A model generated the notes under the pieces. The model saw nothing but the letters and a program-made list of their open reading frames with translations, was not told where the DNA came from and searched no databases. The position numbers and the translations under genes are program-made. A stretch of 64,000 bases of DNA from Dehalococcoidia bacterium (GTDB lineage: Bacteria; Chloroflexota; Dehalococcoidia; Lucifugimonadales; UBA1123): assembly GCA_965116415.1 (NCBI GenBank), contig OZ220693.1, positions 2,220,753 through 2,284,752 of the forward strand. The letters are read 5' to 3'. Below, piece after piece: positions 1 through 64,000 of the stretch (within the stretch, counting starts at the first letter, position 1; each line of letters starts with the position of its first letter).

Positions 1-728
1 TCGACGTTCTCGGGAGGGACAGGCTCCTCGAACCAGAACGGATGGTACGGCTCAAGGAAGTCGGCCACCCTGATCGCGCTGTACGTCGTGAGCTGGCCGT
101 GAGTGCCGATGCCCACCTCGAAGTTGTTTCCGACGGCCTTGCGGATGCTCTCGAAAATCCTGGCGGCGTTCTCGATCTCCCAGAGGGGGATGTCTCGCGG
201 GAGCGGGAAGAGCGGCTGGAAGGGGTCGAGCTTGCAGGCAGTGTTGCCCTCTTCGAGGAGCTGCTGTGCGATCGCGCCGGCCTTGTCGGGGTCCTCCCGG
301 AAGCCTCCCTCCGGCATGTAAGCGTACGCGCGGAGCTTCTCGTGGTACTGTCCGCCGAGCAGGTTGTAGATGGGCTGGTTGGCGGCCTTGCCGACGATGT
401 CCCACAGCGCCATCTCGATAGCGCTGAGCACTGGCGTAAGCTGGAGGCTGGGGTGTCGGAAGTCGTGGCGAGCGCTGTACATGCGGTCCCAGATCAGCTC
501 GATGTTGAAGGGGTTCTCGCCGACCACGTACATGCTGGCCATCTCGTTGATGAGGCTGATCTGCGACTTGAGGTCGCCGACCCTGTCGGAGTAGGTGTTG
601 CCTGTGATCCTCTCGCCGAGGCCGGTGATGCCCTCGTCGGTCTCGACCTCCAGGAGCAGCAGGTACCTGCCTCCCCGGTACGGGGGCAGGTTCTCGATCA
701 CCATTGTTTTGACGTCTGTGACTTTCAA
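1..728 (-). CDS. Enolase-superfamily enzyme (mandelate racemase/muconate lactonizing enzyme family, dehydratase-like). N-terminal part only; the gene runs off the window start
   Basis: Not in the supplied ORF track. My translation of the third minus-strand frame from TTG at 728 gives MKVTDVKTMVIENLPPYRGGRYLLLLEVETDEGITGLGE...IEMALWDIVGKAANQPIYNLLGG...FEVGIGTHGQL. This is the typical MR/MLE N-terminal domain and barrel start. The listed ORFs 42..905(+) and 52..870(-) are off-frame shadows. Confidence 0.8.
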   Translation of the reverse strand, partial: MKVTDVKTMVIENLPPYRGGRYLLLLEVETDEGITGLGERITGNTYSDRVGDLKSQISLINEMASMYVVGENPFNIELIWDRMYSARHDFRHPSLQLTPVLSAIEMALWDIVGKAANQPIYNLLGGQYHEKLRAYAYMPEGGFREDPDKAGAIAQQLLEEGNTACKLDPFQPLFPLPRDIPLWEIENAARIFESIRKAVGNNFEVGIGTHGQLTTYSAIRVADFLEPYHPFWFEEPVPPENV

Positions 729-871
729 TTGTCCGTCCTGTATAGCTTGGGTTGCGGTCTGAGGTGCATTCTACACAGAACGAGGAGGTGGTGGGGGTGG
801 GAATGGAGGGAGGGCCTTGGAAGACAGGGGCCACATAGCTGGAGAGCAGGATACCCTTTGGGAGCCGCACT

Positions 872-900
872 GTGGATTCCCGCTTTCGCGGGAATGACGG
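872..900 (+). repeat. Family-B hairpin element
   Basis: gtggattcccgctttcgcgggaatgacgg. The hairpin is attcccgc/gcgggaat with loop tttc. Confidence 0.85.
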
Positions 901-937
901 ATTAACCTCGAGTCTGACGTCTGTATGCGGGTGAGGG

Positions 938-1831
938 CTACCCGCTGCGGAGGCGGGGGTCGAGGACGTCGCGGACGGCGTCTCCGAGGAGGTTGAAGCC
1001 GTAGACGGCGAGGCTGAGGGCGACGCCGGGGGCGATCGCCATCCAGGGGGCGAGCTCGGCGTACTGGCGGGCCGCTCCGAAGAGGTCCCGTCCCCATGAG
1101 GGCGTGGGCGGTGGGATGCCCATCCCGAGGAAGCTCAGGGATGCCTCGGTGGTGATTGCTCCGCCGAGGGTGATGCTGGCCACGATGATGTACGGGGCCA
1201 TGCAGTTGCGCGTTATGTGGTGGAGCATGATGCGCCAGTCGCCTGCGCCGATGGCGCGCGCGGCTGTGGTGTACTCCATCTCCTTGACCGCCAGCACCTG
1301 CGAGCGCACGACACGCGCCGCCGATGGGATCACGACAATGCTGATCGCGAAGATCACGTTGCGGGTGCTTGAGCCAATCACAAAAACAAGCACCATCGCG
1401 ACTATGAGCGATGGGAACGCCCACAGGATGTCCATGAAGCGCTGTGTGATGATGTCGACCTTGCCGCCCCAGTACGAGGTAGCCACCGCGATTACAGCCC
1501 CCGTGCCGGTGCCGAGCAGAGTGGCGGTGACGCCAACCAGCAGGGACACTCGTCCGCCCCAGACGACACGGGCGAATACGTCGCGTCCAGTCGTGTCCGT
1601 ACCGAGCCAGTGAGAGCCCGATGGGCCCTGCAGGATGTCCACCGTGAGAGTGTTGGGATCAACCGGCGCGATCCACGGGGCAAACACGGCGAGCACCGTA
1701 ACCAGTAGCAGGAGCAGCGCGCCCGCGAAACCCAGCGGCTTCTGGCGGATCAGCCGCCTAGACGTCCTGAGGGCCGAAGCGATTCGTCCCGTCTCGACGA
1801 GCTCACTGGTGGTGTCTGTCTGGTTACTCAA
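938..1831 (-). CDS. ABC transporter permease, DppC/OppC-like (peptide/nickel family)
   Basis: 297 aa, multi-TM. N-terminal ...RQKPLGFAGALLLLLVTVLAVFAPWIAPVDP and C-terminal ASLSFLGMGIPPPTPSWG...RDVLDPRLR are typical of the second permease of family-5 importers. Confidence 0.9.
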   Translation of the reverse strand: MSNQTDTTSELVETGRIASALRTSRRLIRQKPLGFAGALLLLLVTVLAVFAPWIAPVDPNTLTVDILQGPSGSHWLGTDTTGRDVFARVVWGGRVSLLVGVTATLLGTGTGAVIAVATSYWGGKVDIITQRFMDILWAFPSLIVAMVLVFVIGSSTRNVIFAISIVVIPSAARVVRSQVLAVKEMEYTTAARAIGAGDWRIMLHHITRNCMAPYIIVASITLGGAITTEASLSFLGMGIPPPTPSWGRDLFGAARQYAELAPWMAIAPGVALSLAVYGFNLLGDAVRDVLDPRLRSG

Positions 1832-1849
1832 CTCAGGCGTACCCCGCGT

Positions 1850-2809
1850 CTACTCGTACCGTATGCGTGGATTGAGCCAGGCGTAGAGAATGTCGACGAT
1901 CAGGTTGGCCATGGTGACGAAGATGGCGATGGCGAACAGGCTGGCCTGCACGACGTTGTAGTCGCGCCGTATCGTGGCATCGAGCAGGAACCGTCCCGCA
2001 CCGGGCAGGTTAAACGCCGCCTCGACGACCACCAGTCCTCCCAGCGCGAAGCCGAACTGGAGTCCCAGTATCGTGATCACGGGCAACATCGCGTTTCTGA
2101 GCGCGTGACGCTGGATGACCAGGCGTTCGATCAGTCCCTTGGCCCTTGCCACCTGTATGTAGTCTTCCCGCATGACCTCCAGGAAGGAGGACCGGGCCAT
2201 GCGGGCGGTCGAGCCTATGAATGCGAACGCGACGGCAAATGCCGGGAATATGCCCTGGATGAAAGCCCTCTGCGGGTCTTCCCAGAACGGTATGAATTCC
2301 AGCGGGGGCAGCCAGTGAAATACACGCAACAGGAAGATGATTATGAGGCCGGCGACCCAGAAGTTGGGCATCGACAGACCCGATATGGAGATGATGCGGG
2401 CCACGTAGTCGATTGCAGTGTCCTGTTTCACTGCTGACAGGATGCCCAGGGGGATCCCTATTACGACGGTCAGTATGCTGGCTATTATCACCATATTGAT
2501 GGAGATGGGCAGGCGCTGGACGTACTCATCGACCACGTCGCCCCCGCCCCATGAGGACTCCCCGAAGTCGAAGCGGAGTGAGTTGATCAGCCACGTCGAG
2601 TACTGGACGTGGAGAGGCCTGTTCAGGCCAAGCTCTTCTCTCTTCTTCTCCAGTATCTCCTGCGGGATGGCTTCGCCCCTGCCAGGCTCGGCAAGGGCTA
2701 TCAGCGCGGGGTCGCCAGGAATCAGGCGCATGAGTACGAACACGAGCGTAACTACGGCGTAGACGGTGACTACCGCCAGTAAGAGCCTCTTGATGATGTA
2801 GTTGCGCAT
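1850..2809 (-). CDS. ABC transporter permease, DppB/OppB-like
   Basis: The start is taken at the internal ATG (2809), giving MRNYIIKRLLLAVVTVYAVVTLVFVLMRLIPGDPA... and ending ...LNPRIRYE. The 36 extra codons of track ORF 1850..2917 read through a repeat element (GEGWGEGE). Confidence 0.9.
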   Translation of the reverse strand: MRNYIIKRLLLAVVTVYAVVTLVFVLMRLIPGDPALIALAEPGRGEAIPQEILEKKREELGLNRPLHVQYSTWLINSLRFDFGESSWGGGDVVDEYVQRLPISINMVIIASILTVVIGIPLGILSAVKQDTAIDYVARIISISGLSMPNFWVAGLIIIFLLRVFHWLPPLEFIPFWEDPQRAFIQGIFPAFAVAFAFIGSTARMARSSFLEVMREDYIQVARAKGLIERLVIQRHALRNAMLPVITILGLQFGFALGGLVVVEAAFNLPGAGRFLLDATIRRDYNVVQASLFAIAIFVTMANLIVDILYAWLNPRIRYE

Positions 2810-2887
2810 TTTTCCCAGGAGTGAGTGGAGAGGAGTGAGAAATGAGAGCCTCCCTGCCACCGTCAGAGGTGGCAACGGGAGTATGTA

Positions 2888-2937
2888 TTCACCCTCACCC
2901 CAGCCCTCTCCCGTCAAGGGAGAGGGGGCTATTGATG
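2888..2937 (+). repeat. Family-A interspersed hairpin element (short form)
   Basis: ttcaccctcaccccagccctctcccgtcaagggagagggggctattgat. The hairpin is ccctctccc/gggagaggg. It lies between the SBP stop and the permease start. Confidence 0.9.
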
Positions 2938-2954
2938 GGTATTGTACGAAGGGG

Positions 2955-4754
2955 CTAGCGTTCCTCCATCCAGACCTCTTCGAGGGTCACGTTGTTGTAG
3001 TAGGCGGGGTCTACGTCGTGGAAGTTCTTGACCCACGGCCACCATGCCATGCCCTCGGCCACCCACCTGATCTGAATGTGTGGCAGGTCGTTGAACAGCT
3101 TGCGCTCCATTGCCCAGACGAGCTTCAGGCGCTCTTCCTCGTCCTGTTCGGAGAGCTGTTTCTTGTACATTTCCTCAAAATCATCGTCACAGTAGCCGCT
3201 GAAGTTGTTGGATGCGTCGCACAAGTAGATGTTGCTGTAGAACAGGCTGGGGTTCAGGACTGGAGCCACGCCTCCGGCACTTCTTAGCTGGAAGTCGAGG
3301 CGGTCCTGCCTGTCCGTGTAGGCGGCGCGGTCGACGATGTCCTGGACGATCTCAACACCGATGAGCTTCAACTGGTCCTGCGCGAATGCGGGGGTCAGTC
3401 GGCTCTCCCTGGTGTTGAGCACCAGCCAGTTGAGCTTCAGCTCGCCCTCGCCGTAGCCGGCCTCTTCGAGGAGTTTCTTGGCCTGCTCTCGACGGTCCTC
3501 CATATCGGAGCCGTCCTTCTTGCCGATCTTTTCATCCAGCTCCTCGCGTGGCAGGCTCCACTTGCTCCACGGAGGCTGCCATCCGCCGGTATCGCCGGCG
3601 CCCTGGTTCAGAATCACTGTGGACTGACCGCGATCGAGGGCCAGATTGAACGCCTGGCGGACCTTCACGTCGCCCCACACCGGGTCTGACAACTGCCCAG
3701 ATACGCTATGCCACCACAGTCGCGGGATGATGGAGACGTTGATGGTGGGGTCCTGCTCCTTGAGTATCTTCCCCTCCTCCGGGTACAGATACTGCATGAG
3801 GGAGTTCATATCGAGCTGCTTCGCGCGGAAGGCAGCGAACGATGCGGTCTCTTCGGCGAAGACGATGTCCTCGATGCCGTCCATGTAGGGAAGACCGTCG
3901 CGCCAGTAGTCGGGGTTCTTGGTGAGCTCGGCCTTGCCGCCCTTCGTGTACCCCTGCCATACGAACGGCCCGGTGCCTATCACGGTGGTCTCAAGGTCTT
4001 CGTAGGGAAGCTCGCTTGGGAATATCGAAGCCCAGCCGGCGGCCAGCATCGAGATGAGTCCGGCATCTGGCTGGGTCAGCTTGATGACGATGTCCTGCGA
4101 GCCAGCTCCGCACTCGATACTCTCCACCGCGCCAAGGTCCTTGGCCCTGCGGCTCGTATCGACGTTGCGGTACTTGTCCAGACTGTGGACCGCGTCCTGA
4201 CAGTCGAGGTCGCTGCCGCTGCCGGGCACACCCTCTATGGTGTGGAACTTGATGCCGTCCTGGAGCGCGATGTTGTAAGTGAGGCCGTCGCCGGAAGCAT
4301 CCCAGTCCTCAGCAAGGTCAGGTAGGATCACACCCTTCTCATCGAAGGCGTACCGGAAGAGCCGGTTGTAGGCGGCCCCAACGCGCTGCTGGGTGCGGAC
4401 GGTGGTCTGGACCATGAAGTCGAAGTGGACCAGGTCGTCACCCGCGCTCTTGCGGAGGGTGCCCCCGTACTTTTCGTCACCGGTGGGGGCGGGCGCGGCG
4501 GGTACGGCGGTCGCGATGACCGGGGTCGCCTCCAGCGGGACCGGTGTCTCGGTGGGCGCCGGAGCGGGCGCCGCTGCCTGCGGTGCAGGCGCCTGTGCAG
4601 CAGGGGCCGCGGCTGGAGCCGCCTCCTCAGGCTCTTCCTCACTTGCGCAGGCAGTCGCCACGAGGGCCACTACGATAATCAGCGCAAGTACGCAATATAG
4701 ACCAACAGACGACTTTCTTCGGAATCTCATGAACATCAGCCTCCCTGTACGCAA
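2955..4754 (-). CDS. ABC transporter substrate-binding protein, family 5 (peptide/nickel/opine type); probable lipoprotein
   Basis: 599 aa. A signal/anchor sequence ends in ...LVATAC and is followed by an Ala/Pro-rich linker and an SBP_bac_5-like body (KFHTIEGVPG..., NPDYWRDGLPYMDGI). It lies directly upstream of two permease genes. The start could be one of the nearby Met codons. Confidence 0.88.
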   Translation of the reverse strand: MRTGRLMFMRFRRKSSVGLYCVLALIIVVALVATACASEEEPEEAAPAAAPAAQAPAPQAAAPAPAPTETPVPLEATPVIATAVPAAPAPTGDEKYGGTLRKSAGDDLVHFDFMVQTTVRTQQRVGAAYNRLFRYAFDEKGVILPDLAEDWDASGDGLTYNIALQDGIKFHTIEGVPGSGSDLDCQDAVHSLDKYRNVDTSRRAKDLGAVESIECGAGSQDIVIKLTQPDAGLISMLAAGWASIFPSELPYEDLETTVIGTGPFVWQGYTKGGKAELTKNPDYWRDGLPYMDGIEDIVFAEETASFAAFRAKQLDMNSLMQYLYPEEGKILKEQDPTINVSIIPRLWWHSVSGQLSDPVWGDVKVRQAFNLALDRGQSTVILNQGAGDTGGWQPPWSKWSLPREELDEKIGKKDGSDMEDRREQAKKLLEEAGYGEGELKLNWLVLNTRESRLTPAFAQDQLKLIGVEIVQDIVDRAAYTDRQDRLDFQLRSAGGVAPVLNPSLFYSNIYLCDASNNFSGYCDDDFEEMYKKQLSEQDEEERLKLVWAMERKLFNDLPHIQIRWVAEGMAWWPWVKNFHDVDPAYYNNVTLEEVWMEER

Positions 4755-5171
4755 CCTGAATCAGCTTCGTGCCCTACTGGTGACCGTATGCGCATCGGTG
4801 AGGTCATACGAGAAAAGTGGACACTGACATCGGTGTTTCACAGCGACGTATCAGTGTCGCCATGCCGGGTAGAGTCGAATGCCGCGACTAGGGGGGCGGG
4901 CGTAGAGGTCGTTCGATCGTGTCAGGGGCGATTAGAGACTCTGCCCGTAGCCTCTGCGCGATCTGCCGGCAACGATGGGGGAAGCCTCGGTCGAGTAGAT
5001 TCCAGCCTTCTCCATTTGGCCCGCCCACTCCCCATCTGCCGTTGGCCGCAGTATATGAACAGTTGCGTAGGGTGTCAATCAGGTCTCGCAGGCTGCTGTG
5101 TCGTGCAAGTACAATGGCTTTGGACTACGATTGGGCGGCGCGTAACCGCCCCTGCCGATAGGAGATGTGAC

Positions 5172-6263
5172 TTGAAACTCGGACTGTTCCTAATGCCGCT
5201 GCACTACCCGGACAGGCCTCACGCGGACACGTACCAGGAGGACCTGGAGCTGGTGGAGTACGCCGACGGTCTCGGATTTGTCGAGACGTGGGTAGGCGAG
5301 CACTTCCTGCTGCCGTGGGAGAACATGCCGTCGCCGGAGCTGTTCATCGCGAGGGCGCTTGGGGTGACCAAGAAGATGTCGTTCGGCACGGGGGTATCGC
5401 TCGCGCACTTCCACAATCCTGCACACCTGGCGCACCGAATCTCGCAGCTCGACCACATGGCACGGGGTCGGATCTATCTTGGCGTCGGCGCGGGTGGCTC
5501 GACGGTAGACTCAGAGCTATTCGACATCGACGAGGACAAGGGCACTCACCGCGAGCGTATGGCGGAGTGCATCGACCTGGTCCTCAAGATCTGGGAGGGC
5601 GAGCCGTTCGAGCACAACGGACAGTTCTACACAGTGAAACTGGCGGAGGCCCAGCCTGAGAACCGCATCGGCTTCCACATGAAGCCGTACCAGGAGCCGC
5701 ATCCGCAGATCGCCGTGGCGGGCAGCAGTCCGTACTCGAGCACGCTGGAGATGGTGGGCGAGAAGGGCTGGATCCCGCTCAGCAGCTCGTTCATGCACGA
5801 GACATACCTGCCCAGTCACCGCACCGTGTTCGAGCGTGGCGCGAAGCGCGGCGGCAAGCCCGTGCCGACAGACGAGTGGCGAATATCGCGCGAACTGTTC
5901 GTCGCGGACGACGGGCAGAAGGCCAGGGACGAGGCTCTGAACGGGCCTATAGGCAACTTCTTCGACGACTACTGGATCCCGCTGTTCGGAGGCGGAGGTC
6001 CGGGACTCGACCGGCTAAAGCTCGATTCTGAAATGCCGGACACGGAGCTGACCCGGGAGTACATGCTCGAGAACTTCTGGATCGTCGGCGACCCCGATGA
6101 GTGCGCGCACCGGATCAAGCGCATGTACGACGACGTGGGCGGGTTCGGGACGCTGCTGCTCCAGTGTCACGACTGGGTTGAGGACCGGCCGAAGTGGTTC
6201 CGGTGTCTTGAGCTGATGGCCAACGAGGTGCTGCCGAAGGTCAACAAGGCCATAGCGGCGTGA
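5172..6263 (+). CDS. Luciferase-like (LLM class) flavin-dependent monooxygenase/oxidoreductase
   Basis: In-frame TTG at 5172 lies 7 nt after AGGAG and gives MKLGLFLMPLHYPDRPHADTYQEDLELVEYADGLGFVETWVGEHF.... This is the canonical LLM N-terminus. The upstream 128 codons of track ORF 4788..6263 look non-coding. Confidence 0.85.
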   Translation: MKLGLFLMPLHYPDRPHADTYQEDLELVEYADGLGFVETWVGEHFLLPWENMPSPELFIARALGVTKKMSFGTGVSLAHFHNPAHLAHRISQLDHMARGRIYLGVGAGGSTVDSELFDIDEDKGTHRERMAECIDLVLKIWEGEPFEHNGQFYTVKLAEAQPENRIGFHMKPYQEPHPQIAVAGSSPYSSTLEMVGEKGWIPLSSSFMHETYLPSHRTVFERGAKRGGKPVPTDEWRISRELFVADDGQKARDEALNGPIGNFFDDYWIPLFGGGGPGLDRLKLDSEMPDTELTREYMLENFWIVGDPDECAHRIKRMYDDVGGFGTLLLQCHDWVEDRPKWFRCLELMANEVLPKVNKAIAA

Positions 6264-6289
6264 TTGTTCGGGTTTAGCGGTCAGTGGTA

Positions 6290-6497
6290 CACCCTCACCC
6301 CCGTATCAAGTATGGGGCAGGCTCTTAGTGAGTTCACAGAGGTAAGTATTCGAGCTTTTCACCCTCACCCCAACCCTCTCCCTGAGGGAGAGGGGGCCGT
6401 TGATTGGTATTCGCGCTGTCTGCACACCTTTACCTACCCCTGTGAGCCCCCGGATCAGGTCCGGGGCAGGCTCTGAGGGAGAGGGGAGATTGATTGC
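6290..6497 (+). repeat. Family-A compound array (A' variant plus long composite form)
   Basis: caccctcacccccgtatcaagtatggggcaggctc... is followed by ttcaccctcaccccaaccctctccctgagggagagggggccgttgattggtattcgcgctgtctgcacacctttacctacccctgtgagccc...ggggcaggctctgagggagagggg. Confidence 0.9.
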
Positions 6498-8797
6498 ATT
6501 TCAGGCTCAGTGACGGGAGGATGGGGCCAGCGTTTGCGCTGGTGGGTCTGGCAGGCCTGGTTGTCGCGGCGGTCGTGCTGAGTTATGCAGCGCCGGAGCC
6601 CGATCCGAGCTTGGAAGACGATGGGACGGCTGATCTCCGCGAGTACGCCGGACGGCTGTCGGAGTCGGGGGACCCGTACTTCGGCACTAGGCAGCTTGAC
6701 TACCTGCTCGGGCAGTTGGAGAGTCCCGTCTACGACACCGACACCTGGCGCCTGACGATACTCAGGCAGCTTGCGTTTCACCGGCTGAGACTCGGGCAGG
6801 TGGACGAGTCGATTTCGCTGCTCACAGAGGCCGTGGAGCTTGCTGAGCGTTCTATGCCGGACAGCCGTGACCGGCTCGACGCGCTGGAGGAGCTTGCGGT
6901 CGCGTACATGAAGCGCGGCGAGATCCAGAACTGCGTCAGCCCGGAGGGCAGGCTAGTGTGCGCGCTGCCGCTGGACCCTGAATACGCGCACGAGGACTCG
7001 GACAGCGTCTCGCGGGCGATAGAGATACTCGAAGACCTGCTCGTGCTCGACTTCGACAAGCTCAGCACAGGGGAAACTGACAACGTGAGACGGAGGTGGC
7101 TGCTCAACATCGCGCACATGGCTCGGGGGACGTATCCGGCTGGCGTGGACGAGGAATTCCGGGTGCCGCCTTCGGCGTTCGAGCCTGAGCACGAGCTTGG
7201 CGGACGGTTCAGAGAGGTGGCGGCGGACATCGGGATATACTCGGTCGACCTCGCGGGTGGAGCTATAGTCGAAGACTTCGACAACGATGGGTTACTGGAC
7301 ATCGTGACATCAAGCTGGGACCCGTCGCAGAGCCTCAGGCTGTACCTTAACGACGGCAGCGGGCGGTTCGTGGAGCGAACCAGCGTGGCGGGCCTGTCTG
7401 ACCAGACGGGTGGTCTGAACATCGTCCAGACCGACTACGACAACGACGGCTGGATGGACATTCTGGTCATGCGCGGCGGCTGGCTGATGTCTAACGGGCA
7501 GATGCGGATGTCGCTGCTCCGCAACGATGGGGACGGCACGTTCAGCGACGTTACGCACGAGTCGGGGCTGGCGACTCCCCCGGTCCCCAGCCAGAGCGCG
7601 GCGTGGGCGGACTACGACAACGACGGCGACCTCGACCTGTTCTCGTGCAACGAGTCGATGCCCGAGACCTCCGAGGACGGCGCGGCGATGATATTCCCCA
7701 GCCAGCTTTTCGAGAACGACGGCAGCGGCGTGTTTACAGACGTTGCCCGCCAGGCTGGCGTTGCCAACATGCGCTACTGCAAGGGGAGCGCGTGGGGTGA
7801 CTACGACAACGACGGCGACCTTGACCTGTACGTATCCAACTACGCCTACGAGAACCGGCTGTACCGGAACGACGGGAACGGCACGTTCACCGACGTGGCC
7901 CCGGAGCTCGGCGTGACCGAACCGGTCGAGAGCTTCCCGACGTGGTTCTGGGACTATGATAACGACGGCTGGCTCGACCTCTTCGTCGCGGGATACGCCA
8001 GGGACATCGACTCGGTGGCTGCGGACTACATGGGGCTGCCAAGCGACGGGGCGAGGCCAAGGCTGTACCGGAACACCGGCGCGGCCCTTCGACAGGCTCC
8101 CGCCGCAGCGGACTCTCAACAGGGTGCATGGTTCGATGACGTCACCGCACAGGTGGGCCTCGACGACGTCAACCAGGGCATGGGAGCCAACTTCGGGGAC
8201 TTCGACAACGACGGGTTCCTCGATATATATCTCGGCACCGGCTTTCCGGCATTCAATGCGCTTGCGCCGAACGTGGCCTATCGCAACGATGGTGGTACTT
8301 TGTTCTCAAACGTAACGTTCTCGGCAGGGCTCGGGCATATACAGAAGGGTCACGGGATAGCGTTCGGAGACCTCGACAGGGACGGCGACCAGGATATATT
8401 CATGCAGGTCGGGGGGTTCTATCCGAGCGACGGGTTCGTGAACTCGCTGTACGTGAATCCTGGGTCCGGCAACCGCTGGACATCGATACGTCTCATCGGA
8501 ACGCAGTCGAACCGGGCGGCTATCGGCGCGCGTATCAGGGTCGACGTGACTACGAGCGGGGGTACACGGGCTACCCACGCGGTAGTCGGCAGTGGTGGTA
8601 GCTTCGGAGCGTCCAGCCTGGAGCAGGAAATTGGGTTGGGGCGTGCTGAATCAATCGAGTCTGTCGAGATATGGTGGCCTGCGTCCGGGACGAGGCAGAG
8701 GTTTGAGGGCGTGCCGCTGGATACGGCCATCGAGATAGTCGAGGGAGAAGATGGGTACAGGGTGGTGGAGCGTCGGGGATTCAGGATTGTCCCGTGA
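6494..8797 (+). CDS. CRTAC1-family protein: N-terminal anchor plus TPR-like region, FG-GAP/VCBS repeats and a C-terminal ASPIC/UnbV domain
   Basis: 767 aa. Repeated DYDNDGxxD(I/L) calcium-binding FG-GAP motifs occur at least 7 times. The C-terminus N(R)WTSIRLIGTQSNRAAIGARIRV...GGSFGASS is typical of ASPIC/UnbV. Confidence 0.85.
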   Translation: MHFRLSDGRMGPAFALVGLAGLVVAAVVLSYAAPEPDPSLEDDGTADLREYAGRLSESGDPYFGTRQLDYLLGQLESPVYDTDTWRLTILRQLAFHRLRLGQVDESISLLTEAVELAERSMPDSRDRLDALEELAVAYMKRGEIQNCVSPEGRLVCALPLDPEYAHEDSDSVSRAIEILEDLLVLDFDKLSTGETDNVRRRWLLNIAHMARGTYPAGVDEEFRVPPSAFEPEHELGGRFREVAADIGIYSVDLAGGAIVEDFDNDGLLDIVTSSWDPSQSLRLYLNDGSGRFVERTSVAGLSDQTGGLNIVQTDYDNDGWMDILVMRGGWLMSNGQMRMSLLRNDGDGTFSDVTHESGLATPPVPSQSAAWADYDNDGDLDLFSCNESMPETSEDGAAMIFPSQLFENDGSGVFTDVARQAGVANMRYCKGSAWGDYDNDGDLDLYVSNYAYENRLYRNDGNGTFTDVAPELGVTEPVESFPTWFWDYDNDGWLDLFVAGYARDIDSVAADYMGLPSDGARPRLYRNTGAALRQAPAAADSQQGAWFDDVTAQVGLDDVNQGMGANFGDFDNDGFLDIYLGTGFPAFNALAPNVAYRNDGGTLFSNVTFSAGLGHIQKGHGIAFGDLDRDGDQDIFMQVGGFYPSDGFVNSLYVNPGSGNRWTSIRLIGTQSNRAAIGARIRVDVTTSGGTRATHAVVGSGGSFGASSLEQEIGLGRAESIESVEIWWPASGTRQRFEGVPLDTAIEIVEGEDGYRVVERRGFRIVP

Positions 8798-8830
8798 GTT
8801 GGTGCTAACAGGATGAGGGTATGCGTATCA

Positions 8831-8880
8831 TTCACCCTCGCCCCAACCCTCTCCCTTAGGGAGAGGGGGCCGTTGGTCGA
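8831..8880 (+). repeat. Family-A element (short form)
   Basis: ttcaccctcgccccaaccctctcccttagggagagggggccgttggtcga. Confidence 0.9.
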
Positions 8881-8936
8881 GGTCTAGGTTGGGAGCTGTA
8901 TCAACATACCGCTGCTACCTGAAAGGGACGTGAGCG

Positions 8937-10360
8937 ATGGTGGCTGAGTCGGGGCGGGCCTTGGAGAGGGCGTGGATGTGCCGGGTGTGCTCGCGTCCGA
9001 ACGTTGAGGACGCAACACGGTGCGCCAACTGCTGGGCGAACCGGCCTGAAGACGTCGAGCTGCTGGACATGCCGGACGCGGACGCGCTGGCAGCGCGGGT
9101 CCGGAGGTCGAGGGTCAGCCGGCGTGTGCTGCGGTGGGCTGTGGGAGTCGCAGTCGTGGCCCTCGCTGCCGCCTGGTTCATTCTGCCGCACTTTGGTGTG
9201 GCGCTCTTCCAGTCCGAACCCTCGCTGGACATAAGCTCGTCTCCGATTGGCGGCGACTGGCCGATGTACCAGCGTGACCTCTCCCACAGCGGGGCAGCGA
9301 CCGGCAATGAGTTGGCACTGAAAGGCCGCCTCAAGTGGGAGTACGATGCCGACGGTCCGATGTACTCATCTCCCGCCGTGGTCGATGGGAGGGTCTACCT
9401 GGCGACGGGGGCAGGGTCGATTGTCGCTCTGGACGCAGAGACGGGCGAGGAGGTCTGGAAACACACTACCGGAGGGCCGCTGAACTCGTCGCCCGCGATT
9501 GCGGGGGAATGCTGTTCATTGGGCGTTTCGACGGCGGAGTAGAAGCGCGCGACCTGGGAACCGGGGATGTCCTATGGGAGTTCATGACCGGGGCCAGGGT
9601 GATTTCGTCCCCAGCCGTGGACCGTGGCGTCGTGTACATCGGATCCGGTGACGGCAACCTGTACGCGCTCGACGCGGGCACAGGTCAGGAGCGTTGGACG
9701 TACAGGACACGGGGCTGGATCAGCAGCTCGCCGACCGTGTTCGATGACTATGTGGCCATCGCGTCGTTCGACGGCCTTCTGCACGTGGTACACAGGGACA
9801 CTGGGAAGAAGCGTCTGGACTTTCATCTCTCCGAGACGCCTCGAAGTTCGGCCGCGTACGGGGAACAGCACCTCATAGTCGCCGACGGTCGGGGCCGGCT
9901 CAAGGCCGTGGACTGGAGGGAGCGTACGCTGCCGCTGGAATGGCTGTGGCTGAAGGTCCGGGTACAGCTCTTGTACTGGGGCATGATCGATACGCTGTCG
10001 AATCAGAAGGGCTTCATCTGGGGGACCTCCACGGAAGACGCCTTCATGGGTACGCCTGTGGTCTCAAACGGGATCGTGTTCGCGGCGAACTTCGGGGGAA
10101 CGGTGATCGCGGCTGACGAGAGCACGGGGGAGGTCGTGTGGCGGACGCAGGTCGGCGCTCCGGTATCGGGGTCGATGTCGGCAGTCGCAGATGTCGTGCT
10201 GGTTGGAGACACGGACGGCATTCTGCACTCACTCGACGCAGAGACAGGCGAATCGCGATGGCAGTTCAGGACGGATGGGCGGATCAGCGCGACGCCGGTC
10301 GTGGTGGATGGGGTAGCTTACGTTGGCTCATGGGGCGGGGCTCTGTACGCGGTTGAGTAG
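8937..10360 (+). pseudogene. Zinc-ribbon / TM / PQQ-like beta-propeller repeat protein, interrupted by a -1 frameshift in a G5 run (9503..9507)
   Basis: ORF 8937..9542 (CRVCSRPNVEDATRCANCWA zinc ribbon, TM segment, PQQ-like repeats) and ORF 9335..10360 are collinear with the intact paralogue at 29396..30802. Frame 1 ends ...SSPAIAGE and frame 2 continues GGMLFIGRFDGG. The paralogue reads SSPAVAGDLLYIGLRDN at this point. Confidence 0.8.
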
Positions 10361-10430
10361 CGCCGTCAATCTGACGCGTCATCGGGCCTTATGGAACATA
10401 TCGCTGCTCACGAACGTCTTGAACACTTAG

Positions 10431-11780
10431 ATGCCCAGTCTGGAGCGTCCTGAACGTACTTCGCCCACAGCGCCGGGAGTAGAGGCAATGAACAGATTAG
10501 TGGCAGCAGTGCTCGTGCTCGCCTTCACGGTCGGACTGTTTCTAGTCGCCTGCGACGATTCGCCATCTACGCCTGATTCAATCGTGATGCCAGACAGGGC
10601 CAAGCCGTCGGCCGCCGAGTCTGAGATCGACGATCTGGTGCGGGGAAACAGCGCATTCGCGTTCGACCTCTACCAGACGCTGAACTCCGAAGACGGGAAC
10701 TTGTTCTACTCGCCCTACAGCATCTCGATTGCCCTGGGGATGACATACGCGGGAGCTAGGGGTGAGACCGAGAGTCAGATGGCGGACACACTTCACTTCA
10801 CTCTTCCCCAAGGCACTCTCCACCCAGCGTTCAACACGCTGTACCAAGACCTCGACTCTCGAAATGATGACGACCCATCCGCATTCCAACTGAGCATCGC
10901 GAATGCTATGTGGGGACAGCAGGACTACCAGTTCCTGGATGAGTTCACCACTGTAGTTGGTGAGAACTACGGCGCCGCTGTGAGACCGACGGACTTCGTG
11001 GGGCAGCCTGAGGAGTCACGACTCAGGATCAACGATTGGGTTGCTAACGAGACCGAGGACAGAGTCAAAGACATGATTCCTGAGGGGAAGTTTGAGGACG
11101 TGCCGCCCGTGCTGGTGCTCACAAACGCCATCTACTTCAACGCGGCCTGGGTAAGTAAGTTCAATGAGATGTCGACACTCACCAATTTTCACAGGCTTGA
11201 TGGGGAAACGGTGGCCGTACCGATGATGAACCGGGCAGAAAAAACGAGCTACGCCAGTGGGGACGGATACCAGGCGGTCGACCTGCGGTACAAGTTCGGC
11301 AATATATCCATGACGGTTCTGATCCCGGACTCCGGATCATTCCAGGCGTTTGAGAAATCCCTGGACGACGAGCTGGTGGCACGAATCATTGACGACCTCG
11401 AGACAAGGCAGGTCGTGCTGACTATGCCGAAGTTTGAGTTCGAGTCGACGCTTGACCTCGCCGACACGCTCAAGAGCATGGGAATGACCAACGCATTCGA
11501 AGAGAGAAGAGCAGACTTCTCCGGTATGGATGGCAAGTCATGCATGGCAGGAGATGTCCCATGTCTGCTTCTCTCGGACGTCATTCACAAGTCGTTCGTG
11601 GTGGTGGATGAAGAGGGAACCGAAGCTGCCGCAGCTACCGCGGTGGTAGTCATATTGGAGAGCGGAGCGCCAGACCCTCAGGTTGAGCTAGTCATCGACC
11701 GGCCGTTCATCTTCCTGATTCGAGATAACGGAACAGGCACAATCCTGTTCGTGGGGCGAGTGCTGGACCCCAGTGCTTAG
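10431..11780 (+). CDS. Serpin (serine protease inhibitor family), probable lipoprotein; copy 1
   Basis: 449 aa. NSAFAFDLY, NLFYSPYSISIALGMTYAGARGET, the hinge EEGTEAAAATAV and the C-terminal DRPFIFLIRD are all serpin hallmarks. The likely true start is ATG 10488, giving MNRLVAAVLVLAFTVGLFLVAC (lipobox). Confidence 0.92.
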   Translation: MPSLERPERTSPTAPGVEAMNRLVAAVLVLAFTVGLFLVACDDSPSTPDSIVMPDRAKPSAAESEIDDLVRGNSAFAFDLYQTLNSEDGNLFYSPYSISIALGMTYAGARGETESQMADTLHFTLPQGTLHPAFNTLYQDLDSRNDDDPSAFQLSIANAMWGQQDYQFLDEFTTVVGENYGAAVRPTDFVGQPEESRLRINDWVANETEDRVKDMIPEGKFEDVPPVLVLTNAIYFNAAWVSKFNEMSTLTNFHRLDGETVAVPMMNRAEKTSYASGDGYQAVDLRYKFGNISMTVLIPDSGSFQAFEKSLDDELVARIIDDLETRQVVLTMPKFEFESTLDLADTLKSMGMTNAFEERRADFSGMDGKSCMAGDVPCLLLSDVIHKSFVVVDEEGTEAAAATAVVVILESGAPDPQVELVIDRPFIFLIRDNGTGTILFVGRVLDPSA

Positions 11781-11799
11781 TGCGTCTGACAGCTTATCT

Positions 11800-11875
11800 C
11801 AGCGCGACGCCGGTCGTGGTGGATGGGGTAGCTTACGTGGGATCGTGGGATGGGGTGTTGTACGCGATTGAGTAG
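11800..11875 (+). pseudogene. Duplicated 3'-terminal remnant of the PQQ-propeller gene
   Basis: 11800..11875 is near-identical to 10284..10360. It encodes ...SATPVVVDGVAYVGSWDGVLYAIE* and has no upstream gene body. It marks the start of the second copy of the serpin cassette. Confidence 0.8.
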
Positions 11876-11948
11876 GACCGAGCCGATTTGCCGCATCCAC
11901 CAGCCGTCATGGAACAAATCGCTGCTCACGAACGTCTTGAACACTTAG

Positions 11949-13352
11949 ATGCCCAGTCTGGAGCGTCCCAAGGGTAAGACGCCGGGAGTAGAGATGATGA
12001 ACAGATTAGTGTCAGTGGCAGCAGTGTTCTTGCTCGCGATCATGGTCGGACTGTCGGTACTCGCGTGCGAGGATTCGCCGTCGACAACTGCTCAAGACGT
12101 GTCATCGGATAAGGCGGAGCCGTTAGTCACACCAGTTCCAGACGTAATGCCAGACAGGGCAGAGCCGTCGGCTTCCCAGTCTGAGGTGGACGAGTCGGTG
12201 CGTGGAAACAGCGCCTTCGCCCTCGACCTCTACTGGACGCTGAGCTCCGAAGATGGGAACCTGTTCTACTCGCCCTACAGCATCTCTATTGCACTGGGGA
12301 TGACGTACGCGGGCGCGAGGGGTGAGACGGAACAGCAGATGGCGGATACTCTGCACTTCACTCTTCCGCAAAGCACTCTCCATCCAGCCTTCAACACCCT
12401 GCATCTCGATCTCGACTCTCGTGGCGGTGACAAGGATGACAACGACCCGTCCGCCTTCCGGTTGAACGTCGCTAATGCGCTGTGGGGACAGGAGGGCTAC
12501 CAGTTCCTGGACGAGTTCACCGCTGTCGTCGGTGAGAACTACGGCACTGCAGTGAGACGGACGGACTTCGTGAGTCAGCCCGAGGAATCACGAGTCAGGA
12601 TCAACGACTGGGTCGCTAATGAGACCGAGGACCTGATCACGGAGATCATTCCACCACGGAAGTTTGAGGAGCAAGCGCCGGCACTGGTGCTCACAAATGC
12701 CATCTACTTCAATGGCGCCTGGACGCGCAAGTTTAAGGAAATGCCAAGGCCCACCGACTTCCACAAGTTGGGCGGGGAGACTGTTGCCGTGCCGATGATG
12801 AACAGTTCGGACAAGAGGAGGTACGCCAGTGGCGACGGGTACCAGGCGATCGAACTGTCCTACAAGTTCAGCAGCATGTCCATGACCATTCTGCTCCCGG
12901 ACTCAGGGACATTCCAGGAGTTCGAGGGCTCACTGGACGACAAGCTCGCGGCGCAAGTCACCGAAGGCCTTGAGTCCAGGATGGTCAACCTGACGATGCC
13001 GAGGTTCAAGTTCGAGTCTACCTTTGATGTGATCGACATGCTCAAGAGCATGGGAATGACCAACGCATTTGACATCAAGAAGGCCAACTTCTCCGGCATG
13101 GACGGCAAATCGTGCATTGCAGGAGATGCTGATTGCCTGTACCTGTCGAATGTCTTTCACAAGGCCTTTGTTGATGTAGATGAAGAGGGGACGGAGGCCG
13201 CGGCCGCTACCGCGGTAATCGCCGTGCCATCAAGCGCGCCACCAGGCCCACCTGTCGAGGTCATCGTGGACAGGCCTTTCATCTTCCTGATCAGCGATAG
13301 AGCGACAGGCACAATCCTGTTCGTGGGGCGAGTGCTGGACCCAAGCGAGTAG
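11949..13352 (+). CDS. Serpin, probable lipoprotein; copy 2 (tandem paralogue)
   Basis: 467 aa and collinear with copy 1. It has the same hinge GTEAAAATAV but a different distal reactive-centre loop (IAVPSSAPPGPP). The lipobox is LSVLAC. Confidence 0.92.
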   Translation: MPSLERPKGKTPGVEMMNRLVSVAAVFLLAIMVGLSVLACEDSPSTTAQDVSSDKAEPLVTPVPDVMPDRAEPSASQSEVDESVRGNSAFALDLYWTLSSEDGNLFYSPYSISIALGMTYAGARGETEQQMADTLHFTLPQSTLHPAFNTLHLDLDSRGGDKDDNDPSAFRLNVANALWGQEGYQFLDEFTAVVGENYGTAVRRTDFVSQPEESRVRINDWVANETEDLITEIIPPRKFEEQAPALVLTNAIYFNGAWTRKFKEMPRPTDFHKLGGETVAVPMMNSSDKRRYASGDGYQAIELSYKFSSMSMTILLPDSGTFQEFEGSLDDKLAAQVTEGLESRMVNLTMPRFKFESTFDVIDMLKSMGMTNAFDIKKANFSGMDGKSCIAGDADCLYLSNVFHKAFVDVDEEGTEAAAATAVIAVPSSAPPGPPVEVIVDRPFIFLISDRATGTILFVGRVLDPSE

Positions 13353-13384
13353 TGCGCCAGACGGCTCATCGCGAGCCGCGAGCG

Positions 13385-14281
13385 CTACATCCGGTGGGCG
13401 AGCTTGGGGTCGAGGATGTCACGGAGGCCGTCGCCGGCGAGGTTGATGGAGGTCACGGTGATCGCGAGGACGAGTCCGGGGAAGAAGATCACCCACATCG
13501 CCTTGTGGATGAAGCCGCGGCCCTCGGCCATGATGTTGCCCCAGCTTGGGTTGTCGATGGCGGGGATTCCGGCACCGAGGAAGCTCAGGTAGGCCTCGGT
13601 CAGCATCGCGCTTGCGGCGACGTAGGTGCCCATGACGATGATCGGCGCCATCAGATTGGGGATGACGTGGCGTATGAGAATGCGGCCGTTGCTCGCGCCG
13701 ATTGAGCGCGCGGCATCTACGAACGGCTGCTCTCTCAGGCTCAAGACCGACGCGCGGGCGATGCGGGTCATGCGCGGTGTGTCTACGATCACGATGGCTA
13801 CGATGACGTTCTGGAGGCTCGCGCCGAGCATCACCATCAGCGCTATCGCCAGCAGCACCGTGGGGATCGCCATCAGCCCGTCCATGACGCGCATGAGCAC
13901 GGCGTCCACCTTGCGGAAGTATCCGGCGAGTGAACCGAACGTGGCCCCAAAGATCATCGTCAGTATGGCGACGGCAGCGGCCACGAGGAGCGAGATGCGT
14001 CCCCCGCTCATGGTGCGGCTGAACACGTCGCGCCCGAAGGCGTCGGTGCCGAACCAGTAGCTCGCAGACGGGGCGTCGAGCCGGGCGTCCATGTTGATCT
14101 TCGTCGGCTCGTTGGCGATGACGAATGGCGCGAACACGCTGATGAGCACCAGTATCGCGAGGAGCGCGAGGCCTATGGTCATCGTCGGCTCTCGCACCGC
14201 GATGCGAAGGGACGACCTCCAGGCACGCGCAGCCAGAGAGGAGCTCTGTTCAACCAGTGACTGTCCGGTTGCCTGTGCCAT
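13385..14281 (-). CDS. ABC transporter permease, DppC/OppC-like
   Basis: 298 aa, multi-TM. ...EAYLSFLGAGIPAIDNPSWG...RDILDPKL. Its start overlaps the upstream permease stop. Confidence 0.9.
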   Translation of the reverse strand: MAQATGQSLVEQSSSLAARAWRSSLRIAVREPTMTIGLALLAILVLISVFAPFVIANEPTKINMDARLDAPSASYWFGTDAFGRDVFSRTMSGGRISLLVAAAVAILTMIFGATFGSLAGYFRKVDAVLMRVMDGLMAIPTVLLAIALMVMLGASLQNVIVAIVIVDTPRMTRIARASVLSLREQPFVDAARSIGASNGRILIRHVIPNLMAPIIVMGTYVAASAMLTEAYLSFLGAGIPAIDNPSWGNIMAEGRGFIHKAMWVIFFPGLVLAITVTSINLAGDGLRDILDPKLAHRM

Positions 14282-15237
14282 CAGTACCTGATCCTGGGGT
14301 CTAGGAAAGCATAGAGAATGTCGACAGCCAGGTTGATGAAGACGTAGAAGCTGCCGATGAGGATAATCATCGCCTGGATTATCGGATAGTCGCGGGTTGC
14401 TATTGCCTCGACAGCGAGCCGGCCCAGTCCCGGGATGGCGAACACGCTCTCGGTGACGACCGCTCCTGACAGAAGCCCCGCCAGGCCCAGCCCGATAACG
14501 GTCAGTATCGGCAGCGACGCGTTGCGGAGCGCGTGCCGGACCAGTACGGTCCTCTCAGTCACTCCCTTCGCCCGCGCTGTCCGCACGTAGTCCTCTTTCA
14601 GGACTTCCAGGACGCTCGCCCTGGTCATCCTGGCGATGAGTGCGATGACGACAAGGCCCAGGCTCAGAGCTGGAAGGATGAGATGACGCACGTACTCCCA
14701 GAGATCGTCTGTGAGCTTCACGTAACCCGCGACGGGCAGCAGGGGATTGTCCATTCCGAACGCCCACAGCCCGAACAGCCATATCAGGATGAAGCCCAGC
14801 CAGAATATGGGGACCGAGAACCCGACCGCGGCGAACACCATTATGGAGCGGTCAGTTATCGAATTAGCTTTCCACGCGGCAAGAACGCCCAGCGGTATCG
14901 CAACCAGTACGGCTATAAGCTCGGTTGCGACCGTCAGGGAGACCGACGGTCCCACACGACCCTTGATCAGCTCGAAGACCGGCCGTCCCGACCTGATGGA
15001 CGTTCCAAAGTCGCCCTGCATGATACGCCCGGCCCACTTGCCCAGCTGGACGTAAATGGGATCGTCGAGTCCGAGGCGTTCGCGGATCTTGACGTACTCT
15101 TCGTGGGTGGCCTCGTTACCGGCGATGACCGCGGCCGGATCGCCCGGCGTGAGACGCAACAGGAAGAACGTGAACAGCCCGACGACCACCAGAACAGGGA
15201 TCGTAGCCAGCAGTCTGCGGACGATATAGGCGAACAA
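14281..15237 (-). CDS. ABC transporter permease, DppB/OppB-like
   Basis: 318 aa. Starts MFAYIVRRLLATIPVLVVVGLFTFFLLRLTPGDPA and ends ...FLDPRIRY. Confidence 0.9.
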   Translation of the reverse strand: MFAYIVRRLLATIPVLVVVGLFTFFLLRLTPGDPAAVIAGNEATHEEYVKIRERLGLDDPIYVQLGKWAGRIMQGDFGTSIRSGRPVFELIKGRVGPSVSLTVATELIAVLVAIPLGVLAAWKANSITDRSIMVFAAVGFSVPIFWLGFILIWLFGLWAFGMDNPLLPVAGYVKLTDDLWEYVRHLILPALSLGLVVIALIARMTRASVLEVLKEDYVRTARAKGVTERTVLVRHALRNASLPILTVIGLGLAGLLSGAVVTESVFAIPGLGRLAVEAIATRDYPIIQAMIILIGSFYVFINLAVDILYAFLDPRIRY

Positions 15238-15336
15238 ATTCTTCCTTCACGCAGTTGGGCTAAAGTCTTCGTCCTCAGCTTCCGTTTAGCATCAGGGGAC
15301 TGCGAGGAAATGAATACTTCAACAGTAGATTGATGC

Positions 15337-15364
15337 GTAGGGGCGGTTCGCGAACCGCCCCTAC
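15337..15364. repeat. Family-C 28-nt perfect palindrome
   Basis: gtaggggcggttcgcgaaccgcccctac. It lies between the SBP stop (15384) and the permease start (15237). Confidence 0.9.
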
Positions 15365-15383
15365 AATTTACTGATCGGACGTT

Positions 15384-17240
15384 TTAGCGAGGATCGTCGG
15401 CCCTGCGGGACTCGTCGCCCCACCATACGTTCAGGAAGAGCGGGGAGCCCACGGGTGCGCCGCGAATGTCGACGTCGTTGAGGTCCTTGTCGTAGATGCG
15501 AAGCTGGAAGAACTGGCCGAAGGTGACCCTCCTGGGGTCGGCCCAGGCGGCGTCGGCCATCTTGCGGGTAACCGCGAACTGCTCATCAAGGGTCGGCGCG
15601 GCGGCGAACTCGGCCCTTAGCTGGGTCATCAGCATTCCGGTCTCGGAGTCCTCCGCATAGTTGGTCTCGCCGACCCTGTAGTGGGTCGCGACCAGCGGAT
15701 GGTAGAGGTTGCTGCTGTTCCAGTTGGTGAAGATGTGCCAGCCATCCACGCCTCGGAATGTCGCAATCTGTCCCGCCCAGTCAGTCGACTTGACCTGCGC
15801 GTTGATTCCGACCGCCGAGAGCTGTTCCTTGAGCACCGGAGCTATCGGGTGGATCGTCGGGAAGTCCGTCGGGTCCAGAATGATGATCGGCTCACCGGAG
15901 TAGCCCGACTCGGCAAGCAGCTCCCTGGCTCGCTCGGGGTTGTTCTGGTTGTACAGGTCTGCGTTGTCCGTGTGCTCGGCCCAGGGTGTGCCGCACATCT
16001 GGAGCGACGGGCAGAGCTGCCAGAGGCGCGAATCGCCGTAGCCCTTCATGATGTCTTCGGCATTGACCGCTGCCTGCATCGCCTGACGGAGCTTCTTGCC
16101 GCTCTCAGTGAAGCCCAGCAGCGGGTCGCGCGTGTTGAAGCCGATGTCAGGCTGCGCGCCGGGGATGCCGATGTGGATCGACACCTGGTCGGAGTTCTTC
16201 AGCGCCTCTTCGTAGAAGTCGGAGGAGACGACGTCGAGGAAGTCCACGGTGCCGGTCAGAACGGCGGCCACGCGGGTCTCCTGGTCGGGGATCTCCTTCA
16301 TGTGGAGGCGGTCGAAGTAGGCGAGCTTCGCGCCTGCACGGTAGCTGGGCTCCTCGCGCCTGGGCACGTACTCTTCGTACCTGTCGAGGATGATCTCGTT
16401 GCCGGGATCCCAGCTGATGTACTTGTAGGGGCCGGACGCGACGAAGTCCTGGATGAGCTCACCCGCCGGGTACTTCTCTGCGGTCTCCTTGGGCATGATG
16501 TTCGGCTGCGTGCCGCCTACATAGCCCAGGGCCGTCATCAACAGGGCGGACGGCTCGCTCAGAACTATCCTGAACGTCTTGTCGTCAACGGTCTCGAAAC
16601 CTTCCCAGATCTCGTTGAGGATCGGGCTGAAGGACGTGTCCTGCTCCCGGAACCTAGCGATCGACGCCTCTACGTCCTCGGGAAGGACCTGAGTGCCGTC
16701 GTGCCACATGAGATTGTCGCGGAGAGTGAAGGTGTACGTGCTGCCATCCACCTCCCAGTTGTCGGCCATGTCAGGGTTGATGAACCCCTGAGAGTCCCAC
16801 TGTGCGAGGGATTCCCAGAAGTGCCAGGATACGCCTCGGCCGATGGCCGAGCCGGATGTCATGGAGTCGAGGTTGCCCACGCTTCCCTGCGGGACCCAGA
16901 CCAGCGTACCGCCGAACCTGTCTTCGGAGAAGATGTTGGTGTCGGCGTCGGATGCCACCATCGGGCGCGAGGTGGTCCTCTGCGCCGCTATGATCGGCTC
17001 AGCAGCTTCCGGAGCGCCCGGAGGCGGCACGGCGGTCGCGGCCGGGGCGGCGGCGGCAGGCTGCATTGGAGCCATGGTCTGCGTGGTCTGTCCTGCCACG
17101 GCGGGTGCCGCCGGAGCGGCAGGCGCGGGCGCCTGCGGGGCCGCTGGCGCGCCGGGCTCTTCGGCCGAGCACGCCATCGCAAGCAGGCCCAGAGCCAGGG
17201 TCAGCACCATGACGGGAATTACAAATTTCAATCGTCTCAT
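15384..17240 (-). CDS. ABC transporter substrate-binding protein, family 5; probable lipoprotein
   Basis: 618 aa. Signal sequence ...LLAMAC, then an Ala/Pro-rich linker and an SBP_bac_5-like body. It is the first gene of an SBP-permease-permease operon. Confidence 0.88.
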   Translation of the reverse strand: MRRLKFVIPVMVLTLALGLLAMACSAEEPGAPAAPQAPAPAAPAAPAVAGQTTQTMAPMQPAAAAPAATAVPPPGAPEAAEPIIAAQRTTSRPMVASDADTNIFSEDRFGGTLVWVPQGSVGNLDSMTSGSAIGRGVSWHFWESLAQWDSQGFINPDMADNWEVDGSTYTFTLRDNLMWHDGTQVLPEDVEASIARFREQDTSFSPILNEIWEGFETVDDKTFRIVLSEPSALLMTALGYVGGTQPNIMPKETAEKYPAGELIQDFVASGPYKYISWDPGNEIILDRYEEYVPRREEPSYRAGAKLAYFDRLHMKEIPDQETRVAAVLTGTVDFLDVVSSDFYEEALKNSDQVSIHIGIPGAQPDIGFNTRDPLLGFTESGKKLRQAMQAAVNAEDIMKGYGDSRLWQLCPSLQMCGTPWAEHTDNADLYNQNNPERARELLAESGYSGEPIIILDPTDFPTIHPIAPVLKEQLSAVGINAQVKSTDWAGQIATFRGVDGWHIFTNWNSSNLYHPLVATHYRVGETNYAEDSETGMLMTQLRAEFAAAPTLDEQFAVTRKMADAAWADPRRVTFGQFFQLRIYDKDLNDVDIRGAPVGSPLFLNVWWGDESRRADDPR

Positions 17241-17331
17241 TCACTCCTCCCAGAGCGTTTCATGAATTCCGCAACAGAGTTGCGGGTGTTAAAGGGAGTT
17301 TAACCAGTGTTTGGGGCTGCGGTCAAAAGGT

Positions 17332-17357
17332 GTGGGCGGTTCGCGAACCGCTCCTAC
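17332..17357. repeat. Family-C palindrome (imperfect copy)
   Basis: gtgggcggttcgcgaaccgctcctac. It lies between the PTE stop and the SBP start. Confidence 0.85.
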
Positions 17358-18400
17358 GTTGGCGATACGAGGGTCAGGACGCGCCTGGGGTTTTCGACCA
17401 TGATCTGGTGCTGGAGTTCGTCGCTCACGCCGAGGGAGGCGAGGTATGGCAGGAAGGTCTCCTGGATGTAGGTGTAGCCTGAGCCGCCGTACATCCTGAG
17501 GTGTGACTTCCAGCAGACGTCCTGGGACAGGAGGATGCGGTCACCGTATCCGGCGTCGATCATCTGCGGGATGGCGACTGCCACGTTGTGATCGCGCGCG
17601 GGCTCCTCTGAGGTGCGTACCACGCCAAGCGTGTCGAACTGAATGTAGACGCCTCGGGAGAGCAACTCCAGCATGAAGGGCACGTCGTCGGCCATGGAGC
17701 AGGAGTGCCCCAGGATGGTGCGGGTGAGGTCGGCTCCCTCCTCCTCTACGATGTCGAGAACGTCCTGCTTCTCGGACTTGATAGGCGGAGAGTGGAATGA
17801 GATAGCCGCGCCCGTGATCAGACTTGCTCTTGCGGCGGCACGGATGCTGCGGGTCTCGTTGTCGGTGATGGGGTCGCCGTTGATGCCGATCTCTCCGATG
17901 ATGCCGGAGCGGATACCCGTGTCACCGACTCCGGCGGTCACGTCGTGGACGATCTCGTCGGTCAGAGTCTCGACGCTGCGGGAGTCCATGTCGTCGGGGT
18001 GGAAGACCTTCTGGTACCAGCCGGAGCCCATGACGATGTTGAGTCCGGTGGCGGTCGACGCCCTCCTGAGAGCGTCTGGGTCTCTTCCGAGTCCCCTGCT
18101 AGTGACGTCGACTATCGTCTGTCCGCCAAGAGCGCCGAAGTGGGACACCTCGGCTATGGCGCTGCCCTCGCTGTCGAGAAGGTAGTTGTCCTGCAGGGGC
18201 AGGACGCGACGGGCGAGGTGGAGGTTGGACAGGTCGACGTCCGCCTCCCACAGGGCGCGTTCGTCGGGCGTCAGGTCGGGGTCGGTCGGGTGGTTCCTGC
18301 GCAGGTCGAGATAGAGATGCTCGTGCATCAGGGTGAAGCCGAGGCGGTCCGGTTCGACCGCCCCGAGTACTGTCATTGCCTTGCCGACGGAGTATGTCAT
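17354..18400 (-). CDS. Phosphotriesterase-family (PTE/PHP-like) metal-dependent hydrolase
   Basis: Start taken at the internal ATG 18400 (MTYSVGKAMTVLGAVEPDRLGFTLMHEHLYLDL...). The HxH metal motif and overall amidohydrolase-superfamily PTE pattern are present. The upstream 33 codons of the track ORF lie in a repeat element. Confidence 0.8.
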   Translation of the reverse strand: MTYSVGKAMTVLGAVEPDRLGFTLMHEHLYLDLRRNHPTDPDLTPDERALWEADVDLSNLHLARRVLPLQDNYLLDSEGSAIAEVSHFGALGGQTIVDVTSRGLGRDPDALRRASTATGLNIVMGSGWYQKVFHPDDMDSRSVETLTDEIVHDVTAGVGDTGIRSGIIGEIGINGDPITDNETRSIRAAARASLITGAAISFHSPPIKSEKQDVLDIVEEEGADLTRTILGHSCSMADDVPFMLELLSRGVYIQFDTLGVVRTSEEPARDHNVAVAIPQMIDAGYGDRILLSQDVCWKSHLRMYGGSGYTYIQETFLPYLASLGVSDELQHQIMVENPRRVLTLVSPT

Positions 18401-18408
18401 TAGTGTGT

Positions 18409-18606
18409 CACCCTCACCCCCTGATCGAGTCCGGGGCAGGCTCCAACCTTCTCTCTTAGGGAGCTTAGAGGGGTAGGTATTCGAGGCTTTCACCCTCACC
18501 CCAGCCCTCTCCCTTAGGGAGAGGGGGTCTGTTGGTTGGTATTCAGGGTTGGCTGCACACCTTTGCCTACCCCTGTCAGCCCGTCAAGGGAGAGGGGGCT
18601 GTTGAG
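18409..18606 (+). repeat. Family-A compound array (A' variant plus long composite form)
   Basis: caccctcaccccctgatcgagtccggggcaggctc... is followed by ttcaccctcaccccagccctctcccttagggagagggggtctgttggttggtattcagggttggctgcacacctttgcctacccctgtcagcccgtcaagggagagggggctgttgag. It fills the whole PTE/aminotransferase spacer. Confidence 0.9.
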
Positions 18607-18613
18607 TACCCTG

Positions 18614-19534
18614 TCAGCCCTGGACGCCTCCGTAGTGGAGGGCCTGGCCGACTATGTCTACGTCGACCATCTCGCTGTGAGCGGCCAGGAGCTGCCGGGT
18701 TACCGGACCCGGGGTCTCGTCGCCCACGGGACGGAGGTCCACCATGCTCACGGGCACGATTCTCGGGCTGGTCCTGGAGAAGAAGACCTCGTCGGCGGTG
18801 TACAGGTCGTATGGCTGGAGATCTTCCTCGACGAGGTCGATTCCGAGCTGGCCGGCAACGTCGAAGATCACGCTGCGGGAGATTCCCTGCAGGATGCTCC
18901 TGTCGGTTGGGGTCTTGAGAACGCCGTCCTTCACCAGGAATACGTTGTAGCCGATGCCCTCGGTGAGGTTGCCGTCCTGGTCGAGCAGGATGGGGGACGC
19001 GCCGGGATCTACGTCGGACGCCTCGAGCTCTGCAAGCACGAAGTTGGCGCGGCTGTGGTGCTTGACCTTGGGGTCCATCGTGTCGCTGGAGTAGCTGCGG
19101 GTGCGGGCGATGACGCCGTGGGCGCCCTCGACGTAGAAGCGCGCGAACGACTCGAACGCGACCGGCTTGATCGCGATGCAAACGGTGGGAGACACGGGGT
19201 CGGCGACGCCGTGGCCCACGCCTCTGGTAATGAACGGGTGAATCTGGAAGTCGCCTGCCTCGTCGAGGCGGTCGAGGTTGCGATCGACGGCCTCTTCGCA
19301 GGCGGCGGTCATCTCGTCAGGCGTCAGGCCGGGGTCGATACGCATGTACTTCAGCGAGCGGTACAGGCGGTCGACGTGCCGGTCGAGAACGAACGGCTTG
19401 CCGCCAAAGGTACGTGCGATGTCGAAGACCACGTCGGCGACCACGAATCCGCGGTCCTCGGGCGAGATCCTGACGTCGCCGTATGGAATCCACTCTCCGT
19501 TGAAGTAAGCGGTGAAGGTGCTGCTGTCGGACAT
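18614..19534 (-). CDS. Class IV (fold type IV PLP) aminotransferase: branched-chain amino acid or D-amino acid aminotransferase family
   Basis: 306 aa. FNGEWIPYGDVRISPEDRGFVVADVVFD...LDRHVDRLYRSL...GITRSVIF-like motifs. Confidence 0.85.
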   Translation of the reverse strand: MSDSSTFTAYFNGEWIPYGDVRISPEDRGFVVADVVFDIARTFGGKPFVLDRHVDRLYRSLKYMRIDPGLTPDEMTAACEEAVDRNLDRLDEAGDFQIHPFITRGVGHGVADPVSPTVCIAIKPVAFESFARFYVEGAHGVIARTRSYSSDTMDPKVKHHSRANFVLAELEASDVDPGASPILLDQDGNLTEGIGYNVFLVKDGVLKTPTDRSILQGISRSVIFDVAGQLGIDLVEEDLQPYDLYTADEVFFSRTSPRIVPVSMVDLRPVGDETPGPVTRQLLAAHSEMVDVDIVGQALHYGGVQG

Positions 19535-19603
19535 TTTGGGATTTCTCTCCTAACTTGCTGCCAGTGACTTCCTAACTCGATTCTATCGAGAATACTAATG
19601 AAA

Positions 19604-19846
19604 TTAACCTACCAGGCCAAGTCGACGCAGGTCTTCATGCTGCCAACCCGCGTCCGTGATGATTCCCCTCAGAGTTCCGATAGGGAACGTATCGCTGAGG
19701 CGATGGTAGGAGACAACGATTCGACGACCGTCGGCATGCCTGTAGATGCGGTGGCTCCCTCTGGTCCTCTGTAGAAGAAACCCGTCATCGCGCAGCGCTC
19801 TGACAAGTCGGCGCGCATTGACCCCTCGGGGAGTGGGACCGGTCAC
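19604..19846 (-). CDS. hicA: HicA-family toxin (type II TA, mRNA interferase)
   Basis: 80 aa. ARRLVRALRDDGFLLQRTRGSHRIYRH..GRRIVVSYH is the YcfA/HicA signature. It overlaps the upstream HicB gene by 4 nt. Confidence 0.85.
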   Translation of the reverse strand: MTGPTPRGVNARRLVRALRDDGFLLQRTRGSHRIYRHADGRRIVVSYHRLSDTFPIGTLRGIITDAGWQHEDLRRLGLVG

Positions 19847-20127
19847 ACACTAACTACCAGTTCAGAATGCACTTGTGTTGCGCCCTCATCAGAAAAGTCG
19901 TCCTCGGGAATCTGCTCCCCATTTGCTACGACATCTTCGACGTAGAGCGCAACCGCCTCTTCTATGTTGGCAAGAGCTTGCTGGTAGGTGGTCCCCCAAG
20001 TATGACAGCCGGGAAGCGCGGGACAATTCGCATGGAACGCCTTGACGCCACCCTCGAATCTGTCCTCTTCAATTACAACACGAAACGTGTAAGACACCGT
20101 ACGACACTCCCGGATATGCGAGTACAT
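19843..20127 (-). CDS. hicB: HicB-family antitoxin (UPF0150-like)
   Basis: Start taken at ATG 20127, giving 94 aa: ...YTFRVVIEEDRFEGGVKAFHANCPALPGCHTWGTTYQQALANIEEAVALYVE. The rest of track ORF 19843..20415 overlaps the permease gene and is Arg/Pro-rich noise. Confidence 0.8.
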   Translation of the reverse strand: MYSHIRECRTVSYTFRVVIEEDRFEGGVKAFHANCPALPGCHTWGTTYQQALANIEEAVALYVEDVVANGEQIPEDDFSDEGATQVHSELVVSV

Positions 20128-20147
20128 TGTAGCACCCTGGCGCGCGA

Positions 20148-21041
20148 CTACGTACCTCGGAGGCGGGGGTCCAGTACGTCCCTGACGGCGTCTCCGAAGA
20201 GGTTGAAGCCGTACACGGCCAGCGACAGCGCGAGGCCGGGCCAGATGGCGAGATACGGGTAGATAGGGAACCAGTCGCGCACCGGGCCGGTCAGCATTCC
20301 GCCCCAGGATGGTTCGGGCTGCGGCACTCCCAGGCCGAGGAAGCTCAGGGATGCCTCGGTCAGGATGGCGATGCCGAGCGCGCCGGTGGCGATGATCAGC
20401 CACGGTGCGACGCACTGAGGGGTTATGTGCTGGGCCATGATGCGAACGTTGACAGCACCTATCGCGCGCGCGGCGTCCACGTACTGCGATTCCTTGACCG
20501 CCAGCACCTGAGATCTAACCACGCGATTGGCGCGCGGTATCTGGACGATTCCGATGGCCAGGATGATGTTCCACAGGCTGGTGCCGAGCGCAGCGGTAAC
20601 GGCGAGCGCGAGAATCAGCGTGGGAATCGACATGAGCGCATCCATGATGCGCTGGATGGTGTTGTCGACCTTGCCTCCATACCAGCCGCTAATGACTCCG
20701 ATGACGCCGCCCAGCCCAGAACCGAAGGCGACAGAGGCGAAGCCGACAAGAAGAGACACTCGCGCGCCGGTCATCATGCGAGCCCAAAGGTCCCGGCCCA
20801 GTTCGTCGGTGCCGAGCCAGTGGCTCGAGTTGGGCCCCTGGAGCTTATCCGGGAGGTTATGGGCCAGTGGGTCCCACTCGGTCATCCACGGCCCAACGAT
20901 CGCCATAAGCACCATGATGACGATAATCAACGCGCCCGCCGCGCCAAGCGGCTTGCGTGAGATGAAGTCCACAAAGGGCTTCAGGGGGTTTCTCCTGCGG
21001 GGCCGCCCTAGCGTTGGAATATCGCTCTGTTGGATTGCCAT
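20148..21041 (-). CDS. ABC transporter permease, DppC/OppC-like
   Basis: 297 aa and closely collinear with 938..1831 (ASLSFLGLGVPQPEPSWG...RDVLDPRLR). Confidence 0.9.
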   Translation of the reverse strand: MAIQQSDIPTLGRPRRRNPLKPFVDFISRKPLGAAGALIIVIMVLMAIVGPWMTEWDPLAHNLPDKLQGPNSSHWLGTDELGRDLWARMMTGARVSLLVGFASVAFGSGLGGVIGVISGWYGGKVDNTIQRIMDALMSIPTLILALAVTAALGTSLWNIILAIGIVQIPRANRVVRSQVLAVKESQYVDAARAIGAVNVRIMAQHITPQCVAPWLIIATGALGIAILTEASLSFLGLGVPQPEPSWGGMLTGPVRDWFPIYPYLAIWPGLALSLAVYGFNLFGDAVRDVLDPRLRGT

Positions 21042-21101
21042 TCGGTCCCTCTCTCCAGGGTTGCTGTCTTTCTAAGGTAGTGAGGCTACGACGGTAATCT
21101 C

Positions 21102-22067
21102 TTACTGGTACCGCACACGGGGGTCGAGCCATCCGTATGAGAGGTCCACGAGCAGGTTGACCACAATGACCGCCGCCGCGAAGAACAGCACCATCGACTG
21201 AACCACCGGGTAGTCTCGCTGTAGCATTCCGTCAACGATATAGCTACCAATTCCGGGGAGTACAAACACACGCTCCATGACCACCGATCCGCCCAGCGAA
21301 AGCGCGGTAGTGATTCCTATGACGGTGACCACCGGTATCATGGCGTTCTTGAGCGCGTGGCGGGCGGTAACCACAGCCTGCCTCAGCCCCTTGGCGTGTG
21401 CAGTGCGAATGTAGTCCTGCCGCAGCACTTCCAGCATGGTCGAGCGCATCATGCGTGCCTTTGTCGCTGCGCTGATGTAGCCGATCATCAAGGCCGGCCA
21501 GATGAACTGGCTCAGATTGCCCATCGGGTCATCGACAAACTCAATGTAGCCCAGCGGCGGATTCCAACGGAAGAAGTACGCGCCAGCCACCAGGAACAGG
21601 ATCGCGCTCCAGAACGACGGTATGGAAAGTCCTGCAAGCGACGCTATCCGGACCGTGTAGTCGGTCCGGGTGTCCTGTTTCAGTGCCATGAGAACGCCCG
21701 CGGGCAGGCCTATGGCGATGGCAATAATCTGTGAGATGATCACAAGCTCGACAGTGACCACCACCTTCTTCTTGAATTCGGTAAACACCGGTCGCTTGGT
21801 GAACAGGGAGTTGCCCCAGTCTCCGATTACGAATCCACCCATCCAGTCCGCATACTGGATGTAGAGAGGTCGGTTGAGCCCGAGCGCCTCACGTATCTGT
21901 TCCAGCTGCTCCTCACTGACGGTACCCTCTTCACCACCCGCCTGTTCAGCGGCGATGGACTGGGCTACGTCGCCGGGGGCGATTCGCATCAGGGCGAACA
22001 CGAGAAGTGACACAAGAACCGCCGTCAGCACCCCGTAGACGAGCCTTCGAGCCAGGTATTGTTGCAT
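21102..22067 (-). CDS. ABC transporter permease, DppB/OppB-like
   Basis: 321 aa. Starts MQQYLARRLVYGVLTAVLVSLLVFALMRIAPGD and ends ...LDPRVRYQ. Confidence 0.9.
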   Translation of the reverse strand: MQQYLARRLVYGVLTAVLVSLLVFALMRIAPGDVAQSIAAEQAGGEEGTVSEEQLEQIREALGLNRPLYIQYADWMGGFVIGDWGNSLFTKRPVFTEFKKKVVVTVELVIISQIIAIAIGLPAGVLMALKQDTRTDYTVRIASLAGLSIPSFWSAILFLVAGAYFFRWNPPLGYIEFVDDPMGNLSQFIWPALMIGYISAATKARMMRSTMLEVLRQDYIRTAHAKGLRQAVVTARHALKNAMIPVVTVIGITTALSLGGSVVMERVFVLPGIGSYIVDGMLQRDYPVVQSMVLFFAAAVIVVNLLVDLSYGWLDPRVRYQ

Positions 22068-22128
22068 TTTGGTTCACCCTTTTTAAGTACATACCTGCCC
22101 AACGACCTCATCGAATTCGTCGGGTTCA

Positions 22129-22177
22129 CCCTCACCCCAGTATCTAGGAAAGTCAGGCCTAGATACTGGGGTGAGGG
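22129..22177. repeat. Perfect 20-bp hairpin built on the family-A caccctcacccc module
   Basis: ccctcaccccagtatctagg (22129-48) and cctagatactggggtgaggg (22158-77) are exact reverse complements with a 9-nt loop. It lies between the SBP stop (22277) and the permease start (22067). Confidence 0.9.
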
Positions 22178-22276
22178 AATCTGCAGGCAATTCGTATGTT
22201 CTAAAGGCGCGCCCGCAATCGCTGGTGCGATGCGCGAGCGCGCCCATTATTCGCCTCAGTCAGGTAACTGCTCTGG

Positions 22277-24349
22277 CTACCTTGCAAGCCAGGCGCGTTC
22301 CCAGCCAGACCACTTGATCTGGGACGGGTGGTTGAACATGCGCCAGCCGCGCACGTCCGTGTGCCATGCCGGCCAGATGATCGACCAGGGCATCGGGACC
22401 ATGTACATGGTCTCGATGGACAGGCGCTCTATCTCGTGGACTATTTCGCGACGCTTCGCCGGGTCCAGCTCCACCGCCTGTGCAATGGAGAGATCAAGCA
22501 GCTTCTGGGCGTTTTCAGGGTCTGCCTGGAAGCGCCCGGTACCGCGGTGGTACCAGCTCTCGGTCTCTGGAACCAGGAAGATGTTGTAGAAGTCGGACGG
22601 GTCGGCTACGTCGGTCCTGGCCTTGGAGCCATAGTGCACGTCGTAGTCCGGCGGCTCGCCGTGGCCGGTCTGGCCACGCTGGCGCTGGACCGCGGTTTCA
22701 ACTACGTCCACATTCAACTCGATGTCGAGGTTCTTCTTGAGCTGGTCCTTGAAGTACAGGCAGCCGTCGATGAATATCTGCGCCGGTGTGGTCATGCAGC
22801 CAGCGGTGAAGCGTGGGCTGCCAGTGAGACCTGCCTCGTCGAGGAGACGGTTGGCCTCGTCGATGTCAGCCTGCTTCTCACCGGGGCCGTTGCGGAATCC
22901 GGGCAGAGCCCAGAGCTCGTCATCGGGCAGCGCCCAGACCGTTCCCGGAGGCATCCAGTTCGTAGGCCTGATTACGCCCACGACGTTTCTGCCGCCGCCC
23001 TCGATCCTGTTGATCTCAACCCAGTCCTCGCGGTCGATTCCGAGGTGGATGGCTCGCCTGACGCGAACGTCGTTGAACGGTTCGCGGTGCAGGTTGTACT
23101 GGAGGCCCTTGCCCCACAGGTGGAGCACAGGCTCCAGGTGAATGTCGTCTGAGTATCGCTCGAGCACCTGGCTGACCTGGCCTGGCAGCAGAGAGGCGCT
23201 GCCCTCGCCGTAGTAGTCAGTCTGGCCAGTGATCAGAGCGGTGAAGCGCGTGGTGGCGTCCTCAATCTCGAGGTGGTCCACGCCTTCGAGGAATGGCAGA
23301 CCCTCACGCCAGTAGTCAGGGTTGGCGCGGATCTTGGTGCCCACGTCCTGCACGCGGTCGACGGGGATGAAGGCCCCGGTGCCGGTGCCGTAGAGGTAGG
23401 TCTCGTCAGTGGTCTGGTCCCAGCAGTCCGGGCATTCGGCAGTCCACCACGCGATCAGATCTTTGTCCATGTTGTTCGGCATACCGGTGACGCCGGCGAA
23501 CTTGCCGATCGTGCCCGCGCGGGCCTCTTCGAACTCAGCTCTCAGCGTGTAGCCCATGGGGCCGTCCGGGCAGGTTGCTCCACCATCCTTGAGGTGGGAC
23601 AGACCCAGGCGAGGCCCTGCGTGGGTTACGCCGACGTCCTTGAGGGACTGCGGAGGATAGATAGCGAACTGCAGGCTGGCTGCAGCGTCCTCACAGGTGA
23701 AGTCGTCGCCAGCAACATTTGCCTTGACGTGGTCAGGCAGCGTGCTGTGCGGGTTGTCCTGGAACCGGATGCCCTCGCGAAGCTGGAACGTGACGACCGT
23801 TCCGTCCCCGGACATGTCCCATGTCGTGGCGAGGTCGGGCAGGATGGGGCCTCCGAGGCCCTGCCACGGGTCGAACTTGATCAGCGAGTTGTACGTGGGC
23901 AGGAACTGCGGGCCCTCATAGGTGTGGCCGTAGTTCGGGTCGTGCCCGTTCAGCTTGAGGTTCGCGCCGTAGCGGAGGATGCCGCCATAGACGGGCTCAC
24001 CCCACTCGGGCTTGTAACCCGCGCTGGAGATGTACTCGGCAACCCAGTCGCTGGTCTGCATCATGACCGGTGTGGGTACCGGAGTTGGCGGCGCCAGCTT
24101 CTGCACCTGCGGAGCGACCGGTACGGCCGTGATCGCCGGAGCAGCCTGCGCTGCCTGCTGAGGAGCCGCGGGCGCCTGCGGAGCGGACGGAGCGGTTTGC
24201 TGCGCAGCCTGGGCCGGTGCAGCCGGAGCTGCGGCGGCCGGCGCCTGCGGAGCGGACGGAGCGCTCGGCTCGTCTGCGGCACAGGCCATGGCTAAGACTG
24301 TCAGTAGCGACAGCGCGCAGACGATTCCTAGTAGTCTGACACTCTTCAT
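22277..24349 (-). CDS. ABC transporter substrate-binding protein, family 5; probable lipoprotein with a long Ala/Pro/Gln linker
   Basis: 690 aa. Signal sequence ...VLAMAC, then about 70 aa of A/P/Q low complexity and an SBP_bac_5-like body (NPDYWREGLPFLEGV). Confidence 0.88.
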   Translation of the reverse strand: MKSVRLLGIVCALSLLTVLAMACAADEPSAPSAPQAPAAAAPAAPAQAAQQTAPSAPQAPAAPQQAAQAAPAITAVPVAPQVQKLAPPTPVPTPVMMQTSDWVAEYISSAGYKPEWGEPVYGGILRYGANLKLNGHDPNYGHTYEGPQFLPTYNSLIKFDPWQGLGGPILPDLATTWDMSGDGTVVTFQLREGIRFQDNPHSTLPDHVKANVAGDDFTCEDAAASLQFAIYPPQSLKDVGVTHAGPRLGLSHLKDGGATCPDGPMGYTLRAEFEEARAGTIGKFAGVTGMPNNMDKDLIAWWTAECPDCWDQTTDETYLYGTGTGAFIPVDRVQDVGTKIRANPDYWREGLPFLEGVDHLEIEDATTRFTALITGQTDYYGEGSASLLPGQVSQVLERYSDDIHLEPVLHLWGKGLQYNLHREPFNDVRVRRAIHLGIDREDWVEINRIEGGGRNVVGVIRPTNWMPPGTVWALPDDELWALPGFRNGPGEKQADIDEANRLLDEAGLTGSPRFTAGCMTTPAQIFIDGCLYFKDQLKKNLDIELNVDVVETAVQRQRGQTGHGEPPDYDVHYGSKARTDVADPSDFYNIFLVPETESWYHRGTGRFQADPENAQKLLDLSIAQAVELDPAKRREIVHEIERLSIETMYMVPMPWSIIWPAWHTDVRGWRMFNHPSQIKWSGWERAWLAR

Positions 24350-24487
24350 ATATTATCCCCCCACATATATTCATAAAACCGATGTTGTGCATCGGCTCAC
24401 ACGATGAACGTTGCAGATAAATAACACAGAAATGCGCATCCGGTCAATATGCGACCGATTCAGGAATCGCGCCGCAGCTTGGGACTT

Positions 24488-26491
24488 CTACCAATCAGTT
24501 ACCCAGAGCAGCTCATATTCCCCACCCACCGGGAGCCCGGACCCGGCTGTTATATCTAATGATGACGTCCGCATCCGCGTGTAGAGATCGAAGTCCATGT
24601 AGAGCATGCCCCTTGTTGTCAGGATGAACGGTATGTGGCCCTCCTCGAGGAGGCGCTTGAAGTCGGCGTCGTCTATCAGCGCTTCCAGTTTGTACTCTGA
24701 GTAGAGCGGAAGGACGGGTTCTCCTGTAATCAGAGCGACCACCGCCCCAGTGTTGTAAGTGTCGGTTGCGAGGAGGTAGTGGGAGTCCCCGCGACGACTT
24801 CGAACGTACTCCAGGGCGGCCTCGAGCTGGTCCAGCTCGATCCTGACAATCGCCGTAATCAGCGCGCCCTGTCTCTGTTTGCGGCGCTCATCGCGGGTCA
24901 ACTCTGGTCCCCTGAAGCCGGGGATGTCGACCTGGTCGAAGCCGATTCTGCCGAGGGTGTCGTCGCGCGGGTTGGTGAGGTTTTTATAGGTGACGCTGGC
25001 CGTCAACGCTACTGCGCCGAGGCAGACCACCACCAGAGTCGCGGTGGATACGTCGAACCCGAATGGCCGCCACCCGAAGTACACGAACACAGCGGCGACG
25101 GCAATGGCCAGGCTGAACACTAACGCCAGGTTCGAGGCGGTACTGAAGTATGGAGCAACCTCGCGCACCTGTCCGTACACGGCCGCGCAGTAGAGCAGAC
25201 CGGCCAGCGCTCCGAGGAATACCAGCCATGCGGCCACACTACCCCTTCGCAGCAGCGCGGGAATAGACGCCACCCCGATGCCGGCAAGCGCGGCGATGGC
25301 TGGGGTCGTGACCGTCCAGTAGGTCGCAAGCCTGATTGATGCGCCACCGAATCCGACAAGGCCCACTCCGAACCAGACAAGCCACAAGACGCCGAGTCCC
25401 AGCCCGGGCAGAGCGTCAGATGGCGCGGGTCTGGTCGGACTCGGGGCGCGACCCGACACGAGCTCGACCAGCGAGCGGGCACGGTCGGCGAGCCGGGGAA
25501 AGCGTCGGCTGACTGAACTCCAGTATCTCGCTCCGGTCTCAGATGCGCGGTCCCGGACGCTGACCAGGACGGCGAAGACTCCGATCAGGGCTGCCGGAAC
25601 GAGCGAGGCGCCGAAGTACACGCTCATCGGGCCGGTGACGAACCACAGTATGTCTCGCCTGTGGCGAGCGCCGTACTCGAGCTCGCCGTATCGCTCGAAG
25701 AGGTTCCATCCGAAGATCATGTGCCAGACGCTGTCGGCGTGCATCACGGCGTCGTACGCGCCGGGAGTCAGCCAGACGATCACAGGCCACCAGAAGGCGG
25801 TAACCAGGAAGACCGCCGCGCACTTCAGGCCGACCTTCACCAAGTCGGACCACGGCTGCCATCTGTACGCCAGCGCGAGCAGCGCGAACGCGGGTGCTGG
25901 CAGCAGTCCCTGCCACAGCTTGACCATGAACGCCAGGCCCAGGATGAACGCGCCCGCGTAGTAGAAGCCCTCCCGCCTCTCCTGCACGGCCCTGACGACG
26001 AAGTATGCTGCGAACAGCATGGTCGCGGTCGTCACGGGCTCGATGAACGTCGCGCGGGAGTAGTTGACGTCGATGGGCATGATCGCGAGCGCGGCTGCGG
26101 CTATCAGCGCCGGAACCGTCCCGCTGCAGCGCCTGACGATCACGTAGAGCAGCACGACTGAACAGATCCCGGCAAGCGCGACGGGCAGCCTGAACGAGAT
26201 GTTCGAAGGTCCGAGCAGCGCGATGAACAGTCCCTGGTACCAGAAGAACAGCGGGGGCTTGTCGGCAAGTATCGAGCCGTCCGCGAACATGTTGGGGTAG
26301 AACCAGTTGTGGAACGACTTGTAGGCGTGCGACGAGATCGACGTGTAGATCGCAAGTCCCGGGTGCCCGTGACCGAGGTCGTACAGCCGCACGAATGCCG
26401 CGAGGGCCAGCACCGGCGCGAATGCGGCGAGGTGGAGGTGGCGCGACAGTCGGGATGCTCCGTCTCTCGTGCTGTCCTGTGTGGTCGACAA
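24488..26491 (-). CDS. Membrane glycosyltransferase, GT39/GT83-like (PMT/ArnT-type, polyprenyl-phosphate sugar dependent)
   Basis: 667 aa with more than 10 predicted TM segments. The N-terminal loop motif is ...ADKPPLFFWYQGLF. TTG start as given by the track. Confidence 0.75.
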   Translation of the reverse strand: MSTTQDSTRDGASRLSRHLHLAAFAPVLALAAFVRLYDLGHGHPGLAIYTSISSHAYKSFHNWFYPNMFADGSILADKPPLFFWYQGLFIALLGPSNISFRLPVALAGICSVVLLYVIVRRCSGTVPALIAAAALAIMPIDVNYSRATFIEPVTTATMLFAAYFVVRAVQERREGFYYAGAFILGLAFMVKLWQGLLPAPAFALLALAYRWQPWSDLVKVGLKCAAVFLVTAFWWPVIVWLTPGAYDAVMHADSVWHMIFGWNLFERYGELEYGARHRRDILWFVTGPMSVYFGASLVPAALIGVFAVLVSVRDRASETGARYWSSVSRRFPRLADRARSLVELVSGRAPSPTRPAPSDALPGLGLGVLWLVWFGVGLVGFGGASIRLATYWTVTTPAIAALAGIGVASIPALLRRGSVAAWLVFLGALAGLLYCAAVYGQVREVAPYFSTASNLALVFSLAIAVAAVFVYFGWRPFGFDVSTATLVVVCLGAVALTASVTYKNLTNPRDDTLGRIGFDQVDIPGFRGPELTRDERRKQRQGALITAIVRIELDQLEAALEYVRSRRGDSHYLLATDTYNTGAVVALITGEPVLPLYSEYKLEALIDDADFKRLLEEGHIPFILTTRGMLYMDFDLYTRMRTSSLDITAGSGLPVGGEYELLWVTDW

Positions 26492-26652
26492 GGTGATTTC
26501 GTACTCACTTAGCGACAGGTGGTCGCAGTCCCACGATGCTATTCGCCTTAGGCCGATAATGAAAAGACCCTATGGGTAACTGTCTCTATATTGACCCCAT
26601 CCCCACTGATGTGTAACCTGCATACACACTATATCCCAAGTGAGATGTCACA

Positions 26653-26928
26653 ATGGCCAGGGTCCAGCTAATAATCCCCGATGAGGATCGAGACCGCTTT
26701 GTTCACCAGGCGCGCAAGGAGGGCCTGACGTTCAGCGCGTGGCTGAGGGCCGCCGCTCACGACAGGGTGGAGGCGGCGCAGCGGGCGAAGCGCTTCAGGA
26801 CGCTTGAGGATCTAGAAGCCTTCTTCGAGGCTTGCGACTCCTTACCGGGCCCCGAGGTCGAGCCGGACTGGGAGGAGCACCTCCAGACAATGCACGAGTC
26901 GATAACCAGCGGCCTCCCAGACGTATGA
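26653..26928 (+). CDS. Ribbon-helix-helix-type antitoxin (VapB-like)
   Basis: 91 aa. MARVQLIIPDEDRDRFVHQARKEGLTFSAWLRAAA. Its stop overlaps the VapC start (ATGA). Confidence 0.7.
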   Translation: MARVQLIIPDEDRDRFVHQARKEGLTFSAWLRAAAHDRVEAAQRAKRFRTLEDLEAFFEACDSLPGPEVEPDWEEHLQTMHESITSGLPDV

Positions 26929-27320
26929 TCTTTGTAGATGCCAACGTCTTCATGTACGCGGTTGGGCGGTCTCACCCGCTTCAGCCTCGTGCCCGCGAGC
27001 TGTTCTATGAATCAATGCGCGACCGCAAGCAACTGGTCACTTCAGCTGAGGTTATCCAGGAGTTGATGCACGTCTATCTGCGGACGAGTAGGCCGCACAC
27101 CCTAGACTCGGCGTTATCCCTCATAGATGGATACGGGGTGGACGTATGGCCCCTGGAGCGCGAGGACGTCATCGCCGCCAGACAACTCCATCTCCAGTAT
27201 CCGCAGCTTAGCGCCAGAGACCTCTGTCACCTCGCAAGCTGTCGAAGGCGCAACGTGCGGGAGATCGTGACATTCGATCGTGCGCTCGCATCCGTGTTCG
27301 GTAGCCCGCCAATCCCGTAG
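26925..27320 (+). CDS. vapC: PIN-domain toxin VapC
   Basis: Start taken at ATG 26925 (MIFVDANVFMYAVG...). The acidic PIN residues are present (D5, E in ...SAEVIQEL, D in ...SARDLCHLA). Confidence 0.8.
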   Translation: MIFVDANVFMYAVGRSHPLQPRARELFYESMRDRKQLVTSAEVIQELMHVYLRTSRPHTLDSALSLIDGYGVDVWPLEREDVIAARQLHLQYPQLSARDLCHLASCRRRNVREIVTFDRALASVFGSPPIP

Positions 27321-27440
27321 CCGCCGGGCTCGAAAAACTCAGCTAGACCGTTAGACCGCTGGAGGAGATGCGGGCTAATGTACCGGGGTTGGATTGAGAC
27401 GGGGGAGCTACTGGAAGAGACTATGAGGAGTTAATTCACG

Positions 27441-28895
27441 ATGGTTGGAGAACCCATCACAGTGATCGAGTTACAGAAGTCCGTCCCACTTAAGCTCCGT
27501 GAGCCAACGGTCGATTCCACGGACCCCTGGGCGGACGATCTCCTCACTCGACGGGACATTGCGGTACGGCTGACAAACCTGATTGCAGTTCAGGAGCCTC
27601 CCCTGACCGTCAGCATCCACGGACAATGGGGAACAGGCAAGACCTTCATGCTCACACGATGGCAGAAGGAACTAGAGAATCTAAACTTCAGGGCAGTCTA
27701 CTTCAATGCGTGGGAGGATGACTTTTGTGATGACCCACTACTCGCGATACTTGGGCAGATGTCTGAGTACTTCAAGGAAGATGATCTCAAGGCTTTAGCT
27801 CACCGCGTTATTCAGACTGCGATCCCACTAATACAAAAAAATGTGCTGGGTGTCCTATCAAAGACTACAGGGCTAACATTAAAACTTGAGGAAAGTCGGG
27901 AGGCTGAGCGAGATCTCTTCAGCGAGTATCTTGACCAAAGAGCAACAAAGGATTCACTGAGAGAGAGCCTAGAGGCAATGTCGGCAGCAGTGTTTCAGGA
28001 GACCGAACACCCCCTGGTCTTCATAATCGACGAGCTTGACAGGTGCCGTCCCACATTTGCTATCGAGCTTCTCGAGAGGGTAAAGCACATATTTGACGTC
28101 CCACACATTGTTTTTGTGCTTGGCCTCAACCGAGATGAGCTTGCCAAGTCATTGTCGTCAGTTTATGGAGACATCAACGCAGACGTTTATCTCAGACGCT
28201 TCTTTGATTTTGAATTCAACCTTCCAGAGGCTGACTCAAGAGCATTTGCCGCCCACCAAATAGCAAGACTCAATCTTCAGAGCGTCTTCCTAGGACTTTC
28301 CGAAGCTGCCAACAACGCAGTCCATGTACACGACTACGACAACTACCACATAGTCATCCCCGGCCTCTGGAGCGCCTTGGGCCTCTCCCTTAGAGACATT
28401 GACTACGGCATACGTCTGCTTGCCCTCCTTGCTCGGAATGTAAAGGTGGGCACCTTCACTCACCCATTCCTACTTGCCATCCTCATTGCGATGAAGTTCA
28501 AGAATCCAGATATCTATCACTCGCTGGTGACAGGAAACTTCCGAACTAGAGAGGTCATGGGTTATATCGAAGAACAATTGAGACGAGACTTGATTGATAG
28601 GGACCTGTCTGCCCACTTGGACAGGAGTGAAGGCTTCCTCTATTGCGCCGACAGTGCCAATGCCGCATCCCAGATGGTCGGTGAGACCGCCCTTGCTGAA
28701 TTAGAGGGAGTATTGGAGAGGTCTCCTAGCATGGACTTTTTGGTGATTTCTCAAAGAGCGCAGGATGCTGATCGACATCAGTTAGACAGAATCAGACAAG
28801 CGATCCTCGACGGATCCAATTTGAGCATAAGTCGGAGGGTGCTAGGCAACCTAGCTACTCTTATCGACACATATCAGACACAATTGAGACGTTAG
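27441..28895 (+). CDS. KAP-family P-loop NTPase
   Basis: 484 aa. Walker A is HGQWGTGKTFM, and Walker B with the KAP-typical Arg/Cys is FIIDELDRCRP. The gene is visibly more A+T-rich than its flanks. Confidence 0.8.
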   Translation: MVGEPITVIELQKSVPLKLREPTVDSTDPWADDLLTRRDIAVRLTNLIAVQEPPLTVSIHGQWGTGKTFMLTRWQKELENLNFRAVYFNAWEDDFCDDPLLAILGQMSEYFKEDDLKALAHRVIQTAIPLIQKNVLGVLSKTTGLTLKLEESREAERDLFSEYLDQRATKDSLRESLEAMSAAVFQETEHPLVFIIDELDRCRPTFAIELLERVKHIFDVPHIVFVLGLNRDELAKSLSSVYGDINADVYLRRFFDFEFNLPEADSRAFAAHQIARLNLQSVFLGLSEAANNAVHVHDYDNYHIVIPGLWSALGLSLRDIDYGIRLLALLARNVKVGTFTHPFLLAILIAMKFKNPDIYHSLVTGNFRTREVMGYIEEQLRRDLIDRDLSAHLDRSEGFLYCADSANAASQMVGETALAELEGVLERSPSMDFLVISQRAQDADRHQLDRIRQAILDGSNLSISRRVLGNLATLIDTYQTQLRR

Positions 28896-28965
28896 CCAAC
28901 GCCTTGACGGCCGTGAACCGCACACATCACGCGAACCATCTGGCAACGCAACGCGAGGTGATGAC

Positions 28966-29208
28966 ATGACAGACTGGAACACGTGTCCGGAGGTGGAGAG
29001 TGTGCCAGACAAGGTCAGTGGCACCTGGGTGTTCACTGGCACTCGCTTGCCTGTGTATGCCCTCTTCGAAAACCTTGCAGAGGGTGCGTCGATACACGAC
29101 TTCGTTGATTGGTTCGACTCGGCAGACGAGGAGCAGGTGAGGGCGGTGCTGTTGCACGTGGCACAGGACCTTCGGTCCTCGGTCGCCCATGTGCATCCTC
29201 TTCGATAG
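28966..29208 (+). CDS. DUF433-family small protein (antitoxin-like)
   Basis: 80 aa. ...KVSGTWVFTGTRLPVYALFENLAEGASIHDFVDWF matches the DUF433 pattern from memory (G.P.i.GTRipv..il..l..G.s). Confidence 0.65.
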   Translation: MTDWNTCPEVESVPDKVSGTWVFTGTRLPVYALFENLAEGASIHDFVDWFDSADEEQVRAVLLHVAQDLRSSVAHVHPLR

Positions 29209-29286
29209 CGTCCTCCATCGGCCAGAGCCTGACACCGCCTGTAACGCACTTCCTCGGGTAGCCTAACGCGATACCCCACTCCCCTA

Positions 29287-29315
29287 GTGGATTCCCGGTT
29301 TCGCGGGAATGACGG
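29287..29315 (+). repeat. Family-B hairpin element
   Basis: gtggattcccggtttcgcgggaatgacgg. Confidence 0.85.
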
Positions 29316-29395
29316 CGAGCCCGGCGAGGTGCGCGAAGTCCCGATTTAGCTACGTCGGTGCATCGGGGCGGCGTGTTCTTGTATCATCAAGTGTT

Positions 29396-30802
29396 ATGGG
29401 AACCGTTGCCATATGCCCTGCATGCGGGCAGTCTAACGAACTCGACTCCTCGTACTGCCTCCACTGTCGGGTGGGACTCGCTCGCGCTGAGCACGTAAGT
29501 CCAGAGGAAGCCGAAAAGCGCGCTCGCCGGCGGAGGCTCAGGTTGCTGCTCCGGCGCGGGCTCCGGTGGGGCCTGATCGCAGCGGTCGCGCTGGCAGTCG
29601 GCTTCTGGGTGTTCTGGAGCCTGGGCCCCAGCCGCAACCCGCCGGCGCCGAGCTCTGACGTCACCTCTGCTCCAATGAGCGAGGCCGACTGGCCTATGAT
29701 CGGACGAGACCCGTCTCATACCGGGTTGAACTCGTGGCCGGGCGGTGTGCCCGAGGGCAGGATCGTCTGGCAGCTGGAGACCGACGGGCCATTCGAGTCG
29801 TCTCCGGCAGTAGTCGACGGAACGGTCTACGTGAGCACCGGGGACAAGCGGGTCGTGGCCCTGAACGCCGAGTCGGGCGAAGTGGTCTGGGAGACCGACG
29901 TGGGCGGCCCTGTCGCATCCTCTCCTGCCGTGGCGGGAGATCTACTTTACATCGGACTCCGAGACAACCGGGTCATCGCGCTGTCGACAGCAGACGGGGA
30001 GCTAGTGTGGGAGCATCTGACTCGCGGCTACATCGTGGCCTCGCCGACCGTGAGAGAGGGCATCGTCTATATTGGGTCCAGCGACGAGAGGCTGTACGCA
30101 CTCGACGCGCAGACGGGCGAGGAGTTCTGGAGCTTCAAGGCAGATGGCAGGCTCCAAGCCGGGCCTGCGGTCTCTGACGAGGTCATTGGCATCGTCTCCC
30201 AGGGCCGAGCTGTCCAGATACTGGACGCACTCACCGGGAGGCTGCGGCTCGACTTCAACATCGCGGGAGAGTCGATAGCTCCGCCTGCGCTCGACGATGA
30301 TCTGCTCTACGCTGCCGACAGTCGTGGGGCCATCGTAGGCGTCGACTGGAGGAAGGAGCAATTGCCCCTCGAGAAGCTGGCGCGCTGGGTCCGCACGCAG
30401 CTGTATGTATGGCAGTTCGTCGGCACGCTTCCCCCGCCGAAGGGATACGTGTGGAACTTCCGCGCGCGCCGCCTGAGATTCCAGTCCGCGCCAGCGCTTG
30501 GTCATGGACACCTCTTCGCAGTATCTGACACGGGATTTCTGTTTGCCCTGGACCGCTCCGACGGTACCCTCGCGTGGCGGTCTCAGCTGGACAGCGGGGT
30601 GATCGGCAGCCCATCGGTAGCGGGCGAGACCGTTTACGTGGGCGACAAGGGTGGGGTCCTGTACGGTTTCGACGCGCTCACGGGCGAGGAGCGCTGGCGG
30701 TTCACTGTGGACGCCGGGGACGAGATCGTATCGACACCCGTGATCGCAGGCGGCACGATCTTCGTGACCACCGAGGACGGGGTACTGTACGCGATCCGAT
30801 AG
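29396..30802 (+). CDS. Zinc-ribbon / TM / PQQ-like beta-propeller repeat protein (intact paralogue of 8937..10360)
   Basis: Start taken at ATG 29396 (MGTVAICPACGQSNELDSSYCLHCRV). It has an Arg-rich stretch, a TM segment and repeated ...SSPAV.DG.VYVG..D..(V/L)YAL(D/N)A.(T/S)GE..W motifs. Confidence 0.85.
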   Translation: MGTVAICPACGQSNELDSSYCLHCRVGLARAEHVSPEEAEKRARRRRLRLLLRRGLRWGLIAAVALAVGFWVFWSLGPSRNPPAPSSDVTSAPMSEADWPMIGRDPSHTGLNSWPGGVPEGRIVWQLETDGPFESSPAVVDGTVYVSTGDKRVVALNAESGEVVWETDVGGPVASSPAVAGDLLYIGLRDNRVIALSTADGELVWEHLTRGYIVASPTVREGIVYIGSSDERLYALDAQTGEEFWSFKADGRLQAGPAVSDEVIGIVSQGRAVQILDALTGRLRLDFNIAGESIAPPALDDDLLYAADSRGAIVGVDWRKEQLPLEKLARWVRTQLYVWQFVGTLPPPKGYVWNFRARRLRFQSAPALGHGHLFAVSDTGFLFALDRSDGTLAWRSQLDSGVIGSPSVAGETVYVGDKGGVLYGFDALTGEERWRFTVDAGDEIVSTPVIAGGTIFVTTEDGVLYAIR

Positions 30803-30805
30803 GGG

Positions 30806-32119
30806 TCAGTCGTCCAGATCCGGCGTGTCTCCGGTGATGCCCCGGCCGACCATGCCATCGACCTCATCGACCGACCGGCACAGGTATTCGCGGAGCACCT
30901 CGACGCTGTGCTGTCCGAGCTTCGGTGACGGCCCTTCCAGCCTGCCGGGAGTGCGCGACAGCTTCCAGGCAACGCCCGCGTACTTCTGCGTTCCGGTCTC
31001 CGGGTGGTCTAACGACTCTATGAAGCCGCGCTCGCGAAGCTGCGGGTTGTCGGCCAGCTCGTTCGCCTTGAGGACAGGCGCGCAGGGAATCCCCTCGGCC
31101 TGTAGAAGCTCCGTGACCTCGTAGGCGTCCCTGTCGCGAGTCCACCCGGAGATGATTGCGTCGAGCTCATCGACGTGTTCCAGCCTGGCGCTCAGGTCTC
31201 TGAAGCGGTCGTTTTGTGCGAGATCGGGAGCATCCATCACGGCGCACAGGCGCGCCCACTCGTCGTCGGACCGGACCGAGATTGCTACCCAGGAGTCGTC
31301 GCCTGCGCAGCGGTAGTTGTTGTGAGGGGCCATTCGGTCGCTGCGGTTGCCGCGTCGCTCCAAACTCTTTTGCGAAAAGCCGTTCATCGAGAACTCCATG
31401 ACGCGGTCGGCTATCAGTCCGATGGACGTCTCCTGCTGGGAGAGGTCTATCTCCTGCCCCTGTCCGGTGCGGGCGCGATGGTGGAGCGCGATCATGATGG
31501 CGGAGGTCGCCATCATACCGGCGAACGGGTCGGTGTGCATGACGCCGGAGTTGATGGGCGGGCCTCCGGGGTATCCCAGGAGCGAGGTGATGCCGGACAT
31601 CGGCTCTATCGAGCCTCCGTTGCCCATGTAGGTTGCGTAGGGGCCGTCACAGCCGTAGGCGGGCATACGCAGCAGCACGATGGAGGGGTTCACCTCCCGC
31701 AGGGCGTGGTACTCAAGTCCCAGGTTGGGAAGTACTCTTGCAGAGAAGTTCTCTGCGAAGACGTCCGAGATGCTGACGAGTTCCATCAGCGCGTCCCTTG
31801 CCTCGGGGTAGTTGAGGTCGAGGGTGATGCCCTTCTTGCCGGTGTTGACCGAGTTGTAAGCGGCGTTGCGGTCGTAGGGCCGGTCTCCCGGAACCCGGTC
31901 GGGGTAGGTGCCTGACAGCCGTGGCGGGTAGCCGCCGCGCCAGGGGTCTATCCTGTTCAGCGCCTCGATCTGGATGACCTCGGCGCCCATGTCGGCGAGC
32001 AGGCGCGTGGCGTACGCGCCGGCCCACGCCTGTGTGAGGACAGTGGCGCGCAGGTGTGCGAGCGGAAGTCGGGTTTTCTGTAAGATGTCAGCCGGTCTCT
32101 CGTCGACTAGGAGCGTCAC
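30806..32119 (-). CDS. Family III CoA-transferase (CaiB/BaiF family)
   Basis: 437 aa. ...LAHLRATVLTQAWAGAYATRLLADMGAEVIQIE... is the typical N-terminal CoA_transf_3 motif. Confidence 0.85.
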   Translation of the reverse strand: MTLLVDERPADILQKTRLPLAHLRATVLTQAWAGAYATRLLADMGAEVIQIEALNRIDPWRGGYPPRLSGTYPDRVPGDRPYDRNAAYNSVNTGKKGITLDLNYPEARDALMELVSISDVFAENFSARVLPNLGLEYHALREVNPSIVLLRMPAYGCDGPYATYMGNGGSIEPMSGITSLLGYPGGPPINSGVMHTDPFAGMMATSAIMIALHHRARTGQGQEIDLSQQETSIGLIADRVMEFSMNGFSQKSLERRGNRSDRMAPHNNYRCAGDDSWVAISVRSDDEWARLCAVMDAPDLAQNDRFRDLSARLEHVDELDAIISGWTRDRDAYEVTELLQAEGIPCAPVLKANELADNPQLRERGFIESLDHPETGTQKYAGVAWKLSRTPGRLEGPSPKLGQHSVEVLREYLCRSVDEVDGMVGRGITGDTPDLDD

Positions 32120-32321
32120 AATCGCCAGGGAGTAGTTCTCTCAGATGTCGATTATACCTCACCGCCTGCCAGCGCTAACTCGCGCTTGAACGTTGGAGCC
32201 TGTGTCAATTCAGTCGGTCAAATGTATGTAGGAGCTTGCCCCGGCGAGTGGTTGCCCGTGTTGGTCAGCGTGCCCAGGGCGCCCACAAGGGACGCCCCTA
32301 CGGACCGACCACGTGGTTCGC

Positions 32322-33074
32322 CTAGTGGCGCAGGTAGGTGAGGGCCTGTCGTGCGGCCTCGGTGCCGGCCTCGTCTGAGGTCCGGCCCTTGCCTGTACCG
32401 AGCACTCTGCCATTGACCTCAACCACCACCGTGCAGGTACAGGATCCATCCGACTTCTCCAGCCTGACCTTTCGGTACCTGGGTGTCGTGAAGAAATGAA
32501 TTAACGCGAATCCGTGCAGACGGCTTCTGGGGCGAAAGTCGATGCTGCCGATGCTGTCGGGGTCGTCGAAGGCATCGCCCATGACACGGACAACAAAGTC
32601 TCGACACGTACTGTTTCCTCGGTCCAGATACAGCGCACCGGCAAGGGACTTCACAGCATCCGACAGACGCTGGGGTTCCAGGCCCTCGCCCCTCTCACGC
32701 ACCTCCACCAGCCATCTGCTGAGCCCAAATGTCCGTGCGATCTCAGCCAGGTACTCCTCTTCCATCAGCAAGTTGCCAAAGGTCACAGCACGTTGTGTCG
32801 ACCAGAGTGGGAATCTGCTTGTGATCTCCTGTCTGACCTCGGACAGCAGTGCCCTGTTACCGATGGGTACGAGGGCATTGTCTCGAAATCGGAGCTTCAC
32901 ACGCCCGGAGCCCTTGCGGCCTGCGGTGGTACCAAGCGCCAGACCCAGCAGGGAGAGGTCATGGAATCTGAGGTCCAGACAGGACGCAATGTCCCTGAGC
33001 TCAGTCTGTGTGTAGTAATCCGTCCAAAGGCGATGAGTGTTCTGGCGATCGTCTTTCGACAAGTCGGCGCACAT
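32322..33074 (-). CDS. RNase III-like protein with a C-terminal dsRNA-binding domain; catalytic acidic residues mostly substituted
   Basis: 250 aa and collinear by eye with E. coli Rnc. [15 protein letters not shown] aligns with [41 protein letters not shown] aligns with [42 protein letters not shown] aligns with ADTVEALIGGVFLDSD. The dsRBD is ...[32 protein letters not shown]. Confidence 0.7.
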   Translation of the reverse strand: [250 protein letters not shown]

Positions 33075-33289
33075 TCAAATTGTGCCTAGCAATTCAACAG
33101 TGGTGCTGTACCGAGCAAGACAGAGATGATGGATGTCCCTTCGGCCATGAGTGACTGCAAGCTGACACAAACGTGTCATATGAGTTAAATGTAGGCCGCG
33201 CTAACCTACGTTCTGATTACGGGACGTTACATCAATAGTCCTCTGAAGTCTGTACGCAGACTGGAATCGGACATATCCCACTACGAGAT

Positions 33290-34660
33290 GTGCGTGAATT
33301 GACGAAGCCCGAACGCGATGTGCAACGACTGAGATCGGCCCAAGTGGGCTTCACGATGAGGGCATACCGCGAGTCCTTCGTGTCGGAAGATGGTCATAGG
33401 GGGCTGACGCAGGAGGGACTGCTCCAACGCATGGCGTCCGTTGACAGCGAATACGGGGAGCGGTTCAGCCATGCCACGGTCTCCCGGTGGGAGTCTGGTT
33501 CGACCCGTCCGAACCTGCAACGGTTGCAGACATTCGGAAAGGCGCTCGGTCTATCGCCCACCGAGGTGGCAGGCCTGGTCCTGCTGGCAGGCCTCGCTCC
33601 TGATTTCCAAACAGCCTCAGACCTGTCCGTCGGTAGCGAAGGGTTGCGACCCGATGAACCGTCTCCGACGGTTGCCGAGGATGTAGAAACCCAGGACCAC
33701 GAGCTCATCCCGAGCCTGCTCTCAGCCGTACTCAGGTTCGTGTTTCTCAGGTGTCTGCCGCTAGGTATATTTATCGTCGCCAGCGGCTATGCTCTGTCAC
33801 ACTTCAGTTGGGATGATTCCTGGATACCCGCCGTGTACGTATGTATTGTCATAGCTCTGGTCACGGGGCAGGGGATCTTCGCTCCCGACAGGGACGCGGG
33901 ATTGAGGGAGTTCTTCTGGGTCTCAATGTTTCTACTACTGAGCACGCCTCTCTTGCAGTTCGCGCCGATACACATGGACCACTACGGTCTCTACAGGATC
34001 GGAGACTTTGCTGGCACTCATATGCCCTACATGCTGGCCCTACTGTTGAACCTGGCGCTTGCCGCGTCCGCCGGACTGATGTTTCACCGGCTTTGGGTGC
34101 GGCATAGCTCGCAGAGTAGCGTCGATGGCAGGGCCCTTCAGCGGGCAGTGTCGGTGGTACTCCCCCCCGTTGGATTGGTTTATGCCGTAGTTATCCTGCT
34201 TTCCAACGTGTCGGTCTGGATACAGTTTGCAGTGCTGATGCCAACGCTCGGGGGCATATTCTCGGGTCTGTTGATCCTGCGTGATCCTTCGATCAACCCC
34301 AGTGATTCTGACCGGCAGTTTCTTCTTCGGACCATTTCCACGGTCGCAATCGTCGCGTCGACCATGGGCCTAGTGGTTGTCGTATTGATCTACGTTTCGC
34401 CGGACCTACCGACGGTACTTCCCGACCACAATCTGTTGCGCTCCTGGGACCTCGATTTCGATGAGCTCGGATACACCGAGGAGGAGGCACTGGAACGCCT
34501 GAACATGGGGTACATGTGGCACGCGATGCTGGTCTTTGCCTACATGGGATTTGGCGTGGGCGGAAGTTTGCTCGTGGGGTTATACCGGCTGGGGAGTGTT
34601 AAGGCCGGAAGGTCGGACGTGGGATATTCGGCTGCAGAATACTCAACGTCGAAGGGATGA
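33290..34660 (+). CDS. Membrane-anchored XRE-type helix-turn-helix protein (N-terminal HTH plus about 8 TM segments)
   Basis: 456 aa. ...GLTQEGLLQRMASV....FSHATVSRWESGSTRPNLQRLQTFGKALGL is an XRE-type HTH, followed by a long polytopic hydrophobic region. The start is uncertain (GTG 33290 or a downstream Met). Confidence 0.7.
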   Translation: MRELTKPERDVQRLRSAQVGFTMRAYRESFVSEDGHRGLTQEGLLQRMASVDSEYGERFSHATVSRWESGSTRPNLQRLQTFGKALGLSPTEVAGLVLLAGLAPDFQTASDLSVGSEGLRPDEPSPTVAEDVETQDHELIPSLLSAVLRFVFLRCLPLGIFIVASGYALSHFSWDDSWIPAVYVCIVIALVTGQGIFAPDRDAGLREFFWVSMFLLLSTPLLQFAPIHMDHYGLYRIGDFAGTHMPYMLALLLNLALAASAGLMFHRLWVRHSSQSSVDGRALQRAVSVVLPPVGLVYAVVILLSNVSVWIQFAVLMPTLGGIFSGLLILRDPSINPSDSDRQFLLRTISTVAIVASTMGLVVVVLIYVSPDLPTVLPDHNLLRSWDLDFDELGYTEEEALERLNMGYMWHAMLVFAYMGFGVGGSLLVGLYRLGSVKAGRSDVGYSAAEYSTSKG

Positions 34661-34695
34661 TAACCCACCGGGGCGGGACGGGACGGCTCTGAATG

Positions 34696-36501
34696 TTAGA
34701 CCTCTACCTCGACGGTAATGACATCGATGTCATGGAATTTCTGATGACGGACTGACGAGGCGTAGTGTCGAAGCAGTCTGAATGAGACCTCGTGCTCATC
34801 AAGAAGCTCGGGCTGCTCACTCAGGTAGACCATTCTGTCCTCGAGATTCTCAACGTCGTAGGCAGCTGACAGGAACTCCAGCTCAAGGATGGAATCGTCG
34901 GCCTGGAGGTTGATTATGAGTCTTCGCTCCTTGCCTGAGGGGTCTTCACTTTCGTACAGCGCCATGATTGCGAGGGTCTCCTCCCCCACAGCACGGATGC
35001 GGTTCGTCATCTGCTCGTCCCAGTTCCGACCCTCCGAATATCGTTGCATGAAACGATCAACTTCCGGAAAAGAGGCCACGTCCAAGTCGACCTCAAGCTT
35101 CTGCCGACGTGCTGAAGTCAGTTCGACGAATCCAATCATGAGGGCGGCAGCCAGGCCGCCTGAGGTTACGCTGTTGCTAAGAATCGCCTCCCATGTCCCC
35201 GACAGGAGTTCGGCGAAGATGGCCTGGTTCTGAAACCCCATGCCCACCCAGAAGGATACGGCGACAACCACGGCCTTCCGAGGGTTCATTCCATCCTGGG
35301 AAACAGTCTGGACACCCTCGATGAACACGAGCCCCATTACAACGAGGATGTAGGCAGCGGCAACCGGCGCGGGAATCGCGAGCAGGACTGCGGTGAATTT
35401 CGGCATGAACGCCAGTAGCACGAAGATAATTCCGGCACATACTCCGACACTTCGGGACGCCACTCCCGTGAGGCTGATTATCGCGACACTCGGTGAGGCT
35501 GTCATGGTGGGTATCGTCCCCGCGAGACCGGAAATCAGATTGCTCAGGCCATTTACGTTAAGGCCTCCCTGGACCAGCCTGAAGTCACTTGCGAGCGGCT
35601 GGCGGCGGGAGACACGCTGCACGGCCCCAACGTCGGCGACTGCCTTGAAGGAAGTGATAATCGTGATAACTACGAATGCCGGGAGAAGCGCCCAGAACTT
35701 GAGGCTAGGGGTGAAGTCCAGTCCCGGCCACGCATTTTCAGGCAAGCCCAACCAGGCCGAGTCCTGGACAATGCCGAACTCGTACAGTCCGAACGGCACT
35801 CCAACGGCGCATCCGAACACGATTCCAATCATCGGAGCCCATACCTGCAATGCCCTCCGCACTCTCAGCAGCATTAGCGCAACTACTGCCAGTGTCACGA
35901 TGGCCGCCAGAGGCGCAGCTATAGTCGAGGAGTCGTCCGGGACATCCGTCAGAGTCCTGAAGACGGCAAGAATCACAGTAGCCGCGATGAGCATGAGCAC
36001 CGTGCCTGAAACGACGGGAGTAATGATCCGCCGCAGCAGCGAAAGTCGAAACGCCACGGCAAACTTCACAATCGATGAAAGGACGATCAGGCTCGACATC
36101 ATCGCCGGCCCGCCTTCCATCAGGGCGGTGATGCAGATGGCAATCGCGGGTTCCGCCGTTCCGATGACCAGAACATGGCCAGTGCCCACCCTGCCCAATC
36201 GAAGTGACTGGAATATAGTGGCGGCTCCACAAATCACCAGAGATGCGAAAACCGCCCACGTGAGGTAGCTTTCCGGCTGGCCGGCGCTGCGCACTACGAT
36301 CACCACCGGCACAACCACCAGCGCGATCATGACGACGGCAAGCTGAAAGCCAGTTATCGAGGCTGTCAGAAGGGGACAGGACTCTTCGGGTTCAAAGTGG
36401 ATATTGCTGTTTATGCTGCCTGCTGCCAAGTGAATTCCTGCAAGTAGAGTGCATATTACCAGATGATGACACGCCAGACATTCCCTGGCTCCGCGATTCA
36501 C
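34696..36501 (-). CDS. NCS2/SLC23-like (nucleobase-cation symporter-2 type) permease with a cytoplasmic C-terminal extension of about 150 aa
   Basis: ...LTGVASRSVGVCAGIIFVLLAFMPKFTAVLLAIPAPVAAAYILVVMGLVF matches the NCS2 core from memory. The first ~24 codons of the track ORF lie in a non-coding tandem repeat, so in-frame TTG at 36429 is a more plausible start. Confidence 0.65.
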   Translation of the reverse strand: MNRGARECLACHHLVICTLLAGIHLAAGSINSNIHFEPEESCPLLTASITGFQLAVVMIALVVVPVVIVVRSAGQPESYLTWAVFASLVICGAATIFQSLRLGRVGTGHVLVIGTAEPAIAICITALMEGGPAMMSSLIVLSSIVKFAVAFRLSLLRRIITPVVSGTVLMLIAATVILAVFRTLTDVPDDSSTIAAPLAAIVTLAVVALMLLRVRRALQVWAPMIGIVFGCAVGVPFGLYEFGIVQDSAWLGLPENAWPGLDFTPSLKFWALLPAFVVITIITSFKAVADVGAVQRVSRRQPLASDFRLVQGGLNVNGLSNLISGLAGTIPTMTASPSVAIISLTGVASRSVGVCAGIIFVLLAFMPKFTAVLLAIPAPVAAAYILVVMGLVFIEGVQTVSQDGMNPRKAVVVAVSFWVGMGFQNQAIFAELLSGTWEAILSNSVTSGGLAAALMIGFVELTSARRQKLEVDLDVASFPEVDRFMQRYSEGRNWDEQMTNRIRAVGEETLAIMALYESEDPSGKERRLIINLQADDSILELEFLSAAYDVENLEDRMVYLSEQPELLDEHEVSFRLLRHYASSVRHQKFHDIDVITVEVEV

Positions 36502-36600
36502 AATTTAGGGGTCGCGCAAGTGAAGTGCATGTTACCAAGTGATGACACACCAGATATTCTCCGGTTCTGCCATTCCCATTTTGGGGTCGCGCAAGTAGTC
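36441..36600. repeat. Tandem direct repeat, two units of about 76 nt plus the first 7 nt of a third
   Basis: The caagt anchors lie at 36441, 36517 and 36592. Unit 1 is caagtagagtgcatattaccagatgatgacacgccagacattccctggctccgcgattcacaatttaggggtcgcg. Unit 2 is caagtgaagtgcatgttaccaagtgatgacacaccagatattctccggttctgccattcccattttggggtcgcg. Confidence 0.85.
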
Positions 36601-36740
36601 CTGGAGCGGTTGTCGGCGTCAAAGTCAGCCAGGAGTCCCTGTTGCATTCGGCAGCTAGCAACCCGGTTTGTACCTGGAGAACCTTTTGGGTATGCTCACC
36701 GTATACAGGATGGGATATATCAGCTTGCGAAGGTGAGGGC

Positions 36741-37352
36741 ATGACCACTAGAGTTTCAATTTTCCTCTTACTCGCACTTGGGATGACGGCGGCCCTTATT
36801 CTCGGCTGTGGATCAGCTTCAACCGAACAGGAAGCCGGCAGCGCGTCCGCGCCAAGCGCGCCACAGGCCGCCGCGGTCGTCGAGAGTCAGCCTCAAGCCG
36901 AGATAGTGGAAGTCGGTTACGAAGTGGGCCTTCGCGCTCCAGAGTTCGGCATGAGCCTGCTCGACGGCTCGAAGGTCACGTCCGCTGGGCTGGTCGAAGA
37001 GGGCAAGCCGGTATTCCTGTACTTCCACGCGACCTATTGACCGACCTGCCGCTCCGAGTTGCGGAGCCTGAACGACCAGGTCGGCACCGACTATGGTGAC
37101 AAGGTCGCTTTCTACATCGTTGGCACAAGCCCAAACGAGAGCGTCGAAGAACTCGACGCAGACCGGCAGAAGAAGGGTCTCCCCTGGCCCGTGGCCTACG
37201 CGGATGAGGGAATGCTGGCCTCGCTGAACATCAGGAGCCAGGCCTCGAAGATCGCCATCGGAAGCGACGGGACCATTCTCCACCGCGCCGGAGCGGGAAC
37301 GGCTGGCTTCGCCAGCTGGGCGGCACTGTTCGACGACATCGCCGCCAACTAG
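36741..37352 (+). CDS. TlpA/ResA-like thioredoxin-fold thiol:disulfide oxidoreductase lipoprotein; probable selenoprotein (Sec at codon 100, U-P-T-C active site)
   Basis: ORFs 36642..37040 and 37059..37352 share a frame and are separated only by TGA 37038..37040. Read-through gives GKPVFLYFHATY-U-PTCRSELRSLNDQ...GLPWPVAYADEG...IAIGSDGTILHRAGAG. The lipoprotein signal is MTTRVSIFLLLALGMTAALILGC. A stem-loop follows the TGA. Confidence 0.75.
37041..37084 (+). promoter_or_regulatory. SECIS-like stem-loop immediately 3' of the in-frame UGA
   Basis: Lower stem: ccgacctg (37041-48) pairs with caggtcgg (37077-84). Upper stem: gctccg (37051-56) pairs with cggagc (37062-67). The apical loop is aGUUg (37057-61) and begins 17 nt after the UGA. 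Confidence 0.65.
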
Positions 37353-37578
37353 GGGGCTGTAGGCTCAGACGGTCCTCGCATGACGTTCAAGGCCAACGTG
37401 CGCGCGAACCAGTGTTTCCCGAACCTGCTGCAGTAGAAGTTTGACTAACTGCACACTGGCATATACCCTGCAAACTAGTAGAGTCACTGGTGACTCCCCA
37501 CGGGAGTCAGTTCTGGCTCTCTTCTTTTGTCATGGGCGGTATGTACTATCCCCCCTAGTAGTGGTCTCGGGATAGTCG

Positions 37579-38361
37579 ATGTATGCCCAGCCTGTCGTCA
37601 CCTTCAGGCGTTGTCAGGTCCACGGTCTTCTGCTCGATTATTCTGTAGTTTGGATTCTGCAAAATCCATTGACGGTGTCGGCCGCCAACAGCGAGGACTT
37701 TCCCTCGGCAGCTACATTGACCGAATGGTACACTACGGTACGTCCAGCGCGGGGAAATTCCGGAATTGAGGAGGCTCCAAGAGCTTTGCCCCTGTTCATC
37801 CCTTGGAACTCTGAGGGCTTCATACCCCCAATTGGATCAAGTGGTTCTACTTCACACGACAGGTCGCCTTATGTCATCTCATTAAGTGACCTGGTCCAAG
37901 ACTTTGGACACACCTCAACTCGCCAACGTCTACTCTCCGGGTTTCTGAGTTATAGAGCCATGCTGCACCAAGTGGGAATTACGAGGGGATTCCAATGGAT
38001 TAACGGCAGTTTCCTCGAGAACGTTGAAGAACGTGATAGCCGCGATCCCGAAGACATAGACGTGGTGACATTCTTTAGCCTTCCAAGTGGGTATACTGAA
38101 GAAACCCTACTCGACGCGGACCAATCTGCTTTTGATCCGACCTACATTAGATCCAGATACGAGGTTGATGCTTACTATGTAGTATTGAATGCTGAGCACA
38201 TGGACTACATCATAGAAAGTTCCACATATTGGTACAGTCTCTGGTCTCACACCCGTGATGGGCAATGGAAGGGCTATCTGCAAGTTGATCTGGCCAATGT
38301 TGAAGACGAGACTGCCCGGACTGAAATTGGTAAGGGCGTGGAGGAAGGGGGACAGCCGTGA
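37579..38361 (+). CDS. Minimal nucleotidyltransferase-fold protein (Pol-beta superfamily; tentatively DUF6932-like)
   Basis: The motif QWINGSFLENVEERDSRDPEDIDVVTF fits hG[GS]-x(9-14)-D-h-D. The N-terminal (M)PLFIPWNSEGFIPPIG...PYVISLSDLVQDFGHTSTRQRLLSGF resembles that family from memory. The probable real start is TTG 37786, preceded by GAGGAGG (192 aa). Confidence 0.6.
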   Translation: MYAQPVVTFRRCQVHGLLLDYSVVWILQNPLTVSAANSEDFPSAATLTEWYTTVRPARGNSGIEEAPRALPLFIPWNSEGFIPPIGSSGSTSHDRSPYVISLSDLVQDFGHTSTRQRLLSGFLSYRAMLHQVGITRGFQWINGSFLENVEERDSRDPEDIDVVTFFSLPSGYTEETLLDADQSAFDPTYIRSRYEVDAYYVVLNAEHMDYIIESSTYWYSLWSHTRDGQWKGYLQVDLANVEDETARTEIGKGVEEGGQP

Positions 38362-39245
38362 ACGCACACGAATTTCGCCTCCTGCTTTCGGAACGTGCAG
38401 CGTTAAGAGATCTTATTGATCGCGCTCCGCCCGGCAACGTAATTACAAAGATGAGCTTTGAGAACCGCCTACGACGGGTTGAGGAGCAACTCGAATCCTA
38501 TGAAGGCTACTCCCCTCATGTTGTCAACGCGCGTCTTACGTTCAGAGGGAAACCAGTTTTGGGCAGCCGTGCGGTCGACGCAGGATTTGGTCTGGACGCA
38601 GCGAAGGCATTCGTGGAGGCGGTTGCTAACGTCGGGCGTGCTTGGGGCGGTGGCGATTCGGATTTTAGGTTGCTAATTACCGGAACTACGCGGGGCTCTT
38701 TCGGATTCGAAGTTGAGGATGCCACTCAGACACCAGCTCTTGAGGGTGAATCAACACCAGTGGAGCGGGCGCTGGAACACGTCAGGGACATTCTGAAAGC
38801 CACCACCGGGACCGACGACCAGTTGGCTGATGCGATAGAAGACACCGACGATAGCACTCTCAGGGCGATACACCTGTTCCTCAAGACGGTTGCAGACGGC
38901 GATGCGATGTGCGCGCTGGAAATACAAGATGACAAGTTCAGTTTTCAGAGTGCTGACCAGGTCGAGCGAAGCGCAGGACGGCTGGACCAGAGAAACATCA
39001 GCATTGAAAACGTTGAACTGAGTGGACATCTCCAGGGAATCATGCCCAAGGGGCGAAGAGCGGAGTTTGTCGTGAAAGAGACGGGGGACGTGATTACCGC
39101 TAGGGTTCAGGCACCGGTGGCGGAATCGGTTCTCACCGCCGAGATGATTAACCAGCCTGCGAGAATCAGGGCTCGGACCCGGCGAGTGGGCAACAGCAGG
39201 CCAACTTACATTATTACCGATTTCGATTCGGATTCTACCTCGTAG
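38358..39245 (+). CDS. Hypothetical protein (295 aa), translationally coupled to the upstream nucleotidyltransferase gene
   Basis: The GTG start overlaps the upstream stop (GTGA). Composition is coding-like and I recognise no family. It shares the lower-G+C islet with the upstream gene. Confidence 0.55.
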   Translation: MNAHEFRLLLSERAALRDLIDRAPPGNVITKMSFENRLRRVEEQLESYEGYSPHVVNARLTFRGKPVLGSRAVDAGFGLDAAKAFVEAVANVGRAWGGGDSDFRLLITGTTRGSFGFEVEDATQTPALEGESTPVERALEHVRDILKATTGTDDQLADAIEDTDDSTLRAIHLFLKTVADGDAMCALEIQDDKFSFQSADQVERSAGRLDQRNISIENVELSGHLQGIMPKGRRAEFVVKETGDVITARVQAPVAESVLTAEMINQPARIRARTRRVGNSRPTYIITDFDSDSTS

Positions 39246-39347
39246 TAAACCCACCTCACCTGCGTTCTACTGAATTGTAGCGCACCGCACACCTCCAAGC
39301 GTTCGCTGGGTTAGGTGCGCCTCACTCAGTCTCTACTTCATACTGGC

Positions 39348-39566
39348 CTATAGGCTCATCCCCGGCCTTTCGACAGCATCTCTCATCATATCCACCACAT
39401 CTTCCCTTTGCCTGTCGGCCTGCGCAGTTGCATCTGCGCCAGGACGACTGTTCGACAAGACAGTTTCAGAGCGACCACGCCTACGCCGCACGATTATGAA
39501 TATCAACCCGCCCCAGATAAGCGCAAACACGCAGATCATGAGCGACAGTTCCAGAAGCATTCTCAC
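39348..39566 (-). CDS. Small single-pass membrane protein (hypothetical)
   Basis: 72 aa. The hydrophobic segment LSLMICVFALIWGGLIFIIV is followed by RRRRGR. No homology was recognised. Confidence 0.3.
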   Translation of the reverse strand: MRMLLELSLMICVFALIWGGLIFIIVRRRRGRSETVLSNSRPGADATAQADRQREDVVDMMRDAVERPGMSL

Positions 39567-39684
39567 GCCGTCCTATCTTGCTTCCACGGAAGAGTCTGCT
39601 GGTAGGCTAGCATGAATCCCCGTTTTCTTCACTGGCCGTCAGGACTCAGAATCGAAGTCTACACAGGCGACTGGTGGGAACTCA

Positions 39685-40215
39685 ATGCTTGCTCTATGCT
39701 CTGAGCAGTTCGGTAGATTGGAGGCGAGAGTGCCTATAGGCAGGTTTATTGCGATGGTGGGGTTCCTGGTGTGGCGCAGGAGCGACGGGAGGTACCTACT
39801 GCTCAGGAGGTCGCCTGACAAGGACTTCGCGGCGGGTGAGTGGGAGACCGGCTCGGGCAGACTCGACCAGGGTGAGGGGTTTGCGGACGCGGTGTTCAGG
39901 GAGTCGATGGAGGAGCTGGGCACTGAGGTGCGGATCGAGTGCATCCTCGGGACCACCCACTTCTACCGGGGTGAAACGACCCCGGACAATGACATGGTGG
40001 GCGTCAGCTTCGGATGCTCCATCCCTGACGAGTCCGGGCTGTCCCTAAGCGGCGAGCACTCCGAACACAGGTGGATGACTGCCGCAGAGGCGGCGGAGTT
40101 CCTGGCGGATGGACACTGGCTCAGCAGGCTTGTCCAGCGGGCAGATGTGTTCCGCGAGCACATGCCACGTGACGTCCGCAAGCTTCACTGGAGCGGCAAC
40201 TTCGAGACGCAGTAG
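39685..40215 (+). CDS. NUDIX hydrolase
   Basis: The Nudix box is GEWETGSGRLDQGEGFADAVFRESMEELG (Gx5Ex7REUxEExGU). The start may be the internal Met at 39754. Confidence 0.85.
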   Translation: MLALCSEQFGRLEARVPIGRFIAMVGFLVWRRSDGRYLLLRRSPDKDFAAGEWETGSGRLDQGEGFADAVFRESMEELGTEVRIECILGTTHFYRGETTPDNDMVGVSFGCSIPDESGLSLSGEHSEHRWMTAAEAAEFLADGHWLSRLVQRADVFREHMPRDVRKLHWSGNFETQ

Positions 40216-40219
40216 GTCG

Positions 40220-41356
40220 CTACTGAGCGGCCACTCCCAGAACACGGGCGGCGGTGCCTCCCATTATGAGGGCGAGGTCGTCGTCGCTCAGACCGGTCGA
40301 TGGCGCGAAGTGGCGTTCGAGCCAGTGCCGGGACTGCCGGTAGGTGCAGAAGCGATTCTGGAAGGGCATGTCGGTACCGTACATTAGCTGTCCAGGCCCG
40401 ATCCGTTCGACCATCGCTTCCATCGTCGGCCACACCTCGCGATAGGGGTAGTCGAAGATGTCGCCGATGCGGACTGGAAAGCACACCTCCAGGCTCAGAT
40501 TCGGGTTCTCGAACGGCTTCCATATCTCGTCGGGCACGGATATGCGGTCGCCGTCCAGGTACACACGCCATGGAAAGCCGTGGGTGAGGCTGCACACCAT
40601 GTGGGGGTAGCGCTCCATGAGACGCATGAGGATGCGTTGCTCGGACAGGTAGCCTCGCTGCCCTTCCGGATCGGGACCTGCCTCCCTCGCGCGGGCCGGG
40701 CCGGTGACCAGCGTGAGGAATACAGGGACACCCAAAGTCGATACGACCTCCCAGAACGGCGCGTATGGTCCGCTGTCCCACGGCTCGTCGCTGACGATGT
40801 ACCCACCTGCGCTGAACTTGATCGCATGCAGGCCGAGTTCCCTGATAGCCGAGGTGACGCTGGCGATCACCGAGTCGACGTCGGTGTGAATCATCTTTTC
40901 ATCGACCGCGGCCATCGAGAGCAGGCGGTCGGGAAATCGCCGTACACACTCGGCCTGGTACTCGTTGCTCCGGCCCAGCATGGCGTTCGTGTGCAGCAGC
41001 GTCATGTCGATGCCAGCGTAGTCCATCTCTCCAATCAGGCTGTCGGGGGTGAACTCGAGATTGCGGAGGTTCGGCGGATAGTAGTGCTTCGTGTATGTCT
41101 CGCCCTGGTAGTCCCACAGGACGCGGCCGGCAGCGTGGTCGACGCGGAAGTTGACGTCCGGTAGGGCATCCAAGTTTCCGTCGGCCCTCGGGTCGAGCAC
41201 GCCGGATGGGCCTTCAACGCGGTCTCGGATACGAAACGCCGGCTGGTGATGCCTGGCGTACGACATCTGCACCTCTAGCAGGTGCTCCCGAGAGTCGGCG
41301 TAGCCGCGAGGACTGTCGGCAGGCTCGAAACAGTATGCGTGTGAGTCGATTATCAT
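40220..41356 (-). CDS. Amidohydrolase-2 family (TIM-barrel metal-dependent hydrolase/decarboxylase, ACMSD-like)
   Basis: Start taken at MIIDSHAYCFEP (ATG 41356; the track ORF begins 10 codons earlier). ...IDMTLLHTNAMLG..., ...HGFPW... and ...LMYGTDMPF... are typical of PF04909-type proteins. Confidence 0.75.
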   Translation of the reverse strand: MIIDSHAYCFEPADSPRGYADSREHLLEVQMSYARHHQPAFRIRDRVEGPSGVLDPRADGNLDALPDVNFRVDHAAGRVLWDYQGETYTKHYYPPNLRNLEFTPDSLIGEMDYAGIDMTLLHTNAMLGRSNEYQAECVRRFPDRLLSMAAVDEKMIHTDVDSVIASVTSAIRELGLHAIKFSAGGYIVSDEPWDSGPYAPFWEVVSTLGVPVFLTLVTGPARAREAGPDPEGQRGYLSEQRILMRLMERYPHMVCSLTHGFPWRVYLDGDRISVPDEIWKPFENPNLSLEVCFPVRIGDIFDYPYREVWPTMEAMVERIGPGQLMYGTDMPFQNRFCTYRQSRHWLERHFAPSTGLSDDDLALIMGGTAARVLGVAAQ

Positions 41357-41431
41357 GGGCACGGAATCAGATCCTTTCGAGACCATCGTATCACTCGCAC
41401 CTTCGTCGCGACATCGAGGAGTTTCAACTCA

Positions 41432-42586
41432 ATGTCAGCCCAAACCCAGACCCCCGATTCCGGCCCCGTCCGCGAGTCGGCTCGCATAACCAGCCTCGAC
41501 CTGATTCGTGGAGTCGCTGTGCTCGGCATCCTGCTGATGAACGCCGTCTCCTTCAAGTTCGGCCCCGGACCCTACTTCAACCTGAGCGCGGGCGGCTCTG
41601 AGACGTGGCTCGACTGGACAGTGGGCATCTTCGGCGAGGTCTTCGTAGACCAGAAGTTCATGGGTCTTTTCTCGCTGCTGTTCGGAGCGGGGATGATACT
41701 CTTCATCGACCGCGCGGCCGGCAGGGGAAGGCGGGCGGTCAGGCTGAACCTGTGGCGGAACGTGCTGCTACTGATCATCGGCATCCTGCACACCATATTA
41801 TGGTACGGCGACATCCTGATGGCCTACGCGATAGCCTCGTTCTTCCTGGTTGCAATGAGAAGGCTGCCGAACCGGGCGCTGATCTCAGTGGGAGCTATCG
41901 TATTCGCACTGTCCATCGGATGCTCACTACTCGCGCAGAACATGGCCAACACGACCGACGTGTCGCTGTCAGGTATCTGGACACCGGGCGATTTCCCCGC
42001 GCAGGAGCTGATCGGACTTCCCTTAGTGCTGGGCTACTTCCTGCGTGCGCTGGGGCTGATCCTCATCGGAGCGGGCCTGTATCGCACTGGCTTCGTGAAC
42101 GGCGGGATGCCGGCGAAGACGTATCACCTGACCGCAATCGTCGGACTCGCCATCGGCCTGCCGCTTGCCGCTGCCGGTGTGGTCATAACGGCATTGAACG
42201 ACTACTCGAGCGAGATCGCCTTCATCGGCCAGGTCCCCAACACGCTGGGCACGATTCCGGCATCGCTGGGATACATGAGCCTCATCATACTCTGGAACAA
42301 CCGCGCGGATAGCTGGCTCAAGGGACGACTGCGCGCAGCCGGAAGGATGGCGCTGACCAACTACCTGACGCAGACGGTGCTGGGTGTGCTCGTTTTGACC
42401 GTACTGCTGCGCGACGTCGAATTCGTGAACCGAGCTGCCGTGCTGCTATTCGTATTCGCGGTGTGGGCGCTACAGATGTGGTGGTCGCAGGCGTGGCTGA
42501 GTCGCTTCCTGTTCGGACCCGCGGAGTGGATCTGGCGAGTCGCCACGTATCGAACTGGACAGCCGCTGCGGCGCGTTGGGAGTTAG
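41432..42586 (+). CDS. DUF418/YeiB-like polytopic membrane protein
   Basis: 384 aa. RITSLDLIRGVAVLGILLMN at the N-terminus and ...ALTNYLTQTVLG...FGPAEWIWRVATYR at the C-terminus match the DUF418 family pattern. Confidence 0.75.
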   Translation: MSAQTQTPDSGPVRESARITSLDLIRGVAVLGILLMNAVSFKFGPGPYFNLSAGGSETWLDWTVGIFGEVFVDQKFMGLFSLLFGAGMILFIDRAAGRGRRAVRLNLWRNVLLLIIGILHTILWYGDILMAYAIASFFLVAMRRLPNRALISVGAIVFALSIGCSLLAQNMANTTDVSLSGIWTPGDFPAQELIGLPLVLGYFLRALGLILIGAGLYRTGFVNGGMPAKTYHLTAIVGLAIGLPLAAAGVVITALNDYSSEIAFIGQVPNTLGTIPASLGYMSLIILWNNRADSWLKGRLRAAGRMALTNYLTQTVLGVLVLTVLLRDVEFVNRAAVLLFVFAVWALQMWWSQAWLSRFLFGPAEWIWRVATYRTGQPLRRVGS

Positions 42587-42591
42587 CAGCA

Positions 42592-43743
42592 CTAAATCTC
42601 CTCGTCGTGCTGACCCAACTCCGGGGCCTCCGACCTCAGCGTCCATGGTGTCGCGCTCATCTTGAACGGTGCTCCTGGCATCGTACCACTTGCATGTCCA
42701 GCTTTAAGCTGGTCGGAGCGGACGAAGAAGTCGCGCTCGTCCAGGTGGGGATCGACCAGCAGGCGATCGACGGTGAGGGTCATGCCGATCAGCAGACGCA
42801 GCGGAGCCAGTCCGTGGAACAGCTCCTCCATCGTGTGGCGCTCCAAATGTGGCCGAAGCATCTTCTCGATCTCAGCCGCGTGCTCCCGACGGGCGGCCGC
42901 AGTGGCGTACTTCGGGTTGTAGGCTATATCGGGATCATCGAAGAAGAGCCACATGTACTCCCACGTGGCGTCGTGGCGGACATTGAGCGACACATAGCCG
43001 TCCTTGCACGGCAGCAGGGGCGTCGACCCTCTCGTTTCCGGGCCTCCCCGGTGCATCGCGCCGAGAAGCTGGGGGCTGAATGCCGAGACGCCTGCTTCCT
43101 GCATCGACACGTCTACGTGCTGGCCCTCGCCGGTCAGATCTCTGTGCGCGAGCGCGGTCATCGCGCCGAGAAACGCGCACGCCCCGGCCTGGAAGACAGA
43201 CTCGTCGCCCGGCTCCTTCAGCGGCTCACGATCAGACGAGCCGTTGACGTAGGACTGTCCCGACGCGCCGTACATCACAAGGTCCGTCGCCTGGTAGTCG
43301 CGCCACGGGCCGGTCTGTCCGAACGGAGAGACGGATACGAGGACGATTCCGGGATTGGCCTTTGCCAAGTCGTCGTAGGCCAGGCCCAGCGAGCGTATGT
43401 GGCCCGGGCGGAATGTTTCGACCACTACGTCGGCAGTTGAGCAGAGTTCGCGTAGGCGCGCCAGTCCGTCTGGCGAGTCCAGGTCGATGGCGGCACCGCG
43501 CTTGTTGGTGTTCAGGAATCTGAACATGCCGCCGGTGTCGGAGCCTGGATCGTCGTTCGGGAACGGGCCCAGCTTGCGGGACGGGTCGCCATCGGGCGGC
43601 TCTACCTTGATGACGTCCGCGCCGAAGTCGGCGAACATCTTGGCGCAGAACGCGCCTGCCAGCCCCTCGAACACTCCGACAGACAGATCGACAACCCGCA
43701 GGGCCTGACCCCGGCCTGAACGGGCGTCGGAGAGTGCCATCAC
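42592..43743 (-). CDS. Family III CoA-transferase (CaiB/BaiF family)
   Basis: 383 aa. ALRVVDLSVGVFEGLAGAFCAKMFADFGADVIKVEPP. It overlaps the upstream crotonase gene by 4 nt. Confidence 0.85.
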   Translation of the reverse strand: MMALSDARSGRGQALRVVDLSVGVFEGLAGAFCAKMFADFGADVIKVEPPDGDPSRKLGPFPNDDPGSDTGGMFRFLNTNKRGAAIDLDSPDGLARLRELCSTADVVVETFRPGHIRSLGLAYDDLAKANPGIVLVSVSPFGQTGPWRDYQATDLVMYGASGQSYVNGSSDREPLKEPGDESVFQAGACAFLGAMTALAHRDLTGEGQHVDVSMQEAGVSAFSPQLLGAMHRGGPETRGSTPLLPCKDGYVSLNVRHDATWEYMWLFFDDPDIAYNPKYATAAARREHAAEIEKMLRPHLERHTMEELFHGLAPLRLLIGMTLTVDRLLVDPHLDERDFFVRSDQLKAGHASGTMPGAPFKMSATPWTLRSEAPELGQHDEEI

Positions 43744-44585
43744 CGCCGGTCCCCGAAGTCGCCGAACCTCTTGTCGCGCTCACGGGCGCGATTGATGCCG
43801 ATGGCTCTCTCCTCGCCCAGAGCATCGTCGCGCTCGCGACGGTACGCGACCGACAGCGCATGAGTCTGAAATGCGCTCTTGACGCCGGACCTGAAGCCCA
43901 TCTCGTCCTGCATCTGGTTGACCGAGTACTTGGAGATGCGCACGGCGAACGGGTCCTGGAGCGCGATGCGCTGCGCGAGCGCCATCGTCTCCTCTCCCAG
44001 CCTGTCAGCGGGAACCACGCGGTTGACCAAGCCGAGGCGCTCTGCCTCGTGCGCGTCGATCCAGTCGCCGGTGAAGAGGTACTCCTTGGCCTTTCTGAAG
44101 CCGATCTCCCACGGCAGGCTGGCGAACTGCACGTGCGGGCCTCCCCAGCGGACGGTGCGGTCGGAGAAGCGGGCATCGTCTGCGGCGACAATCAGGTCGC
44201 ACGCAGTCGCGAGGATCAGCCCGCCCATGATGCAGTAGCCCTGCACCTGCGCGATGGTCGGCTTGGGGAAGTCGCGCCACCGGAGCGTGTTCGCCATGTT
44301 CAGGTCCCAGCTTCGTGCGTACGCCCCGGGTATGCCGGGCGCGTAGGGGCGCTTCTCCCTGTCGGCAAGCTCCTGCGGACTGCCGAGGTCGTGCCCCGAC
44401 GAGAAGTGCTCGCCCGTGCCGGCGACGATGACGACACGGATTGAGTCGTCGTCAGCCACGCTCATGAGCGCGTCGTCGAACTCCTCCAGCATCATGCGGC
44501 TCTGCGCGTTGCGGACCTCAGGCCGGTTTACCGTGATGGTCAGGACCGAGTCGGTACGGTCAAGCAGGATGTTTTCGTAGGTCAT
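43740..44585 (-). CDS. Enoyl-CoA hydratase/isomerase (crotonase superfamily)
   Basis: 281 aa. ...VLTITVNRPEVRNAQS...VVIVAGTGEHFSSGHDLG...PTIAQVQGYCIMGGLILATACDLIVAADDARF. Confidence 0.88.
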   Translation of the reverse strand: MTYENILLDRTDSVLTITVNRPEVRNAQSRMMLEEFDDALMSVADDDSIRVVIVAGTGEHFSSGHDLGSPQELADREKRPYAPGIPGAYARSWDLNMANTLRWRDFPKPTIAQVQGYCIMGGLILATACDLIVAADDARFSDRTVRWGGPHVQFASLPWEIGFRKAKEYLFTGDWIDAHEAERLGLVNRVVPADRLGEETMALAQRIALQDPFAVRISKYSVNQMQDEMGFRSGVKSAFQTHALSVAYRRERDDALGEERAIGINRARERDKRFGDFGDRR

Positions 44586-44595
44586 TGGTCTGTCC

Positions 44596-45798
44596 CTATT
44601 CGGCGGTGACTTTCTCGCCTTCCAGCCCTTCGGTCTCCACCACCTGGGCGGCGCGCTCGTGCTGGTTGATGTTGCTCATCCTGGCGTCGTTGGCGCGCAG
44701 CCACGTCTCGCGGCTCTCGTTGACCCACTTGTACGAGTCGAGGTAGTCGTCGAGCAGGCCGTTGACCTGCGGGACGACGTACCGGGCGACGAGGTCCCAG
44801 CTACGGCGGGTGTTCTCGCGGTTCGCCCAGTCGTGGACGAAGCCGATGACGCAGCCGAAGCCGCCGGTCAGCTCCATCATGTCGTGGATCTTCGCGACGA
44901 GGTCGTCAGGCGTGCCGATGACCGCGGTGCTCTCATCGGAGAACGCGACGTCGTCGACAGCCTCGTCCGGTGTCTTGTAGATCGTCCCCTTGCCCGCGGC
45001 GAGAGTGCCGACGGTGTACTCGTTGTTGTGCCGCATCAGCCCGTCGCGCGCCTGCTCACGTGCCTCCTGGCGGGTCTCGGCGATGTGCCAGTTCATCACG
45101 ATGCGCCAGTCCTTGCGGTCGACCTTATTGCCGTGCTCGGCGGCCGACTCCTCGGCGAAGCTCCACTGGGTCGGGAGTGAGCGCATTCCGGCCTTGGTCA
45201 TGGAGCCGATTGAGAGGACTCCTGCCTCGTGCTTGCCGGCGAGGGTCATGCCTGACGGGGTCAGGATCGAGGCGACGGCGAACTCCATCTTCTCCTGGAA
45301 CGGCTTTAGCTGGAGCCTGGCATCGCGCAGGGTGAACCACTCGGACTCGTAGGTGAACCGGTCGTCGGTCTCGAACAGGCGGCGGATGACACCCATCGCC
45401 TCGTCCTGCCTGTCGCGCAGCACCATCGGGTCCATGCCCAGCGTGTGAGCATCTGACGGCAGCGCGCCGGGGCCGGACCCGAAGATCACGCGGCCCCTGG
45501 ACTGGTGGTCGAGCTGGACGAGTCGCTGAGCCACCATAAACGGGTGGTGATAAGGCAGCGACACGACGCCTGTGCCGAGCATGATCCTGTGAGTGCGCTC
45601 CGCAGCGGCCGCAAGGAAGACCTCCGGAGAGGCGATGATCTCCCACCCCGTTGAGTGGTGCTCACCGCACCAGAACTCGTCGTACCCGAGGTAGTCCATA
45701 AGCTGGACGAGCTCCAGGTTGCTCTGAAACTGAAGTGTGGGGTTTTCGCCTATGGGATGATGCGGCGCAAGAAACGCGCCAAAGCGCAGGGCAGGCAT
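44596..45798 (-). CDS. Luciferase-like (LLM class) flavin-dependent monooxygenase/oxidoreductase
   Basis: Start taken at MPALRFGAFLAPHHP (ATG 45798; the track ORF starts 11 codons upstream). ...LGYDEFWCGEHHS...RIMLGTGVVSLPYHHP.... Confidence 0.85.
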   Translation of the reverse strand: MPALRFGAFLAPHHPIGENPTLQFQSNLELVQLMDYLGYDEFWCGEHHSTGWEIIASPEVFLAAAAERTHRIMLGTGVVSLPYHHPFMVAQRLVQLDHQSRGRVIFGSGPGALPSDAHTLGMDPMVLRDRQDEAMGVIRRLFETDDRFTYESEWFTLRDARLQLKPFQEKMEFAVASILTPSGMTLAGKHEAGVLSIGSMTKAGMRSLPTQWSFAEESAAEHGNKVDRKDWRIVMNWHIAETRQEAREQARDGLMRHNNEYTVGTLAAGKGTIYKTPDEAVDDVAFSDESTAVIGTPDDLVAKIHDMMELTGGFGCVIGFVHDWANRENTRRSWDLVARYVVPQVNGLLDDYLDSYKWVNESRETWLRANDARMSNINQHERAAQVVETEGLEGEKVTAE

Positions 45799-45978
45799 GG
45801 TCTTCCTCTCAACCAGCTTAAAGCTGGACATATAGAACGTGGCTAGCAGTAGGACTCGACGAAGGTTATTGTAGCCGACGGTGGGGTGGCAAGTGGGGAG
45901 GCCTTCCGTCGTTCCGGCGAAGGCCGGAAACCAGAGGGGAGGTGAGCATCCCGTACAAGCTCAGGTGCCGACCAGCAG

Positions 45979-46044
45979 GCCCCCCTCTCCCTTGACGGGT
46001 CGGAGATGCGCTTTGGCGTAAGAGGGCTTGGGGTGAGGGTGAAG
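45979..46044 (-). repeat. Family-A element, inverted orientation, with an internal insertion
   Basis: The reverse complement reads ttcaccctcaccccaagccctcttacgccaaagcgcatctccgacccgtcaagggagaggggggc. Confidence 0.75.
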
Positions 46045-46147
46045 ACCTCGAACGCAAACCTCCCGAGTCCCGCATGGTACAATCATCGCGAACTAGTCTT
46101 TTGTCTAGTCAGTTCCTTTGATGACGAAACCAGTACTGGAGGAACGC

Positions 46148-46408
46148 ATGAGCAGGGTTTGGCAAGTTCAAGAAGCCAAGGCGCGATTTAGTGAGATGCT
46201 TGAGACGAGCCTCACGGAAGGGCCTCAGATTGTAACCAAGCGAGGTGTCGAGGCCGCCGTGTTAGTACCAATCGAGCAGTGGCGCCAAATGGAGAGGATG
46301 GCGAAGCCGAGTTTGAAGGACCTGTTACTTGCGCCGGAGGCTCGCACTGAGTCACTGACACCCCCTCGCAGAGAGCTTCCCAGGCGCGCTGTACCGCGCT
46401 TCGAGTAG
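46148..46408 (+). CDS. Phd/YefM-family antitoxin
   Basis: MSRVWQVQEAKARFSEMLETSLTEGPQIVTKRGVEAAVLVPIEQW. It is followed 5 nt later by a PIN toxin gene. Confidence 0.8.
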   Translation: MSRVWQVQEAKARFSEMLETSLTEGPQIVTKRGVEAAVLVPIEQWRQMERMAKPSLKDLLLAPEARTESLTPPRRELPRRAVPRFE

Positions 46409-46413
46409 GACTC

Positions 46414-46833
46414 GTGTACCTTCTCGACACCAACGTCGTTTCGGAGCTACGCCGCTCCAATCCACATCCATCGGTTCTTGATTGGATTCAACACACTCCC
46501 ACCGAGCATCTCTACCTATCAGCTGTCACCATAGGCGAGATTCAAGCAGGGATCGAAATCACACGGGAACAGGACGCAGCCAAGGCCGGAGAATTGGAAG
46601 CCTGGTTGGACCGGGTACTCAACAGCTACAGCATACTAGCCGTGGATTCAATAGCGTTTAGAGAGTGGGCCAAGCTGATGCACCATCAATCTCCCACCCT
46701 TACACAGGACGCTATGATCGCTGCAGTTGCCACAGTCCACAGGCTGATCGTGGTTACCAGGAACGTGCGTGACTTCGACAGGCTCGGCGTGCAGGTACTC
46801 AATCCGTTCGCCGGTCAAAATAGGAGTTCGTGA
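46414..46833 (+). CDS. vapC: PIN-domain toxin VapC (FitB-like)
   Basis: 139 aa with a GTG start. (V)YLLDTNVVSELRR...LSAVTIGEIQAGI...DAMIAAVATVHRLIVVTRNVRDF. Confidence 0.85.
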   Translation: MYLLDTNVVSELRRSNPHPSVLDWIQHTPTEHLYLSAVTIGEIQAGIEITREQDAAKAGELEAWLDRVLNSYSILAVDSIAFREWAKLMHHQSPTLTQDAMIAAVATVHRLIVVTRNVRDFDRLGVQVLNPFAGQNRSS

Positions 46834-46880
46834 CAATTCAGAAACACTCTAAGTGCACTTCTCCTATCCCCACCTGCTGA

Positions 46881-47162
46881 ATGGCCAAACACAATGTTGA
46901 TATGAGCCGACCAGATTCAATACCTACTGATTTACCTTCCCGCGGTCAAGCCATCTACGAGGAACAGATTCGACATCTGGTAGACCTTCAGCAGAAGGGT
47001 AAATTCGTCGTCATCGACATCTACAGCGGTGATTACGAGGTCCACGAGCGTGACGCAGATGCGGCGCGGACACTACTCAAGCGCCGACCGGATGCGGTGA
47101 CATGGGCAGTACGCGTGGGCTACCCAACACCGTACGTCTGGCTTGCTGCTCAGCCTAGTTAA
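46881..47162 (+). CDS. Small hypothetical protein (GKFVVIDIYSGDYEV-type; possibly DUF5678-like)
   Basis: 93 aa with coding-like composition. The motif resembles small proteins common in TA-rich islands. The family assignment is from memory and tentative. Confidence 0.45.
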   Translation: MAKHNVDMSRPDSIPTDLPSRGQAIYEEQIRHLVDLQQKGKFVVIDIYSGDYEVHERDADAARTLLKRRPDAVTWAVRVGYPTPYVWLAAQPS

Positions 47163-47593
47163 GCAGGCTCCGCCACGAATACAGGGATCTTCCGGCTTGT
47201 GCGCTCCTGGTACTCGGCGTAGGGCGGGAAGGCCTCGACTGCGATGTCCCACAGTCGGGCGCGCTCGCCGTCGTCCTCGACCTCCCGGACGGTCATCGAG
47301 TACACGTCGGTCTCATCTCGGATCTCGACACTGGCGTCGGCTCGGAGGTTGTACACCCACACCGGATGCGTCGGCGCTCCGCCTCTCGAGGCCACCAGCA
47401 CGTAGTTGTCTCCGTCCTTGACGCGCATCAGCGGCGTCTTGCGGATCGCGCCGGTCTTGTTTCCCCGGTTCGTGACGATGATGACGGGCAGTCCAGTCTC
47501 CCGGAGAGTCGTGCCCTCGGTGCCTCCGCTGCCCTCGTACTGCTCGACCTGATCGCGTACCCACTCAGTGGGTGAGGGTATGTATTCAGCCAT
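47159..47593 (-). CDS. Deazaflavin (F420)-dependent nitroreductase family protein (DDN/PNPOx-like split barrel)
   Basis: 144 aa. ...LPVIIVTNRGNKTGAIRKTPLMRVKDGDNYVLVASRGGAPTHPVWVYNL...VREVEDDGERARLW.... Confidence 0.8.
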   Translation of the reverse strand: MAEYIPSPTEWVRDQVEQYEGSGGTEGTTLRETGLPVIIVTNRGNKTGAIRKTPLMRVKDGDNYVLVASRGGAPTHPVWVYNLRADASVEIRDETDVYSMTVREVEDDGERARLWDIAVEAFPPYAEYQERTSRKIPVFVAEPA

Positions 47594-47818
47594 GGTTGTG
47601 TGTGCCTCCTGAGTTGGTGGTGGTTGGGGGTCATGATAGCTGGAATTGGGGCTGCGCTCTACTATCTTTGTTGATCACCGTAGGTTCACGAGAGTCGAGA
47701 AAGACCCCAGCGAACGCATTCTCGCTGTTCGCCTGTTCTCCCCCGTCCGAGTGCCGGAAGGACACATGGCTCAAGTCCTGACGCTGTTATAATCACATAC
47801 GAGACCGGGAGGGCGAAC

Positions 47819-48361
47819 ATGGTCACGACACCAAAGCTGACCTACCAGGACTATGCCAACCTCGAGGGTGACGAACGTTATGAACTCCTCGACGGAGAGT
47901 TGATTTTGGTTGCAGCGCCCAACGAGGACCATCAGACCGTCAGCCTGCGGATGATAGTGCGGATGAACAGTTTCGTGGAGGAGCGCCACTTGGGCCGCAT
48001 CTTTCACGCCCCATACGATGTTCTGTTCAGCGACACCGAGGTCGTGCAGCCTGATCTGCTGTTCGTCTCGACGGAGAGGGACCATATAAGGACACCAGCC
48101 AACATCCAGGGAGCGCCCGACCTGATCGTCGAGATTCTGTCGCCTTCGTCGTCACGGCGTGACTGGCGTGATAAGCGTGAGCTGTATGCAAGGCATGGCG
48201 TGCTGGAGTACTGGATAATCGACCCGACGAACAGGTTAGTGTCGGTCATGCAACTTCAGGACGGTGTCCTGGAGATCGAACAGACCTGCGCAGAGGGCGA
48301 CGTGGCAACGTCCACGGTCTTGGATGGCTTTGGGGTCAGCCTGGACGAGATCTTTTCGTAG
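47819..48361 (+). CDS. Uma2-family (DUF820) restriction-endonuclease-fold protein
   Basis: 180 aa. ...YELLDGELILVAAPNEDHQ...VVQPDLLFVS...APDLIVEILSPSS...DKRELYARHGVLEYWIIDP. Confidence 0.85.
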   Translation: MVTTPKLTYQDYANLEGDERYELLDGELILVAAPNEDHQTVSLRMIVRMNSFVEERHLGRIFHAPYDVLFSDTEVVQPDLLFVSTERDHIRTPANIQGAPDLIVEILSPSSSRRDWRDKRELYARHGVLEYWIIDPTNRLVSVMQLQDGVLEIEQTCAEGDVATSTVLDGFGVSLDEIFS

Positions 48362-48374
48362 GTGCGACTGCCGG

Positions 48375-48612
48375 AGTCGGCCGAGGACGACCGACTGGAG
48401 ATCGACTTCCCACAGGCGGGCTCACCGTCGTTCCCGACCTCCTGCGGGGTCATTGAGTACACGTCGGTCTCGTCGCGAATCTCGACGCAACCAGCACGTA
48501 GTTATCTCCGTTCTTGACGCACATCAGCGGCGTCTTGCGGATGGTGCCGGCCTTGTTCCCCGGTGTATCACGATGACAGACAGGCCAGCCTCCCGAAGCG
48601 TTGTGCTCTCCG
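48375..48612 (-). pseudogene. Degraded paralogue of the DDN-family gene (internal deletion plus frameshifts)
   Basis: The DNA is collinear with 47230..47530. The remnant encodes GNKAGTIRKTPLMCVKNGDNYVLVAS, then jumps (RGGAPTHPVWVYNLRADAS is missing) to EIRDETDVYSMTPQEVGNDGEP in another frame. Confidence 0.75.
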
Positions 48613-48756
48613 CGTTCTTAATCGCATTGCAACAAATGTGCTGTGCCACTAAATCTAGTATGCCAATCTTCGCATTCTCACCACCTACCACCTAAATTCC
48701 CTCTGGAACTGACTTTGAAGGAAGGCAGTAAGAGGTAACACGGGAGTCTTCACCCG

Positions 48757-49830
48757 ATGAATAAGTTTCAAGAGATGTTTGAGTCCGCACTAGAAGAGAG
48801 TCTCAATGCTGCTGACTACGATGTCAGCGAAGTTGATCTAGGACTAGCGCTGGCCGACGAAATACCGGAACTTGTCGAATCAACTGCCGAGACAGTTTTG
48901 GCAGTTATCAAGAGGGATGCACTTTCCGGACAGAAAGCCAAGTGGCAATATCAGCAGCAGTTTGAAGAGAGACTTAGGAAACACTGGCAGAAGCCATTGG
49001 ATCTCCTTGACCTGTTTATCTCTATAGCGACTGAAGCGGGCGATATGTTCAATAGCGAGTTCCGCAGGAATGCCGTGGAAGATGGTGACGCCACATTCGA
49101 AGCCCTCGTTAGACTGCACGCCAGAGCGTGCCAAGTCTCAGCAGCGACCCTTGTACTTTTGCGCGCTGGCTATGCAGACGACGCTCATGCGAGGTGGAGG
49201 TCCCTTCATGAGATTTCAGTCGTCAGTTACATCATCAGCCAGTGTGGACAGGAACTGGCTGAGAGGTACCTGCTCCACGAGACCATACAGCAGTACAAAT
49301 TGGCACAGAACCATCAGATGTACGCCGAGCGGATCAATGAAAGACCAATCTCACAGGACGAGTTTGACTTGCTCAAGGAAGAACGGGATCTACTCATCGA
49401 ACGATTCGGCACCTCATTCAAGGAAGAATATGGTTGGGCATCAACAGCGATCGGGAAAAACCGCCCAACCATTAGGGATATTGAGGAGCACGTTGGCCTA
49501 GACCACATGAGGCCATACTATAGGATGGCCAGCGACAATGTTCACGCAAACTCGCATGCTGCATACTTCCGGATGGGGCTAGACCCTGATGATGAACAGG
49601 TGCTCCTTGCTGGTGCGAGCAATATGGGCCTCGCGGACCCTGGTCACTCAACCGCTATTTCATTGTGTCAGATAACCACTAATCTGCTCATAGGCAGATC
49701 GAATCTTGACGGATTAATTGTATCTAGAGTTCTCTCGATGTTGATGGAGGAGATTGGACAAGCGTTCAGCGAAGCACACCACGACCTAGAGTTGTCCGCC
49801 CAAGCTGACGCCTCCAGCGACAATCTTTAA
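48757..49830 (+). CDS. Hypothetical protein, tentatively DUF5677-like
   Basis: 357 aa in a lower-G+C islet. The central ...LVRLHARACQVSAATLVLLRAGYADDAHARWRSLHEISVVSYII... resembles the DUF5677 core as I remember it. Confidence 0.5.
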   Translation: MNKFQEMFESALEESLNAADYDVSEVDLGLALADEIPELVESTAETVLAVIKRDALSGQKAKWQYQQQFEERLRKHWQKPLDLLDLFISIATEAGDMFNSEFRRNAVEDGDATFEALVRLHARACQVSAATLVLLRAGYADDAHARWRSLHEISVVSYIISQCGQELAERYLLHETIQQYKLAQNHQMYAERINERPISQDEFDLLKEERDLLIERFGTSFKEEYGWASTAIGKNRPTIRDIEEHVGLDHMRPYYRMASDNVHANSHAAYFRMGLDPDDEQVLLAGASNMGLADPGHSTAISLCQITTNLLIGRSNLDGLIVSRVLSMLMEEIGQAFSEAHHDLELSAQADASSDNL

Positions 49831-49909
49831 CTCAACCAGATTGGGACCTCGCAGGTTGGAATAGGACGCCCGGCCTAGTGCGATCTGTAAACTACTCGGG
49901 GAGTTCGAC

Positions 49910-50809
49910 ATGAATGGATTAAACTTCAACGCGATAGATGTTGAGACGGCCAATGCTGACCGTTCGTCAATCTGCCAGATCGGGATAGTGCATGTCCGGG
50001 ACGGACAGATACGCGACAAGTGGGTGTCCCTAGTCGACCCGGAAGCTTGGTTCGACGCTTGGAACGTAGGTATCCACAGGATAACAGAGGAGTTGGTCAA
50101 TGATGCACCAACCCTGCCAGCATTGGAGAGCGACCTCCGCTCCCGACTCGGCGAGTCAGTTGTCGTCAGTCACACCTCCTTTGACCGCGTGGCTATCGAA
50201 CGCGCCATGGGAAAATACGGGTTGATGCAGCCTAAGATTACGTGGCTCGACAGTGCCAAGGTCGTTCGTCGCGCATGGCCAGACCGCTACTACCACAGGG
50301 GCTATGGGCTGGCCTCGGTCGCCAGGGACTTGGGGATAACTTTTCAGCATCATGATGCCCTTGAGGATGCCACCGTAGCGGCAGAGATTGTGCTTCGAGC
50401 CTCAAGTGAAACTGGCCTAGATACAGCCGGGTGGCTCGAACGTACCGAAGGGCGCATCCTACCAGGGGGAGAAAGCGTACCAGACGCGGGGCGGGGCAAG
50501 CGCATCCAGATTGGCGATCCGAGCCCGGACGGAGACCTCTTTGGAGAGACAGTGGTATTCACCGGAAGCCTGAGTGTATCTCGCCAACAGGCCGTTGACC
50601 TAGCGACTCTGGCGGGATGTAAGGTCCGGGGCTCAGTGACGAATCGCACCACGATACTAGTAGTGGGGGTGCAGGACAAAGAAAGGTTAAATGGATACAC
50701 CAAGAGCTCGAAGCACAGAAAGGCTGAGAGTCTTGTCAGCAAAGGTGCTGGTATACAGATTCTATCCGAAGCAGACTTTCATGCGATGCTCAGTGGCAGA
50801 AACAGTTAA
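49910..50809 (+). CDS. DEDD-family 3'-5' exonuclease (DnaQ/epsilon-like) fused to a C-terminal BRCT domain
   Basis: ExoI is AIDVETAN, ExoII is VVSHTSFDRVAI and ExoIII is HHDALEDATVAAEIVL. The BRCT-like region is GETVVFTGSLSVSRQQAVDLATLAGCKVRGSVTNRTTILVVG. Confidence 0.8.
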   Translation: MNGLNFNAIDVETANADRSSICQIGIVHVRDGQIRDKWVSLVDPEAWFDAWNVGIHRITEELVNDAPTLPALESDLRSRLGESVVVSHTSFDRVAIERAMGKYGLMQPKITWLDSAKVVRRAWPDRYYHRGYGLASVARDLGITFQHHDALEDATVAAEIVLRASSETGLDTAGWLERTEGRILPGGESVPDAGRGKRIQIGDPSPDGDLFGETVVFTGSLSVSRQQAVDLATLAGCKVRGSVTNRTTILVVGVQDKERLNGYTKSSKHRKAESLVSKGAGIQILSEADFHAMLSGRNS

Positions 50810-50937
50810 CCATCGAAGGTCACATTAAGATGATAGCCCCAACATTTGTCTAGGCCCAATTCTTGAGCGACTGAACGACGCCCTGATATGGTACTTACAA
50901 TCCTTGGCAGCGCATTCCAGGAGCGCAAAGGAGTGGG

Positions 50938-51141
50938 GTGATGACGACCGTATCGGAATTGCAGGACGCCATACTGGGCCTGTCCGAGGCCGACTACTCT
51001 GAGCTGCGCCGCTGGCTGCTTGATCAGGACTGGGACAGATGGGAGCGGGAGTTTGATGAGGACGTGAGGGCTGGCAAGCTAGATGCCCTGGCGGCCGAGG
51101 CATTGGAAGCCAAGGCAAGAGGCGAGTTGACGGACCTATAG
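50938..51141 (+). CDS. Small antitoxin-like protein (addiction-module component type)
   Basis: 67 aa and acidic. ...VSELQDAILGLSEADYSELRRWLLD.... It is followed immediately by a RelE/ParE-like gene. Confidence 0.55.
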   Translation: MMTTVSELQDAILGLSEADYSELRRWLLDQDWDRWEREFDEDVRAGKLDALAAEALEAKARGELTDL

Positions 51142-51396
51142 TTGCACAGAACAAACCCTCACTTCTGGCGGCGATTCGAGGAACTGCCTCCCGCAGTGCA
51201 ACGGACTGCCCACCGGAACTTCGAGCTGTTGAAGTCGAACCCCAGACATCCGTCCTTGAGATTCAGGAATGTCGGACGCTTCTGGTCCGCGCGGATCGGC
51301 GCTGCCCATAGGGCGGTGGCACTTAAAGACGGCGACGACTTCATTTGGTTCTGGGTCGGCGACCACGACGAGTACATACGGATCATTCGTGGGTAG
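51142..51396 (+). CDS. RelE/ParE-superfamily toxin-like protein
   Basis: 84 aa with a TTG start abutting the upstream stop. ...FWRRFEELPPAVQRTAHRNFELLKSNPRHPSLRFRNVGRFWSARIGAAHRAVALKDGDDFIWFWVGDHDEY is a recurrent toxin-family pattern. Confidence 0.6.
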   Translation: MHRTNPHFWRRFEELPPAVQRTAHRNFELLKSNPRHPSLRFRNVGRFWSARIGAAHRAVALKDGDDFIWFWVGDHDEYIRIIRG

Positions 51397-51495
51397 CCAA
51401 ATCCCGGCCATCACGACAAACCGACGAATCATAGTTCAGACATCTGTGCCCCCTCGCGTGCTTCGTGGATGACCCGAACACCCCCACGCCCCTCT

Positions 51496-51522
51496 AGATT
51501 CCCGCTTTCGCGGGAATGACGG
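51496..51522 (+). repeat. Family-B hairpin element
   Basis: agattcccgctttcgcgggaatgacgg. Confidence 0.85.
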
Positions 51523-51579
51523 TGGCGCCGTCTGTAGTCACTTCCCAGTCTTGGACATCGAGTCTGCTCCAAAATCGAG

Positions 51580-51609
51580 TTGACTGTCGTTTAGTCTCGT
51601 TACTAGAAT
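51580..51609 (+). promoter_or_regulatory. Putative sigma-70-type promoter of the rplU operon
   Basis: TTGACT (51580-85), an 18-nt spacer, then TAGAAT (51604-09). It lies ~27 nt upstream of the rplU GTG, and an AGAGG Shine-Dalgarno sequence lies in between. Confidence 0.4.
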
Positions 51610-51636
51610 AGTGCTGTTGTCCAAGAGGTTTTTACA

Positions 51637-52020
51637 GTGGCTAACTACGCTATCGTCCACACAGGCGGGAAACAGTACAGGGTAACCACCGGAGACACCA
51701 TCCGCGTGGAGTCGATACCCGGCGACTTAGGTGACACGGTCGAGCTGACCGATGTCCGTATGCTGTCGCAGGATGGGCAGGTCACGCTCGGCGCCCCCAC
51801 CGTGGACGGCGCTCGCGTCGTCACCGAGATCACTGACAGCGGCAAGGGAAAGAAGATCGTCGTCTTCAAGTACAAGTCCAAGGTCCGGTACCGCAGGAAG
51901 AAGGGACACCGTCAGCTGTTCACTGACCTGACTGTGACCGACATTCTGATGGACGATGACGACTTGGTGGATGATGACGCCGAAGTAGAAGTCGAAGAGG
52001 ATCCGGGCGAGGACTCCTAA
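51637..52020 (+). CDS. rplU: 50S ribosomal protein L21, with an acidic C-terminal tail
   Basis: (M)[24 protein letters not shown]...[21 protein letters not shown], followed by ...[25 protein letters not shown] start. Confidence 0.95.
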
Positions 52021-52040
52021 GCTACCAACGGAGGTCTAGC

Positions 52041-52301
52041 ATGGCACACAAGAAGGGCGGCGGAAGCACCCGAAACGGCCGAGACAGCAATTCCAAGCGT
52101 CTCGGCGTCAAGCGTTACGACAACGAGATGGTGAGCGCGGGCACTATCATCGTCCGCCAGCGCGGCACTCGCATCCACCCCGGCAACAACGTCGGCGTCG
52201 GCAAGGACCACACGCTGTTCTCGCTAGTAGACGGCTCGGTCAAGTTCGAGTTCGCCCGGCAGGGCCGCAAGGTCGCCAGCGTCTACCCGGTGGGAGGCTA
52301 G
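52041..52301 (+). CDS. rpmA: 50S ribosomal protein L27
   Basis: [52 protein letters not shown]. Confidence 0.97.
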
Positions 52302-52306
52302 TTGAA

Positions 52307-52519
52307 TTGAAGACTGGAATCCACCCTGAGTACTATGCCGAGGCGACGGTTATCTGCAGCTGCGGTCACAGCTACGTGACCGGGGCGACCAAGCCTGAGC
52401 TGCGGGTCGAGATCTGCTCGCAATGCCACCCGTTCTTCACCGGCGAGCAGCGCATCGTCGACACCGAGGGGCGCGTTGAGCGGCTGATGCGCAGGTTCAA
52501 CCTCCAGCAGCAGCAGTAG
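52307..52519 (+). CDS. rpmE: 50S ribosomal protein L31 (Zn-ribbon type: CxxH...CxxC)
   Basis: (M)[66 protein letters not shown] start 9 nt after GGGAGG. Confidence 0.93.
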
Positions 52520-52548
52520 TCCCCCAAGACAACCCGAAAGAGGACGAA

Positions 52549-52582
52549 GGGGTGGGACCAGATGTCTCACCCCTTTTCTTTT
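52549..52582 (+). terminator. Rho-independent terminator after rpmE
   Basis: ggggtgggac (52549-58) pairs with gtctcacccc (52564-73) to form a 10-bp stem (one G-U pair) with loop cagat. It is followed by ttttctttt. Confidence 0.7.
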
Positions 52583-52590
52583 GTGAATAG

Positions 52591-53511
52591 ATGACAACGC
52601 AGAACAGACCGACATACGGCGGACAGGCGGTGCTCGAGGGGGTGATGATCCGCGGTCAGACGCACATGGCTGTCGCCGTGCGGCGTCCGAACGGCGCGAT
52701 CGCGACCCACCTCAGGCCGCTCAGCACGCTCTATACAGGCACGCTCAGGCGTCTCCCGCTGGTCAGGGGTGTCATAACCCTCGTCGAGACGCTGAGCCTG
52801 GGTATGAGGGCGTTGAGCTATTCGTCCAGTGTCAGCCTGGAAGACCCGGAGGCCGACCCGGACTCTGAGGTCGAGTCGGAAGAGCTCAGCAAGGGCGCGC
52901 TGGCCAGCATGCTGCTGATCTCGTTCGGGTTCGCGATACTGCTGTTCTTCCTGCTGCCGCTGTTCGCGAGCCGCCCGCTGGAGGGCGCGTTCGGCAACGA
53001 CATACTTTCGAACATCGCAGAGGGCGCGATCAGGCTGGTCGTGTTCGTCGCCTACATCTGGGTGATCGGACGGATGCCCGAGATCAGGCGCGTGTTCATG
53101 TACCACGGCGCGGAGCACATGACGGTGCACGCCCAGGAGCGCGGCGATCCGCTGGAGACCGAAGCGATCAGGAAGTACTCGCCGGCGCACCCAAGATGCG
53201 GCACGGCGTTCCTGCTGACGGTCATGGTGGTCGCGATACTAGTGTTCGTGTTCGTGCCGAGAGAGCCGCTGTGGTGGCTGATAGCGTCGCGGATCGTGTT
53301 CATCCCGCTGATCGCGGCCGTCGCCTACGAGGTGATCAGGTTGAGCGGCAGGTACGAGGACAACCCGCTGGTCAGCCTCATCAGCACACCCAACCTGCTG
53401 CTCCAGAAGCTCACAACCCGCTGGCCCGACGACGACCAGATTGAGGTAGCCGTCGCCGCCATGAATACCGCGCTGGAGGCGGACAGGGAGATTGCTTCAC
53501 AGTCCTCCTGA
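52591..53511 (+). CDS. DUF1385-domain membrane protein
   Basis: 306 aa. ...YGGQAVLEGVMIRG...GAEHMTVHA...HPRCGTAFLL... is the hallmark of DUF1385. Confidence 0.85.
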   Translation: MTTQNRPTYGGQAVLEGVMIRGQTHMAVAVRRPNGAIATHLRPLSTLYTGTLRRLPLVRGVITLVETLSLGMRALSYSSSVSLEDPEADPDSEVESEELSKGALASMLLISFGFAILLFFLLPLFASRPLEGAFGNDILSNIAEGAIRLVVFVAYIWVIGRMPEIRRVFMYHGAEHMTVHAQERGDPLETEAIRKYSPAHPRCGTAFLLTVMVVAILVFVFVPREPLWWLIASRIVFIPLIAAVAYEVIRLSGRYEDNPLVSLISTPNLLLQKLTTRWPDDDQIEVAVAAMNTALEADREIASQSS

Positions 53512-53527
53512 TTGGTTGGAGACTGAG

Positions 53528-53686
53528 TTTCACCCCCAGATCAGGTCCGGGGCAGGCTCTCACCCCAACCCTCTCCCCCGTGTCCAGCACGGGGCAGGCT
53601 CTGAGGGCGAGGGGGCCGTTGATTGACATTCGCACCTGTCCGCACACCTCTACATACCCCTGTGAGCCCGTCAAGGAAGAGGGGGC
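53528..53686 (+). repeat. Family-A compound array (A' variants plus long composite form)
   Basis: tttcacccccagatcaggtccggggcaggctctcaccccaaccctctcccccgtgtccagcacggggcaggctctgagggcgagggggccgttgattgacattcgcacctgtccgcacacctctacatacccctgtgagcccgtcaaggaagagggggc. Confidence 0.9.
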
Positions 53687-53706
53687 GAATGACCGCCAGT
53701 TACGAT

Positions 53707-53733
53707 GTAGGGGCGGTTCGCGAACCGCCCGCC
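53707..53733. repeat. Family-C palindrome (imperfect copy), just 3' of hisIE
   Basis: gtaggggcggttcgcgaaccgcccgcc. Confidence 0.85.
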
Positions 53734-53736
53734 TGA

Positions 53737-54357
53737 CTACCCCCGACGCTCTCTGAGCTCTGTCCACACCTGTTCGGGGCGGACCCCTGATGCGGACATC
53801 ATTACGAGGCAGTGGTAGAGAAGGTCGGCCATCTCGGACGCCACGCCGTCGCCGTCTTCCTTGGCTCCGGCGAGCGCAGCCTCTCCGGCCTCTTCGATCA
53901 CCTTCTGGGCGATGCGGTCGGAGCCGCCCTGGAACAGGCTGGTCGTGTAGCTGCCCTCGGGCATCTCCTCCCTGCGGTCCTGGATCACCGAGTACAGCTC
54001 TTCCAGGATGCCGGGGCCCTTCTCAGGCGCTTCGAAATCGGGCATGTCGTCGAACGGCGTGAAGAAGCAGGTCGGTTCGCCGGTGTGGCAGATCGGGCCG
54101 TCCGGGATCACCTTGAGCAGGATAACGTCGCCATCGCAGTCGACCGACGCCGATCTGATTCTCATGTAGTTGCCTGAGACCTCGCCCTTGTGCCACATGT
54201 CGGCGCGGCTGCGGGAGTAGAACCAGACCTCGCCGCCTTCGAGGGTGCGCTTCAGCGCGCCGGGGTTGATGTAGCCCAGCATGATGACCTCACCGGTCTC
54301 GGCGTGCTGGCAGATAGCTGGGGCAAGGCCCTTATCGTCGAGCAGGACTGTCGGCAT
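53737..54357 (-). CDS. hisIE: Bifunctional phosphoribosyl-AMP cyclohydrolase / phosphoribosyl-ATP pyrophosphatase
   Basis: Start taken at ATG 54357 (MPTVLLDDKGLAPAICQHAETGEVIMLGYINPGAL...WHKGEVSGNYM...DCDGDVILLKV...CHTGEPTCFF). The C-terminal HisE part is ...SYTTSLFQGGSDRIAQKVIEEAGE. Confidence 0.93.
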   Translation of the reverse strand: MPTVLLDDKGLAPAICQHAETGEVIMLGYINPGALKRTLEGGEVWFYSRSRADMWHKGEVSGNYMRIRSASVDCDGDVILLKVIPDGPICHTGEPTCFFTPFDDMPDFEAPEKGPGILEELYSVIQDRREEMPEGSYTTSLFQGGSDRIAQKVIEEAGEAALAGAKEDGDGVASEMADLLYHCLVMMSASGVRPEQVWTELRERRG

Positions 54358-54400
54358 TTTTCTTTCCTCCGATGGATCTAGGTTGAGGGTGCTCAAGGCT

Positions 54401-54450
54401 TTCACCCTCACCCCAACCCTCTCCCTGAGGGAGAGGGGGACTATTGATTG
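54401..54450 (+). repeat. Family-A element (short form) between hisF and hisIE
   Basis: ttcaccctcaccccaaccctctccctgagggagagggggactattgattg. It abuts the hisF stop codon (54451-53). Confidence 0.9.
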
Positions 54451-55266
54451 TCACTCTACTGGGCGAATGGGTACTTCTTGGTCATGTAGGTACTGCTTGA
54501 TGTCTTTGACCCTGTAGGCGCCGAAGTGGAAGACGCTGGCGGCGAGCACGGCGTCGGCCTTGCCGTAGTCCAGGGCGTCCAGGAAGTGGTCTGGCGTTCC
54601 CGCGCCGCCGCTGGCGATGACGGGGACCGTGACCGACGACGAGATGGCGCGGAGCATGTCGAGGTCGTAGCCGGTCTGGTGGCCGTCGGTGTCCATGCTG
54701 GTGAGCAGCAGCTCGCCTGCACCGAGTTCGTTGACCCTAACCGCCCATTTGAGCGCGTCGATGCCGGTGGGTGTCCTGCCGCCGCGGACGTAGACTTCCC
54801 AGCGAGAGTCATCGTCAATGGCGAGGGTGGGGTCTTCGCAGATGACCCTCTCGTCGCCTGGCTTTATCGCGGTGGCGTCTATGGCGACGACGATGCACTG
54901 GGAGCCGAAGTGGTCCGACGCCTCAGCAACCAGCTCCGGTTCGCTGACTGCCGCCGTGTTGAGTGAGACCTTGTCGGCCCCCGCCTCTAGCATCCGGCGC
55001 ACGTCGGCGACGCTCCTCATGCCGCCGCCTACGGTGAACGGGATGAACAGTCGCTCTGCGACTTCCCGCACCACGTTCAGCATGATGTCGCGGGAGTCTG
55101 AGCTTGCGGTGATGTCCAGCAGAACAAGCTCGTCCGCGCCCTCGGCGTCGTAGTACGTGGCGAGCTGCACCGGGTCGCCGGCGTCGCGTATCTCGATGAA
55201 GCTGATGCCCTTGACGACGCGACCGTCGTCGACGTCGAGGCATGGAATGATTCGCTTGGTCAGCAT
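54451..55266 (-). CDS. hisF: Imidazole glycerol phosphate synthase, cyclase subunit
   Basis: Start taken at ATG 55266 ([33 protein letters not shown]...). The 79 upstream codons of the track ORF are Arg/His-rich and overlap hisA. Confidence 0.95.
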
Positions 55267-55997
55267 ATGTGCCCTGTGGTTCCGCCGATGACGTTGACGG
55301 CCTCGGCGAGGTCTATGTCGCCGGTGTACAGCGCGCGTCCGATGACCACGCCTCCGACTCCGATGTAGCTGAGGTTTCTGATGTGGTCCACAGAGGCGAT
55401 GCCGCCAGCGGCGATGACACCGTCTCCAGCGATTGCCACGAGGCTGCGCATGAGATCGTAGTTGGGCCCTGTGAGCGTGCCGTCTCGTGATATGTCGGTA
55501 CACAGGAACGTGCTGACGCCCGCGTCCATCATCAGGCGGAGCAGGTCGGTGGCAGTGGTCTCGCTCCCGGCTGTCCAGCCTGAGACCTCGACGTTGCCGT
55601 CACGAGAGTCTACCGCCACCAGGACGGCCTCGGAGCCGAAGCGCTCACAGGCTGTCGTGACCACCTCGGGGTCTCGAACAGCCACGGTGCCCAGCATGAC
55701 GCGGTCGACGCCGGAGTCCAGCACCTCTTGTACAGAGTCCAGGGTGCGGACGCCACCTCCCATCTGCACGGGAAGGCTCACGGCATCGGCTATGCGGCGT
55801 ATGACGTCGAGGTTCTGGGGAGTGCCTGCTTTGGCTCCGTCCAGGTCGATAACGTGGATGCGTCCTGCGCCAAGTCGCTCCCAGCGAAGGGCGACCTCGA
55901 CGGGGTCGTCAGAGTAGACGGTCTCCTGGGAGTAGTCGCCCTGGTAGAGGCGCACGCAGCGGCCGTCGATAAGGTCGATGGCTGGTATGACCTCCAT
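55260..55997 (-). CDS. hisA: 1-(5-phosphoribosyl)-5-[(5-phosphoribosylamino)methylideneamino]imidazole-4-carboxamide isomerase
   Basis: [58 protein letters not shown]. It overlaps hisF by 7 nt. Confidence 0.93.
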
Positions 55998-56042
55998 CAC
56001 CCTCACCCCAGCCCTCTCCCGTCAAGGGAGAGGGGGCAATTG
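55998..56042 (+). repeat. Family-A element (short form) between hisH and hisA
   Basis: caccctcaccccagccctctcccgtcaagggagagggggcaattg. It begins directly next to the hisA ATG (55997). Confidence 0.9.
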
Positions 56043-56068
56043 GAATACTCCATCTGCACCGCTCCCCG

Positions 56069-56698
56069 TCAGGACTCGCGTACGAACCGCACGAAGTTGT
56101 CGTAGATCTTCAGCCCGATGCTGCCGCTCTTCTCAGGATGGAACTGGACGGCGGCTACCGAGTCCCACGCCACCGCGCTGCAGAACTCGACGCCGTAGTC
56201 GGTGGTGCCAGCGACGATGTCGGAGTCCTCAGGGTCGGCGAAGTAGCTGTGGACGAAGTAGAAGTGAGAGCCGTCGGGCACGCCTTCGAAGAAGGGGTGG
56301 TCCCTGTGCCACGTCACCTCGTTCCAGCCCATGTGCGGGATCTTCTGACCTCCGGGAAGTCGCCGACACCTGCCTCCGACGACACCGAGACAGGGCTCGT
56401 CGCCCTCGTCTGATGCGTCGAGCAGGAGCTGGAGTCCAAGGCACACGCCGAGGAACGGCTTACCGCTGGAGATGTAGTCACGTATCGGGTCGATCAGTCC
56501 TCGCTGGCGCATGTGGCGCATGGAGGAGTCGCAGGCTCCCTGGCCGGGGACGACGATGGCGTCCGCTGACGTAATGCTGTCGATGGACGACGTGATCTCG
56601 GCGTTGGCGTCGAAGCGCTCCAGCGCCTTCTGGACGCTGCGGAGGTTGCCAGCGTCGTAGTCAACTATGGCTATGGTGGGGGCCACGGTGTCAGTCAT
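56069..56698 (-). CDS. hisH: Imidazole glycerol phosphate synthase, glutamine amidotransferase subunit
   Basis: IAIVDYDAGNLRSVQKALE...PFLGVCLGLQLL...VHSYF...AVQFHPEKSG. Confidence 0.93.
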   Translation of the reverse strand: MTDTVAPTIAIVDYDAGNLRSVQKALERFDANAEITSSIDSITSADAIVVPGQGACDSSMRHMRQRGLIDPIRDYISSGKPFLGVCLGLQLLLDASDEGDEPCLGVVGGRCRRLPGGQKIPHMGWNEVTWHRDHPFFEGVPDGSHFYFVHSYFADPEDSDIVAGTTDYGVEFCSAVAWDSVAAVQFHPEKSGSIGLKIYDNFVRFVRES

Positions 56699-56707
56699 CC
56701 TTATCTA

Positions 56708-56757
56708 CAATCAACTAACCCCCTCTCCCTGAGGGAGAGGGCTGGGGTGAGGGTGAA
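56708..56757 (-). repeat. Family-A element (short form), inverted orientation
   Basis: caatcaactaaccccctctccctgagggagagggctggggtgagggtgaa. Confidence 0.9.
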
Positions 56758-56792
56758 AAGCACGAATACCCACCCCTTCTCACTCCTCACTC

Positions 56793-57368
56793 CTATTCTC
56801 TCTCTCCTCCTTCAGGTCGCTGGCCGGTGACGATCTCGAACGGCAGATGCCGGTCTTCGTAGCGGGCAAGCATGAAGAGCAGGTCGGAGAGCCGGTTCAG
56901 GTAGACCAGCAGGTGGATGTTCGGTAGGAGTCCGGCGGTCTTCAGGTCGACGACGCGACGCTCGGCGGTGCGCACCTGGGTCCTTGCCAAGTCGAGCGCC
57001 GATGACGCTATAGACGCGCCGGGGATTATGAAGTTTGGAGGAAGCTCGACCTCCTCACCGATCTCGTCGATGAGCTTTTCGAGCCGGGTGACGTGAGACT
57101 CGTCGACGATCTGGAAGTGTTCAAGCAGAAGATGCCTGTTGGATGGGTCGGTGGCAAGCTCGGCTCCGATCATGAACATCTCGCGCTGGACTTCGAGCAG
57201 GATGTCCTTGACCCTGTCCTCGGTGGCCAGGGCGCGGGAGAGTCCGATAGCGGATACCGCGTGGTCTGTCGAGCCGTACGCCTCGGTGCGAACGTCGGAC
57301 TTGGATACGCGCCCGCCGAACAGCAGGCCGGTATCTCCCTCGTCGCCTGAGCGGGTGTATATCTGCAA
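56793..57368 (-). CDS. PduO-type ATP:cob(I)alamin adenosyltransferase
   Basis: MQIYTRSGDEGDTGLLFGGRVSKSDVRTEAYGSTD... is the canonical PduO/MMAB-type N-terminus. Confidence 0.88.
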   Translation of the reverse strand: MQIYTRSGDEGDTGLLFGGRVSKSDVRTEAYGSTDHAVSAIGLSRALATEDRVKDILLEVQREMFMIGAELATDPSNRHLLLEHFQIVDESHVTRLEKLIDEIGEEVELPPNFIIPGASIASSALDLARTQVRTAERRVVDLKTAGLLPNIHLLVYLNRLSDLLFMLARYEDRHLPFEIVTGQRPEGGERE

Positions 57369-57466
57369 GTGGCTCGTACCTCCGGGCGGTATTATAGCAA
57401 CGGGTGTGGGTGGATGGCATGGGGAGATAGTCTGCAGAGGGTGACACCATGGTCGTAATCGACGTT

Positions 57467-57508
57467 TTCACCCTCACCCCAGCCCTCTCCCTGAGGGAGA
57501 GGGGGCCG
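57467..57508 (+). repeat. Family-A element (short form)
   Basis: ttcaccctcaccccagccctctccctgagggagagggggccg. Confidence 0.9.
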
Positions 57509-57732
57509 CTAGAGGGAAAATGAAGAGAGGGCGGCATCCATGCGTCGCATTTCGGCGAATGGGTCGAATCTCTGCATCGTCATATCTGTCTTACCTCCGT
57601 GTATGCTGGTTATCGATGAGATTGTGGCCCTGTTGCCACTCGGTTGATACATGGATTGTAGGTAACATATCAATTCTTGTCAATATATATGATATGGTTC
57701 GTATCAATATAGAGATAACGCTATGTGGCATA

Positions 57733-57741
57733 TGTTATAAT
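57733..57741 (+). promoter_or_regulatory. Putative extended -10 promoter element (TGtTATAAT) for the J-protein gene
   Basis: tgttataat lies at 57733-41 within a ~200-nt strongly A+T-rich spacer. It is ~35 nt upstream of GTG 57776. Confidence 0.3.
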
Positions 57742-57775
57742 TCGCATATCCCATAGTATTGGTTGGCGGACCCAA

Positions 57776-58663
57776 GTGGCAGATTACTACAGCGTTCTTG
57801 GCGTAGAGCGGGGAGCGGAACAGAATGACATCCGGCGAGCATTCCGGAGGCTTGCTCGGAAGTACCATCCTGACCTAAACAAGGACGACTCAGACGCCGA
57901 GGCCAAGTTCAAGGAGGTCAACGAGGCGTACGAGGTGCTGTCCGACGCTGACAGCCGTAAGAAGTACGACGCCTACGGAGACCAGTGGAAGCACGCTGAC
58001 GAGATCGAGGCGCAGCGAAGGGCCGCGAGCAGCACCTATGACTTCATGGGTGGGGCATACCGGGGCAGACCGACTTCGGAGAGCGACCTCTTCTCCGGCC
58101 TCGAGGACATTCTTGGCGACGTGGGTCGCTTCCGGGGCAACCGCCACGGCGCCGGCACGATCCGTTCTGAGACGTCGGTGACCGTGTCGCTGGAGGAGGC
58201 GTACAGGGGCACGACGGTCAACGCCAACTACACCGTGCGCGGCAGGAACCGGCGGTTCGAGGTCGACATCCCCCCAGGCGTGGACAACGGCAGCACGGTG
58301 CGGGTGACTCCTGAGCCGGGCACCGAGATGCTGTTCAGGGTGTCCGTATCGCCCAACGGGCGCTTCAGGCGTGAGGGCGCAGCCCTGTACACAGACGTCG
58401 ACATCCCGTTCGAGCAGTGCATACTCGGCGGCGAGACGCAGCTGCGGACGCTGGACGGCCGGACGATCTGGGTGAAGATCCCGGCCAACAGCCAGAACGG
58501 ACAGAACATCCGGCTGCGAGGCCAGGGGATGCCAAGGCTGGGGTCGCCGGACACCAGGGGCGACCTGTACGTCACAGTGAGGCCGCAGATGCCGAGGTCG
58601 CTCACCGACGAGCAGCGCGAGCTGGTCGAGAAGCTTCAGGAGCTGCGGTCGGGGGCTGAGTAG
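57776..58663 (+). CDS. DnaJ-class co-chaperone lacking the zinc-finger domain (CbpA-like)
   Basis: GTG 57776 gives (M)[36 protein letters not shown]...[21 protein letters not shown]-terminal DnaJ_C beta domains are present and there are no CxxCxGxG repeats. Confidence 0.88.
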
Positions 58664-58781
58664 GGCCCGCAGGACTTTCCAGGCTCAAACGCATTCCTCC
58701 ATATAGACAGGCTACGTGACGCATTACGTGCACTCCTAACATTCCTATGGTAGAATACGTCGTGATTGGACAGAAACCTTC

Positions 58782-59030
58782 ATGGCCTCAGCAGAACATC
58801 CAATAACTCGTTCAGAGCTCCGAGAGGAGCTGCGCCACTACGCGACCAAGGATGACCTGACCAGCCTAGAACTCAGATTGACTAGGGAGATAGGCGATCT
58901 CAGGGCTGAAGTAAAGGGAGAGATTACTACCCTCATCAAGTGGATGGTGGGTGTCCAGGTTGGTGGGGTCGCGGCGATTGCGGCAATCGCGTCCGCTGCC
59001 ATTGCCATTGCGAAGCTTGTAGGTGTATGA
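58782..59030 (+). CDS. Small coiled-coil protein with a C-terminal membrane anchor (DUF1640-like, hypothetical)
   Basis: 82 aa. ...ELRHYATKDDLTSLELRLTREIGDLRAEVKGEI... is followed by the hydrophobic tail VGGVAAIAAIASAAIAIAKLV. Confidence 0.5.
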   Translation: MASAEHPITRSELREELRHYATKDDLTSLELRLTREIGDLRAEVKGEITTLIKWMVGVQVGGVAAIAAIASAAIAIAKLVGV

Positions 59031-59035
59031 CGGCT

Positions 59036-60097
59036 TCACTCACGGGTCAGCTTGAGGATTGTGCCATTTTCGCCGACTGCCCAGGCGGTGTTGGGGTCTG
59101 AGAAGGTGATGGCCCTGAGCGTGGAGTCGGTCACTGAGGGTTCCTGGGACCATGTCAGGCCTCCGTCGATGGTGTGCATGGTCTGACCGGATGAACCGAC
59201 GGCCCAGCCCTCCTGGGCGTCCACGAAGGCGACGTCCCACAGGAACTTGCCGGTGTCGGCGTCGACGCGAGTCCAGGTCTGTCCACCGTCCGTTGTGTGG
59301 GCGACCATTCCGTCGGTGAGATACTTGACGAACTGGACGCCTGACGAGAGCCCACGTTCTTTGCCGCGCCATCCGGCGATCCAACCTCTGCGCTCGTCGA
59401 GGAAGTAGATGCCGGACGCTCCTATTTCGACTTGGTTCACACCTCCAAGCAACTGCCAGGACTCACCGGAGTCAGTGGTGGCTACAACACCACCGGACGT
59501 GAGTACGACCCACGAGTGACTGTCGTTCAGGACGAAGGCGTTCGATCTGGCCTGAGCAGTATCGAAGAACTGGCGCGTCCAGGTCGCGCCGCCGTCGGCG
59601 GTCCTTAGGGTGAAGCCGCCCCGCTCGGTGACGATCCAGCCGGAATCGGGGTTGGTGAAGCTGACGAGAATCAGGTCCAGCCCGAGCGCGGCCTCGTGCG
59701 CCGCCTGCACCCATGTCTCCCCTCCGTCAGTGGTGTGAAGAATCAGCCCGAGGTGTCCGACTGCCCAGCCGGTTTGGGCATCCACGAAGTCTACGCTGCG
59801 GATGGTCAGCTCGAAGCCGGAGTCCTGAGCTTGCCAGGTCTCGCCGCCGTCGGAGGTGGCGATGATGGCGCCGTCCCGCCCAACTGCCCAGCCGTGGGCC
59901 GGGTCGACGAAGTCCACGGCGAAGAGGGTTGAAGTTACGCCGGAGTGGATGGGCTGCCAGCGGTTGCCGGAGGAAGGTGCAGCGGAGTCGTCTATGTCCC
60001 TGGTGAAGTAGATGGTGGAGACGATCAGGGCAACGGCGAAGAGCAGCGCTACAGCGACTGTAATGGAGGTGGGGTTTCTGAGGCATCGGAATGTCAT
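59036..60097 (-). CDS. BNR/Asp-box repeat beta-propeller protein (Ycf48/photosystem II assembly factor-like fold), N-terminally anchored
   Basis: Six S/T-x-D-G-G-x-T-W motifs: SDGGETW, TDGGETW, ADGGATW, TDSGESW, TDGGQTW and IDGGLTW. There is an N-terminal TM segment. Confidence 0.8.
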   Translation of the reverse strand: MTFRCLRNPTSITVAVALLFAVALIVSTIYFTRDIDDSAAPSSGNRWQPIHSGVTSTLFAVDFVDPAHGWAVGRDGAIIATSDGGETWQAQDSGFELTIRSVDFVDAQTGWAVGHLGLILHTTDGGETWVQAAHEAALGLDLILVSFTNPDSGWIVTERGGFTLRTADGGATWTRQFFDTAQARSNAFVLNDSHSWVVLTSGGVVATTDSGESWQLLGGVNQVEIGASGIYFLDERRGWIAGWRGKERGLSSGVQFVKYLTDGMVAHTTDGGQTWTRVDADTGKFLWDVAFVDAQEGWAVGSSGQTMHTIDGGLTWSQEPSVTDSTLRAITFSDPNTAWAVGENGTILKLTRE

Positions 60098-60170
60098 TCC
60101 GGGGAGGTCAATGTAGCCAGATAGATCACCCTCTCCCGGAAGGGACTAACACTGGCAGGCACTCGGGACT

Positions 60171-60279
60171 TTCACCCTCACCCCAGCCCTCTCCCTGAGG
60201 GAGAGGGGGCCGTTGATTGGTGTTCACGCCTGTCTGCACACGTTTACATACCCCTGTGAGCCCGTCAAGGGAGAGGGGA
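60171..60279 (+). repeat. Family-A element, long composite form (archetype)
   Basis: ttcaccctcaccccagccctctccctgagggagagggggccgttgattggtgttcacgcctgtctgcacacgtttacatacccctgtgagcccgtcaagggagagggga. Confidence 0.9.
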
Positions 60280-60291
60280 CTTGGTGGACGG

Positions 60292-61191
60292 TCAGCTGGT
60301 CACGCCGGGGCCGTACTCTCGGACGTCGTTGATGTCGCGGATGGCGTCTCCGACGAAGTTGACGGCGAGGACGATCAGCATAATGACAAGGCCCGGGAAG
60401 GTCGCGAGCCACCAGGCGCGGGTGAAGAACGGACGCGCGTCGTTGAGTATCGAAGCCCAGGTGGGAGTTAACGGAGATACGCCGAGTCCGAGGAACGTGA
60501 GTCCGGCCTCAGCGAGAATCGCGGCGGCGACGAACACGCTGGCCTGGACGATCACGGGCGGCATGGCGTTGGGGAAGATGTGCTTGAACATGAGCCTGCT
60601 GTCCGAAGAGCCCATCGCGCGACCGGCGATCACGAAGTCTTCTTCCTTGAGCATGAGCACCATGCCTCGAATGACGCGGGCGAAGTCGTCGACGTAGGCG
60701 AGCGCGATGGCGACTATCACGTTGGACAGTCCGAGGCCGAAGATTGCGACGAGCATGACGGCGAGGATGAAGTTCGGGAATGCCCACAGGATGTCTATGA
60801 GCCTCATTACCAGCATGTCCATCCAGCCGCCGTAGTAACCGGCGGCGACGCCGAGGACTATGCCGACCGCTGCCGCCAGGATGACCGTGCTGAGGCCGAC
60901 GACCATCGATATTCGAGCGCCCACGATGATCCTGCTGAGCACGTCTCGTCCCACGTTGTCCGTTCCCAAGGGGTGTCCGATAGTGGGAGCAGCTAGCAGC
61001 TCGTAGTCCTGGGCGTCAGGGTCGTATGGCGCCGCGAACCTGCCCAGGAGAGCGCACAGCACGAAGATGATGATGATTACGAGGCCAACCATCGCGCGCT
61101 TGTCGCGCCTGAACCTGCGGGCGAAGTAACGGAAGCTGCGCCTGTTTTCGCGCTGGCCTTCCAGTTCTGCCTGTATGGTGTCCTGCGCCAT
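60292..61191 (-). CDS. ABC transporter permease, DppC/OppC-like
   Basis: 299 aa. ...EAGLTFLGLGVSPLTPTWA...IRDINDV. It abuts the upstream permease gene. Confidence 0.9.
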   Translation of the reverse strand: MAQDTIQAELEGQRENRRSFRYFARRFRRDKRAMVGLVIIIIFVLCALLGRFAAPYDPDAQDYELLAAPTIGHPLGTDNVGRDVLSRIIVGARISMVVGLSTVILAAAVGIVLGVAAGYYGGWMDMLVMRLIDILWAFPNFILAVMLVAIFGLGLSNVIVAIALAYVDDFARVIRGMVLMLKEEDFVIAGRAMGSSDSRLMFKHIFPNAMPPVIVQASVFVAAAILAEAGLTFLGLGVSPLTPTWASILNDARPFFTRAWWLATFPGLVIMLIVLAVNFVGDAIRDINDVREYGPGVTS

Positions 61192-62139
61192 CTAGTCGGT
61201 GTACCGGATGCGCGGGTTGATGATTGCGTAGAGTATGTCCACGAAGAAGTTCATGAAGATGAATATGAAAGCGACGAGCAGGATAACGCCCTGGACGACC
61301 GGATAGTCGCGACCCAGTATGGAGTCGATAAAGAGCCTTCCCAACCCTCTTATGGCAAACACGTTCTCGGTGATCACGGCGCCATTGAGAAGGATCGCGA
61401 GAGCAATGCCCATGACCGTAACCACGGGAATCAGACCGTTCCTGAGCGCGTGTCTGAAGATGACCACGCGCTCACGCATACCCTTGGCGTAGGCAGTACG
61501 TATGTAGTCCTGCGAGAGGACCTCAAGCATGGCCGAGCGGGTCTGACGGGCGAGAATCGCGCCGAACCCGGTGCCCGTCGCGAGCGCGGGCAGGATCAGC
61601 TTGCTTAACCAGTCCCATAGCCCGTCAGAGATCGGCGAGTACCCGAACACGGGCAGCCAGTCGAGCTGCACGCCGAACACGATTATCAGCAGAATCCCCA
61701 GCCAGAAGCCAGGCATGGCGAGCCCAAGGAACGCTATGAGCGTCGCTGCATGGTCCCAGATCGAGTACCGCCTGATGGCTGAGATTATGCCCGCCGGTAT
61801 GCCGATGAACACACCTGCGGCGAACGATACCAGGGACAGCGATAGGGTCCGAGGCAGCGCCTCCATGATCTGTCCGGTCACGGGGAGGCGGCGGTAGATG
61901 CTATCGCCAAGGTCCAGGGTGGCCATGTTCCTGATGTACAGGAAGTACTGCACCCAGACCGGCTGGTCCAAGCCCAGACGCTCCTTTATCGCCTCGATCT
62001 GTGACGGGTCTCCCTCCTGCCCGACCATCGTGGTGATGGGATCGCCAGGGAGGAGACGCATGAAGATGAACGTCACCGTTATGGTCGCCCAGATGGCGAA
62101 AATCGAGAATATGAACCTGCGTATCAGATAGCGTTGCAT
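61192..62139 (-). CDS. ABC transporter permease, DppB/OppB-like
   Basis: 315 aa. Starts MQRYLIRRFIFSIFAIWATITVTFIFMRLLPGDP and ends ...INPRIRYTD. Confidence 0.9.
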   Translation of the reverse strand: MQRYLIRRFIFSIFAIWATITVTFIFMRLLPGDPITTMVGQEGDPSQIEAIKERLGLDQPVWVQYFLYIRNMATLDLGDSIYRRLPVTGQIMEALPRTLSLSLVSFAAGVFIGIPAGIISAIRRYSIWDHAATLIAFLGLAMPGFWLGILLIIVFGVQLDWLPVFGYSPISDGLWDWLSKLILPALATGTGFGAILARQTRSAMLEVLSQDYIRTAYAKGMRERVVIFRHALRNGLIPVVTVMGIALAILLNGAVITENVFAIRGLGRLFIDSILGRDYPVVQGVILLVAFIFIFMNFFVDILYAIINPRIRYTD

Positions 62140-62157
62140 ATCGTAGTGGGCCGATCA

Positions 62158-62186
62158 GTAGGGGCAGGTTTGAAACCTGCCCCTAC
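62158..62186. repeat. Family-C-like palindrome (variant loop)
   Basis: gtaggggcaggtttgaaacctgcccctac. It lies between the SBP stop (62205) and the permease start (62139). Confidence 0.85.
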
Positions 62187-62204
62187 GATTAGCGGGTTAC
62201 TAAG

Positions 62205-64000
62205 CTATCTGTCCAGCCAGACTGCGCTGAGCTGTCTGAGGGCGTGAATCCACACATAGCCGTTGACGTCGCTTCTGTAAGCGGTCGTCTGCAGCGGATG
62301 GTGTGTGAAGACGCCGTGGAAGGTCTCGTCCACCTGGTCGCTCAGGTTGAGAATGTGCAGCAGCCGGTCTTCAAGGTTGACCGAAGCCTTCTGCTTCAGG
62401 TTGAGTCGAGTGACCTCAGGATCGTCGTAACCAAACAGGTTGAACTTCGAGCCCGCAGCGAACCAGTCGTCAATGGCGTCGTCCGGATCTGGGTCGCCGC
62501 CGCTGCCGGACATGTAGGCCTGGAACTCGCCCGCTGAGATTCGCGGCTGGGCCACGGATGCCTCCTGAATGTCAGGAACCAGCGTTACGTTGATCTCTTC
62601 CTTCAGCAGGGCGCCGAGCACTTCAAGAGGCACTTTGTTCCCGCTACCGATGAGGAGGACCTGTATCTCAAACCCATCCTCGTATCCGGCAGCTTTCATC
62701 AGTTCTCTTGCGCTGTCGGGATTGTAGGTCCTGCGGCTGGTACCGCTGAGGTCCCTGAAGTAGTACTTCTGTCCCGGAGGTATCGGGCCATACGACGGAA
62801 TGGCGCGACCCTGGAAGGCACGCTCAATGTACTTGTCACGATCCAGTGCACGACCTATGGCATACACGACGTTTATGTCGTCCCAGGGAGTGGACTGGAA
62901 TTCATCACCGAGCTTCTCGGCGCGGTCACCCCTGACGTTGAGGGCCAGCATCTGGAAACCGACGTCCGGAGTGGTGTCGATGACGACGTCCGGGGACTCA
63001 TCAAGCTGGTCATAGAACTGGGTGGGGAAACCGTAGATCATGTCAACGTCCCCGGTTATCAACGACGCGATTAGCGTGTTGTCCTCAGGGATATTGAACA
63101 TCGTTACATTATCGACACACGGCACGGCGGGGTCGTAGTAAGTCATGCGTGCGGCTTCAAGCTCGAGCTTCTCACCGAAGGAGTGCTCAGTAATCTTGAA
63201 TGGCCCGACGCCTACCGGCATGCGGTTGAATCCGCCCTCGCCAACATTGGCTATGGTCTCTTGATCAACGATGGTCATGACGCGGCCGCTGGCGCGCTCA
63301 ACCACCTTTGTCAGGAATGAAGCTCTCTGGAATTCGGTCGTGATGCTGACGGTGTGATCGTCAATCTTCTCAGGACGTCTCACGCCCTCCAGTCCCTTAA
63401 CGTGAATGGACTGGGTGTCCGGGTCGAGCTGGTGGTCGTATGTGTAAACGACATCGTCAGCGGTGAACTGCCTGCCAGTGTGGAACATGGCATCTTCACG
63501 CAACTTGAAGGTGTACGTGAGCAGGTCGTCTGACACTTCCCAGCTTTCGGCGAGATCCGGGGATGGTCTCAACTCAGGGTCCAACTGCACCAGTCCGGAG
63601 AGGACCTCAGCCGTAATCGAGAACTGGATGACTTGGTTGATGGTCGCCGGGTTCAGGTTGGTGAACTCGGACACACGGTTACCGAGTTTGAGGTGTCCAC
63701 CCGTACTCTCGCAGGATGCCGCGAGTTCGCTCCAGAAGGTGAGGCCTGACTCTTCCATCATTGAATCGCCTGAGTCCATCGCTGGAGCCGGAGCGGCGGG
63801 CACGGCCTTGGCGACTGCAGACTCGACGGCAGCGGCAATGTCCTCCTGGGTTACACCAGGTTGCTGGGCCATCATCGCCTTGGAGATGGCTTCTGCAACT
63901 TCTTCCTGGGTAACTCCCTGCTGACCTGCCATCGCCTGTGCGATCGTGTCCGCAACCTCTGCCTGCGTTACGCCAGGCTGGGCCGCAAGGGCCTTGGCGA
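62205..64000 (-). CDS. ABC transporter substrate-binding protein, family 5. The N-terminus lies beyond the window; the N-terminal region carries a 21-aa tandem peptide repeat
   Basis: The SBP_bac_5-like body includes FHTGRQFTADDVVYTY and NPDSARELMKAAGY. The frame stays open upstream of the track Met (63932) to the window edge: AKALAAQPGVTQAEVADTIAQAMAGQQGVTQEEVAEAISKAMMAQQPGVTQEDIAAAVESAV. Confidence 0.85.
   Translation of the reverse strand, partial: AKALAAQPGVTQAEVADTIAQAMAGQQGVTQEEVAEAISKAMMAQQPGVTQEDIAAAVESAVAKAVPAAPAPAMDSGDSMMEESGLTFWSELAASCESTGGHLKLGNRVSEFTNLNPATINQVIQFSITAEVLSGLVQLDPELRPSPDLAESWEVSDDLLTYTFKLREDAMFHTGRQFTADDVVYTYDHQLDPDTQSIHVKGLEGVRRPEKIDDHTVSITTEFQRASFLTKVVERASGRVMTIVDQETIANVGEGGFNRMPVGVGPFKITEHSFGEKLELEAARMTYYDPAVPCVDNVTMFNIPEDNTLIASLITGDVDMIYGFPTQFYDQLDESPDVVIDTTPDVGFQMLALNVRGDRAEKLGDEFQSTPWDDINVVYAIGRALDRDKYIERAFQGRAIPSYGPIPPGQKYYFRDLSGTSRRTYNPDSARELMKAAGYEDGFEIQVLLIGSGNKVPLEVLGALLKEEINVTLVPDIQEASVAQPRISAGEFQAYMSGSGGDPDPDDAIDDWFAAGSKFNLFGYDDPEVTRLNLKQKASVNLEDRLLHILNLSDQVDETFHGVFTHHPLQTTAYRSDVNGYVWIHALRQLSAVWLDR

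Follow-up and report, generated by a model that had tools for sequence, protein, structure and literature searches.

The overlapping gene pair at positions 37,786-39,245 of the Dehalococcoidia DNA analysed here, which encodes a minimal nucleotidyltransferase (NTase) and a 295-aa partner, is probably a two-gene conflict module of an anti-phage/abortive-infection or toxin-antitoxin-like (TA-like) type. This reading had been put forward in a first-pass annotation of the DNA letters, and is now supported by the conserved pairing of the two genes, by the unnamed family of gene 2, which proved to be no known metabolic or structural family, and by the occurrence of the pair in R-M, BREX and prophage contexts. 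The window is the whole 64,000-nt stretch of contig OZ220693.1 that was analysed (positions 2,220,753 to 2,284,752, assembly GCA_965116415.1), and all coordinates refer to it.

The nucleotidyltransferase and its partner

The open reading frame of gene 1 ends at 38361 and can begin at ATG 37579 or TTG 37786. The TTG had been proposed as the real start, and this choice agrees with the GAGGAGG upstream of it, with the length of homologues (~193 aa) and with the ENA gene call of 191 aa, whose start is identical. The features of gene 1 are as follows.

37768..37774, + strand: SD-like GAGGAGG, 11 nt 5' of the gene 1 start, read from the sequence
37786..38361, + strand: gene 1, DUF6932 minimal nucleotidyltransferase of 191 aa with a TTG start, assigned by the PF22014 profile
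38005..38061, + strand: Pol-beta NTase catalytic motif G74-S75 … D90-x-D92, from homologue conservation and model topology
38167..38169, + strand: putative third catalytic carboxylate D128, from conservation and strand 127-133 of the model
38227..38277, + strand: family-specific C-terminal motif YWYSLWSHTRDGQWKGY, residues 148-164, from conservation

The family, earlier named tentatively as DUF6932, was confirmed by a match to PF22014 spanning model positions 2-142 of 142 (E = 5.6e-31, 108.3 bits against a 27-bit cut-off), and DUF6932 is the sole Pfam family with E <= 1 for gene 1. The E. coli homologue carries the PGAP name 'DUF6932 family protein', gene 1 matches phrog_9194 in PHROGs (4e-37), and no mention of DUF6932 was found in the searched literature. 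The Pol-beta NTase signature read in the first-pass annotation is present, with a spacer of 13 residues and not 14 (INGSF-LENVEERDSRDPE-DIDVV). Comparison of 213 distinct homologues revealed that G74, S75, D90 and D92 are invariant (213/213), that D128 is Asp in 211, and that Y148, H155, W161 and G163 are kept in at least 211. Gene 1 has the elements that define the Pol-beta superfamily, namely hG[GS], a short spacer, DxD on adjacent strands and a third carboxylate, and residue conservation shows it to be, as judged from sequence, a catalytically intact minimal nucleotidyltransferase.

The AlphaFold model of gene 1 (pLDDT 87.7) displays the topology strand-GS-helix-strand(DxD). Foldseek, which had been suggested as a check, was run on the models of both proteins and returned OB-fold matches for gene 2. 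For gene 1, the strongest fold match in the PDB is 2rff, a minimal NTase (E = 2.8e-3, probability 0.97, target TM 0.41), followed by weaker matches to CdnC (E = 0.15), TENT5C and the CCA-adding enzyme; no match to solved NTases was found at E <= 1e-3 in the fold search. Matches of the gene 1 profile to designer PPR proteins were discarded as repeat artefacts. The NTase family is acidic, with a median pI of 4.9.

Gene 2 begins with GTG 38358-38360, which overlaps the gene 1 stop codon TGA 38359-38361, so that the GTGA overlap and both reading frames are as originally described. Its features, including the junction, are listed below.

38340..38361, + strand: coupling junction, consisting of a GGAGGA SD inside the end of gene 1 and the GTGA start/stop overlap, from the sequence
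38358..39245, + strand: gene 2, 295-aa partner with a GTG start and no named family, from the ORF and the model
38364..38498, + strand: N-terminal antiparallel helical hairpin, residues 3-47, from DSSP of the AlphaFold model
38526..38981, + strand: middle alpha/beta plus helical region, residues 57-208, from the AlphaFold model
38694..38708, + strand: invariant GSFGF loop, G113-F117, from conservation among homologues
38985..39230, + strand: C-terminal OB-fold, residues ~210-291, from Foldseek on the model

Gene 2 had been assigned to no recognised family, and none was found in Pfam, NCBIfam, PADLOC or the PDB; PDB searches with the single sequence and with a profile gave nothing credible. Matches to SnoaL (10 members, best E = 0.0018, far under the cut-off) were rejected, as were other scattered matches of the same kind. 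In PHROGs the protein matches phrog_18731 (7.7e-46), and a profile of its family picks up at least 1,870 clusters at 50% identity. The view that the partner is neither HEPN-like nor equipped with an HTH was upheld: Rx4-6H is absent from the window protein and forms no conserved column in the family, the model is alpha/beta plus OB and not all-alpha, and searches gave no HTH family match. No TM segment, no recognisable nuclease or other toxic motif and no effector family match were detected in gene 2.

The AlphaFold model of gene 2 is confident (pLDDT 88.5). Its OB-fold matches SSB/Rim1, RPA, Stn1, Teb1 and ExoVII-N, and also the anticodon-binding OB domains of LysRS, all with Foldseek probability ~1.0, and further structural matches include viral SSB, CspC and eIF5A-C. 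Three phage proteins, all uncharacterised, are the structural relatives of gene 2 over its full length, and the middle region, which has no recognisable fold match, reads in the model as a novel α/β. A similarity to release factor 1 (E = 1.7e-3) was set aside, with a TM of 0.17 and an rmsd of 18 Å. Among 200 distinct homologues, S114 and G116 are kept in all and T108 in 199. The invariant Ser sits in an exposed Gly-rich hairpin, and the GSFGF loop containing it may be a nucleotidylylation site. In some relatives the N-terminal hairpin is swapped for a TPR-like helical domain of ~100 aa, a variant that provides no enzymatic clue. Apparent C-terminal 'domain swaps', in which homology ends near residue 220, turned out to be mostly frameshifted or truncated products.

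Pairing, gene loss and genomic context

A survey of gene neighbourhoods, which the first-pass annotation had proposed, revealed that the two genes are conserved as neighbours. Of 124 gene-2-seeded loci, 121 have the NTase immediately 5' of the partner in the same orientation, mostly with an overlap, and at gene-1-seeded loci the partner lies directly downstream in all 157 that were evaluable (78/78 viral and 79/79 evaluable metagenomic). The commonest junctions across related loci are overlaps of 4 nt (44 loci) and 14 nt (26 loci). The pairwise identities of the two proteins correlate (r = 0.85), with the NTase slightly more conserved than the partner. Pairing is near-obligate and reciprocal, and the proteins co-evolve. 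The pair thus has the general form of a TA system, a tightly linked and co-inherited two-gene operon.

Loss of one member was also observed. An intact gene 2 with all its invariant residues accompanies a frameshifted gene 1 at 4 loci and stands without gene 1, which is deleted, at 3 loci (together 7/124); the converse, a broken gene 2 with gene 1 intact, was seen at 2-3/137 loci, an asymmetry that is not significant (Fisher p = 0.09-0.2) and in which some frameshifts may be assembly errors. The proposition that the NTase never occurs alone was weakened when the apparent 0/157 became 2-3/137 broken partners under the mirror count.

The module is distributed patchily across bacteria and archaea, occurring in many bacterial phyla, methanogenic archaea and prophages; some genomes carry more than one copy, and relics of earlier ones are seen. 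In Marinobacter, hsdS and hsdR flank the pair, and a Phd/YafO TA pair lies alongside. R-M, BREX-like and ParE genes adjoin the pair in roughly one-fifth of diverse genomic loci, and the neighbours at 35 diverse loci include N6_Mtase, Eco57I, HsdR, PglX-like, type IIG, ParE and IS110. Among the 140 flanking proteins of these 35 loci, R-M, BREX-like and type IIG proteins were the most recurrent on qualitative assessment. The placement generally expected of defence systems, beside established defence genes or in the defence hotspots of prophages, was likewise found on qualitative assessment.

The viral evidence derives from IMG/VR contigs and PHROGs. The family is present on 39 gene-2-seeded and 80 gene-1-seeded viral contigs in IMG/VR, and neither protein matched any INPHARED phage record in tblastn. 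In prophages, the pair occurs immediately downstream of a cI/LexA-type repressor, as in the E. coli CE10 prophage, where the order is cI, NTase, partner; an S24 repressor is found no more than three genes away in 8/14 dereplicated viral loci. The proteins of the CE10 pair have the accessions WP_024201976.1 and WP_001081279.1. Of 5,426 complete E. coli genomes, 8 carry the pair. The module is horizontally mobile, travelling in prophages and into R-M operons.

In the Dehalococcoidia genome itself, both genes had been described as visibly lower in G+C than their surroundings. In gene 1 (G+C 0.491) the dip exceeds what chance would give, at the 0.7th percentile of windows of that length, the mean of the whole window being 0.605; gene 2 is also lower, but only moderately so (0.554, 9th percentile). 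GC3 is 0.51 in gene 1 and 0.58 in gene 2, compared with 0.75-0.80 in the flanking genes. In agreement with the earlier description, the flanks are of housekeeping type and no integrase was found near the pair; no tRNA or flanking direct repeats were found around it, and an Rfam scan of the window returned nothing. Other conflict-type genes located nearby in this genome are Phd/PIN, Uma2 and KAP NTPase genes.

In a relative at ~88% nucleotide identity, the pair occupies the same place, and no insertion scar is visible because this closest relative is collinear across the pair. The characterisation of the pair as a compositionally foreign islet therefore holds for its atypical G+C and fails as regards a recent arrival, the pair being syntenic in the relative. 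The dN/dS values of 0.16 for gene 1 (against L006) and 0.19 for gene 2 indicate, at the level of sequence, that both genes are under purifying selection. Given this selection and the synteny, the pair is an old resident of this genome.

These observations bear on whether the pair might instead function in the ordinary nucleic-acid metabolism of phage or cell, for example as an enzyme that tails or repairs 3' ends with the help of an accessory subunit binding ssDNA or RNA, or as an accessory of prophage lysogeny or replication. Such a function, which we consider very improbable, would suit the housekeeping neighbours seen in the window and in several other Dehalococcoidia, the stable inheritance under purifying selection, and the knockout of the related PDC-M63AB without a defence phenotype (see below). 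The housekeeping flanks and the synteny in the relative also argue, for this genome, against the conflict reading. However, the patchy distribution, the multiple copies and remnants of older copies, the insertion inside R-M operons and placement in prophages, the atypical G+C and the rarity among E. coli genomes are typical of accessory conflict genes and not of core metabolism, and the repressor-adjacent prophage slot is a place of exclusion genes.

Comparison with known systems

The statement that no described system pairs these two proteins stands as far as characterised systems are concerned, and needs amending for the PADLOC candidate PDC-M63AB, which has this NTase family as its A protein. 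Like the present pair, PDC-M63AB is a two-gene module that is prophage-borne in E. coli and whose A protein belongs to the DUF6932 NTase family. Gene 1 matches the PDC-M63A models PDLC04744 (6.6e-14) and PDLC04745 (0.006), although the PDC-M63A model covers only residues 36-169, the conserved N-terminal ~35 residues being extra here. The M63B models match neither gene 2 of the window (E <= 1) nor its E. coli CE10 homologue; three of these models touch 7, 5 and 2 of 66 aligned gene 2 proteins, the window protein being one of the 66 (best E 3e-4), and these matches indicate remote sequence homology and not membership. Judged by such comparisons, the module is a distant branch of PDC-M63AB, one that PADLOC v2 would not call, since the M63B models miss gene 2.

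PDC-M63AB is a computational 'phage defence candidate' without validation, and both PDC-M63 and PDC-M32 appear in the searched literature only as PADLOC calls. Knockout of PDC-M63AB in its native host E. coli NILS69, assayed with 10 virulent phages, gave no defence phenotype (bioRxiv 10.1101/2024.12.20.629700). This was the only experimental test of PDC-M63AB found, and its negative outcome argues against the conflict reading.

The pair resembles the type VII system HepT/MntA in having a minimal Pol-beta NTase as the first gene, with an overlap into that of the partner, and by this analogy the two proteins may plausibly be linked by an enzymatic relationship. In HepT/MntA, the NTase is the antidote and not the toxin. 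Were the same to apply here, the NTase would nucleotidylylate the partner, for example at Ser114 or Thr108, keeping a toxic nucleic-acid-binding partner off until the modification lapses. We consider this unlikely. The gene order is that of mntA-hepT, with the small NTase first and an overlapping partner, among solved structures gene 1 comes closest to the MNT-type minimal NTase 2rff, the acidity of the NTase is that of protein-modifying MNTs, and the partner offers an invariant Ser in an exposed hairpin and a near-invariant Thr. Yet the partner is not a HEPN RNase with a conserved Rx4-6H, has an alpha/beta plus OB architecture and contains no recognisable nuclease or other toxic motif; gene 1 matches DUF6932 and not the NTP_transf_2 or Polbeta families of Pfam. 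Partner-only loci also exist here, and the 7/124 loci with a lost or broken NTase beside an intact partner are unexpected if the partner is constitutively toxic.

MenAT and AbiE are NTase-based two-gene TA/abortive-infection modules whose partners reach ~300 aa and whose genes overlap by 4 nt. Their logic, a toxic NTase restrained by its partner, is that of the working model chosen below. In contrast to these systems, gene 1 has no DUF1814/AbiEii match in Pfam and no AbiE model match in PADLOC, and encodes a far smaller protein; the NTase comes first, upstream of the partner in 121/124 loci, which is the opposite order; and the partner lacks a wHTH and is unrelated to AbiEi or MenA.

CBASS and Hailong each consist of an NTase making a nucleotide or oligonucleotide signal, plus an effector. 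The module shares with CBASS and Hailong the combination of an NTase with one partner and the occurrence in defence islands and prophages, and an OB-fold would fit a signal receptor. In such an arrangement, the NTase product, a nucleotide or short template-independent oligonucleotide, would bind the partner OB-fold and switch the partner on, or off in a guard version. The chance that the module operates in this manner appears small. An OB-fold is by definition an oligonucleotide binder, the weaker fold matches of gene 1 include the CD-NTase CdnC as well as TENT5C and the CCA-adding enzyme, the genomic contexts are of defence type, and losses run both ways, neither gene seeming strictly needed for the other to be tolerated. 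However, gene 1 matches no CD-NTase (SMODS) model in Pfam or PADLOC and no other signalling-NTase model, its 191 aa are small for a two-nucleotide pocket, and the partner has no known effector domain or TM segment. The guard version, in which the product keeps an effector off, conflicts with the intact partners that lack an NTase.

The placement in lambdoid prophages recalls phage lambda, in which the cI-rexA-rexB arrangement is established. The module shares the slot and orientation of rexA-rexB, immediately downstream of cI on the same strand, a position that implies expression in the lysogen. The proteins are unrelated to those of rexA-rexB, and unlike that system the module has no membrane component.

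Proposed mechanism and significance

The working model combines the conflict module with a toxic NTase that is restrained by a sensor partner, a compound statement that we advance tentatively; the assignment of roles within it, in which toxicity falls to the NTase and both restraint and sensing fall to the partner, is possible but rather doubtful. In this model, NTase and partner would be co-produced and bind each other, the enzyme being held in check by the partner within this complex. The OB-fold and the variable N-terminal helical module of the partner would sense a phage cue, for which ssDNA, RNA and a nucleic-acid-binding phage protein are candidates, and infection would free the NTase. 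The freed enzyme would add nucleotides to an essential target, either the 3' end of tRNA or another nucleic acid or a protein, and this modification would halt growth of the infected cell.

The direction with the NTase as toxin is favoured because gene 1 is lost or broken beside an intact gene 2 more often than the reverse, an asymmetry that is not significant, and because the NTase is slightly more conserved than the partner, toxins and effectors being usually the more conserved component. Against this direction, the enzyme-first order and the MNT-type 2rff match resemble HepT/MntA, and the median pI of 4.9 speaks against the NTase binding tRNA or DNA on its own, being unusual for such an enzyme.

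The module could conceivably be the founding example of a mechanistically new class of NTase-based immune or TA systems, a reading that we hold with reserve. Such a class would use an OB-fold partner, either modified at Ser114 or reading an oligonucleotide, and would act in exclusion from the rexAB slot; it would be distinct from HepT/MntA, MenAT/AbiE, CBASS and Hailong, and common to bacteria, archaea and lambdoid prophages.

Should the pair prove functional in defence or as a TA module, the NTase-based systems would gain a widespread member that counts at least 1,870 clusters at 50% identity and occurs in bacteria, archaea and phages. The combination of an unnamed OB-fold partner with an NTase is without characterised precedent. 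Current annotation misses the module, as the partner has no Pfam or NCBIfam model and the PADLOC B models fail on this branch. An exact homologue occupies the rexAB slot in prophages of E. coli, that of strain CE10 among them, and makes the mechanism directly testable in a standard host; CE10-type prophage homologues bear on temperate-phage expression from the immunity region. For the Dehalococcoidia genome, the pair would represent one more accessory conflict module, with several others nearby.

Gene structure and local context

Both open reading frames proposed by the first-pass annotation are present in the window as described.

37786-38361, plus strand: gene 1, DUF6932 minimal nucleotidyltransferase (NTase), 191 aa; start TTG 37786, in a frame open from ATG 37579
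38358-39245, plus strand: gene 2, partner protein, 295 aa; start GTG 38358
Gene 2, residues 3-47: N-terminal helical hairpin (AlphaFold model)
Gene 2, between hairpin and OB-fold: middle region, α/β plus helical (AlphaFold model)
Gene 2, residues ~210-291: C-terminal OB-fold (AlphaFold model and Foldseek)

The TTG, also preferred at first pass, is almost certainly the true start of gene 1, since GAGGAGG lies 11 nt upstream, homologues are ~193 aa long, and in the public record of the identical contig the gene is called from the same start. The gene 2 GTG is part of a GTGA in which it overlaps the stop codon of gene 1, as originally read, and GGAGGA occurs inside the final codons of gene 1 at this junction. 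The lower G+C attributed to the pair was borne out, with values of 0.491 for gene 1 (0.7th percentile of same-length windows) and 0.554 for gene 2 (9th percentile) against a window mean of 0.605, and GC3 of 0.51 and 0.58 where the genes on either side have 0.75-0.80. No integrase was found around the pair in the window, again in agreement with the earlier reading, nor any tRNA or flanking repeat. A relative from the window's lineage, ~88% identical in nucleotide sequence, is collinear across the pair; the islet is therefore foreign in composition yet no recent arrival.

The upstream "redoxin" (36741-37352, plus strand) is a lipoprotein of thioredoxin fold in which a TGA (37038-37040) stands in frame at the first Cys position of the CxxC motif (FHATY-TGA-PTC). 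The TGA is kept in the closest relative, L006, along with the protein sequence flanking it; a stem-loop begins ~11 nt downstream. The TGA looks like a selenocysteine codon rather than the sign of a pseudogene. The public gene call lacks this candidate selenoprotein gene and places a minus-strand ORF instead. Upstream of it is an intergenic tandem direct repeat (36440-36586; ~75 nt, two copies 79% identical), partly conserved in L006. The intergenic stretch directly 3' of gene 2 holds a 72-aa ORF on the minus strand (39348-39566) with one strongly hydrophobic segment. Less than 10 kb away there are further genes of conflict type, at ~46148-46833, ~47819-48361 and 27441-28895 (converted from locus L005): a Phd/YefM-PIN toxin-antitoxin (TA) pair, a putative restriction endonuclease of the Uma2 family, a DUF5677 gene, and a KAP NTPase gene with a DUF433 gene behind it.

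The nucleotidyltransferase and its OB-fold partner

Gene 1 matches PF22014 (E = 5.6e-31), the DUF6932 family tentatively named in the first-pass annotation, as well as the PADLOC model PDC-M63A (E = 6.6e-14) and phrog_9194 (E = 4e-37); a literature search found no mention of DUF6932. The NTase signature is present, with a spacer of 13 residues (INGSF-x13-DIDVV) instead of the 14 first counted. The confident AlphaFold model (pLDDT 87.7) contains a strand–GS–helix–strand(DxD) core, with the third Asp on a later strand. Its closest solved structure is the minimal nucleotidyltransferase 2rff (E = 2.8e-3, probability 0.97), followed by weaker matches to CdnC, TENT5C and the CCA-adding enzyme. Across 213 distinct homologues G74, S75, D90 and D92 never vary, and 211 carry Asp at position 128, a pattern from which we infer that selection maintains the predicted catalysis. 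The family adds a conserved N-terminal segment, IPxWN..G.LPP…RSPY, and a C-terminal motif, YWYSLWSHxRxGxWKGY.

Sequence searches with gene 2 against Pfam, NCBIfam, PADLOC and PDB, using either the single sequence or a 66-sequence profile, gave no match, in keeping with the first impression of an unrecognisable family; phrog_18731 (function unknown) matches it with E = 7.7e-46. A profile search over 1.84 billion representative proteins recovered 1,870 clusters at E ≤ 1e-3, of which 631 reach E ≤ 1e-30; almost all have a length of ~300 aa and match end to end. All 200 distinct homologues share G64, F77, S114 and G116, and 199 keep T108. The protein has no TM segment; it also lacks a conserved HEPN motif and is indeed not HEPN-like. 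In the confident AlphaFold model (pLDDT 88.5, pTM 0.76), the OB-fold resembles those of SSB/Rim1, RPA, Stn1, Teb1, ExoVII-N and the LysRS anticodon-binding domain (Foldseek probability ~1.0), and also matches viral SSB, CspC and eIF5A-C domains, while the middle region gave no convincing fold match. Full-length structural matches are three uncharacterised phage proteins (E = 9e-13 to 6e-9), including one from Leptospira phage LE1. As modelled, the partner belongs to an unnamed, widespread and structurally distinctive family combining an OB-fold with a predicted novel middle domain.

Two loci depart from this architecture. In L228 (3037-3940), gene-2 homology ends near residue 220 and the C-terminus reads as two hydrophobic TM-like helices in place of the OB-fold; either a genuine swap or a rearrangement may explain this single case. 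In L265 (3482-4858), a truncated gene 2 is followed by a mini-ORF joining the N-terminal hairpin directly to the OB-fold.

Pairing, distribution and genomic settings

The neighbourhood survey suggested at first pass showed consistent co-occurrence. A DUF6932 ORF lies immediately upstream on the same strand in 121 of 124 gene-2-seeded loci (80 genomic, 39 viral, 5 via exact look-up), most commonly with a 4-nt (44 loci) or 14-nt (26 loci) overlap. Conversely, the partner is immediately downstream in 78/78 gene-1-seeded viral loci (45 clusters at 90% identity) and in 79/79 evaluable metagenomic loci, the 80th running off its contig. Gene 1 and gene 2 thus form an obligate unit. Over 107 loci, pairwise identities of the two proteins correlate (r = 0.85), with the NTase the more conserved in 83% of comparisons; in comparison with L006, dN/dS is 0.16 for gene 1 and 0.19 for gene 2, indicating purifying selection on both. 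A catalytically intact, predicted active minimal NTase is co-translated and co-evolves with an OB-fold partner.

By record titles, the family occurs in Dehalococcoidia, Planctomycetota, several proteobacterial orders, Acidobacteriota, Latescibacterota, Cloacimonadota, Spirochaetia and Bacteroidales, and in the methanogenic archaea Methanoculleus, Methanothrix and Methanocalculus. Two loci occur in some genomes; among Dehalococcoidia, two separate pairs share one genome or MAG in OY762634.1 (L022 and L024) and again in CBDCQN01 (L016 and L017). Apparent remnants of older copies were found beside intact pairs: L023 (6658-7197) and L045 (5590-5907) have additional gene-2-like N-terminal fragments upstream of the pair, which suggests turnover at the same site.

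In Marinobacter zhejiangensis (L001, 4424-7544), the pair sits between hsdS and hsdR of a type I restriction-modification (R-M) operon, in an insertion that also carries a Phd/YafO TA pair and a DUF6933 gene, the latter not seen as a recurrent neighbour at other loci. At 35 diverse genomic loci with 140 immediate neighbours in all, the families that recur most often are the N6_Mtase and Eco57I methylases, type I R subunits, Uma2, ParE and IS110 (by PADLOC, type I/II MTases, PglX-like, type IIG and DrmMI); the rest are an assortment of metabolic genes. In prophages the pair occupies the immunity region, with an S24 (cI/LexA-type) repressor ≤3 genes away in 8/14 dereplicated viral loci. One of the viral loci matches, at 100% identity, a prophage carried by 8 of 5,426 complete E. 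coli genomes, and its proteins share 38% (gene 1) and 29% (gene 2) identity with those of the window. The gene order in E. coli CE10 is cro ← | cI → DUF6932 → 309-aa hypothetical protein, the position and orientation behind cI being those of rexAB in lambda. The pair behaves as an accessory, mobile module, occupying a lysogen slot and associated with R-M systems. Obligate pairing and these R-M and immunity-region settings support the original reading of an uncharacterised TA/defence-like module, and we infer a conflict system; a non-conflict role is improbable.

Known systems and possible direction of toxicity

The pair falls outside HepT/MntA, as its partner is not HEPN, and outside MenAT/AbiE and CBASS, as no model for DUF1814 or CD-NTase, respectively, matches. 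The claim that no described system pairs these proteins held in part: the A models of PDC-M63AB, a two-gene PADLOC phage defence candidate, match gene 1, whereas none of its B models matches gene 2 or the E. coli homologue. Three separate M63B models are weakly matched by 7, 5 and 2 of the 66 gene-2 alignment proteins (best E-value 3e-4), and 9/66 match PDC-M32A, another uncharacterised prophage candidate. Since the weak matches fall on the cognate partner of M63A among 5,027 models, coincidence is unlikely, and we read the window pair as a probable sister branch of PDC-M63 missed by current models. Knockout of PDC-M63AB in E. coli NILS69 left the infectivity of 10 virulent phages unchanged (bioRxiv 10.1101/2024.12.20.629700), the only experiment on this candidate found in the literature.

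Natural knock-outs of either gene were used to probe the direction of toxicity. Three loci have lost gene 1 by deletion (L027 keeps only a C-terminal remnant, L053 lacks the gene, and in L049 an internal deletion joins the first ~35 codons of gene 1 to gene 2). In four more (L013, L029, L030, L039) it is frameshifted and split into two ORFs, as either real pseudogenes or MAG assembly errors. Gene 2 is intact in all seven, with all invariant residues kept in the three deletion loci; the reverse, a broken gene 2 beside an intact gene 1, occurs in 2-3 of 137 loci. This trend favours a harmful NTase restrained by its partner, although it is not significant (p = 0.09-0.2). Our tentative first choice, itself less likely than not, is that the OB-fold partner would restrain a toxic NTase and act as sensor. 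Three features count against a toxic NTase: the gene order is MntA-like, the best structural match is MNT-like and the NTase has an acidic pI. They fit instead a type VII-like modification of the partner by the NTase. We regard that scheme as unlikely; the seven partner-only loci argue against the partner as a constitutive toxin. They also argue against a guard-released effector, a version of the signal-and-receptor model, which is itself doubtful to a similar degree. On both points the loci speak more clearly than for a toxic, partner-restrained NTase. Some of the probability we assign falls to none of these readings.

The finding is not categorically new, as existing catalogues already list the NTase family (DUF6932, PDC-M63A) and the architecture is that of a known class of NTase-based two-gene conflict modules. 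Current defence annotation misses the partner family, and the E. coli prophage homologue makes the pair directly testable.
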